Source of the DNA: Camelus dromedarius
Lineage: Eukaryota
Direction: 5' to 3'
Length of the DNA stretch: 64,000 nt
Assembly (NCBI RefSeq): GCF_036321535.1
Contig: NC_087444.1
Span: 44,764,001 to 44,828,000, forward strand
Below the pieces are notes generated by a model. It made no database searches and had not been told where the DNA came from. It worked only from the letters and a program-made list of their open reading frames with translations. The position numbers and the translations under genes are program-made. Shown here piece by piece: positions 1-64,000 of the stretch; position 1 is the stretch's first letter; the number at the start of each line of letters is the position of its first letter.

Positions 1-1439
1 TCTTTGTTATATATGACATTCAGAATATTAGACTTAATTGTTATTATACCTACTATTTTTAGAAATACCATTGCTACTAATAATTATATTATACTAATAT
101 AAATAGTAGCTGGCTTCTAGACCATGAATATTATTAGCAAGATCACCTCGTTCTCCAACAATTGACCAAGAAAAGCCATATGAACAGTGTTGATATTTAA
201 TGGATATTATACATTTATGAATCTTCTATACACTGTACCATCCTTTCCACAAGGTTCTTGACCAAAAGAATGTTTTAAACTTCTAACATTATTTAAATCA
301 ACAGGCAATAAACAATATCAACATCATTTTAAAAAACTACATTGCTAAGAGATTAATAAAATTATTATTTATTTAAAAAAAGAACTAAAATCTTTAAGCT
401 CTTGTTGATTATACTTTTCCTCCTTGTTTTAAATCGATGGCTTCTACTGCACTTTTGAAATCTCTCTGGTCTAGAATTGTAGTCACAATGTTAATGTAAT
501 ATATAATTGTATCTCAGCTATGAAGCTCAGGTTAATGTTAAAAGGGCATGGTTTCCACCATAAATCCACAGCAGGAGAAAAAGGACTAAAAAAATGACCA
601 TTAAAGGACATTAACTTTAAAGGCAAGGGCACAAGTTTAAAACAAAAATAGCTCAGCTGGAGTAAACATGAAAAAATTTGGTATTCTTCATGAAGTGCCA
701 AGTGGACTTTTTAATCTATAGACAAAAAGTTATATACACTAAAACTTTTAACCTAAAGTTTCTGGATAATCATTGTCTTTTTTTTACCTAATAGAATCAG
801 TCTGTAACTGGCCATTTCTACCCATAGGAAAATGGGGTGGCAGAATGAGAAAGGTATCCTCGGGAACAGAAGCAGAAAGAAACAGAAGAGTAACACTATT
901 AAACAACAGCTCTACCTGAGGGAGAAATGTTTTTCCTCAGAAGCCTACAGGGCCAATGACATTCTACGAACTACCGGAAACATGGTCGCTCACCGGAAAG
1001 AGGAAAGAAAAGTAATATGCTAACTTTTCCTCCCATATTTTTTTTTACTCTAAGATAAAAATAATTTGTCTAACAGAGCCAAGGAGAAGGAAATACTTTT
1101 CTTCCTTCGTAAGGAAAATTTTGGAACTCCCTGAATAAAATAAGATTTTTTTATGTTTAAAAGAAGGAAAAAAAGGAAGAAGAAACACCTAACATTTTCA
1201 TATCAGACAAATTCAGACAAAGGAAATACTCAACTTCTCAAATGACCTGCCTATATAAAGATTTAAAGTGATGGATTTGAGGGTAAGTAATAAATGCAAA
1301 ATAAGACATTATTTAATTTAATATGGTCCAATAAATAAGATTTCTTAAAGTTAATTAAACAGAATTATTCTAATCACAGTAAACTAAAGGCTGAGTCTTT
1401 AAACAACATCCTAAACTTATTATGCCCCAAAATGAGCTC

Positions 1440-2185
1440 TAATCTTTCATCTACAAAACCTGCTCTTGGACTTCTCAGTGTGGGGACTCTTACTCAGCTG
1501 CTTGGGCCAAAATCCTTGAAGACCTCCATGACTCACACTCCACATCCAATAGGCCAACAAAGCCTTTCAAATCTATCTTCAAATGCATCCACAATCTACC
1601 TCTTCCCACCGCCTCCACCCATCCAAGTCACTATCACATCTCAACTGGTTTCCTGGCTTCAGCCCTTGCCTCCTACATTTTCTTCTCAAACCAGCAATCA
1701 GTGATCCTTTTAAAGGCTGATCACATCCATCCTCTGTTTAAACGTCTCTTACCGAGTGAAGCCCTACAGAAGCAACTCGCCTCTCCTTACCTCCCAGACT
1801 CATCTCCAGCCCTGCCCCTCTTCCTTTCTTGGGCTCCAGCCACCCTGAGGCCTCCTCGTTGGTCCCCCAACACTTCAAGCACCCTCCTGCCCTAGAGCTT
1901 TGTACTCCCTATTTGCTCTACCTGGGACGCTCCTCTCCTAGATATGCTCGTGGCTGAGTCCCTATCTCTCTCAGCTAAACTGTCACCTAGCCTTTGATGA
2001 CAACCTAGAACAAAATATTTAAGAGTGCAACCTGCAACCACTCCCAGCACTCCCCCATCTCCCTTAATGTCTGTCACCCCAGCTAGAATGTAAGCTACAC
2101 AAGGGCAGGGATTTTTGTTCACTGATGAACCTTAAGTTCCTAGAACAGTGCCTAGCACATAGTAGGTATTCTTTTGTTGAATGAA
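1440..2185 (+). mobile_element. L2 LINE 3' fragment
   Basis: Ends with the L2 3' signature ctagaatgtaagct..cagggcagggattt..cctagaacagtgcctagcacatagtagg..ttgttgaatgaat. Boundaries approximate. Confidence 0.65.
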
Positions 2186-3899
2186 TAGGAGTTTTATTCT
2201 TATGTTTGTGGAGAATCTGTTCTTCTCCAAGGCTTCCTACACACCCTTGCCAAATAGCACCCACTGGCAACCAAAGACCAGAGCAAAAACATTCCCTTCT
2301 GACTACCAACTGATACTTAACATTTCTGAGGCTGCACAGCATAAGGCAGTGGCAGTATAAATGGCATGAATTCAGATCACACGTGGTCCAGACTAGTGCT
2401 TTCCCTCTAAATAGCCAGACAAAAAACAGTATTTTAGAAGAAAGAGCCAGTTTTCAGGTGAACAAATTCCAAACTAAAAGAAGAAATATACATATAGGAA
2501 GAATTGTGCTACATAACTTCAGAGTAGAAAATAAGCTTGTTCCATGTCTGTCCGTCTGCGAGAAGAGAGAGATGTATAATACCGTATTTGAGGAAAACTG
2601 GATCTGTCCTGCACTCTAACTCAACCAGTGGAAATTAATTTACAAAGTTATTAAAGTTTCCAAATCTATACTTTGATGTAGTCATCATCCCATTTCATTA
2701 AAATTTTTAAATGTATGGTTACTTTCATAAATTTAAAGATAAATATCAATTTAGTCACAAAATATAGGAGTTAAACCAAACAAATACCAATTTTGACCCA
2801 AGATACTGAAAAGTGATCATGAAAATAAGCTCTGTCCAAAGAGAGAACTAAAATGATTGGGGGGAGGGGAGGCGTGAGGGTGAAGTCCAAGCTTTGCATT
2901 GGGAAAATCTGGCCAGGACACATGTGGAGGTGGGATGCCAGCTGCACGTTTGGGGAGGTATGGAGGAAGAAGCCAGAAGAGGCCACACTGAGAACCCATG
3001 GAAGTGGGATGTGGAAAAATCAATGCGGCAAAACTGGGGCTGGACAGGAAAAGGCCAGCAAGGTAGACCCACGGCACCAGGACTCCTTTCTGCCAACAGT
3101 GACCCTGAGCCTGATTGCTGAGAGGCCTCTGGAAACAATGAAAGGTGCTTCAGAAAGCATCACAGTGCATCAGCACTCTGAGCAACAAACTGCTCTCCGT
3201 GCCTCTGAGCAGAAGTCCTACTGAGCTTTAACAGACCTCCTCAAACACCTGGGCAACTGTAAGCCTTAAAATGAAGGGCAAACTTACCACTGCTGTTAGA
3301 AGGCAAGACTGGTTATCCTCTGGCAGGGAGAGGGACAGAAACAAGGCTCCCGGGGTGCTGGTACTTTTTTTTTTTTTTTTTTTTTTAATTCTAGGTGCTG
3401 CTTAATAATGTGTTCACTTTGAGAACACTCATGGAGCTAGACTCATGACTTATGTACTCTTCTGATTGTGCATCAAACGTCAATAAAAAAAGTTCCCCCC
3501 AACTAACAAAGGACCATGACCCACTGTTTTTCAGAGGCTGCAGGCATGTTAGAAATGGTAGATGCTCTTAGTGGGAAGTTCCCAAGACCCAGACTTCTTC
3601 ACCACACATAGAGGATGCTAAGAAAATTAACTAAAGGAAAAAATTAAAGCCCACAGCTTTATAGAGATAGCTCCTACCTATAGCTAAAACCAAGGGCTAG
3701 GCAGACTTTCATTTCCTCTAATTAGTCAGCATTCACCTGTCACTCAGTGTCCAAAAAAATGCTCCTTCCAGGCACATAAACATCCTTAACAAAGAGAAAA
3801 AAAGCCTCAAATTGCATATAGGATAAAAATGAACTTTAAAATGGTCATTTCCATATTCCCAATATAACCCTGTTAAATAATCAAGCCAGAAAAGAGTAG

Positions 3900-5087
3900 T
3901 GTAGTATAAGAAATAAATTTGTTCTTTGTCCCCAGATTCCTGGCACAAAGCTTCTAAAACCCTTGGAATGCCTTGAAGTTAGGAGTTTTGGGGGTTCTTT
4001 TAAAATACCTTTACTGTGGTATAATTCCTGCATAGTAAACTACACATATTTCAGATGTACAATTTAATGAAATTTGACAGATGTATACAACAATAAAACT
4101 ACCACCACAACTAAGACAACTAACATTTCCATCACTCCCCAAGAGGTGTAAATTTCCAACTCCTGATTTAACCCTTCCCACCTCCTTTACCCACTGGTAA
4201 CCATAAGTTTGTTCTCTGTGTTTGTGAGTCTGTTTCTGTTTTGTAGATAAGTTCATTTGTGTCCTTTTTTTTAGATTCGACATATAAGCAATATCATATG
4301 GCATTAAGTTAGGAGTTTTTTGTAAATCACGAGAAGTCCCCTCTTAAGCACACCCAAGTTTATGTAAAAGAGGCAACTTGGAGGGGCTATGCTAGGTAGC
4401 CTCAGGATGGGGCTCGTCCCCAGAAAGGCCAAGTGATTAGAGGGTTGGAACTTTCAGCCCCACCCCCTTAACCTCTGGGAAGGAGAAGGGGGGGCTGCAG
4501 ATTAAGCTCTATAAAAACTCTTGAATAATGAGGTCTGATGAGTTTCTGGGTTGGTGAATGCATCCACATGCTGGGAGAATGGCACAGCTCAGTTCCATAG
4601 GGGCAGAAGCTCCTGTGCTAAGGACTCTTCCGGACCATATCCTAGGTACTTCTTTATCTGGCAGTTCATCTGTATCCTTTATAACTAACTAGTGAATGTT
4701 AAGTGTTTCTCTGAGATTTGTGAGCTGCTCTAGTAAATTAATCAAACCTGGGGTGGTGGTGGAGGTGGTGACTGTGAGAACCTTTGATCTGTAGCCAGTT
4801 GGTCAGAAGCATAGCTAACAACCTGGACCTGGCAACTGGCATCTGAAGTGGGGAGGTGAGGGTGGGGGGTAGTGTGGTCTAATGAGGCTGAACCCTTAAC
4901 CTATGGGATCTGACGCTATCTGCAGGTAGACAGTGTCAGAATTGAGTTAAATTGTAGGGTACCCAGCGGGTGTCCAGAGAATCTGAGACTTGCTTGATGT
5001 GTGAAAAATCCAAATATCTGGTGTCAGAAGTGGAGGTGCTGAAGTGTGAGAGGAAAGAAAACACAGGAAGAGTATTTTTCCCTTATA
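3900..5087 (+). mobile_element. MER21-like solo LTR, interrupted by an L1 fragment
   Basis: Start tgtagtataagaaataaatttg..cctggcacaaagcttctaaaacccttggaat; internal gagggttggaactttcagcccca and tcagaattgagttaaattgtagg resemble MER21B/C. Confidence 0.65.
3990..4305 (-). mobile_element. Truncated L1 3' end inserted in the MER21-like LTR
   Basis: ctggtaaccataagtttgttctc..ttagattcgacatataag is an antisense L1 3' UTR. It is flanked by a 14-bp target-site duplication aagttaggagtttt (3976-3989 and 4306-4319). Confidence 0.7.
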
Positions 5088-5566
5088 AGTAGACACATAA
5101 ATATTCCAACTGCTGAGCACTTCTAGACCACTTAAAATCAGGGTTCTCAGAGCAGCGCCTTCAGGATTTTGCAGGTGATCTGATTCCAGTCTCTCAGAGT
5201 ATTCACATTTATTGTATTAAAATGACTACACATCTACTTTCTGGTATTAATTACCAGTTCATTAGTTGCTTTTCTTTTAAAGCATCAGTCACAAGTAGAA
5301 CACGTCTTTTCACTTGCTTTGTGGACTCCCAAGCTGGAGAACCATGACTGTCTTAAAGCACACTGGATCATTCCAGAAATGGCTGTTACTAGTTCTCTTG
5401 ACTCTAGCCTATGTTCCTTTCAGGATATTCTCCTGATAACAGGTGCCTGGAAAGACTGCAAGCTGACAGAAAACAAAGGAAAGTATGAAGAGCCTTACAG
5501 CCATCCATCCCAGACCTGTCTACCAAACTCTCCCAGTTTCTAGGCTTTGAGACTGGCATCTCAGGG

Positions 5567-5848
5567 CAAGGGTCACAAATTTTTTTTCTGTAAAGGGCTG
5601 GACAGTGAACATTTTAGGCTTTATGGGACAGTCTCCATCACAACTGCTCAACTCTGCCTGAAAGCAGATAATAGGTAAGCAAGCATGGCTGTGCTCCAAT
5701 ACAAATTAATCATAGCCACTCAAATTTGAATTTCATAAAATTTTCATGTGTCACGAAACAGTCTTCTTTAGATTTTTTCCAACAATTTAAAGATGTAAAA
5801 ACTCTCCCCAGTCTCTCTGGCCCACAGTCCATAGTTTGCCAAGCCCTG
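5567..5848 (-). mobile_element. MER58-like hAT-Charlie DNA transposon
   Basis: Terminal motifs (caagggtcacaaa..ctgtaaagggc and tagtttgccaagccctg) and internal caaatttgaatttcataaaattttcatgtgtcacgaaa match MER58B in reverse. Confidence 0.7.
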
Positions 5849-6644
5849 GTTTGCTAAAGGTATCCGAGCTAGACCTGGTAAATAAATCCTAGTTGAGTTC
5901 TCACTAGCCTGCTCCAGTGCCCCTGGCAAACCCAACCTCACTGGGTCTTAGCAGTGAAAACACTTACAAAGATCGAATGACACAGTAGGCCTATTGTCAT
6001 TCCCCTTCCCTACTGAAGCTGTTTATTTGCAGAGTATATTTGGAGGAAGAAACGTGTTTTGTAAATGATGAAATCTGTCCAATGTTCTTTTCACCTAAAG
6101 CACAGAATGCTAGTGGGAACTCACTCACTGCCCTTTGCGAGTACACCACAACATATTCAACAACCCATGTTGTTTTTCCTTTTCCTCATCACCCACAATC
6201 CAAACAGCCCAGTTATCCAAGAAATACCAAGGGCTGAGAAAGAGATGAAAGGATAAAGACAAGGCCATCTGTCTTTTCTTTAGTGTCAAAGGAATCTCTC
6301 TCTCGACTTGCATGGGGAGATGATACCAGCTACCTTTCCGGCAGGATGTCAATATACTCAAACAATACTTATTACCACTCACCATGGAATTCTAATTTTA
6401 CCACATACCCAAAATTTATCTCTTTCAACTACAAAGATCCTGCAATCTAAAAAATGCATATTTAGCACTGCTATATGTTTTTGGATGTTGTCAGAAGAGT
6501 GAATTTCATATATATCAGAGGAAATAACTGACACTTCAATTTATACTTTTTTTCAAAATGTACAACGTTATTCCTTTTTCCAATTATTTTTTAAAGTTTT
6601 AATATGACAGTAAATCCAAAAAGAATGTTTTAAACAGGATGGAT

Positions 6645-6815
6645 AAACAGAAGACTGGGCTTTGAACCCATACATCTGGCTTGAATCTAGAATGTTCACT
6701 TAAGTTGATGGTGGGTTGATTTACCCCTGGAATAAAATCCAAATCTCCCCTCTTAATTTCCTCATCTCTAAAAAGGAGATGATAATGCCTACCTACTTCA
6801 GGGGGTTGATGATAC
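6645..6815 (+). mobile_element. MIR SINE fragment
   Basis: MIR core-like ttaatttcctcatctctaaaaaggagatgataatgcctacctac. Confidence 0.5.
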
Positions 6816-8139
6816 ACAGAAAGTATTTTATAAACTCTCCTGATTTATGTCACTGTAAAATGCTATTTTAGCCTTTTTCCAAAACTGCCAATTTGGCAAC
6901 TTTTTGTCACTTAACTATAAATGTCTGCTGCAAAAAATCTTCTAGTAAATATATATGATACTAAATTACAGCTAATTTAATCACAACTTCATATCATTAA
7001 GAACTTCTGGAAGACAGTTATAATTTTTAAATTCCCCACTATCAAATATGGTTTTTTACTATAAATCCAAATTTCCACAATGAAGGTGTGATTCAAAAGA
7101 AATTCAGCACTAAATTGCAAAAGGCAATCTTGCCCTCAAACCTTCTTATTAATTAGACTGTAATAGGATTAAAACAAAGAACAGTGCTGAATGTTCAACA
7201 CCAAGACTAACGAGGAAAGCCTCACAGGAGGTGTCAAAAGTTGAAGACTGGTTCTGTTCTCCTCTCTTCTTCTGAATATATAAACTATGGTTAAATGACA
7301 ATATCATTCTACTTTCTACTTTGTACTATATCTGTCAGCTGTCAATTACAACAACAACCAAAAGAAAATTACATCCTAACAGGTACTATCGTTTCAGACA
7401 CCTCTGGAAGAGGAAGGAAAAGAAGATTTAAAAAAAAAAAAATGTGTTGTTGGATCATTCTTTACAGTCCTTAGAGACTAAGTAAAAGAGTTAGACATAG
7501 TCATTATTCAGAAGGTAGATTTTCAGAGAAAACAAAGAACTGAAATAAATTACCCTAGACAGAAGAGAAATGAAGACCTGGGTGATTCAGTACTAGTTCC
7601 GGCCTGGGTGACTCAGAGTCTGCAGTAAGGAGTATGTGGTATCAGCTTTCCTGATACATAAACTAACACGTACTATTTCATCTTCAAAAGGCAAAGAGAA
7701 GTAACCTGGCATCACAAAGAAAAGTAAAGTATCCAGACGGGCTACTTTCTGACCAACTTTCTGAGGAGAAGGCCTGGGATTAGAACTGTGGACCCTACCC
7801 TGGCTTTGCCCCACACCAGCCCTCTGACCCTTGAACTGGTCCTTCCTCGTCTCTGGAGACTAGTTTCACCACCAGTGAGATGTAGGGGTTGGCTCAGGTG
7901 ATTTCTGAGGTCCTGTCTACCATGAAGAATCTACAAATGTGGGATATTTTAATTCAGTCTTTAAACTCACATAATAATGTGTCCTTGGAAGGAGCAGCTC
8001 TATTTTAGCAGTGATGAAAATTAATCTGTATACAGAACCTCAGGAATGATACCTGCCCAATATTACAGCTGGTATCAACAGGGACAGATCAACACATCTA
8101 CCTCCAAAAGGCTTTGGCTCTGGCTCTTCTCTCTAAACC

Positions 8140-8361
8140 AATGGTTCTCAGCTAAGGGGCAGCTTTGCTCCCTGGGAGCACTGGCAATTTCTAGAGACAT
8201 TTCTGGTTGTCACAAAACGGACAGAGAGGCTACGTGCTACTGACATCCAGAGGACAGAGGCCAGGGGTGCTGCTAAACATCCTACAATGCCCAGCACAGC
8301 CTCCACAACAAAGAATTATCCAGCCCAAAATATCAATAGTGGCAAAGCTGAGAAACCCTGC
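8140..8361 (+). mobile_element. MER20 DNA transposon
   Basis: tggttctca..gagacatttctggttgtcacaa..gctgctaaacatcctacaatgc..aaagaattatccagcccaaaa..gctgagaaaccctg. Confidence 0.8.
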
Positions 8362-8549
8362 TGTTAACTAAGGAAGGCTTCTAGTCCTCAGGGCCATAAC
8401 ACCAGCATCAAAGGCACCAGGAACCCTGGAAATACATGCATACTTTTTTTAAAAAAATAAGAAAAGTACTATAGCAGTTATCAGATTCTAACAAAAGTCT
8501 GAGTCCCTCGCCGCAAAACCGCCCCCCCCCAATAATCTTAAAACCATTG

Positions 8550-9330
8550 TATATACAGAATTGTACCATTTGGTTTTTTTTATGGTGGTATAGTCATACC
8601 CTGGCATGCCAAACAGCAATGAAAAAGATCAGACTACAGCTACATGAAACAGTAGGGATAAATTTCACAGACATAACAGTGAACTTCAGCAGCAGATACC
8701 AAAAAAAGATGTACCGCACAATTCCATTTATATGGATTTTAAGAAAAGAAAAAACTAATCTGTGGTGCTAGAAATCAGAACACTGGTTATCCTGAGGGTT
8801 GGGGAATGACTGGGAGGGAGCACAACAGAACTTTCCTGGCACTATAGACTGAAACATGTCCCTCCAAAATTCATATGTTGAAGTCCTAACCCCTAATCTG
8901 ATGGCATTTGGAGGAGGGGCCTTTGAGAGGTAATCAGATTTAGATAAGGTCACAAAGAGGGGACCCTCATGGTGGGATGAGTACCCTACTAGGAAGAGAC
9001 ACCAGAAAGCTCCTTCTTCTACCTCCCACCCCCACTCTACACACACATTCACCCAGGAAAGAACATGTGAGCACATTCAAGATGGCGGCCATCTACAAGC
9101 CAGGTAGAGGGTCCTCACCAGAACCAAACCACATGACATGCTGGTCTCAGACTTACAGCTTTCAGAGCTGTGAAAAAACAAACTTCTGTTGTTTAAGCCA
9201 CTCAGGCTATGGTAGTTTATACGGCAGCCCAAGCTAAGATCCTGGGGTATTGGAAATATTCTATATCTCAACATGGGTGGTAGTCACATGAGTGAATAAA
9301 TATTTAAAAATTCATTAAGCTGCTTTCTCT
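8550..9330 (+). mobile_element. Old L1 (L1ME-like) 3' fragment split by an MaLR LTR
   Basis: cattccatttatatgg..aaaactaatctgtggtgctagaaatcagaac before the LTR; ttctatatctcaacatgggtggtagtcacatgag..aaaaattcattaagctg after it. Confidence 0.55.
8844..9238 (+). mobile_element. MLT1A-like MaLR solo LTR
   Basis: ctatagactgaaacatgtccctccaaaattcatatgttgaagtcctaacccc ... aaacttctgttgtttaagccac..ggcagcccaagctaaga. Confidence 0.8.
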
Positions 9331-10129
9331 TTCTACACACACAGGTGCGCGCACACACACACAGGTTTGTTCACAGATAGCATTCAGAAGAAATAGCAAG
9401 AAACATAACATCAACACAGCAAGAAACTTAGCATTACCTGCAGAGAGAGAGCAAAGCTATGAGTGGGAGATTTCTACTTTCCACTTTATACCCTCTGTCA
9501 ATCTGAATTTTTTCCCGTAAGTGTACATGACCTTTTCAAATTTTAATAACTTATTCATTTAAAAACTGCTCTAAACTCCCTGTTTCAGAGTGTTTGTCTC
9601 ACCGCTGCCCAGAATCCTGGATGGCAATGGATGTAAAGTCCACACCCCAGCTCTGCTTCTTGCACTCATACTCCAACCCTGGAGTCCCCAGGCACTGCCT
9701 GCGCATTTCCACTCAAACCCATAACTGTCACACCCAGTATGTCTCAAAGTGCAGTTATCCACTCACAACCACCACCACCATCATCAGCTGCCCTCCCAAC
9801 ACCCCCATCCCTGACCTGTGTCCTGGCTTCTCTCAGATTCTAACTCTCCCTTCCCGTTGCCTCTGTATGTGACCTTGGATTGTTTCTTTACAGGTATTCT
9901 CCGCTCTCCAGACTCAAGAACCAAAACATATGCAGATACATTTTCGAGAGAAAGCAGGTAGCTATTATTCCTCATTATCCAAACTACTGCTACTCCCTAA
10001 CAAAATCTCAGGAAACCAAAGACCATAGATTCAGACAACATATATCCCTCACTCTCCAAAACTCTCATAACCTAAACAGATTTAGATAGCAAGGGATGTT
10101 TCATTTTTGCAGTGTCTTCTGTTGCTTCT

Positions 10130-10285
10130 TTTCTTTTCCCAGCTTTATTGAGACATAACTGACATATAACACTGTATAATTTTAAGGCATACACAATGAT
10201 CTGATAGACATATATACTGCAAAATGATTAGCACAATAAGGCTAGTCTAACTGTTGCTTCCATCCACATCACCACACAAGACCAG
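10130..10285 (-). mobile_element. L1 extreme 3' end fragment
   Basis: agctttattgagacataactgacatataacactgtataattttaagg, antisense L1MA-type 3' terminus. Confidence 0.55.
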
Positions 10286-10574
10286 ACTTCAATCTCTTCC
10301 ATCTTGCTAGATGTGCGCACTTCTTCTAGTCCCTCCCAACTCTGTGTACTGTGGTCATCATCACTTTCCCTATGTTGCTCCTGCTCAAAAGCCCTCAATG
10401 CCTCCCATTCACGGGATCTAGATGCAGCACTGCTCTTAGGGAAACCCTGCGTAGTTACCTGATGTACTCTGTCCCTGGCCATCCTCGTACATCTCTGCTC
10501 TGTGCCCTTGCTCACGCCATTTTTTGCAACCAGGAACATCTACTCATCTTCCACTGCACCCCTGAGATCCAGCC

Positions 10575-10710
10575 AGGAACTCTACTCTCTAGCTGGGTGA
10601 CTTCGAGCAAGTTAATTACTCCCTCTGGGCCTTGCTTGTAAAATGGATAAACAGTTGTACCTCCCTTGCCTGCCACCCAGTAACCACTCAAATATTAGCT
10701 ATCATTTTTA
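10575..10710 (+). mobile_element. MIR SINE fragment
   Basis: ctagctgggtgacttcgagcaagttaattactccctctgggcc..gtaaaatggataa. Confidence 0.6.
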
Positions 10711-11239
10711 CCACCAATTCAAGTCCTACCTACCAAATGGTTTCCTCGATCCCCATCCCACAGGAATCTCCCCTCATTGAAACTCTCTAGTCCATTTATT
10801 TATCTGCCTTACACATTTCTACACAGCCAATCCTCTGTTTTTGTGCTCCACAGGGTTTCTGCAGCCTCCTTATTTCACTCTGGAGCTCTTACAGAGCTAT
10901 TTTTGTCAATGTACAGTTGTTTATGTGCTGTTTTTGTTGTTTTTGTGGGGGGGACAAGCATCAGGACCTCTTACTCTGCCATCCTGCTGACATCATTCTC
11001 ATTTCCCTTGTATTATTGTCTATTAATATTCTCTCCCAAACAGCTTAAAGTATTTTACAGCTTTACTAAAAAAAAAAAATGTATCTCCAACAGTGCCCTT
11101 AAACAGCAGCTAGATCCTCAATATAGTCACTGCCAGAATAACCTTCTACAAACCTCCTAACTGTCTAATGACTCACTTTCTAAATTCTTATGTTGACCTT
11201 GTAAAGTCCACCAAAGTTAGAGCCCCATCTTCCTTCTTT

Positions 11240-12180
11240 CCTTCATTCATTTAAGAAATACTTATTGAGCATCTACCACATGCTAGGTACTATTTGTGCA
11301 AAGCAATGGGGATGGAGCTGTGGAAAAACCAGACGAGGTTCCCAGCTTCAGGGAGCTGATGTCTGTTACAAGACAGACAGTAAAAAAGAATAAACAAATA
11401 CACAAATGATGCCAGGTGTTGACAAGTGCTACAAAGGAGATAAAATAGGAGGATGTGGCAGAGTGGACTGTTTAACTGCTTTAGCTGGTGTGTTCTGAAA
11501 AGCTTCTTTTAAAGGGAAACCTTTGAGCATAGACCTGAATGAAGTAAAGGAGGTGTGCTATGTAGGTATTTGGGGGAAGAATGTTCATGTCAAGGAAACA
11601 GTAAATACAAAAGCCCCAAGGCAGAAGTGTATTTTGCAGAAGTGTACTGAAGAGCAGGAAGCCACATGGCTGAAGCACATAATCCTGGGCAAGGGTGGTG
11701 GGAGAAGGGGTCGGGGCAGGGTCAGATCATGTCAGCTTCCCAGCACCAGGTAAGGACTTTGGATTTCAGTCTAGGTGTGATGGTAGCCAGTGAAGGCGTG
11801 AGCCTTCTCTAAGGTTCACTTCCACTGCTGTGCACAGAACAGACTTGGGGTTGGGGTCAGGAGGACAAAGTAAGACCAGGGAGGCCAGTCAGCAGGCTAC
11901 TCCATCACCCAGATGTAATACATGAGACTGGCATGGACCAGGGTGATAGTGGGGGAAGAGACAAAAAATGGTCTGATTCATGTGTGTATTTTAAGAGAAG
12001 ATTTAGTGTAGATATGAATGGCTGATGTGAGAGGAGAAAGAAGTCAAGCATAATGCCAAGGTTTTAGGCCTGAGTTACTCAGACAGTGAAGACACCATTT
12101 ACCGAAATGAGGAAGACAGGGAAGGGAGTAGGCTTGGACATCAGAGGGCTGCCATGAGGATGGCATTAGATTATACAAGT
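11240..12180 (-). mobile_element. L2 LINE fragment
   Basis: Starts ttcattcatttaagaaatacttattgagcatctaccacatgctaggtact (antisense L2 3' end); purine-rich degenerate L2 body follows. Confidence 0.6.
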
Positions 12181-12479
12181 AAAGCCCATGGCAGAGACTC
12201 GCACACAGCCAGAGCTCAGGAAGTGATGGCTGTCCTTTTATCCACTGTCACTGGTTCCTTCTCCTAGAATTTAGATCTCTTCTTCCCTAAAATAATTTCT
12301 CATCAATAGGGAAAACTGGATGAGTACAGAGAACCCTGTCCTATCTTGCATATTTTCTATAAATCTGAAACAATTCTAAAATAAAAAGTTCATTTAAAAA
12401 AAATTCTCAACACCGTCCTCCTCTGTCTCCCACTCACTTCACAAAGAGATAGCCATCCTTTGTCACATCTCACTCGCTG

Positions 12480-13470
12480 ATCACCAACCGCAATCTAAGT
12501 TCTGCTTGCCTCCCTCCCATCTCCTGAATTCCTCAGCACTCACCAATGACCTAACTGCCAAATCCAATGGACTTTCATTCTTTCCTTTCTCACAGCCTTC
12601 GACACCCTGACCATTCCTTTCTTCCTGAAACTCTCTTTCCCTTGACTTGGAGATGCCACCTTCTCCTGGTTCTCCTCCTGCTTCTCCAGCTCCTCCCTCC
12701 CAGGCTCCTCTGCTGTGGTTTCTTTACCTACCCACCCCTCAAATGCCAAGCCTCTACCCTCCTCTTCTCCCACTATATATTTCTCTGGGTAACATCCACC
12801 TGGGCCATGGCTTCAACTACAATGAACTCCATGGCTACAACTACCAGAGGCCATTAATCTTCCACATGGCTACAGACATCTCTGAATCTGTTCACATACA
12901 CATGTGCTACAACAGAACCACACATACTCTTGAGCATGGAGAGTCAGAAGGCACAATGCTGCCCTGACCAAGAAAGTCCATCTAAGGACCCCTGGGGTCT
13001 CTCTGGGCCCAGGCAAGGACCCTGATCTATCAAAACAAACGTGACTTCCACACATCTATGCTCAGCCTAGCTCTATCCCCAGGCCAATATTTCCACTGTC
13101 CACCTGACATCTCTACACCTGGCTGACCAATGGGTGCCTCAAACTATACATACTCCAAACACCTCACTTCTCTCTCCTCTTAGCTACCACCTCCATCACC
13201 AGCCTCACTATTTCCCCCTCCTGCATTTCCATTCTCTCTTGGTAAAACAATCAGCACCCAATCAATTCAGCCAGAAACCACCTGGGAGTCACCTCAGGCT
13301 CTCCCGAGCATCCAGCCAATCTCCAGGTCTACCTCTCAAACCTTTTGCAAAGTTGAATGCTCATCTCCTTTGCCCCCACTCTAACCTCATGCTTTTCTCC
13401 TCATTACCTCAACAGTCAGTCTTCTAATCGACCCTCCCCTTGGCCAGAGAGGTCTTTCTGAAATGTTCCC
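12480..13470 (+). mobile_element. L2 LINE ORF2-region remnant
   Basis: caccaatgacctaactgccaaatccaatggac..cttcgacaccctgaccattcc..ttcctgaaactctc..ttctcctggttctcctcc, typical degenerate L2 RT region. Confidence 0.65.
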
Positions 13471-14379
13471 CCTGCCTTTATCCCCATGGGACACCTTCCA
13501 TCCCCTACAGGAGGAAGGGCTCATGCTTTGACACAGCCAAACAGGGTACCCTCCAAAGAATGGGCACTGTCACCCTTACCATCCTCATCTCCTTCTGCCC
13601 TTCCCCCAAAGATATCTGAGCAATTTGCTACTCCTTGGGGTGCCTCATGCTGCTTCCTCCCTTCAAACCCCGGCACATGCAGGAGCACACCTTACTATAA
13701 CACAAACCTACCCTGTCTCACGGGAACTCCTATGTATCTTGCAAAGTCAGCTGGGACAGTCCTACCTACCCGAAACCCCTTCCACACTATTCTGAACCTT
13801 ATTACTATTCTTTCCTGGACAGTTGGAAGGGTTGTGATGATTTCCTCCCAAGTCTGTCTCCCTTTCTACATGGAGAATTCCTATAGGGTAAGGTCCACAG
13901 ACTGCTCAGCTAGAACCCTCAGCTGCTAAGCTTGGCACATAAAAGGTACCAAATAAATGTGTGCTGGATAAAGTGACCTGTTCCTGAACACACCTCGGAT
14001 CCTCACCTCGGGGTCTTTACTCTGATAACTCCCTCTCCTTGGCACATCCATCTTTCCCTCTACCTTATTTTGTACTTAATTCCATCAAGAAGCAGGTTCA
14101 GACCCTCGAGTTCACCACATCGCCAATGTTCCCACCTTGTGGTATCTGCACTTGCTGCTCTCCTTCCAGGAGTGCTCTTCCTCTAGATATACCCCTCTCT
14201 GATTTCAGTCAGGTCTTTGTTCAGGTATCCTTGTCCTCTTTTTAAAAAACAGCCCTGACACTACATGTTACACCTGTGTGTTTACTGCTGGTGGTGTGCT
14301 CGACAGAGACAGCAGCTCAGTGATCACATGCCTCTCATTCACCACTGCATCCTCAAGCCTGGAATGGTGCCAGGAGCAT

Positions 14380-15240
14380 GGATTTACTTCCTGTTTATTG
14401 AGCACCTACTGTATGCCAGGTCTAGGTGCTGGGGATACATTAGGGAACAAAACAGATAAAAGTCCTCCCTTCACCTTCTAGAGGAGGAAAACAAGAAATA
14501 CACAAGCTAAACAAGTAAAATATAAGAACAACTAAAGTGATAAAGGAAGATAGGAAGTGGAGGAAGCCTCACCAGGCGACCCTTGAATAAAAACTTGAAA
14601 GTGAGCAGATCATATGAATACTGAACCGCAAGCACAAGGGTCCTGAGACTAAAGCATGTCCGCCACGTGGAAGGGGAGGGTACCAGAAAATAAAAGTGGG
14701 AAAGTAAGAGGGGGTCAGATTATGAAAAGCCTTATAGCTCACTGTAAGGAGTTCATCTCTAAAAGAAATGGGGACCCAGTAGAAGGTTTTTTAAGTAAAC
14801 GAGTGACATAATCTGACTTGTGTTTGAAAAGGATCCTTCTAGTTGCTGTGCTGAAAACAGGGGCCAGGGCAGAAGCCAGGAGACCAGATGGGAGACTATT
14901 TCAATAACCCAGGTGACAGGTGTTGATGATTCGGCCTAGGGTGTCAAGCAATGAATGTGGAGTAAGAAAGAAAGCAGTCAAGGATGACTCAAAGGTTATT
15001 GGTCAGAGCCTTTTACATCACTGAGAAGAGGGGGAAGAATACAGCAAGAAGAGAAGTCTAGGAAGAGAGGTGGAGGGGAGCTTGCTAGCCCTATCTTGAC
15101 ATGTTCAGTTTGAGCTCCCAACCAACAATCTTAGTGGAGATATTAAGTAGGCAGCTGGATATAGGTCAAGAAAGAAGCCCAGGCTGGAGATATAAATGTG
15201 GGATCTGTTAGCCTAATTTATAGGTACTTAGAACTATGGG
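14380..15240 (-). mobile_element. L2 LINE fragment
   Basis: tttattgagcacctactgtatgccagg..aacaaaacagataaaagtcc through ggctggagatataaatgtggga; antisense L2. Confidence 0.6.
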
Positions 15241-16154
15241 CCTTGAGTGGGATCACCATAAATAAAAACTGAAAATGTCTCAAACACAAATGCACAAAGA
15301 ACAGGTGAAAGGAAGAAAAAAACTATGATGCCCAAGGACACCCTCTCACGTCCCCCAAAAAGAACAGAAACGTGACCCTTACTCATGCTGAAAGACATTT
15401 CGGTAAAAAACAAAAGCAAAAAACCTCCTCACACCTGACAAGAGGAGCAAATCCCGACCAGCGGCTGTCAATGGGTCGTCCAACCTTTGAAAAAAAGACC
15501 CCTGTGGTAGGCCTCGTAATTTTTAAAAAAGAGACCCAGTAAACGTAAGCACTGCCTTTGCAGAGGATGGGGTGTTGTGAGTGCAGAGAATGAGCAGGCC
15601 ATCTCCAGGTTCTAATCACCAGCATTTCCCTGGGTGGGAAGGAGCATTCCCCTGGATGCAGAGGAGATAGGCCAAGGCTCACAAGATCGTCACCCTCGCC
15701 CCAAAGATCCCTCTCCTCGGAGGGCAACGTCTCCCTACAGGGTGTATGCTGAGGGGCGAGCGAGTTGGAAGGGCGCGGTCAACGAGGTGGTCAAGCGGAT
15801 TGCGGTGGTGGGGAGGGGTGGCCGATCCAGCATAGGGTGGGCTCCCGGGGCAGCGGTGGGCGTGGCGCACCGTGGCAGAGCGCTGTAGTGGTGGAGGAGG
15901 GCATTCGGAAGGCCGTGGCTCCGTATTCAGAAAGAGGACAGAGAGCAGGTACTCCCCGACCGCAGCTCTACGCTATAATAGTGGGCGGTTCGGCAGGGCG
16001 CTGTCGCCGGCGTCAGGCATGCCGGCTGCCATGAGGCGAACGGGAAGTGTGAGCAGCACGGCTCCGAGCTGGGGACCGGACCCCGCCCAGCCACGGGGCC
16101 CTGGGTTCAAGGACATGACCTGAGCAGGAAGGACGCGGCCTCAGACACCCTTAC

Positions 16155-16230
16155 CTGGCGCTGCAGCCGTGTCGCCGCTCAGGTCCCGGCTGAAGAACGC
16201 GGCCGCCGCTTCTCGCGCCGCTCGCCCGCG
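16155..16230 (-). other. NUP93: Non-coding first exon, probably NUP93 (TSS approximate)
   Basis: Minus strand reads ..gcgagaagcggcggccgcgttcttcagccgggacctgagcggcgacacggctgcagcgccag|GTAAGG, a strong donor with no ATG. It lies downstream of CCAAT and GC boxes. Gene name is from synteny. Confidence 0.65.
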
Positions 16231-16237
16231 CCTCCTG

Positions 16238-16427
16238 ATTGGTCAAGGCCGGCCTTCCCAGAAGGCCCCGCGCGGCGCGCCGCCAAATGAACTTTATGGA
16301 GACCCGTGGAGGAGGACACGGACACCGGCGGGATTGGGGGCGGGGCGGGGCGGGGTGGGGGCGGGGCTTTGGGCTGAGTTGTCACTCCCTGCACGCCCGC
16401 GACCACCGCCCTCACCCCTCCCACGTG
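16238..16427 (-). promoter_or_regulatory. TATA-less housekeeping promoter elements
   Basis: CCAAT boxes (attgg at 16238-16242 and 16333-16337), tandem Sp1 GC boxes ggggcggggcggggcggggtgggggcgggg (16337-16366), E-box CACGTG (16422-16427). Confidence 0.7.
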
Positions 16428-16479
16428 GTTAGAGTCGGCACTGGCCTGAGAAAGCGATTCCGTAATTCCTGCGCGGACT

Positions 16480-17100
16480 TCTTACCCTTTACTGAGCGCC
16501 ATCCGAGTGCCAGGCACTATTCTAGGTACTGGGGGCAAAGTGGAGACCACGACAGACAATATCCCTCCCCTAATGGAGTTCTCAGACTGGTGGGAGAAAC
16601 AAAAAATAACAAATCACTGTCAGTTTGTCAGGAAGGTAATGATGAAAATAGCAGGGTGATGGGGGAGAGAACGCCTGTGTGGTCAGGGAAGGCCTCTGAG
16701 GAGGTGACGGCTGAGCTGAAACATGAATGATGAGAAAGTGTCAGCCTTGCATAGTCTTGGCTGCAGAACATTCCAAGTAGAGGGAACAAAACTGAAGACT
16801 CCAGGGGAAACAAGCCTGGTATTTGAAGAATAGAAAGAAGGGGAGTATGACTGGCAGAAGATGATTGAGGACAGGTGGGGTAAGACTCACAGTTGGCTGG
16901 GGCCAGACTTTGCAGGTCCTTTGGGCCATGGCAAGAAAGTTGAAGTTATTCCTCATACAAATGGAAGCCGCTGGAGGGTTTGAAGCAGGGTTGTGACATG
17001 AGCTGGCTTACCTTTGTAGATGATCCCTCTTGCCCTCTGGGTGGAGAATGGCCAGTAGGCAGCAGGAAGGAGCAAGAAGACTACTGCTTTGTCCAGCACA
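16480..17100 (-). mobile_element. L2 LINE fragment
   Basis: tttactgagcgccatccgagtgccaggcactattctaggtactgggg ... ggagggtttgaagcagggttgtgacatga; antisense L2. Confidence 0.6.
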
Positions 17101-17629
17101 TAAGGATTGTGGGACTAGGATTGTAGCAATGCCCACTCGTGCAACATACATTAGTGCTCACTATGTGCCCCAAATGAATAAGGCCCAGTCCTTATGATCT
17201 GCTGAGGACGCAGGTCCATAAAGAGTGCATTTCAATTTAATGTGCAAAGTGCATGACAGAACTATGTAAGGATGGTAAGGGAGTTTAACCCATTCTGGGG
17301 AGTTGAAACTCAAGGAGGCCTTCACAGGGGAAGTGTCACATTAACTGAGCCATTAGGATGAGTAGGGCTTAGACTGGCAAAGAGCGAAGGGAGGTTTTTT
17401 CCTGGCCTAGGAAAATGGAGTAAGCAAAGGTAGAGAGGTGAGAAATAGTGCTCTCTCCACTCTCACTGCTACTTTTGCTGGAGCAGTCATGGAGGACCTC
17501 TCTGAGGAGATGGCATTTGAGCAGAGAACTGAATCTTTGAAGGAGCAGCCATGTGGAGACAGGATCAGCAAGTGTCATGGTTTCTGGGACAGATGGGATT
17601 TCAAAGCACACTCTCTACTTCCACCAAAA

Positions 17630-17970
17630 TAAAACAAATTCACCCAAAACAACAAAACTCCAAGCCCAAATGGCTTGATTGGTGAACTGTTTCAAATATT
17701 TAAGGACAAAGAGAAAGTGTATAGCTCAGTGGTAGAGTGCATGCCTAGCATGCTTAAGGTCCTGGGTTCAATCCCCAGTACCTCCAAGAAAAAAAAAAAT
17801 CTAATTACTGCCCCCTCAGAAAACAAACTACAAATATTTAAGGGCAAAATAACACTAATCTGACACAAACTCAGAGAATAGAAAAAATGTGAACACTTTC
17901 CAGATTGTTAGATGAGACCTTTATAACCTTGAACCCAAAACCTGGCAGAACCTTACAAGAAAAGAAATAG
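17630..17970 (+). mobile_element. Old L1 ORF2 fragment (interrupted by a SINE)
   Basis: aaaactccaagcccaaatggcttgattggtgaactgtttcaaatatttaagg ... ccaaaacctggcagaaccttacaagaaaagaaa matches the L1 ORF2 PGPDGF/GEFYQTFK region. Confidence 0.65.
17711..17830 (+). mobile_element. tRNA-Ala-derived SINE (camelid vic-1 type)
   Basis: tatagctcagtggtagagtgcatgcctagcatgcttaaggtcctgggttcaatccccagtacctcc with A and B boxes, an A tail, and TSD caaatatttaagg (17693-17705, 17831-17843). Confidence 0.85.
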
Positions 17971-17974
17971 GACA

Positions 17975-20900
17975 ACAACTGTAGTAAACATAAGACAAAG
18001 ATGACAAGAGACAAAAAAGGGCATTATATATTAATAAAAGTTTCAATATACAAGAATATATAACAATTATAAACATTTGCATACCTAATAACAGACCAGA
18101 GAAATATATGAAACAAAAACTGACCATATGAAGGGAGAAATAAATAGCTCTACAATAATAGTCAAAGACTTCCATACCCTAGTCTCAATAAAGGATAGAA
18201 TAACCAGACAGAAATTAAGTAAGGAAATAGAGGACTTAATCCGTAGACCAACTAGATATGACATACAGAACAACAGCAGAATACACAATCTTCTCGTGTA
18301 TCCATGAGATATTTCCTAGGATAGACCATATATTAGACCACAGATTTAAGTCTCAATAGATTTTAAAAGACAGATATCATACAAATTATCTTCTTCAGCC
18401 ACAGCAGGATGAAATTACAAATCAACAGAAGTAAAACTGGAAAATTTTTTAATTTGTGGAAATTAAACAATATACTCTTGAACAACTAATGATCAAAGAA
18501 GAAATTACAAGAGAAATTTAAAAATATTTGAATTTTCTAGAGATGAATGAAAACACACAACATAGCAAAACTTCAGGATGTAGTAAAAGAAGTAAGGGGG
18601 AAATTTATAGCTATAAACACTTATATTTAAAAAACAAGTAAGATTTCAAATCAACAACTTAACTATACACTTGAAGGAACTAGAACAAGAACCAAAAAAT
18701 AGCAGAAGGAAGGAAATGATAAATATTAGAGCTGAGATCAATGAAACAAAGAATAGAAAAAATTAATGAAACCAGAAGCTGGTTCTTTGAAAAGATCAAC
18801 AAAATGGACAAAACTATAGCTACTATATGTAGCTATATATACTAAGAAAAAATGAGAGAAATTTTAAATTACCAAAATCAAATATGAAAGTGAGGACATT
18901 ACTATTCTACAGAAATGAGGATGATATGAACACTATGAACAACTGTACCCCAATAAAGTGGATAACCTAGATGAAATGGACAAATTCCTAGAAATACCAA
19001 GACTAAATCAAGAAAAAATTAAAAATCTGAGTTGACCTATAATTACTAAGGAGATTAAATCAGTCATCAAAATTCTCTCAATAAATGCCTTGGATCCAAT
19101 GACTTCACTGGTGAATTCTACCAAACATTTAAAGAACTAGTACCAGTCTTTCTCAAACTATTCCAAAAAACTGGAGGNNNNNNNNNNNNNNNNNNNNNNN
19201 NNNNNNNNNNNNNNNNNNNNNNNNNNNNNNNNNNNNNNNNNNNNNNNNNNNNNNNNNNNNNNNNNNNNNNNNNNNNNNNNNNNNNNNNNNNNNNNNNNNN
19301 NNNNNNNNNNNNNNNNNNNNNNNNNNNNNNNNNNNNNNNNNNNNNNNNNNNNNNNNATATATGAAAATCAGGTAATGTAATATACTACATTAACAGAATG
19401 AAGGAGAAAAATCACATGATCATCTCAATTGATGCATAAAATATATTCAACAAAATTCAACACCCTTTCATCATAAAAATCATTTGGCAAACCAGGAACA
19501 GAAGGAAAGTACTTTAACATAATAAAAGCCATATATGAAAACCCCACAGTAAACAGCATACTCAGTGGTGAAGAGCTGAAAGCTTCTCCTTTAAGATCAG
19601 GAACAAGGAAGGCAGAGATGCTTGCTTTTGCCACTTCTATTCCACATAGTACTGGAAGTTCTAGCCAGAGCAAGAAAAATAAAGATAAGGCATCCNNNNN
19701 NNNNNNNNNNNNNNNNNNNNNNNNNNNNNNNNNNNNNNNNNNNNNNNNNNNNNNNNNNNNNNNNNNNNNNNNNNNNNNNNNNNNNNNNNNNNNNNNNNNN
19801 NNNNNNNNNNNNNNNNNNNNNNNNNNNNNNNNNNNNNNNNNNNNNNNNNNNNNNNNNNNNNNNNNNNNNNNNNNNNNNNNNNNNNNNNNNNNNNNNNNNN
19901 NNNNNNNNNNNNNNNNNNNNNNNNACATCTANNNNNNNNNNNNNNNNNNNNNNNNNNNNNNNNNNNNNNNNNNNNNNNNNNNNNNNNNNNNNNNNNNNNN
20001 NNNNNNNNNNNNNNNNNNNNNNNNNNNNNNNNNNNNNNNNNNNNNNNNNNNNNNNNNNNNNNNNNNNNNNNNNNNNNNNNNNNNNNNNNNNNNNAGTCAC
20101 ATATCTATACACTAACAATGAAAAATCTGAAAACTACAAAAATAATTCCATTTACAATAGCATCAAAAATCATTTAGAAATTAACTTAACCAAGAAGGTG
20201 AAAAACTTGCACAATGAAAACTACAAAATATTGCTGAAACAAATTAAAGAAGACATAAGTANNNNNNNNNNNNNNNNNNNNNNNNNNNNNNNNNNNNNNN
20301 NNNNNNNNNNNNNNNNNNNNNNNNNNNNNNNNNNNNNNNNNNNNNNNNNNNNNNNNNNNNNNNNNNNNNNNNNNNNNNNNNNNNNNNNNNNNAACTTATC
20401 CTTTATGGAGTTTCCTTAAAAACTAAAAACACAATTTTCACATGATCCAGCAATTCCATTTCTGGGTATATACTCCAGAGAATTGAAAGCAGGTCTCAAA
20501 GTGACATTTGTACACCCGTGTTCATAGCATTATTCACAATATCTGAACTGTGGAAGCAACCCAAGTGTTCAATGATGGATGAATGGNNNNNNNNNNNNNN
20601 NNNNNNNNNNNNNNNNNNNNNNNNNNNNNNNNNNNNNNNNNNNNNNNNNNNNNNNNNNNNNNNNNNNNNNNNNNNNNNNNNNNNNNNNNNNNNNNNNNNN
20701 NNNNNNNNNNNNNNNNNNNNNNNNNNNNNNNNNNNNNNNNNNNNNNNNNACCCAAATTAATAGAGATATAAAGCAGAATAGTAGTTGCCAAGAGCTGGGG
20801 AGTGGGGGTGGGAACGGGGTTTTTGTTTAATGGGTACAGAACTTCAGTTTTACAAGGTGAAAAGAGTTTTGGAGGTGGATGGTAGGGATGGTTGCACATT

Positions 20901-20992
20901 ATGAAATTATTTAATACCACTGAACTATACACTTGAAAATGGTTAAGATGGTTAATTTTATGCTGTGTATATTTTACCACAATTTTTAAAAA
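17975..20992 (+). mobile_element. 5'-truncated, degenerate L1 (L1MB-like): ORF2 endonuclease/RT remnant plus 3' UTR, broken by five N-gaps
   Basis: Endonuclease-like agagacaaaaaagggcattatata..gggagaaataaatagctctacaataatagtc; 3' UTR ending ttaagatggttaattttatgctgtgtatattttaccacaat. Many stops and frameshifts. Confidence 0.85.
19178..20749. other. Assembly gaps (N runs 19178-19356, 19696-19924, 19932-20094, 20262-20392, 20587-20749)
   Basis: Seen directly; all lie inside the L1. Confidence 0.95.
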
Positions 20993-20999
20993 TGTTTTT

Positions 21000-21680
21000 A
21001 AGGTTGTGGAGCAACTGAGACCATCATATACTGCACAGTAGTTGTAAAAAGGAACACTCACTTTGAAAAACTGGCAAAATATATTAAAGCTAAATACACA
21101 CATACTCTGCGATTCAACAGTTCTATGTATGTATGTATGTTTTATATATTGTCTGTCTATCTTTCTATCTCCAGCATAAATGTATACATATTTTCACCAA
21201 AGCCATGCACAACAGTGTTCATAGCACCATTATCTGTATTAACCCAAAAGTGGAAACTACTCAAATGTCCATTAACAGAAGAATGGATGAATAAATTTGG
21301 TGCTGTCATATAACAAAATACTGCAGTAACTAAAAGAAGGAACTACATCCACATGTAACAACATGAATGAATTTCACAGACATAATAGAAAGCAAAAGAA
21401 GCCAGAGCCAAACGTATGACTCCACTTATATAAAGTTCAAATCAGACAAAACTAATCTATGGTGACAGTTGTCAGAGCAGTGATTATTTTGAAGGGAGGA
21501 AGGGTTGTCAACTAGACAGGGAAATGAGACAATCTTCTGATGTCTGTTAATGTTTCTTAATCTGGATGCTGAGTGCATGGATGTATTCACTTTTTAAAAA
21601 TTCATTGAGATGCACATTTAAGATTTGTGTATTTTACCACACATATATTATTCATTATACTACAATAAAATTTTTAAAAA
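21000..21680 (+). mobile_element. Old L1ME-like 3' fragment
   Basis: ccaaaagtggaaactactcaaatgtccattaacagaagaatggatgaataaa ... ttcattgagatgcacatttaagatttgtgtatttt. Confidence 0.65.
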
Positions 21681-22539
21681 GTAAAATATGCCCTTCGCTG
21701 TGGAATATTCAATATTTTTGCCACCCAGAATTTATATCACTTCATTTCCCTCAACTATTTGCAGTCTAGATCCTGTTTCATTTCTTTGGTCTTCCCTATA
21801 ATCCCAAACATGCGGTAAGTGGAAGGAAAGCAAGAAATATTTCTTAAATGACAGACGGAATCCAGCTCCACAATTGCCCCCTATCTCGAGCTAATGCTGC
21901 TTGAGATGGGTTCTTAGTGGGTGGCAGCAAATTACATAATGCTTTGTGATCTGTGGCTGAGTGATCAGCAATATTCTTTAAAAGTCATTAAAAGCTTAAA
22001 AGAGAAGCATCTTACTCTGCACTTCAGATGAATCTAATTTTAGCTGCACAAAAGGTGACTTAGCATTATCAGAGATGGCAAATTATCAGAGATGGCTTTG
22101 ACTACAACACTAGCTCTTGTGTGGTCACAATCAGTCAGATCTACCAGAAGTCCTGTGCTAAGGATGCTGAGAGCAGGTCCAGGCTCAGCAGAGGAACACT
22201 GAGATTGTTTGGTGTGTCAGGATGTTCGAGCTCCAAATAACCAATTGAAATCGACCTAAACAATAAGGAAATGTGCTATTAACCTAATTAGAAGTTTGGC
22301 AGTGGATGTCAGGTTGGTTGATTCAGCAGCTCACAGTCTCCAAGGACTTTTCCATCTCTCTGCTGTGTCATCCTTGGTGTGAACTCCATCTTGGAGTAGT
22401 AAAGATCTTGCTGATCAAACAGGATAGATAGCTGTTAGCTTATAAAATGGTTCATATTCCTTGGGCTCTGTCAGAGTTCTTGACAGACACGGGATATTTA
22501 AAGATATTCTCTCCAGCTGGGATCTATTAAACAGTAAAC

Positions 22540-22780
22540 AAAGTAAATTAAGACCATGGCAATCATTAAGCGCTGTATGCAATACCCTGTGCTAATGATC
22601 TCTGCAAGATTCTTCTCATTTAATCCTCACAGGGGCCCCTTTGAGAGAGGTGCTATTGACAGCCCCATTTTAAGCTGCAGAAAATGAGCCTAGAATTAAG
22701 TGGCTTACTCAAGGCCATATGGTGAGCCCAGCCCAGAACAATGATTGAAACATGACCCCAGACCCCATGTTCCATACTAA
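22540..22780 (-). mobile_element. MIR SINE
   Basis: cattaagcgct..tctcatttaatcctcacaggg..gccccattttaagctgcagaaaatgagcctaga..aagtggcttactcaaggcca. Confidence 0.65.
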
Positions 22781-22814
22781 ATCCCATCTTCTCTCACAAT
22801 AATACACTCCCTAC

Positions 22815-22828
22815 CCTGTAGAGGGCGC
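22815..22828 (+). promoter_or_regulatory. Candidate CTCF site
   Basis: CCTGTAGAGGGCGC matches the core CCASYAGRKGGCRS with one mismatch. Confidence 0.5.
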
Positions 22829-22844
22829 CATGGCTGAAAGGTGA

Positions 22845-23480
22845 CCAGCCTGGTGAAGATGTAAAGCAACTAGAATTCTCATACACTGTTAGAATATAAA
22901 TTTATACAACCACTTGGTAAAACTAGCAATTTTAAAAAAAATTTAAACACACACATACCCTATGACCCAGACTTACTACTCCTAGCTATTTACCCAAGAG
23001 AAACAGAAACATTTACACAAAAACACTTTTACAGAAATGCTTATAGCAGCTTTATTCCTAATAACTGAAAACTGGAAACTACCCAGGTATCCATCAACTG
23101 GAGAATGAATAAACAAAGTGTGGTAGAGCTGTGGAGTGGAATACTATTCAGCAACAAAAAGGAAGAAACTACAATTTCTGTGTTGCTATAAATGGACTTC
23201 AAAAGCCACTACGCCAACCGAAAGCCAGACATACAGGAATACATACTCCACGATTCTTCTTGTATCAAGTTCAAGAACAGACACAACTAATCCATGGTGA
23301 TGGAGGTGAGAGTGATTGTTCCCTGGAAGTGTTGACTGGCAAAGGCACAGGGAACTTTCTGGGGTGCCAGAAATATCCTTTCTTGATCTGAGTAACCATA
23401 CAGGTGTACACGTCTGTAAAAATGTATTGAGCTGTACACTTAAGATTTGTGTACTTTACCAGGTGAAATTATCTCTCAGT
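22845..23480 (+). mobile_element. L1ME-like 3' fragment
   Basis: gtaaagcaactagaattctcatacactg..ctatgacccagac..ctcctagctatttacccaagagaa..aactggaaactaccc..gagctgtacacttaagatttgtgtacttt. Confidence 0.7.
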
Positions 23481-25599
23481 GAAAAGATAATGAACTTCAA
23501 ATGAAAGAAAAAAGTGATTCACACCTAATATTGCACTTGAACCTTGCAGCAACTCAAGGGTAGGCAGGTCAGGGCTGATTATCATCATGCATCCTGTGGG
23601 AAACCTAAACTCCAGGAGGATTAAATGATTTACCCAAGGTTACAGAGGGGAGTAATGGCAGATCAGAGCCTTCCTTCAAGTCATCTGATATCAAGGCCAA
23701 TGTTTTCTGGTCCAAAAAAGCCTCAGAGGTGAACTTAGAAGCCTTCATGAACTGTAATAAGAGCTACCCAGTGAAGTCCTTAAATAGACTTCCCTGCCAA
23801 GTTTCTGAATTGGGGTTGGAACAAATCCCACACTCTCATTAATCAGCAGCTAACTATCAGATGACATCGTGAAGGTGGTAGGATTTTTTCAACATCTGGT
23901 TGTTTTATTTGTTATTAAACATACTGACTGTTGAGTGAAAAAAAAAAAAACCCATCCTACACATCTCTTCGTTGCTGCTGTTTCAAAACAGCTTTGCCGA
24001 CATCTATCAACTTTGTTTATGTCAAATTATGCAATTTGTCACTGACGCTAAATTTGCCAAAAGAAAAGTGAATTTGATTGACAAGGCCCCAGGGTTTTTC
24101 TCTTCCTTTTCAACGTTCCAGATGTTAAAAAAAAAAAAAAGTTGGATCCACTCCCAGGAAGTCTCATCTGCAGATGAAAAATATACCAGAGGAGCTTGCG
24201 GGATATGGTTACAGTTTCTGAAGAAACTTTGTCTCCTGGAGACCCCATCTTCTTGATTGGTTCAAATTACCCTCCATTTTCAATTGCTGCCTCTCAATAG
24301 AGTCATCTGTTTTGAATCCCATCTGTCAGGGGTTCTGTTGTGGTTGAGTATTAAATGTATTTGCAGCTGGAGGTTCAGGAGAAAAAAACTTAAATGACAA
24401 AAGAAAAGTGTCCCCAAGAGTACAAGTAGAAAACAGAAACAGGCTTATAGTTATTAATGCTCTTAGAAATCAGAGGACTTAATCCTTCTCTGAAAACCTA
24501 GGAGAAAATTAGTATCATCAAACAAGTATGGTGGACAACAGTGGACACTGGGTGGTATTGGGGCTTTCCACCATGTATTCTCCCTTCTGTGGTAACTAAA
24601 CCCAAGAACACGCAGGTTTACTCTGGGGGGATTACCTCTTTCACACTGTGGGCATTCTCTTAGGGATAATAATCTATCATGAAGAGTTGTAATTACTATA
24701 TAATGAATTAACAGTTTCTCGCTTCTTTCACTGGAGAATCTTATTATCATAAAGGGAAAGTTAGGGAAAAGAATCTCACATGGCAGACACTTTATTTATG
24801 CTGTTTAATTTAATCCTTCCAACAATTCTTTCCAAGTATCCCCATGTTTCAGAGGAAAAAGGAAGCTAAGCAGAGTAATTTGCCCAAGGTCATGTCAGCT
24901 AAGGAACCGAAGAAGGATTTGAACCCAGGTTGGTCTAACGCTGCAGCCCAGGGTCTTGCCACCATGCCGTTATCTTTTTAGTACTGATGTTGAGGAAGGC
25001 GGGGCTGCTGTTCAGAAAGAGTTGAGCTGCACATCCCACAACAGGGACTCCGATGAAGCAAGAGAGGCGCCGTGGGTTGTACCAGTGGCCCCTGACAGTG
25101 GGCGCCTCCTTGCCTCACCGGAGTCCCAGCCCTGGCACATCACTGTCACTGGGGAAACAGGATTTTGCCCTCTGAAATGCTTCATGTCCAGGCCCCACTC
25201 ACCATCATGGTTCTCAAGCTTTCCCATAATGGCCTGGCCAAAAAGTCAAGGGATCTGAATGCTGCCTGTGGCCTGTTTGGGCCATGGGGTGAGGGGGTGG
25301 GCACGCCATTTGCCCTCTGAATCTCAGCCCCACCGTGTGTCGGGGGAAGTCAGTAATGCTTGTCCAAGTTCAGCCCACCTGGCAGGATGCAATAAGACTC
25401 CTGGAAAGATGTGCATGGAAGGACTTTGAAAATGCTAGAGGCTATAGGAATGTTCTGGATTCCTCAACTTCTTTCTGAACAAGGGTGAGTTCCCGAGAAA
25501 TTAATTGGTGTTTGTTTTTGTTTTGTCTTCTCTCTGTTTTGTGTGTGTGTGTGTGTGGTCGGCATCCACTAACAAAGAGTGAAAAGTTGATTTTCTCCT

Positions 25600-26030
25600 A
25601 TCTCCTCATAGGAAAACAGCCAGGTGTAGAAGTTAGTCAAACAGAAACCAATAATGATGACAACACCAACACCTAGTGGCCTGAACGAGGTAAGGCGTTA
25701 TTTCTCTGTCATGTTAAGAGAAGTCTGAAGAGAGGCCATCCAGGCAAGGTGGTGGCTCCTGAGTCACCCAGGACTCAGGCTCCTTCTACACTGTTGCTCC
25801 ATCGTCCTTAACATCCTGCCTCACTGTCCAAGGTGGTTGCTTAAGATCCAGCTATTATGTCCAGGTTCCAACTAGCAGAAAGGAGGGCAGGGCCTGAAAC
25901 AGCTTCTCATTCCCTTTAAGGATTTATTTTTACAGTTTTACATCCACTTACCAGTCATTGGACAAAACTTGGTCCCATGCCATCACTGGCTGCAAAGTAG
26001 GCTGGGAAATGCAGTCTTAGCTGGATGTCC
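25600..26030 (-). mobile_element. Old MaLR LTR (MLT1J/K-like)
   Basis: gactcaggctccttcta..cattggacaaaacttggtcccatgccatcactggctgcaaagtaggctgggaaatgcagtctt. Confidence 0.55.
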
Positions 26031-26537
26031 ATGTCCCAGGTAACTGTTGGGCTCCTGTTACTAAGAGGAAGGGGGTGGATATTGGGAGCAAACCCACGTC
26101 TCTGACCCATCGTATCTTGGGTTCTTAAGTTCTGGATTCCTTGTTCCCTGTGGCAGGTGTGTGTGTTTGTGTGTATGGGGGGGGGGGGTCTGAGTGCATG
26201 TTTATGTGTGTGTACATGCATGCATGTGTTAGGAGGAAGGGTGCCAGCAGGGGAAAACACCCCCAACAGGGCACCATTATCTGAGACCAGCGGACCTCAA
26301 ATTTTAGTGCAAAACAGAATCACCTGAGAAGCTTACTAAAAATATAGTCAGTAGGCAAAGACTCTTGGGCAGAAAATTAACACTTAATCAAAAAGGACAA
26401 AACAACAAACTGGTTTTCATCAAAAATTAAAATTTCTGATCATCAAAAGATACCATTAAGAAAATGAAAAGGCAAGCCATAGACCAAAAGGAAATTTTCC
26501 TAATATGTATCCATGACAAAGGACATATGTCCAGAAT

Positions 26538-27102
26538 TGCTGTGTGCTGGTCTCAGCTGATCAATAATCAATGCTGTGGTTGGACCAGCCCTTGTGGTTC
26601 TTATTACAACTGAAGACACCCTTCAGCAATAACCATCAGGAAACTTTGGGAAAAAATGGAGGTTTGTTACTTACAAGATGTGGAAATTACACAGCATAGC
26701 TGGGGCTGCACAAGGTCGAGTGGGGGAAGAGAAAGTGAGTCTGCATGGGCCTGGGGTTCTGCTTTTATTGGGGTTGGGGGGGGTCTACGTTTTCTTGAGC
26801 TCACTATTTATTGATGATTTTAAAACATAAAAAAGGGGATTTTAAAGCATAGGAAGAGGAAAAAAAAAAAAAAACCCAGATAGTCCAAAGGTCAGTTGTT
26901 GAAATCAACCAAGATCTCTGAAACAAAGGCGCCTCTTTGAGGCGGTAACTTGGCCCTTTATCTTGTCATGTGGCTGGCAATGTGTTTATTATAGATCGTT
27001 GGTCATCTTTGAAGTGGATGCCTCTTTGAAATAGGTGCCTCAGAGATCAGAATTTGTCAGGCACTTGAATTACAAAAAAGGAAAGAATTGTCAGAGCTTA
27101 CA
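26538..27102 (-). mobile_element. ERV-type solo LTR
   Basis: Minus strand begins TGTAAGCTC and ends CA, with a polyA signal (ttttatt on plus, about 26763). It interrupts the L1 at ccagaat. No TSD was identified. Confidence 0.5.
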
Positions 27103-27129
27103 CTGAAGGAGAACTTCTGAAAATAATTA

Positions 27130-27730
27130 TTTTTTTCTTCTTTTAAAATTTTTATTAAAGTAGAGTCAGTTTACAATGTTGAGTTAATTTCTGGTGTACA
27201 GCATAGTGATTCATTTATACACACACATATATATATATATTCCTTTTCATACTCTTTTTCATTATAGTTTAGCAAAGATATTGAATATAATTTCCTGTGC
27301 TTTACAGTAGAAACTTGTTTTTTATCTATTATATGTCTAGTAGTTAGTATCTGCAAATCTCGAACTCCCAAGTTATCCCTTTCCACCCCATTTCCCCACT
27401 GGTAACCATAAGTTTGTTCTCTACGTCTGTGAGTCTGTCTCTGTTTTGTCAATAATTTCGTTTGTGTCCTCTTTTATTTTTTTTAGATTCCATATAACTG
27501 TTAACATATGATACTTGTCTTTCTCTGACTTACTTCACTGAGTAGGACAATCTCCAAGTCCACCCATGTTGCTGCAAATGGCATTATCTTGTCATTTTTT
27601 TATGGCTGAGTAGTTTTCCATTGTATAAATATACCAAACTTCTTTATCCAGTCACCTGTCGATGAACATGTAGGTTGCTTCCATGTCCTGGCTATTGAAA
27701 ATAGTGCTGCTATGAACACTGGGGTGCATG
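27130..27730 (-). mobile_element. Younger L1 3' end (cetartiodactyl L1MA9/L1_Art-like)
   Basis: ttttattaaagtagagtcagtttacaatgttgag..ctggtaaccataagtttgttctctacgtctgtgagtctg..catgttgctgcaaatggcattat..gctgctatgaacactggggtgcatg. Confidence 0.8.
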
Positions 27731-28945
27731 AAAGTAATTATTAATGATAATTAAAAAGATAAACAATCCAATTTTTTAACAATCTAATTTTTAAGTGGCT
27801 GAAAGTCTTGAATAGACACATTATGAAAGATATTTAAAAAGAAGACATAAAAATACCAATAAACATGAAAAAACAGTCAATATCTTTAGTCATCAGGGAA
27901 ATCTAAATTCAAACCAAGTGATCTACTACTTCAGACCCACTAGAACGACTACAGCTTAAAAGCCTGAAAATACCAAGTGTACAGAAATGTGAAGCAACTG
28001 GAACTTGAATATTCTGCTGGGCAGAAATGGAAAAGGCTACAACCACTTCAGAAGTTTGGCAGATGCTAATAAAGACCCAGCAATTTTACTCCTAGGAATC
28101 CACCCAAGAGATAGGAAAGCATGTTGTCCGCAAAAAGACTTGTGTCAGAATGCTCATAACAGCTTTCTTCATAATAGCCCCAAACTGGAAACACCTTGAA
28201 TGTCCACCAAAAAAGAATGGATAAGCAAACTGTGGAGCACACATACAATGGAATACTACGCAGACATATAAAGGAATAAACTACTGATACATGCAACAAT
28301 ATGGATGAATTCCAAAAAGATTGGGCTGAGTAAAAGAAGCCAGAATGAAGTACTTACTGTAGGATTCCATTTATATGAAGTTCACAAATCAATGAAACTG
28401 ACCTGGGACAGAAGTTAGTGGTTGTAGGTGGATGACAGGTGGAGTATTGACTGGAAGGGGGACCGGGGAACTGTTAGAGTGATGGATATGTTCCATCTTG
28501 ACTGGGGTGTGTGTTACATAGGGGTGTATGTCTGTCAAAACTCATCAAACCCTGCAGTTAGGGTTTGTACATTTTACTCAATGCAAATATAATTTTATCT
28601 GAAAAACTTTGTGTGTGTGAGTGTATGAACTGCCAGCCCTGATCTCAGAGATTCTGATTCATGGGCTCTAGGAAACTGGTATTTTTTGACTTAGGAATTG
28701 GCATTTTTATCACCCCCTTCTCAGGGTGTTCTGATGCAGGTGGACAGGACAGATGTGATTTCTGGGACTGGAGAGAGGGGCATGGAAGCCATGTGGCTCT
28801 GAAGGGAGTGGCTTCCTGAGTTCCGGAGGACTACAGGTAGGGGTGGAGGTGGGGAGAGTGGCTGTAGCTGATGGCCAGTGGAAGCACAGCCCTGGGAGGG
28901 GGCTTTTACAGTATAAGCCATGGTGACATCAGTGTCCAGGACTAA

Positions 28946-29588
28946 TGTTACCAAACCAAACTTGGTCCATTCACCTGGGTGCAGTAAAGCCTGAAACAGG
29001 ATTGTGGTAACGGAATTTGCAGCGTTGTTTGCTAGCCAGGCGAGGAGGCCAGGCAGCCAGTGCTCAAGAGACTCCCCCATGGAGTCTTCCTCTTCAGGGA
29101 AAGGCTTTTAAAGAGGGAGGGTAGGGAGGGGGGGTTGCAGGGGCGTGATCAGCCCGTGGACATTCTTCTGATTGGTTGGTGGTGAGGTAATTGGGAGTTA
29201 ACATAATTAACCTGGTTCCAACTAGTCTGGGGTGCTCGAGCTTTAGGCAGCCTACAGTTAACTTCTTCCACCTGGTGGGGCTTTCAGTGTCTGCAAATCA
29301 GCCTAAAGAATTTGGCTCAGAATATTATCTGTAACCCTTGAGGAGGAACTTGACTTTGTTTAATGGTTAAACTATTATTGTTTTGTCTTGCTTGACTGTT
29401 TTACTTTGTTTCTGTATTTTCTCACTTCTTTGAGTAAATTTAATTTTTGTAACTCGAGAAAGGCCTAGGAGGCTAAAGTTTTTTTGTTGTCGTTGTTTGT
29501 TTGTTTTTTTGTTTGTTTTACCAACAAGAGGCAGGCAGAATGGGGGAGGTCTGTCCCAGGAAAGCCCCAAAGGTCCTGATTGGTTACA
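28946..29588 (-). mobile_element. ERV1-like LTR
   Basis: Termini TGTAACC (minus start at 29588) and GGTAACA (end at 28946). CCAAT box (ctgattggttgg) is present, and a purine tract aaagaaaagggaggaat lies immediately 5' on the minus strand. Confidence 0.65.
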
Positions 29589-30929
29589 ATTCCTCCCTTT
29601 TCTTTGTTACTCCTTAATCCTGAGGAGGAACAGGTATGAAGCAAGAAAGGTAATGACGTTTTGGATAGAAAGGTTAATCACAAACCTGGCAGAGGAACTC
29701 AGCTTTAGGGGGACCAGTTTCACGAGGAATCACAATAATAGTTAATATATATTGAGCACTTCCCAAGTGCTAAGGACTTTACATGTAGTTATTCATTTTG
29801 TTATCCCCAAATTATAGACGAGAAAACCAGGAGGCTTAACAACTTTCCAAGCTAAAACAGCTGGTACTGGAGGCAGGATCTGAACCCAGACAGCCTGGTT
29901 CCAGGGCTTGCATCCTGAGCCTCTATGCTGGTCTCCCCTTCCCACTCCCCCCAACCCCTGTATCATAGCTTTCCTGGGCATTGGACAAATTGCCATAGCC
30001 AGAGGTAGAATATGGAGCCTCAAAAGATGATTGAGGAAAAAAAAAGATAACTGAGGTTGGGCTCCTTAAAGCCTTGGTGAGTGGGAAGGCACACAACCCT
30101 GCAGAGCCAGGCAGGTCTTGTAATAAGTGAAGTGGGCAGGTGTGATACATTAGGGAGTGGCGGGGACTGTGGCACGACCACTTTAAAAGGAGCAGCCATT
30201 ATTGAGTCTGTCCCATTGGGGCCATGCAGGAACACTGGTCCAGTGCTCTGGCGACCCAGAGTTTTAAAGATTTTGATCCTTATGGTCCACATTCCAGTCA
30301 ATTGAAACGTGTGTGGGTGTGACGCAGGCTGGGGATGTGGATTGCAATGTCTGCCCTCCTCTCCCTGCTGGGTCTTCTGCAGCAAGATGAACCACAGGCC
30401 AGTGACCTTTGCAACTTCAGGCCTCACCCTTCTAAGGATGAGGATGTTTAACCCTTTAAGAGTCCACGCTCTCCTGCATACAGAGCCTGAACTCTCTGAG
30501 GCAGCCAGGAGTGCCCCACACTGCCGCCCTGTCTGCGTGCACCCTTCCTCCCTGCCTATCAGGAGCTCCATCCCAGAATCAAACCATGCCTTCCTCACCA
30601 GCTCCTTTGCCCCCGTCAGCTTTTTCCAAAGGCCCGCGGGTCTGCCAAATCTCAGGATTATCTGCCACCCGCTATGTCCCCCGACATTGCCTGCAGCCTC
30701 CTGCTCCATTTATTGGCTGATGCTTTTTGGCTTTCTTTCTTAAATTCCGTGTGAACCATCGTGTGGCGCAATCTTTCATCTCATTCCATATCTAGCTGCA
30801 GCCTGAGCTTCGGCATCTGTGGGCTTTGCAGCCAGATATGAAGAGAGGAGAGGTTCAGTTCCTGCCTCCTGCCTCTCCAACCCCGAATCTTCCAGTTTAA
30901 GCCCAGAACTCTGAAGTGGTTTTTTTTGG

Positions 30930-31220
30930 CGTAAACAACAGACATTCATTTTCTTACAATTCTGGAAGCCACAAGTCCAAAATCAAGGTGTCAGCAGGGT
31001 TGACTGTTTTCTGAGGCCCCTCTCCTTGGTTTGTAGATGCTTGTCTTCTACCTGTGTCTGCATAAGGTCTTCCCTCTGGGCATGTCTGTGCTCTAATCTT
31101 GCCTTATCAGGACACCAGTCATATTGGATGAGGGCCCCCCTTCATGACTTCCTGTTAACTTAATTATCTCTTTAAAGAATGTCTCCAAACAGTCACATTC
31201 TGATGTGCTGGGAGTTAGAT
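30930..31220 (-). mobile_element. MLT1-family MaLR LTR
   Basis: aaacaacagacattcattttcttacaattctggaagccacaagtccaaaatcaaggtgtcagcagggttg..acaccagtcatattgga..tccaaacagtcacattctga. Confidence 0.75.
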
Positions 31221-31399
31221 TTGCTTTGGCCTCGTAAATGCTTCTTATGAAACCTCACTCGTCAATAGGCGTTAGCCGGGGTCTCACATGCAGGATGTGG
31301 GCGTGTGGGCACAGGCAGCAGTCAGCCCGGTTGTAGAGCAAACGCTCTAAGCCATTATGCTGTTTCACTGCTTGATAATGAGATGGTCCTATAAGTATC

Positions 31400-31640
31400 A
31401 ACAAACGTATCAGACCTAATATTTATTTGCAGCCCTCCACATGGCAGGGACTGTTTTTAATAGTTATCTCATTTTGTTGTTGTGACAACTCTTTTAGGAA
31501 GGGAGACACTAACTACTGAAAGCTCCCTTTTACAAAAGAGACAGTTGAAGCACAGAGAGGTTAAGTACCCTGCCCAAGTTTACACAGCTAAGAAGTGGTA
31601 GAGACAGGATTCAAACCTATATAATCAGGCTCCAGAGCCT
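31400..31640 (-). mobile_element. MIR SINE
   Basis: cttttacaaaagagacagttgaagcacagagaggttaagtaccctgcccaagtttacacagctaagaagtggtagagacaggattcaaacc. Confidence 0.65.
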
Positions 31641-32514
31641 GCTCTCTCAACCTCTCTTCCAGGGTTTGAAACAGAGGAGTGACATGCTCTACCAGGTAGA
31701 GCCCAGCTGCTGTGTCAAAAATTGACCGAAGTTCTAGCCGCACTTGCTTGAATTCTCTTGAAGCCTCTTGAAACTTTATTGTTATTGCTATTAAGTGTTA
31801 TTCATATTAATAGCAGTAGCGGAACTTAGCTTCTGTCCAAACCTGTGCTCTGAGTAACTGTTTAACCTGGGTCCAGAGAGACAGGGAGGTGGCACAAGCC
31901 TGGAAACCGAGTCTTGGGACTGTTCACCACCCTCGAGGTCAACCAGCACCACAAGTCACCATAGTGACAGCTCTGACACTCCAGGACACTGAAGTCCCCC
32001 AGACCTCCTTGCTGCTAACAGTCCCCAGAGGGCCCTGCCTTAGGCCTGCTGTATCACTTTGTTTCTAATGTCAGACAAATTTGGAAAACGCTGCTTTAAT
32101 ACAAGATATCCCCATTGTATGGCATCCTAAGTATGTCTAATTATCTCCAGTTGTACTATGAAATTCTCAAAAACATCTTCACAATATGAATTCAAATGTG
32201 GTTGATTAAAAATTATAAACACATTCCAAATAGGACCTTTAGTTGTAGGGAAGTTGGGAGCAAAGTCAGTGTCCTAAAAATTCAGCCTAAGGCCCTAGGA
32301 AAAAGGAGGGTCACTGCTTTTACCAGTGCTTATATCAGCTCATGCTAACTCCACCTGTTTTCCCAAACTGTTTCTCCACTGTTTCCTGTCTGTCAACTAT
32401 GAACTTACAGTTACTTTCAAAGAGCTAAGGAAAGTTAAGTCTGATTGTCTTAACCTTTTGATGTGCTGGGTTGGTTGACTAAATTGGTATTTCCCCAGCC
32501 TGCAATGAATGAGA

Positions 32515-32533
32515 TGACCACCAGGTGGCAGAA
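32515..32533 (+). promoter_or_regulatory. Strong candidate CTCF site
   Basis: TGACCACCAGGTGGCAGAA contains a perfect CCASYAGRKGGCRS core (CCACCAGGTGGCAG). Confidence 0.65.
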
Positions 32534-32788
32534 AACACCCAGTAAACAAAGTCAAATCCCTTTTCAAACTATAAAGTGTTCAGACTTGCAGATTGGAACC
32601 AGAGCTGGGATCTATGATGCTGGGAGGGGGAGTATGTAGAATTCTGGGTAACCGTAGCTAAATTATGTTGCTGATTTAAAAATTGTATTCAGCCTTCAAC
32701 CTACTTATGATCCCCCCCCCCCCTACCATTATCTAGGGCTATGATTTTAAGAAAGCACTGACCAGGTAAATGACTCAATGAATTAAAC

Positions 32789-33003
32789 CAGTTTTCTCAA
32801 CTGGGGATTGTTTTGCCCCACCTCCCCCGGGGACATTTGGCAATATCTGGAAATAGTTTTGGTTGTCACAACTAGGGAAGTGCTACTGGCATCCGGTAGG
32901 TGGAGGCCAGGGTTACTGTTAAACACCCTATAATGCACAAGACAGGCCCCCACAGCAAGGGAGTATCTGACCGAAAATGTCAATGCTGAGGTTGACACAC
33001 CCT
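32789..33003 (+). mobile_element. MER20 DNA transposon
   Basis: cagttttctcaactgggga..ggggacatttggcaatatctgga..ttttggttgtcacaact..gtgctactggcatc..aaatgtcaatgctgaggttgacacaccctg. Confidence 0.8.
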
Positions 33004-33548
33004 GGATTAAACCAACAAAGAACAAAATCCCGCTCCTGGTGAGGTGAGACCCGGGCTCCCTGGGTCTCTACTTTCTGTATCCCAGTCTCTGTTCCACGGA
33101 GGAATCACTAAGTAATGCTGCCGCACTGAACTTTGTGAGAACACAGGAAAACGGACTCCATGGCTGTCCCTGAGGAAATGATAGTCTATAGGGGCTGAAG
33201 TCTCAGATGCCTACGTGGCTGGGGAGTTAATAAAAGAGGGATGATGTGAACCAGAAGAGAAGAAAATGGGGAGTGGTGGGGGCTGTGATAAGCTGGAGGC
33301 TCTCAAAGGACAGTCATCACTGATCCCGGCTCGCTGCCACCACGTGGGAGAGTAGACCCAGTACTGCTGGACCTTCTGCCTTGGGGAATGAAAAGGGGTA
33401 ACATTTGGGCCAATCCCTGAAGTGTGAGCAGAATTTGTGTAGGTGGCAGGGAAACAAGCCAAAACTAGCATCCCAGACAAGGATGCCCCAACCAGGAGTT
33501 ACAGATTGATCAAATCTGGCCCTCTAATTTGTATTTGCTCTACACAAT

Positions 33549-33725
33549 CTTTCTCTCTTTCCCTCTCTCTCTCTCTTCCTCTCTCTCTCTCTCCTTTTAA
33601 CACAATTTTAAAAATTGTAGTAAAGTATACATAATATAGAATCTACCATTTTAACCCTTTTTAATTATATGATTCCATGGGCTTAAGAATATTTAGAGTT
33701 TTACAACCATCACCACTATCCAATC
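33549..33725 (-). mobile_element. (CT)n tract followed by an antisense L1 3' end
   Basis: ttctctctttccctctctctct.. then aaaattgtagtaaagtatacataatatagaatctaccattttaacc. Confidence 0.55.
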
Positions 33726-34052
33726 AACAATCAATAAACAATAAATTAAGCCCAGGTTTTTGGTGTTTGCCAACTTAGGCATTGTAAAAACTGCCCAATT
33801 TCAAGCTACCAATGTGATGTCACTGAACGCAGACTTGGGAAGAGATGCAAAGTACTACACTTTTATATAGTATGTTCATCAATTAGGTACAATAGGTGTA
33901 AGCCATAAATAATGGCTAGTGGGCCAAATTGGGCCCCAGGCCTGTCTTTGAATGCCCCAAGAATGGTTCTATATTTTTAAAAGGTCGTAAAAGGGGGGAA
34001 AAAGGATATGTAATGGAGACCATATGTGGCTTTCGTATTAGTTATTAACGAA

Positions 34053-34195
34053 GGGGGAGGGTGTAGCTCAAAGTGGTAGAGTATATGTTTAGCATGCACG
34101 AGGTCCTGGGTTCAATCCCCAGTACCTCCTCTGAAAAAAATAAATAAACCTAATTACCTCCCTCCCCCCACCAAAAAAAAAAAAACTAAAAAAAT
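34053..34195 (+). mobile_element. tRNA-Ala-derived SINE (vic-1 type)
   Basis: gggggagggtgtagctcaaagtggtagag..gaggtcctgggttcaatccccagtacctcc with an A tail; 15-bp TSD ttagttattaa(c/t)gaa at 34038-34052 and 34196-34210. Confidence 0.9.
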
Positions 34196-34509
34196 TTAGT
34201 TATTAATGAAAATAACAATATGAACCTGCATTCATATAGAAACTGCACTTATTCATCAATTGCAAACCATAGATTGGCTGTAGTTACAACAGTTCAGCAA
34301 AAATTAAAGCATTCTGTGAAAATCAATAGATGAGACAGACAATAGAGTATTGCATATTTCGTGATATTTTCAAAATTGTGGGCTACATAATCTCTATATC
34401 ATTAAACATTTATAGTAAATTTATGTGCTCATGTGTATGAATGCACATTTTCCCTGGAGAACTTCTGGTCACGGAATATCTACCGTCACTCCCCTGAAGT
34501 TCTAGCACC

Positions 34510-34693
34510 TTGTGATGGGAAGATTTCGGATTCTAAAGACGCCTGCTCTTGTTCTTTCTCTCCCTCGGCTATGTGAGGACAGAAGGAGAAGGGAGCTGTC
34601 TGCAAGCCAGGACAAGAGTCCTCACCGAAACCCGACCATGCTGGCATCCTGATCTAAGAACTGTGAGAAAATACATTTCTGTTGTTTAAGCCA
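34510..34693 (+). mobile_element. MLT1A-like LTR 3' fragment
   Basis: ctatgtgaggacagaaggagaagg..ctgtctgcaagccagg..ctcaccgaaacccgaccatgctggcatcctgatct..atttctgttgtttaagcca. Confidence 0.7.
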
Positions 34694-34707
34694 AAAGGAA
34701 AAAAAAA

Positions 34708-35570
34708 AGTCTGTGTTCCCCAAATTGATCTGTAGATTCAGTGCAATTCTGATCAGAATCCATAGGAAATTTTCCATGGAATTTTTATAAGGTGATTCTA
34801 AAATGTGTATGGAAGAGCAAAGAGCCAGAAATACCCAGGACATTTCTGAAGAATAGCAGGGCGTTGGGAGTAAGGGGTGAGAGACGGGGAGCTTATCACC
34901 ACTAGACATCAGGGCTTAACTCTGAAGCTTTAGAAAAGAGAGCCCAGAAGAGATGGCCTCACACATCTATGGCTCTTTGGTATGTGACAGAAGTGACCAG
35001 TCTGATTAGTGACGAGAAGAAGGAACATTCACTAAATGGACCTGATCGCTCACCAGGAAAAAGATGAAATTGGATCCTTGTCTCAACCCTGTCGCAAAAA
35101 TCTATTCCCAGATGGATGAATAACTTCAATTTAAAAACAAAACTTTGCAAGCTATACTTTAGATATTTTTAGGCATTCAAATATGTTTTAGACCTTGGAG
35201 TAGCAAATGATTTCTTAATCAAGCCACCAAAAAAACTGACTATATAATAAAATTTGGTAAAGCTGACTACTTTAAAAGTAAGACCATTTTCCCGTCAAAT
35301 GATGTTAGACAAAGAATGAATTTCAAGAGTGTATGATGGAGGGAGGGTACAGCTCAGTGGTAGAGCTCATGCTTAGCATACACGAGGTCCTGGGTTCAAT
35401 CCCCAGCACCTCCTCTAAAAATAAATAAATAAGTAAACCTAATTATGCCCTAAAAATTTTTAAAAAAAATTAAAGAAAAAAAATTTCAAAACCAATTATC
35501 AAGAGTGTATGATGAACACCTATACCACAATAGAAGGATACAAACAACCCATAAAAAATGGGCACAAACC
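34708..35570 (+). mobile_element. Old L1 ORF2 3' fragment hosting two SINEs
   Basis: ttccccaaattgatctgtagattcagtgcaattctgatcagaatcc..tgattctaaaatgtgtatggaagagcaaagagccagaa. Confidence 0.65.
35339..35498 (+). mobile_element. tRNA-Ala-derived SINE (vic-1 type)
   Basis: gagggagggtacagctcagtggtagag..ggttcaatccccagcacctcc with an A-rich tail; perfect 16-bp TSD tcaagagtgtatgatg (35323-35338, 35499-35514). Confidence 0.9.
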
Positions 35571-35659
35571 GGGTTTGCTCAGTGGTAGAGCACATGCTTA
35601 GCACGCACAAGGTCCTGGGTTCAATCCCCAGTACCTCCATTAGAAAAATAATAATTACA
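35570..35659 (+). mobile_element. tRNA-Ala-derived SINE (vic-1 type, short)
   Basis: gctcagtggtagagcacatgcttagcacgcacaaggtcctgggttcaatccccagtacctcc; TSD ggcacaaac (35561-35569, 35660-35668). Confidence 0.85.
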
Positions 35660-35707
35660 GGCACAAACAGAAACGATCTGATTTGAAGTGATTTTCTCTT
35701 AAAAAGG

Positions 35708-35860
35708 NNNNNNNNNNNNNNNNNNNNNNNNNNNNNNNNNNNNNNNNNNNNNNNNNNNNNNNNNNNNNNNNNNNNNNNNNNNNNNNNNNNNNNNNNNNNN
35801 NNNNNNNNNNNNNNNNNNNNNNNNNNNNNNNNNNNNNNNNNNNNNNNNNNNNNNNNNNNN
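35708..35860. other. Assembly gap (153 N)
   Basis: Seen directly. Confidence 0.95.
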
Positions 35861-35919
35861 ATGCTGACATAAATAAACAATAATTGAATGAATGAATGAA
35901 GAAAGAAAAAAATTTCCTG

Positions 35920-36410
35920 TGTAAGAATTCCAAATAATTAATGTAGACGCTTGCCCGTAAGGAGCATAACCTCCCACTCCTTAAATGTGGAAGTACAGAA
36001 TGACTTCCTTCCAAAGAATTAAAGCATGGAGAGGGGGCCGAAAGAGTTCCTGTACTGGGGAGATGCCTGCCAAACACTCCCTCGGCCAGGTGGTCAAAGT
36101 CAGCATCAATAGTGCTAAGCCAAGTTGATACCGGATGGTGACGACCTCTGTGGTCGTCCTCCCCCTAATCCATAACCCCAATCTAATAAGGAGAAAAACA
36201 TCAGACAAATTTCAGTGGAGACGCATCCTACGACACTCCTCAAAATTGTCCAGGCCACCAAAAACAAGGAAAGTCTGAGAAACTGTCCCAGCCAAGAGAC
36301 ACCTAAGGAGACTTGACAACTGGGTGGAATGTGATATTTTGGATGAGATACTGGAACAGAAAAAGGACATTAGATAAAAAAGAAGGAAATCTGAATAAAG
36401 TATGGGCTTC
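35920..36410 (+). mobile_element. L1MC-like 3' UTR fragment
   Basis: gagcataacctcccactccttaaatgtgg..acaaggaaagtctgagaaactgtcccagccaagag..ctggaacagaaaaaggacattag..aaatctgaataaagtatggg. Confidence 0.7.
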
Positions 36411-39400
36411 ATTTAATTTTTTTAAAATGAGCACAAGATATTGACAGGCATTTCTCAAGGGAAAAAGAAAACATATATGTCAATAAACATATGAAGAGAT
36501 ATTCCATAGCACTGATGTTTGAGAAAATGCAAACTAAGGTCACAATGAGATACCATTTTGCATCCATTTGAGTGGCAGAACTTTAAAAGTCCATCGATCC
36601 AAGAGAGGAGGTGTGTCCACAGGTTCTATGACGGCTCTGTGGGCTCTCGTGAGGGGTTTGGCTTTCACAGGGAATAAGATGGAGACCAGGGCAGGGTTTT
36701 GAGCAGAAGATTCTTCTGGCTGCTGGGCTGAGCATAGGCTCAGGGGAGCAAAGGCAGACGTAGGGAGATGAGGAAGGAAACTAAGACGAGAGGGCAGATG
36801 GTGGCTTGGCCCAGCCTGGCAGCAGTGCAGGTGGCAGGAAGTGGTGGCATCTGCTTGATGCTACATTGCCTTTTGTCACCCTCTGTTGAATTCATCTGTG
36901 TTCTTGACTCGCCCCATACCCATACTATGGACAAAGGGCCCCTGGAGGGTGAAGACTTTCTTAGTCATCATTACTAACCAGTGCTTGTAAGAGGCCCACA
37001 CAGTGGAAATACCCAGAAATGCATGATCAGCCCCAGCCACATTGCTTCCTTGCCTCTTAACCCTTCATGGCTCCCCGTTATCTGGGAAATGATCAAATAA
37101 GGCTTTTTTCCCCATCTGCAAGCCTTTTCTTATGCTGTTGAGGTGGGCGTGCTGTAAGGAGAGTCAGGGATGCCAAGGGCCCTGCACACTTGCTCTTTTG
37201 GGGAACTTTCCCTCTAGGGAAGATTGCCTTTGAGGCTTCTGCCTTGTTTGTTCATGAGAACCAGGGACCCAGAACCATGTGACCCTTAGGGCCATAAGAA
37301 CCTCATCTGACTGTACAAATTTTGAATCCCTGCCAGGAAAGTAATTTTCCCAAGCCTGAGAGTGGCAGGCCCTCAGGGAAGGAAACACCTACCTTCTCAG
37401 ATAAAACCTCACCCATGGGTGTGTCTCACAGGCCCAGGCAAGACAGAATGGGGCTCAGGATGGGAAGTGATGTCCAGGCTCCTGGTCTTATTCTGCCCTC
37501 AGAGCCGCAGGCCCTGGCATCTGGTGAGGCCAGGCTTGGGCACAGTGTGCGGTCCGGGGATGCCATGGAGGAAGCCCCCTTGCCCCATCAACATCTGCTC
37601 CACACTCCCTGGTTACAAGCAGTAGAATGAAGCTGAGTCATTTGCTGGATGGTAAGAGATGAGGGACCACGAGACCAGGCTGGGAAAAAGGGCTGGAGCG
37701 AGGAAATGCCATAGGATTGGGATGCGGGATCCACAGGCCTGGTCTCCGGGGCCCAAAGGGTCTAGTCAGTGCATATGCCTGTGACAGATGTCCTTGGAAC
37801 TCATTTTAGCCCATGTTCGAGTTCCAGGAAATGCCTGATTGGCTGAGGCTCCCTGGAGAGCAAGGGTCTGGACCTCTAGGTTTTTAACTGGACCCCTGGA
37901 GTTCCCTCCCTCCAAGTCTTCATGCAATGGAAGCAGAGGGAGTTCCCCAAAAGGAAGTTGGGGGATGGATGCTGGACAGCTAAGTTGATCAATGACCATC
38001 ACAAGCTTGAATCCACCCCCAGAGTCACTTCTCTGAGCAAAGCATTTCCCTTTCTGAAGGATCACATGATGCTGGCAAAGCTTCCCAGCTGGGGTGACCC
38101 AAGGTCACTGAACTGAGGTTCTGGCTTAAGCCTTGCTCTGGGTGTATAGGGGTGCAGGGGTGCTGGGGAGGTGTCTTGGAGACAGAGCTGAGTCTAGGCA
38201 GCCTGCATATGGCTGTACCCCTACCCCCAGTGATGGCTGTGCTCCCCACCCCCAGTCATGACAATGATGTATCAGGCAGGCTAGGGTGGCTGGTGATGGG
38301 GCTTATATCCCCAGCTTTCCAAGGCAACCTCTGGAATTTCCAACGGGCTAGTCCATTGAGTCCTTACGTATCACCCAAGCCTCGATGACAACACTGTCTG
38401 CCTCATCCTGCCTCTGCCTCCTCCCTTGAGTGCTCAAAAATTAGTCTGTCCAGTCAGAGGCAGAGGCTCAGAGGAGGAATCTCTGACCCCTGAGAAGTCT
38501 CTACTGCTGGCCTTGAGGCCAACCTTTACAACATACCCCAACTTCTCTGCTTCCCGCTAAATAGAAGCGTCGGCAGAGGGAGGGAGAAAGGCCACCATGG
38601 AGGAGGGAAGGGGCCAGAAAGGGGCTGGGTGTGGTGGTAGGATACGGGGGCCAGGGAACTGGGAACTTTGCTGGAGTCTTAGCTTGGCCCAGGGCAGGAG
38701 GTGGATGTGGGCCTTCAGCCACCCAGGAGTGCCTCAGAGATCACTCTGAATACCCAGCAGGTATTGTGATGCCATGGGTGGGGCCAGGTGAGTGTGCTGT
38801 GGGGACACACAGGTGTGCAGTTCAGCTTCTCCTCCCACCCGCCACCCCTCAGGGGCTCTGAGTAGACTTGCTGGCCACACCTGCAGAAATGCCTGCAGTG
38901 TCCCTCCTCCCCAATCCAAAGCCTCCACCGTCATCCCTGACCCCCTCCCTCCCTCCAACCCTTTGAACTGAATTCATCCTTGGATTAGTTACATTCTTCC
39001 AGATTGCAAGGAAGAGATGCATGTGGCCTTCGTTGATAGAGGCACACCCTGTCTGTGGGTGCGCTATGTGCCTTCCAGATCCGCTCTCCACCCTCCCCTA
39101 ATAAGCCAGGGAGTGGCTGGGAGCTGTATCTGAATCCAACAGTATCTGGCTGGGTTCAGCCAATGGGCACATTGGCGGGAGATGGCAGAAGGAGGACAGG
39201 AGGTCACAGAATGCGTTTTCCAGGCTCCCTTCTTGCAAGGTTGAATGCCAGCCTAGCTGAAGTTTACAGCTCCCATTGGAGTGTCCTCTTCTACAGCCAC
39301 AACTGGTCTCGGTCCAGTGACAGCCCCTTCCCTTCACCTTCCAGGCCTAAGCCTGACAATGGCTCCACTGCTACAAGCCTGGCAGTCTTCCCATTTCTTG

Positions 39401-39659
39401 CTCATTTCTCTTAATCCTTCCAACTCCTTTGTGGGAAAAAAAAAATCTTGAGGTGATAAACAAATGCTCCCTGAATTCAACAGGCACTCGAATAAGACCT
39501 CCTCCAGTGAAAGGACTGGATCTTATTTATACATTACCTTCCCCCTCAGTGCCCAGCACACTGATTCACATACAGCAGGAACCTAATAAGAGCTCACTGA
39601 ATCAAGTGGAGAGCATTTATGGATCATCTACTGATTGTCAGACACCCGCCTGACTCAGA

Positions 39660-39880
39660 AGGAAGTAACACTTATTGAGCCCTAGTTATGTGCCAGGGAC
39701 CATGTTGGACCCAGTAAACCTCACAGCAACCCTGAGGAGTGGGTACATCATTGTCCCCACGTTACAAATGAGATCTGTGATGCAAAGATGGGCCACAAAA
39801 CTTGCCTAAGTAGTGGAGCTATGCTTCTAGCCGGGCAGTCTGGCTCCAGAGCTGATGCATTTAACTGCTTTACCAGGTAA
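39660..39880 (-). mobile_element. MIR SINE
   Basis: acttattgagccctagttatgtgccaggg..cctcacagcaaccctgaggagtgggtacatcattgtccccacgttacaaatgag. Confidence 0.65.
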
Positions 39881-40683
39881 ACAAGGTCATGACTTCTGGA
39901 ATAAAACAAAGCATTCTTATGTTGTCATATCAAATTTTTACAAAATGATTATACATGCATCTATCCCACAAACGTCCATAATGGTCATGACTGGCCCGCC
40001 CCTCAGGGAGACGCCACTTCAGACATGACTTGGAAAATAAAAAAGCTGCCAGATGGATGGTGTGTTTATCAGGCCCAGTGAAAACATGGTGTACTCTTCC
40101 CCAGAGAGGTTTGGCAGCCGTGTCTCCAAAGCAGAATTATGAAAGAACAACCACTGGACACATTTGTGACTTTGGCACCAGGACTTCCAGACTGAACAGG
40201 GCAGTGCCACACTGCACCTCTGCCCAGGCCCCACGAGGTCCGTGCTGGGCTCTCTTACCAGGAAACAGTGGCCAGGACATCAGCCCGTGTGACACCCAGG
40301 TAGTTTCCGTAGCTGGAGCCCACAGAGAGGCTGCAACCACCCTCTCAGCCTGGTTTCTTCTCTCCGAAGACACTTGCCACATCCTGCAGGGTGAGGCCTG
40401 CCCGCCTCTCCCTCCACAGACAGACAGGAACCGGGTATCTCCAGGTTCCCTAGGCCCCCAGTACAGGCAGCCACATGTTGGGGCAGTTGGCTCCAAATAC
40501 CAACTGGGATGGAAATGTTTCCTGGCAGAGGCTCAGTGCATTTCACTAAATGATTCCGTGTGACCACGTCAGGGGATTGTAACCTCAGGTACTTGTGAAA
40601 AAATGAGTTCCCCCCACTCATCATGGGCCTAAGAAATCAGATTGGGGGCTGGGAAGGGGGCAGTGGGCCAGTGGCTTGGGACA

Positions 40684-40910
40684 TTTTTTTTTAATTGAAG
40701 TATAGTTGATTTTTAATGTATTAGTTTGAAGTGTACAGCAAAGTGATTCAGTTATACATACATATATGTATTTTCAGATTCTTTTCCATTATAGGTTATT
40801 ACAAGATATTGAATATAGTCCCCTGTGCTATAGAGTAGGTCCCTGTGTTTATTTTATATATAATAGTGTGTATCTGTTAATCCCAAACTCCACGTTTATC
40901 CCCCTGCCCC
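40684..40910 (-). mobile_element. L1 extreme 3' end (cetartiodactyl type)
   Basis: ttttaattgaagtatagttgatt..gtgtacagcaaagtgattcagttatacatac..ttattacaagatattgaatatagtcccctgtgctata. Confidence 0.8.
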
Positions 40911-41568
40911 AGGGACACTCTAAGTGACTCAGCTCAGCAGTTGAGGAGGGAGTCATTCAGAGGAATGGGTCTCTGCTCTCCCCTCCCCACAGTGACCTTG
41001 GACTACTCCCCTCCCATGCTGTCCCTGACACAATGGCCTTTTGTCTCTTTCCTGAACACACCAAGCTCTTCTTAGCTCCAGGGCCAGTGCTCCAGCCCTC
41101 CCCTCCGGCAGGACTGCAGCTCTCAGATCTCAGCACAGAGGTCTCCTCACTCAGGCTCACCCCTCAGTATTCTCCGTCACAGCCCTTTTGTTTGTTCTAT
41201 TCAGTCACTGTCTATAATTCTGTCTGTAATTACAGAAGTCTGTACACTTGCTGTTATGTCACCACTGAGAACCCAATGTCTGAGCATACATTAGGCACAT
41301 CATTGGTGGCATTGAGTGAGTATAGGCAGTGACACAGATACACAAGAAAGGGCCAGAACCAGTTAACCCTCTAGAAGGTAGGAGAGGAAACACTTTGCCA
41401 TAGTTCAAAACTCAGAGCTGAGCCCTGGCCAGATGGCAGGATGCCTTGACCCCACCCGCCTTCCACTGCCCATTCTTCCTGACATTGCCCAGTGCAGGCT
41501 CCCCTATAACCCAAGTCCCGAGTTCCCAACACATTGTGAGGCGTTTGAAGCCAGAGAGTCTAGGTAAC

Positions 41569-41574
41569 TTTATT
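41569..41574 (-). terminator. MT-A polyadenylation signal AATAAA
   Basis: tttatt on plus, about 120 nt after the stop codon. Confidence 0.8.
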
Positions 41575-41693
41575 GTCATTCAAAGATTTCATAGAAAAAG
41601 GGAATGTAGCATCAGGTCAGGTTGTATGAAAAATAATAAGTGCAGGCTTGTCCACGTTGCTCTATTTACATCTGGGACAGGGTCTCCCCGACA

Positions 41694-43149
<1,456 letters not shown>

Positions 43150-43244
43150 TTGGAGCCGAGGTGAGGCAGGAGGTCCAAAGAGAGTCGCGACGATCTACTT
43201 GTCTAGCAGGAGGCGTGTTGGAGCCCGGGAGCGCGCGTGTTATG

Positions 43245-43398
43245 TTTATACCCGGAGAAGGCGGCCCGGGCGCAGAGGCCCCGCCCCCGCCTTGCACCCG
43301 CCCCGCCGATCCGCGCCGCCCGCAGCGCCGGGCCGGGCTGTGAGCAACAAGCGGGCCGAGAGCATGATTCCAGGAACCCGGCTGGTCTCCGTGCGCAC
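43245..43398 (-). promoter_or_regulatory. MT-A proximal promoter
   Basis: TATAAA 43245-43250; MRE cores (TGCRCNC) at 43268-43274, 43293-43299 and 43391-43398; GC box; STAT-type TTCCAGGAA 43368-43376; CpG-rich. Confidence 0.85.
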
Positions 43399-46300
43399 CG
43401 CGGGGGGCCTCCCCCTTGGCGCCCGCCAGCGCGGGGGGACTTTGTGCCGGGCGGCACGCAACGACCCGGCCTCCCTGCCCGCCTCTTCCCAGTTTTCCAC
43501 ACCGTCCGCAGCCACCCGGAAACCAGCACGCGTGTCCTCACCGACTTCCCCACCCCCGGCCCCTGAAACTCTGCCCTAAGTTTCGCCCTTTCCCGGAGCC
43601 CGTGTTCAACCCAGCCTCGCGCTCACGTCCCAGTCTTGGCCCCCCTTCCCCCAGGATGCCTGTCCTAGTCCCCAGGATGGTCTTTAGTCAGCGCTTCTCT
43701 AACGGTCCTCCTGTAACAGCAACGCGGCGAACACAGCCTCTGCCTCCCTTCCTTCCTTTCTCCACGGCTGAATGGATGGATGGGCACATTTGACTGGGTG
43801 CTCCTTTGTCTAAACTTTTCAGAATATTCCTCAGCCTAGCTGGTCACCCTACTCCAGGACCGAGGTTCCCAAAGCATACAATGCCCCTAGGGAAGGGATC
43901 ATTTTAGGAGAAAGGCAGCCCTGGCATTAAACAACAAAGCAAGACAGGTGGCTATTTCCCTTTCTGTATTCCTGACAATTTAAATACCATGGAGTCTGTG
44001 CCAAGCCTTGCTTAACCACTTATGTTCCTTAAATTCTAACAGCAACCCTAAAAGGAAATACTGCTTAGGAGCCCGTTTCCAAAAGGCAATGCTACTTAGA
44101 GTAGAAGGCAGCTGCTAACCCAGGGTCCCAGTGGTGGGGGTGATGCCCTGGACCTGATTCTGGTCACTTCCCCAAGGGAAAGAGAGAGTCAGTGACAACG
44201 TGTCCCTTTGGCCCAGAGGCATGTCTTCAGCACCTCTCTACTGCATTAGCTTAATCCTGGCAGTGACAAAAGTGGTAGAAAAGGAAAGTATATGTTTTTG
44301 TGGCTACCATCTATGTCTAGAAACTAATTCTCATATTAAGTAGTGGTAAAGAGTGCTTTTCATATAAATAAATTTACACACACATACACAATGTTAAATA
44401 AAATCCTGGTGCAGGTGAGAGCAGAAGTGGCAGGCATCCTCCTGCATCTGTTTCAGGGACATCCACTGTCTTGACCTTGGTTTTATATCCCTAGTGCCAA
44501 TTCCTCTTTTATGGGAAAGAGGATAACCCTCTCTGGGCAACAGTGCAAGCTCACATGGTTGTTCAGGGATCACCGGAAACAAAGTCATACACACCAGCTC
44601 TGGCTTATTTGTCTGGAAGGAGGAAAATATCTCCTATGAAATGAGAGATAATAATAAAATAAGATCTAATGTTACAGGTTAATCACCATGTGCCAGGCTT
44701 TGTTCTAAGGTTGCTGCATGTATTAAATTCTTAAATAGCCAGATGCTGTTATTTTGCACTCTTACAGCAGAGGTGACTGAGCCATAGAGAGGTTATGTCA
44801 CCTGGCTATAAGTGACACAGGTGGGACTTGCACTCATGCAGGCCGACTTCAGCTTCATGGCCTCACCCACCACCATCACCATGACATCACACAAAAGATG
44901 AGGACACGACACCTGGCAGAGTCAACCATGGAAAAGCACTGAGCAGGCAGTAAGATCCCTCTGCACAGCTCTGTGACCTCTCTGGGCTTCAGACTCCCGT
45001 CTCTCCAGCCAGGAGCACAACTGGACTGTCTCAAAGGACCCTTCCAGCTTTGAATAAGGAGAGGCAGGATTCAGCATTCAGTGACATCATAATAGCATCC
45101 TATGGCCAGGAGGTGAGTCAACTGTGGTGTAGGTTCAGATCTCTGACTATGAGCTGTGTGACCATGGGCAGGTTGCTTACCCTCTCTGGAATTGGCACAA
45201 TCACTCCAGTCCCTGCATGTTCACTCTCTCACTGGCTCCTGGCAGATTGAATGACACCAAGGTGGGGAAAGTCTTCTGTGTCTGTCCAAATGATGTGGCA
45301 GCATCTGTCCCAAAGGGCTTATGCAGGTCATCCACACTTCCCTTGACACCAGAAGGCAAGGTTCCAATGTCATCTCTAATTTCCACTCAGTAATGCTTAC
45401 AAATCAATGAGCCTTTCTCCAGGAGCTTCTTGGGGCTAAAAGGCTTCTCTGTGCACAAATGTCAGTGTGGATATAGTGATCATAATGGCCACTGTTCAGG
45501 AAGCCTAGATAGGACCAGACCATTATCTCACTTAATCCCCACATTGAAATATAATCCCTTTTATAGTAATGAGGAAGTGGAAACTCAGAGGTTATCAGTG
45601 ACTTGCCCAGGTCAGGAAGTGGCAAGGAGGCTGTGAACATGGATGCCTGACACCAAAACCAATGCACCCAGCACAAGCTGGCTCCTGAAAGCCCCTCTTC
45701 ACACAGGGCACCTGTGGGCAATCTTGGGCCTGACTTCTGAGCCACAGGCCTCCTCTTTCTCTTTGACTGAACATCAAATAGCAATTCCCTCCACAGTCAG
45801 GGGACTAACACTTTGTGTATATTACTATTCACTCAGCACACACTCCTTCCCAATAAACACCACCACGCCCTGCAAACTGCAGAGTAACATCCCCCCGCAG
45901 AGGAAGACATGAAGTCCTTCATCCTGAACCAAGTCTCAGATACACTGCCTCTTGCTGGGAAATTCCCTCCAAATCCAATGCCTTGGCTGGTTTCAAGAGC
46001 CAAAGGCTGGATTTTGAGGGAAGGGCAGATTTCAGCCTAACCTAGGGAGGAACTTCCAAAGATTCAGAGCCAAGTCACCACAGGGAGCTGTGAGGAGTGG
46101 TAGCTGTCTTGTCAGTGGCACTGGGCAAGCCAAGATCGATGTTCCCTGTGGGGATGCTGGGGACAGAGTGTATGTGATCCACACAGTGGGGCATTTGTGA
46201 GGTGTTTCCAGGACTCCTGCACGCCTTCAACGAATATATGTGCAGCATATAAAAGCCTCTAATTTAAAAAATTTGTTCTTCACATATTTATGTGATTATG

Positions 46301-46851
46301 TGTTTGGAAATGAAAAATGAATTTTAGATATTGTGTCCTTTAACAGTTTTTTTCTTAGCAATTCTTTTTATTCATTTAAATTTGAAACTGTCCTAGAAAA
46401 GAAAAATAGGACTCTCTATAATGTTTTAGAAGCAAGCTCTGTACAGAAATCAACCAAGTGGGGAGTTGGATTCCATCCCCTCTGGGTACTTTTGAAGGCT
46501 CATATCACTGTGGACTGAGTATGGCAGGGTCCCCTAGAGAATGAAAATGAGAAGTTGAGAAGTTTCTGTGACATCAATACTCATAATGAGAATAGAGGGG
46601 AACCTGTGTATGTACGATGCCCTATGTCCTCTGGTCAATACTTTCATTTTGAGCTGAGAACCTGAAGCTCAGAGAGGTAACCTGACCTACTTAACCCACT
46701 CAGTGTATGGGGGCTAATATTTGCTTCAGAACCCAGGTCTCTGCACTTCTAGTCTTAATTTCCCACCCGAGACCTGGTGGGCATGAAGTCATAAAGTCTC
46801 TTATTTCCAAATAAAATAAAGAAAAATAAAGCCAGAATAAAGCTAACAACT

Positions 46852-46857
46852 TTTATT
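46852..46857 (-). terminator. MT-B polyadenylation signal AATAAA
   Basis: tttatt on plus, followed on the minus strand by a U-rich downstream element. Confidence 0.8.
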
Positions 46858-46975
46858 ATAATTCACATATTTCACAGAGAAAGAAATGTAGCATTAGGTC
46901 AGGTTGTATGAAAAATAATAAATGCAGACTTGTCCATGTTGCTCTGTCTACATGTGGGGCAACGTCTCCCCGACT

Positions 46976-48410
<1,435 letters not shown>

Positions 48411-48508
48411 CTGGAGGCGAGGTGAGACTGGAGGTCCAAAGGAACGGGCGATGCAGAGGCACTTGTCTGATGGGAGGCGTGTTGGAGCCCATGAGCCAGC
48501 GTGTTCTG

Positions 48509-48952
48509 ATTATACCCAGAGGAGGCGGCCCGAGTGCAGAGGCCCCGCCCCTGCCTTGCACGCGCCCCGCGGATCAGCGCGGCCCGCAGCGCCCGGGGCC
48601 GGGCTGTGAGCAAACACGCGGGGCCGGCCGGCCGAGCGCAGGACTCCAGGAAGGCGTCGGGGCTCCGTGCGCACCGCGGGAACCGCCCCCTTGGCGACCG
48701 CCAGCGCGGTGGACCGGGGGGGGGGGGGGGGGGCGGTACTTTGTGTGCCGGGCGGCAAGCAGTGGCTCAACCTCCCTACCCTCCTCCTTCTACTTTTCCA
48801 GGTGGTTTTTCCGGAACCCAGCCCCTGTATCCAGGCTGTCTTCCCCACCCCGCTCCTTCACACCGCTATTCTCGCCCTTTCCGGGAGCCCGTGTGCAACC
48901 CCATCCTCTAGCTCAGGTCCCAGGCTTGGCGGGAGCCTGGGAGCTGTGTGCA
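48509..48952 (-). promoter_or_regulatory. MT-B promoter
   Basis: Variant TATA (TATAAT) 48509-48514; MRE cores at 48532, 48557, 48634, 48667, 48891 and 48946; G18 run at 48716-48733. Confidence 0.85.
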
Positions 48953-51371
48953 GAGACCGCCCTCCCCGACCCCAGGATTGCATGTCCCGTCCCCAGCATA
49001 GTCTTTAGTCAGCGTTTCTCTATCGTTTCTTGTGTAACAGCCACGCAGCGAACTTAAGCCTCTGCCTCCCATCCTTCCTTCCATTCTCCAGGACTGAATG
49101 GTTAGATAAGCACATTTTACCAGGCTCCTTTGCCTAAACTTTCCAGGGGCTTTCCTCAGCCTGACGGGTCCACCCCACTTCAGGATGGAGGTTCCCAAAG
49201 TATGGATGCCCCCCAGGGAAGCGATCATTGTAGGTGATGAGCAGAACTGGCATTCAGTAACAAAGAAAAAAAAAGCGGATATTTCCCTTACAGTATTCCT
49301 GCAGTCTCTGCCAAGCCTTGCTCAATCAATTTTGCTCTTTGAATTCTAACAGCAACTCTAAAGGGAAATAGTAGTTAGAAGCCCATTTACCTGAGGCTAA
49401 ACTAAATAGAGCAGGAGGCTACTAACCCAGGGTCCCAGTTCTGAAAAGTGATGTCCTGGATCTGATTTCTGTCACCTCCCAAGAGAAAAAGAGCCTCTGG
49501 CCCAGAGGTGTGGCCTCAGCACCTCTCTACTGCTTTGCACTCAATCCTGGCAGTGACAGAAGTGTTAGAAAAGGAAAATAATTATTTTTTTGTGGCTACT
49601 ATCTATGTCTAGAAGTAAACTGATTCTCATATTCAGTAGTGGTAAAGAGGTTGCTTTTCATATAAATAATTTGGGGATAATACACACACAACATACATAC
49701 AATATTAAGTAAGTAAAATTCTGGCGCAGGTGAGGGCAGAAAAGCCATGCATCTTCCTGCATCTGTTTGGAGGACGTGGACTGCCTTGATGGTGGCTTTA
49801 TATCCCTAGTGCCAATTCCTCTTTTGTGAGGAGGAGGATAACCCTGTCTGGGCAATGGTACATGCTCACGTGACTGGTGAAGACAACACGGAACACTCAG
49901 CCATGCACATCAGCCCTGGCTTACTTGTCTGGAAGTTGAAAAATGTCTTCTCTGCTATTAAGGATATTAATAAAGTAATAACTGACATAGATTACATGCT
50001 CTGTGCCTGGCTTCATTCTAGGTACTTTATATTTATTAAATTCCTTACTCCTACAAGCCAGACAATATTATTTTGCCCTTTTACAGCAGGACAGTCTGAG
50101 CCAGAGAGGGTATGTCATGTGACTATAAGTGACCCAGGTGGGACTTGCACTCATGCAGGCTGACTGCAGCTTCATGGCCTCACCCACCACCGGGCACCAT
50201 GACATCACACAAAAGATGAGGACACTGAACACCTGGCACAGAGGTAGCCATGGAAAAGCACTGAGCAGGCAGTGAGATCCCTCTGCACAGCTCTGTGACC
50301 TCTCTGGGCTTCAGATCCCCATCTCTCCAGCCAGGAGCACAATTTGACTGTCTCAAAGGACCCTCCCAGATTTGAATAAGGAAAAGCAGGATCCAGCATC
50401 CAGGGACATCATCAGCCACTTTTGGCAAGTGAGTCAGCTATAGCAGAGGTTCAGATCTCTGACAATGAGATTTGGGTGGGGTGCTTAACGTCTCTGAAAC
50501 GATGCAAAAGCACCTAAGCCACTGCACATTCACTCATTTACTGGTTCCTATGCAGTTCAAATGACACGAAGGGTAGGAAAGGCTTTTGTTTCTGTCCAAA
50601 TTATGTGGCAGCATCTTGTCCCAGTGGCTTATTGGAGGTCAACCACATACACCCTGGCACTTGATCACAGCAAGGTGAGATCATTTCTAGCCTCAGCCCA
50701 GAGTAATGCTTCCAATGCAATGGAGCTTTTTCCTGGAACTTTATGGAAGATAAAAATGTTCTGTCCCCACGAATGTTGGTAGATATAATCATCAAAATGA
50801 CCACTGTTTATAAACCCTAGCTAGGAGCCGGACAGCATCTCATGTAATCTGCCACATTGAAATATAATCTACTTTATACAAATGAGGAAATGGAGGCTAA
50901 GAAATTATCATGAATCTGCCCAGGTCACAAGGCCAGGAATTGACAAGGTGGCTGTGAACCAGGATGCCTGACACCAAAACCCATGCACTCAGCACAGGCT
51001 GGCTCCTGAAAAACCCTTCTTTACACAAGGCATTTGCAGGCAAGTGTGCACAGAACTCCTGGGCCACGTGATGACTCTTTCTTCTTGATTGAATACCAAA
51101 TAGCAATTCCCTCCAAAAATAGCCAGGGAGAGAAACCATTTTAATATATTCCAAGTCACTGAATGCCTCACTCCTTCCTAATAAAGATCACCACACCCTC
51201 CAAATAGCAGAATAGCCATCGCCCTGCACGGGCAGATACAGTAATCTGTCTGGCATCAATTCTCATGTATACTTTCTCTTGCTGGGAGGTGACTGGCCTA
51301 TTCCCTCTAAATCCCTAGAACTTTTCTGGTTTCATGCAAAGCAAAACAGAGCCAGAATAAAATCAACAACG

Positions 51372-51377
51372 TTTATT
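51372..51377 (-). terminator. MT-C polyadenylation signal AATAAA
   Basis: tttatt on plus. Confidence 0.8.
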
Positions 51378-51496
51378 ACAATACATGTATTTCATAGAAA
51401 AAGGAATGCAGCATCAAGTCAAGTTGTATGAAAAAATTTAAAATGCAGGTTTGTCCATGCTGTTTTGTTTACATCTGGGGCCTGCTCTCCCCACCA

Positions 51497-52916
<1,420 letters not shown>

Positions 52917-53014
52917 TTGGAGCCGAGGTGAGGCAGGAGGTCCAAAGAAAGTGCAGAAGAAGATCTATTTGTCCGGTGGGAGGCGTGTTGGAGCCCAGGA
53001 GTCAGTGTGTTCAG

Positions 53015-53485
53015 TTTATACCCAGAGAGCACGGCCTGGGCGCAGAGGCCCCGGTCCGGGCGCAGAAGCCCCGCCCCCCGCCTTGCACCCGCTCCGCGGA
53101 TCCGCGCCGCCCGCAGCCACCGGGGCCGGGCTGAGAGCAACACGCAGGGCCGAGCTCAGGACTCCAGGAACTCGGCTGGTCTCCGTGCGCACCGCGGGGG
53201 CCTCCCCCTTGGCGCCCGCCAGCGCGGAGGGACTTTGTGTGCCGGGTGGAAAGCAGTGGCCCAGCCTCCCTGCCCACGCCTTCCCAATTTCTCCGCGATC
53301 TGCAGACACCGGGGTTCCTGGCTTTTCCGGGAAACCTGCCGGAGGCGTGTCCTCACCTTCTCCACCCCCCACCCCACCCCCGCCCCCGAAACTCTGCCCT
53401 AAGTTTCACCCTTTCCAGGAGTCCGTGTTCAACCCCAGCCTCGCCCTTAAGTGGCTGGCTTGGCGGAGCCCGGGAGTTGAGTGCA
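53015..53485 (-). promoter_or_regulatory. MT-C promoter
   Basis: TATAAA 53015-53020; MRE cores at 53038, 53058, 53084, 53185 and 53479; STAT-type TTCCGGGAA 53325-53333. Confidence 0.85.
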
Positions 53486-54138
53486 GAGACCTGTGGTGGA
53501 TGTGACCTTCACCCCAATACCCCTCTCTCCTCTTCCCTCAGCATTGCCTGTCCTGTTCCCATGATAGTCTTTAGCGTTTCTCCTGCAACAGCAACGCAGC
53601 GAGCGCAGACCTCTTCCTCCCTCCCTTCTTTCCATTCTCCATGGCTGAATGGATAGATGGGCACATTTGACTGGATGCTCCTTTGCTTAAACTTTCCAGA
53701 ATATTCCTCAGCCTAGCTGGTCCACTCCACTCCAGGCTGGAGGTTCCCTAATCATGAGATGCTCTTAGGGCATAAATCATTTTAAATGCTAGGCAGACCT
53801 GGCATTAAATAACAAAGCAAAACAAGAGGTTATTTCCCTTTCAGTATTCCTGACAATTACATACCATTGAGTCTGTGTCAAGCCTTGTTAATCACTTTTG
53901 CTTTTGAATTCTGAGGGCAATTCTAAAGGGAAATACTAATTAAGAGTCCCTTTCCCAAAGGCTGAACTACATCAGCACAAAAAGTTACTGACTCAGGGTC
54001 CCAGTATTGGGAAGTGGTGCCCTGGGTCTGATTCCTGTCACTTCCCAAGGGAAACAGTGAGAAAGCTTCCCTTTGGCCCATAGGTATGTCTTCAGCACCT
54101 CTCTACTGCCTTGCAGTCAATCCTGGCAAAAGTGATAA

Positions 54139-54186
54139 AATATATATATGTATATTTATATAAATATATATATTATATATATATAA
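54139..54186. repeat. Imperfect (TA)n microsatellite
   Basis: aatatatatatgtatatttatataaatatatatattatatatatataa; present only in the unit upstream of MT-C. Confidence 0.85.
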
Positions 54187-56749
54187 TTTTGTGGTTACCT
54201 TCCCTTCAATGTCTGAAAGAAGACGGACTCTCATTCTCAGTCACTATAAATAATCTGCTTTTTATATAAATATATTTAAGAAAATATGAATCATTAGAAA
54301 AACATTCAGTAAATCCTGGTGCAGGTGACAGCAGAAATGGCAGGATCCTTCTCTATCTGTTAGGAAGATCAGGACTCTCTTGTTTATGGCTTGATATCCC
54401 TTTGCCAATCCCTCTTCAAGTGAAGAGAGGATAACCCTTTCAGGACAACTGGTCACATGCTTACGTGGTTGATGAAGACAAGAGAGGACACACAGCCATG
54501 CACCCCAGTCCTGGTTTATTGGTCTGGAAGTTGAAAAATGTCTCCTATGCTATTCATGGTAATAATAAAGTAATATCAAATATTATAGGTTACTCGCTGT
54601 ATATTATCATCTAAGTTCTTTTTATGTATTATTTATCCCTAGCCCCAAAATGACTATTCTGCTCTCTTAAAGCAGAGCAGGCTGAGCCACAGAGAGATTG
54701 TATCACCTGGCTATAAGTGACACAGGTGGGGGTTGCACTTATGCAGGCTGACTGCAGCATCGTGCCCTCACCCACCACCGGGCATCAATGCATCACATGA
54801 AAGATGAGGACACTGAACACCTGGCACAGACGCAGCCACGGAAAAGCATTGAACAGGCAGTCAGATCCCTCTGCACATCTCTGTGACCTCTCTGGGCTTC
54901 AGACTCCCATCTCTCCAGCCAAGAGCACAACTGGACTGTCTCAGAGGACCCTTTCAGCTCTGAATAAGAAAAAGCAGAATTTAGCATCCAGTTAGATCAT
55001 AATCAGCATCCTGTAGCTAGGAAGTGAGATCATATAAGTTCAGATCTCTGACTATGAGCTGTGTGACCTTGTCCAGATTGCTTAACCTCTCTTGAATTGG
55101 CACAATCACTCCAGCCCCTGCATGTTCACTTTCTCCCTGAATCCTTTGTAAATCAAATGACATGACAGGTGGGAAAGGTTTCTGACTCTGTCTAAATGCT
55201 GTGGCAGCGTCTTTCCCCATGGGACTTATTAGAGGACATCCACACTCCCTCTGGCACCAGAGAAGCAAAGTTCCTATCATCTATAGCCTCATGCTGAGTA
55301 TATTTTGAAACAAATGAGCTTTTCTCCAGGAGCTTCTTGGGATCTGAAAGAAATCTTATCCTCACTAATGTCCATGTGCATATAGTGACCATAGAGGAAA
55401 CTGTTGAGAAAGCCCAAGCTAGGAGCCAGGCCACCATCTCATTTAACTGTCCACATTGAGATATCATGTCTTTTACACAAATGAGGAAACGGAGGCTGAG
55501 AATATGGATGACTTGCCAGGGTCTCATGGCCAGGAGGTGGCAAGGTGACTGTGAACCAGGATGCCTGACACCCAAACCCAAGCACCCGGCACAGCCTGAC
55601 CTCTGAAATACCTTGTTCACACAGGGTGGCTGTGGGAAAGTGTGGTCCCAACTCCTGGGCCACGTGGCCCGTCCTTCTCTTTGATTGAACATCAAATAGC
55701 AATTTCTTCCACAAGCAGCCAGGGAGAGTAACCATTAGCATTAATAACAAAGTCACTGGGTACCGTATTCCTGCCAAATAGGCACTACCACACCCTCCAA
55801 ATTGCAGAATAGTCTACACGGGCAGACATGAAGTCTTTTGGAACCAATTTTCAGGTACACCCCATCTTGCAGGGAAATGGCTGGGTGATTCCTCCCAAAT
55901 CCCTAGTGACTTTGTTGGTTTCAAGCAGCCAAGGGCTGGATTTTGAGGGAGGAACTTCCCAGGATTCAGAGCCCAGTCAACATAGGGAGCTGTCAGGGGT
56001 AGCGGGTGTCCTCTCTGTGTCACTGGGCAAATCAAGACTGATGCTCCCCATGGGATGGGGGCAGTGCTACACAAGGTGTATGTGGTCCACACAGCGGAGC
56101 ATTTGTGAAGTGCTTCCAGTGCTCATAAACGGCCTTGATGAACATATGTGTAGCCTTTAAGTCTTATTTTTCTTCTTGGTTCTTCATATAGAAACGAAAT
56201 TATGTGTGTTGAACCTAAAAATGGGTTTTATATATTGTGTCCTCTAAAACTTTTTCTTAGTAATTCATTTTATTTACCATAGTTTAAATCTGTCGGTCTT
56301 AGAAAATAAAACCTAGTCCTTCAACAGTGTTTTAGAAGTAAGCACTGTGTAGAGGTAAAACAGCTGGGGCTTGAATTTCATCCTGTCTGAGTTCTTTCAT
56401 AGGCTAACATCTTTGAGGACTGAAGTTTGGCAGATGATAAGAGAGAGTGAAAATGAGAAACTGAGAAGTTTCTCTGCCATCAACACTTACAATGAGGACA
56501 GAGGTGAACCCATGTGCCTCATTCCCTTATCTCATGTGGATGATGCTTTCATTTCTATCTGAAAACCTGAAACTCAGAGAGGTAACCTGACCTGCTCAAG
56601 GCACTTACTGTGTTAGGGACAACAAATTAGGTCCAGAACCCATGTCTCAGCACTTCCAGCCCAATCCCCCACCCCAGTCCTGGTGACCATAATGTATGTT
56701 ACTTCCAAGACACACCAACGAAAACAGAGCTAAAATAAAGTCAATGAAT

Positions 56750-56755
56750 TTTATT
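56750..56755 (-). terminator. MT-D polyadenylation signal AATAAA
   Basis: tttatt on plus. Confidence 0.8.
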
Positions 56756-56876
56756 ACAATTCACATATTTTATAGAAAAAGGAATGCAGCATCTGGTCAG
56801 AGTAGTAGGAATAAATTTTGAAATGCAAGTTTGTCCATGCTGTTTGATCTATATCTGAGGCAGGGTCTCCCCAACT

Positions 56877-58364
<1,488 letters not shown>

Positions 58365-58436
58365 TTGGAGCCGAGGTGAGGCTGGAGGTTTAAAGCACGT
58401 AGCAAAACAGATTCACTCGTCTGGCGGGAGGCGTGC

Positions 58437-58891
58437 TGGAGTCTGGGAGGCCCCGCCCCCGCCTTGCACCCTCCCGGCGGATCCGTGCCGCCAGCAGCGC
58501 CCGGGGCCGGGCTGTGCGCACCTGGCCGGGATGAGGTCACGATTCCGTGAGCAAGGCTGGAGTTGGTGGCAACCGCAGCGCCGGGGGCCGGGTTGTGAGC
58601 AATATGCCGGCCGAGCGCTAGGTTCTCCCAGCTCACCTAAAACTGTTGTACACACCCAGGGCGGTGTTTGGCGCCTGTTCGCGGGGAGGGACAGTTAGCC
58701 AGAAGGTACGCTGTGTCCTAGCCTCCCTGCCCTCCCCTTCCCAATTTTCCCAAGGATGGCCGCCGCCGGTGTCCCCAGGTGTTCCGGGAACCCGTGTCCT
58801 CGCCGTCTTCCCCAACCTCCGCCCGCCCCCGCCCCCCACCCCCCACCGCACCTCTGTCCTCAGTGTCGCCCTTTCCAGGAGCTCGTGTGCA
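58437..58891 (-). promoter_or_regulatory. MT-D promoter lacking TATA box and MRE-a
   Basis: No TATA between the initiator-like agcacgcc (about 58437) and the GC box (58451-58460). MRE cores at 58465, 58514 and 58885; GRE-like 58705-58719; STAT-type TTCCGGGAA 58782-58790. Confidence 0.8.
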
Positions 58892-61339
58892 ACCTCAACA
58901 CTTGCTCACTTTCCAGGCATGGCTGGAGCCTGAGTTGTATGCAGAGATCTGTGATGGATGCGACCTTCACCATCAGTCTCCCGCCCCGAACCTGTCCCCA
59001 AGATTGCCTGCCCTGGCCCCTACGATGGTTTTTAGTCACCGTTTCTCCGGTTTCTCCCTTAACAGCAACGCAGCGAACACAGGCCTCTGTCACCCTTCCT
59101 TCCTTACATTCTTCATGGCTGAACGGATGGATGGGCACATTTATCTAGGTGCTCTTTTGCCTAAACTTTCAAGGGGGTTTCCTCAACCTCTCAGATCCAC
59201 CACTCCAGGATGGAGTCCCCAAAGCATGGGATACCCCCCGCCCAGGAGAGGGATCATTGTAGGTGATAGGCAGATCTGAGATTAAATAACAAAACAAGTG
59301 GTTGTTTCCCTTTACTCAGCGGTGGGAAGAGCAGAGTTGGCAGTCAGATCCCTCTGCATGGCTCTGTGGCCTCTCTGGGCTTCAGACTCCCATCTCTCCA
59401 TTCGGGAGCACAACTGGACTATCTCAACCCTTCCAACTCTGAATAAGGAGAAGCAGGACTTAGCATCCAGTTAGATCATAATCAGCCATCTTTGGCAAAG
59501 AGGTAAGACAACTGAAGTATAGGTTCAGACCTCTGAATGTGATCTCGGTACCCTTGGCCAGGTCGCTTTAACTTTGTGTAATTGGCACAGTAACTCCAGC
59601 CCCTGCAAGTTCTTTGTCACTCATTCAATGTAGATCAAGTGACATGAAGGGTGGGCAAGTCTTTTGTGTTTGCCCAAGTGCTGTCACAGCATCTTATCCT
59701 AGGTGAGCTATTGCAAGTCAACCACATTCCTTCCAGCACACATTCAGTAAATTTCCAGTCAAACTTTAACCTCCAACCCAGAGTAATGCTTGCAAATCAA
59801 CTAGCCTTTTCAAGAGCTTGTTGGGCTTCAACAAGATTCTGTCCCAGAAAAGTCACTGTGAACAGAAGGATGATAGTAGACACTGTTTATTGAGTCCTAG
59901 TGAGAAGCCAGGCCACTCTCACTTAATACCACATAGAGATATAATCTTTTTATAGAAAATGGAGACTTAGAGTGGTTGAGCAACTTACTCAGGTTACACA
60001 GCAGGTAAGTGCCTTATTGGTCTGTGACCCAGGACTGCCTGACACCAACGCCCACGCACCCAACACAGGCTGGCTTCTGAAAGCCTCTCTTCACACGGGA
60101 CACCTGTGGGTAAGCGTCCTGAGTTTGGGCCACGTAACTCATCTTTCTCTTTGACTTTACATCAAATAGCAAATCCCTCCAAAACTTGTCAGGGGGACCT
60201 AGCCATTACCATTATTTATAAGTCACTCAATGCCTCACTCCTTCCTGATAAACACCACCACAACTTCATAACTGCAGAATCTGCCTTCACCCTGCTCAGG
60301 CAGACATGAAATCTTTCATCTGGAATCGGTTCCCAGGTACTTTCCCTCTTGTTGGGGAATGTCTGGGCATTACCTCCAAATTTCTAGTCATTTTGCTGAT
60401 TTCAAGTAGTCATGGGCTGGATTTTGAAGAAAAGGTAGATTTCAGCCTGAGTAATGTGAGAACCTCCAAAAATTCAGAGCCAAGTCAGCACAGGGAACTC
60501 TCAGGGGTGGCAGCTGTCCTGTCAGTGGTGATGGGCAAGCCAAGATTGATGTCCCCTGTAGGGCTGTGGGGGCAGTGCTTCTCCAGGTGTGTGTGGTCCA
60601 CACCTTGGGGCATTTGTAAAGTGTTTTCAGTATTCAGTGCACACCTTCAATGAATAAATGTGTAGTTTTAAATTTAAAAAAGTTTTCCTGTCTTACTCTG
60701 TTCCTTATATATTTATTCAAACGTGTCTGTTAAACAAAAACTGGGTTTTGTATATTGTGTCCTTTTACATTTTTCTTAGTAATTCACTTTATTTTATATT
60801 ACCAGAGTTTAGGTTTGTGAAGACAGAAAATAAAAACCATGGCTAGAGAATTCACATCAATCTTTTGGCGCAGGAATTTTGAGTCTCCTAGGTAGGGATT
60901 TAGGTACTAGGGGTTTGATTCCAAATTCTTTACAGTCTATCAAGCCTGAAATCTATGAAGAACTGAAGTTGTCCAGGGAAGTCAAAGGATGGAAAATGAA
61001 GAATTGAGAAGTCACCAGCCCTTGCCATCCACCAACCCTTGACATAAGAACAGAGGGGACCCTGTGTCTGCTCCAAATCATTATAGCATCTGGTGTAACG
61101 CTCTTCCATCTCACAGAAGATGAACTTAGTGAAGAAGTGTGTCTTGCTTTAGGTACTCAGTTTATTATGCATTAGCATTCTGTTCCATTACCCAAGTCTC
61201 TGCACTTCTCATCCAGTCTCCTATACCAGCCCTACCTAGATGGCACACAAGCCATTATTCCCACACACAGGAAAGAAAGCAGTCAGAAATAGTGTCAGAA
61301 AGAGCAGTCAGAAAGAGTCAGAATAGTGTCAACAATTTT

Positions 61340-61345
61340 TTTATT
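61340..61345 (-). terminator. MT-E polyadenylation signal AATAAA
   Basis: tttatt on plus. Confidence 0.8.
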
Positions 61346-61459
61346 ACCATTCACATATTTCTTGGAAAAGGGATTGTAACATTCAGGTCGGGTTTGGATA
61401 AAAATGCAGGTTTGCCCACGTCCCTGGGCATTTACATCTGGAGCAGGCTCTCCCTTACA

Positions 61460-62617
<1,158 letters not shown>

Positions 62618-62714
62618 TTGGAGGCAAGGTGAGGCCGGAGGTCTAAAGCAAGCGGAGAAGAAGATTCACTTGCTGGTGGGAGGTGTGTTGGAGCCCAGGA
62701 GCCCGCGTACTATG

Positions 62715-63161
62715 TTTATACCCTGAGGAGGCAGCCCGGGTGCAGCGGCCCCTTCCCCACCTTGCACCCGCCCAGCCTGGCTGTGCGCACCTGGCTGGGC
62801 GGAGCGCAGGGTTCCGTGAGCAAGGCTGGGTCTGTGAGAAAGGCTGGGTCTGTGTGCAAGGCTGGGTCTGTGCGCAGTGCCTGGGACGTCCCTTTGGCCC
62901 TAGAACTCACGGAAGGACTGTGTGCAGGCGGCATTCCGTGTCCCAGCCTCCCTGCCCGCCCCTTCCAAATTTTCCCAAGGTAGGCAGTCACCTTTGTTCT
63001 GGGATCTTCCTGGAACTCTGTCCTCGCTCTGTTTGCTACCCCAGGTCCCCGTGCCTTTGTCCTCAGCTACGTCCTTTCCTAGGGCCCGTGTGCAGCCCTA
63101 GCCTGTGCTCACATCCCCGGCTTACGGGGAGCGGTGGAAAGTCCTGAGGGTGTTGTGTGCA
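62715..63161 (-). promoter_or_regulatory. MT-E promoter
   Basis: TATAAA 62715-62720; nine MRE cores (62738, 62763, 62783, 62802, 62852, 62870, 62920, 63088, 63155); STAT-type TTCCTGGAA 63007-63015; proximal GC box degenerate (ggccccttcccc). Confidence 0.85.
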
Positions 63162-63827
63162 GAGGCCCAGCGTTGAATGTGACCTTTGCCTCACAGTGCA
63201 TTTCCTCTCCCTGAGCCCACAGGGGCTTTTGGCACTATTTTTCTGTTCTTGATTTCCAGGCAGACACTGTTTTCTGCTTCTGTCCTTCTTCCACTGTAAA
63301 TCTGAAGGGACTTATGAGCACATTTGTCTGAATCTTTTGCATAAAACTCTCCAGGGACTCCACAGCCTAGCCAGCCCACCTCACTCCAGGAGAGCTGTTC
63401 AGAAAATGGGATGCCCCCAGGGGAGGGGTCATTTTAGGTGATATGCAGATCTAGCCTTACTTAACATATCAAGAAAAGTAATTTTTTCCCTTTCAGTATT
63501 ACTGAGCATTACACAGCATTTTTGTATGTCACACCTGGTTGATCATTTTTTTGATCTTTCAAACCTCACAAGGACTCTGAAAGAGGAATATTATTATTTA
63601 TGAGCCCATTTGGCTGATAGGAAAGGTAAGTCACAAGTATGTTAATCTGCCCAGGGTCTAAGCCCAGAGCTAAGACATAGTGCCACTGGATCTGAATCCA
63701 GTCAGCTTCCCAAGGGAAGGAGAAGGCCAAGGATAAAGTTTTCCTTTGGCCCAAAGTTTTCCTTTGCTATATCTTCAACATCAATGTACTGCTTGAAATC
63801 TTTTAAACGGAGGTAAGCCTCACACTT

Positions 63828-63985
63828 ATCAAGTCTCCGGTCCTATGTCATGATTTAGTTCTCATGGACCTAGACCCCCTTTTGCTTCTACAAGACACCA
63901 CACAGGTCCAGTACATTGATGATATTATGCTGACTGGAGCTAGTTGCAAGAAGCAGCCACTACTGTTGGCTTATTGGTGAGACTC
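63828..63985 (+). mobile_element. ERV-L pol (reverse transcriptase) relic
   Basis: The frame from 63828 reads IKSPVLCHDLVLMDLDPLLLLQDTTQVQYIDDIMLTG, resembling the ERV-L RT segment INSPALCHNLVRRDL..HYIDDIMLIG. YIDD is at 63912-63923. Confidence 0.75.
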
Positions 63986-64000
63986 TACAATGGTGGTCCG

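Follow-up and report, generated by a model that had tools for sequence, protein, structure and literature searches.

The stretch of camel DNA analysed here (the window; 64,000 nucleotides of Camelus dromedarius, contig NC_087444.1, forward-strand positions 44,764,001 to 44,828,000) contains five metallothionein (MT) genes of the MT1 type, arranged in tandem and all on the minus strand. Their initiation codons lie at positions 43149 (MT-A), 48410 (MT-B), 52916 (MT-C), 58364 (MT-D) and 62617 (MT-E), and every copy has three exons (28, 66 and 92 coding nucleotides), canonical splice sites and 61 codons. Further MT-like exons were sought across the window beyond these five genes and none were found; two runs of N, at 19178-20749 and 35708-35860, represent masked sequence or gaps. 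An MT2 gene lies outside the window, 5.8 kb upstream of MT-E (L008:4216-4928). A literature search for work on camel MT paralogs returned no papers.

The coding sequence of MT-D is 88-94% identical to those of its sister paralogs MT-A, MT-B, MT-C and MT-E. Introns and spacers of the paralogs are 20-25% apart, and the duplications are therefore old; the similarity of the coding sequences reflects constraint, gene conversion or both. All four intergenic spacers (43900-61330) are homologous, with 69-74% identity. The long spacers between MT-D and MT-C and between MT-B and MT-A align over their full length of 3 kb, and the spacer between MT-C and MT-B is a shorter version of them, an arrangement that fits an old two-gene periodicity of the array.

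Gene structure and protein of MT-D

MT-D retains the architecture of a metallothionein gene throughout. On the minus strand, the coding part of exon 1 occupies 58337-58364, exon 2 encodes the remainder of the beta-domain (57689-57754), and the coding part of exon 3 encodes the alpha-domain and the stop codon (56877-56968). The 3′UTR (56730-56876) contains an AATAAA signal at 56755-56750. The coding sequence is split after codon 9 and after codon 31, both in phase 1, within a tandem cluster, as expected of an MT gene. In agreement with the first-pass annotation, the frame (61 codons), the GT/AG splice sites, the poly(A) signal and the CpG richness (observed/expected ratio 0.68) are all intact, as is the Kozak context, and MT-D carries no disabling lesion of the reading frame or of a splice site such as would define a pseudogene. 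A homologue search with the 61-residue protein gave 118 matches, all of them members of PF00131 (best E = 1.8e-19, with 84% identity over 100% of the query), and this homology over the full length places the product in that family. Its translation is also free of F, W, Y and H, as is characteristic of metallothioneins.

The protein nevertheless departs from its sisters at an invariant position. Codon 5 (58352-58350) reads AGC in MT-D and TGC in the other four copies, so that the five-copy comparison bears out the earlier report of a Cys5Ser replacement. Within the M3S9 cluster, Cys5 is a terminal ligand and does not bridge metals. Serine is the mildest substitute for a thiolate ligand, and a partly functional MT-D protein is conceivable. 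Cys-to-Ser mutagenesis studies of MT reportedly exist, and our literature search for such papers found none. MT-D thus has 19 of the 20 invariant cysteines, and all described functional mammalian MTs keep 20 (PMC3081807). Three further replacements are private to MT-D, namely Thr14Ile in exon 2 and Val39Thr and Gly40Ser in exon 3.

An exact-protein look-up found the MT-D protein in three chromosome-scale assemblies, which represent the dromedary and the two Bactrian camels. The locus in GCA_036321535.1 is identical to the window base for base; GCA_009834535.1 and GCA_048773025.1 depart from the window at approximately 0.7% of sites and share most of these differences. Exact look-ups with the MT-C and MT-E proteins likewise returned matches in Camelus only, and a cluster look-up with the five MT proteins gave no match for any of them. 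The AGC codon and the promoter deletion described below are the same in all three assemblies, and in sequencing runs of DNA a fraction of 0.96-1.00 of the words of the locus is present. We therefore rejected an error of assembly or sequencing as the source of either lesion, an explanation to which we attach practically no probability: both changes are genuine and, judged by the three assemblies, fixed.

The same comparison brought out a difference in another copy. Dromedary MT-A (exons within 41694-43149) departs from the two other Camelus assemblies at 4 of its 186 coding bases (43138, 42516, 41778 and 41700), the change at 42516 giving Ser20 for Thr. Relative to the local background of 0.66%, this is a roughly threefold excess, for which gene conversion or rapid change may be responsible.

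The MT-D promoter

Pairwise alignment of MT-D with MT-A, MT-B and MT-E reveals a single clean gap of 46 bp immediately upstream of the retained initiator region; the gap is longer against MT-C because that gene has an extra tandem module. The segment missing from MT-D corresponds to MT-A 43277-43232 and comprises MRE-a, whose core in the paralogs is TGCGCCC or TGCACYC, and the TATA box, ending just upstream of the initiator region. A CTC triplet flanks the gap on both edges, and the junction (58446-58450, minus strand) can accordingly be placed anywhere from 58450/58449 to 58447/58446. Within this three-base ambiguity, the alignments agree with the original description of a loss at 58449/58450 of exactly the TATA box and MRE-a, and the same junction aligns without gaps in the two other Camelus assemblies. 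Since all four paralogs keep MRE-a together with a TATA-type box (TATAAT in the case of MT-B), and since the promoter of camel MT2 keeps a TATAAA box, the gap is a derived deletion in MT-D, which is the sole copy of the five without a TATA-type box. The first-pass annotation had presented MRE-a as the main MTF-1 element of mammalian MT promoters; this is true of human MT2A and is not known to be a general rule.

The remaining promoter of MT-D (58365-58800, minus strand) is a CpG island that lacks TATAAA, with 65% GC and a CpG observed/expected ratio of 0.68 over -400 to +31. This ratio falls between those of MT-E (0.42, the lowest) and MT-A (0.90), so the island is not eroded. The GC box GGGGCGGGG (58451-58459, minus strand; GGGCGG at -94) lies directly upstream of the initiator region, and a reverse MRE core, GGGTGCA (the 'MRE-b' of the earlier description), is retained at 58465-58471 on the minus strand (-107). 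These positions confirm that the GC box and MRE-b have moved to the former place of the TATA box with the initiator region kept. Further upstream, alignment identifies a direct repeat of an MRE-bearing module with a spacing of 81 bp (58485-58610, minus strand). Its two copies, 58485-58529 and 58566-58610, are 76% identical; the proximal copy retains the palindromic MRE core TGCGCAC (58514-58520, minus strand; -156/-157), a consensus core that is absent from MT-A, MT-B and MT-C, and the core of the distal copy is the non-consensus TGCTCAC.

Two MRE cores thus lie within 330 bases of the MT-D initiation codon, compared with three in MT-A, four each in MT-B and MT-C, and seven in MT-E. Alignments inspected by eye show that the distal palindrome TGCGCAC of MT-A, MT-B and MT-C has become TGTGTAC in MT-D, and that a TGCGCTC like that of MT-E has become TGACCTC. 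MT-D therefore lacks the arrangement of several TGCRCNC cores near a TATA box that marks an MTF-1/MRE-type promoter. Its sister paralogs share its length and exon structure and have homologous spacers, and differ from it in possessing 20 cysteines, a TATA-type box, MRE-a and 3-7 MRE cores rather than two.

Changes of other kinds are seen in the promoters of three sisters. In the MT-C promoter (53040-53090), the module of GC box and MRE-a is tandemly duplicated, placing TGCGCCC cores at -148 and -128. The MT-B promoter has TATAAT for TATAAA (48510-48540) and a run of about 19 C (near 48700) that is absent from the other paralogs. In the MT-E promoter (62780-62930), repeated modules of the type CCCAGCCTTGC(A/T)CACAGA account for the seven MRE cores within 330 bases.

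The human MT2A promoter uses the same element grammar as the MT-D family (MREs, GC box, TATA box and initiator). It has a GRE, MRE-a, a TATA box and a core-promoter single-nucleotide polymorphism, -5A/G (rs28366003); MT-D is without the TATA box and MRE-a. Camel MT2 combines its TATAAA box with several MRE cores, and approximately 330 bases before its ATG it contains a string with TGTTC, GGTGTTCTGTGTTCG, which sits roughly at the position of the human MT2A GRE.

GRE-like and STAT-like strings

The first-pass annotation had raised the prospect that two gained GREs had placed MT-D, after the loss of its metal-responsive core promoter, under the control of glucocorticoids. Both strings exist at the positions given for them: GGTACGCTGTGTCCT at 58705-58719 on the plus strand, which corresponds to -341 to -355 from the ATG, and AGGACACTGGGTCCC in intron 1 at 58073-58087, also on the plus strand. 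In each, one half-site is a good TGTCCT and the other preserves its G/C core; the string upstream of the gene matches GGTACAnnnTGTYCT with one mismatch and is one base from the sequence that the first-pass annotation gave for the human MT2A GRE. Both are also conserved in the three Camelus assemblies save for one spacer base, 58712 of the upstream string, which differs in the two other assemblies.

Their frequency is, however, that expected by chance. For the core GnACnnnnnGTnC, the window contains 9 occurrences, compared with 8.75 expected from shuffled sequences. The stricter pattern GGTACAnnnTGTYCT with at most one mismatch occurs twice, compared with 0.69 expected, and a count of two is reached by 19 of 100 shuffles, which agrees with the caution, voiced at the outset, that one-mismatch GREs are not rare by chance; the second occurrence lies in intron 1 of MT-C. 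Scored against the GR palindrome AGAACAnnnTGTTCT, both MT-D strings agree at 8 of 12 positions, a score shared by 259 15-mers of the 64-kb window (about 1 per 250 bp). TGTYCT half-sites are not enriched around MT-D either, with five compared with 3-7 in the paralogs. Conservation within Camelus is uninformative at a divergence of 0.66%, and neither string lies at the position of the MT2A GRE. MT-D consequently has no GRE match above the sequence background of the window. The claim that these GREs are not intact in the sister paralogs stands position by position; MT-B, MT-C and MT-E nevertheless have core matches of their own.

The best GRE-like palindrome of the MT array is found elsewhere, in intron 1 of MT-C (52826-52840), where GGGACATTCTGTCCT scores 9 of 12 and contains the full GnACAnnnTGTnC core. 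A STAT site specific to MT-D was also considered and rejected, because MT-C and MT-E have equivalents of TTCCCGGAA (-426) at matching positions. With GRE matches at chance level and a STAT-like site shared with two sisters, the glucocorticoid/STAT rewiring is unsupported, and we regard control of MT-D through the two strings as very improbable.

Transcription, constraint and the state of MT-D

Evidence for transcription comes from the content of sequencing runs. The query was a stretch of 290 bases at the 3′ end of the gene (56585-56874), of which 145 belong to the 3′UTR and 145 lie beyond the poly(A) region; none of its 31-mers occurs a second time in the window. If transcripts end 10-30 nucleotides past AATAAA, 0.40-0.48 of these words should be present. 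Six DNA runs contain 1.00 of them, and in six others, from five studies, 0.96-0.98 of the words of the MT-D locus are present. In five small RNA-like runs from two studies (four from one; a single run of 43 million letters from the other), whose type was guessed, the fraction is 0.41-0.48, a value that does not locate the words within the stretch. Two of these five runs also contain 0.19-0.31 of the words of the whole gene, compared with 0.15 expected for the mature mRNA, and in six runs recorded as RNA parts of the gene stretch are present and the 3′UTR stretch is not. Assembly of a single-copy genomic locus would hardly be expected from runs so shallow, and genomic DNA would continue past the poly(A) site. 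It is therefore probable that some samples contain a polyadenylated MT-D transcript, and the gene may be well expressed somewhere. No Logan contig with the exact MT-D protein was found; the same holds for MT-C and MT-E, so this result is uninformative.

The substitutions private to each copy provide a second line of evidence. In the five-way comparison, MT-D has four private replacements (C5S, T14I, V39T and G40S) and three private silent changes, and the private replacements of the other copies number one in MT-A, none in MT-B and MT-C, and two in MT-E. MT-D is also the sole copy of the five to have lost a cysteine. Its private rate is nonetheless lower in coding sequence (3.8%) than in introns (8.4%; p = 0.026); during much of its history the gene has accordingly been under constraint, or kept similar to its sisters by gene conversion. 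The ratio of coding to intron private rates is 0.45 for MT-D, compared with 0.14 for MT-B, 0.07 for MT-C and 0.63 for MT-A. The private 4:3 count corresponds to an omega of about 0.5 with a very wide error, and counts in a gene of 186 bp are too small to tell relaxed from maintained selection. The coding sequence of MT-D is identical in all three Camelus assemblies; a background divergence of 0.66% predicts only about one change over the 186 bp, and this identity is therefore without power.

Human MT1 genes provide a precedent for lesions of this type. Five of the 13 human MT1 copies are pseudogenes, and of the 12 disabling mutations in them, 8 are substitutions of an invariant cysteine, with Cys5Tyr as one example (PMC3081807). 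Like MT-D, the pseudogenes at human 16q13 (MT1L, MT1DP, MT1JP, MT1CP and MT1IP) are tandem MT1 duplicates that keep three exons, and their earliest lesions are mostly replacements of invariant cysteines (PMC3081807). Unlike them, MT-D is free of stop codons, frameshifts, aromatic residues and splice-site lesions; its Cys-to-Ser change is the mildest replacement, and its plainest lesion, the loss of the TATA box and MRE-a, is regulatory. MT-D arose independently of the human pseudogenes, in the camelid lineage. Full-length mammalian MT-like reading frames with missing cysteines are also common among annotated proteins. An alpaca 'metallothionein-1E-like' protein (P0001; C26W), a pangolin protein (P0014; C5Y and C7H) and an MT1DP-like protein of gibbon (P0036) are, like the MT-D product, 61-residue members of PF00131 with one or more cysteines replaced; they represent other paralogs and species and are known here from their protein sequences alone. 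A further alpaca protein, 'metallothionein-1C-like' P0010 (L004:10001-10300, GCA_048564905.1), is encoded by an intronless 99-codon reading frame with Cys48Tyr, a processed retrocopy that lies between two Peptidase_M2 (ACE-like) gene calls.

The first-pass annotation had left MT-D as either a dying gene or a hormone-rewired isoform. With the second option unsupported, pseudogenisation in progress gives the best fit, on the grounds of the promoter deletion, the smallest number of MREs, the sole cysteine loss, the highest number of private replacements and the human precedent. We favour, by a slight balance of probability, the reading that MT-D is a real MT1 paralog in early functional decay that is still transcribed. 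A microhomology-mediated deletion of 46 bp took the TATA box and the proximal MRE, point changes removed further MREs from the promoter, and one of the nine cysteine ligands of the beta-domain was exchanged for serine. What remains of the CpG-island promoter, with its GC box, two MRE cores and initiator region, probably drives some transcription and yields a correctly polyadenylated mRNA. Induction by metals would be expected to fall short of that of the paralogs, and the protein, if made, would be an MT with 19 cysteines whose three-metal cluster is weakened. By analogy with the human copies, the pattern of MT-D resembles the usual early decay of MT1 duplicates, and the gene would be an ordinary decaying, or at best weakened, paralog.

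Several observations argue against decay, among them the RNA-like runs compatible with an MT-D transcript, the coding private rate below that of the introns as a sign of past constraint, and the intact CpG island, reading frame, splice sites, Kozak context and poly(A) signal. These same signs of polyadenylated transcripts, intact structure and slower private change in coding sequence, together with the extra promoter module and its consensus palindromic MRE and the identity of the protein in three Camelus assemblies, would also suit a maintained isoform. Such an isoform would have a TATA-less Sp1/CpG-island promoter that gives it a different, more constitutive and less metal-driven expression, and would produce a 19-cysteine protein of altered metal affinity or lability in the beta-domain. 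We consider this possible, if somewhat doubtful: the identity within Camelus carries no weight at the divergence given above, the 4:3 count points to the weakest constraint among the five copies (only MT-A has a comparably high ratio of coding to intron rates), and described functional mammalian MTs do not dispense with any of their 20 cysteines (PMC3081807). Transcription is in turn no proof of protein function, as at least one human MT1 pseudogene, MT1DP, is reported to be expressed as non-coding RNA (PMC5824791). A more specific version, in which MT-D is a maintained camel-specific isoform, TATA-less, MRE-poor and strongly transcribed, that acts as a labile donor of zinc or copper through its weakened beta-cluster, appears unlikely to us.

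The main value of this analysis is a correction, in that the apparent hormone rewiring of MT-D through gained GREs is a chance pattern. The remainder is ordinary birth-and-death turnover of MT1 duplicates, caught early in camels, where regulatory damage (TATA box and MRE-a lost) is combined with damage to the ligand set (Cys5Ser) in an otherwise intact and probably transcribed gene. If its expression and its protein were confirmed, MT-D would offer a test of an MT promoter without TATA box and MRE-a, and likewise of an eight-cysteine beta-domain. Should MT-D turn out to be a maintained isoform, it would constitute a natural experiment on how far the canonical promoter elements and ligands of an MT can be dispensed with.
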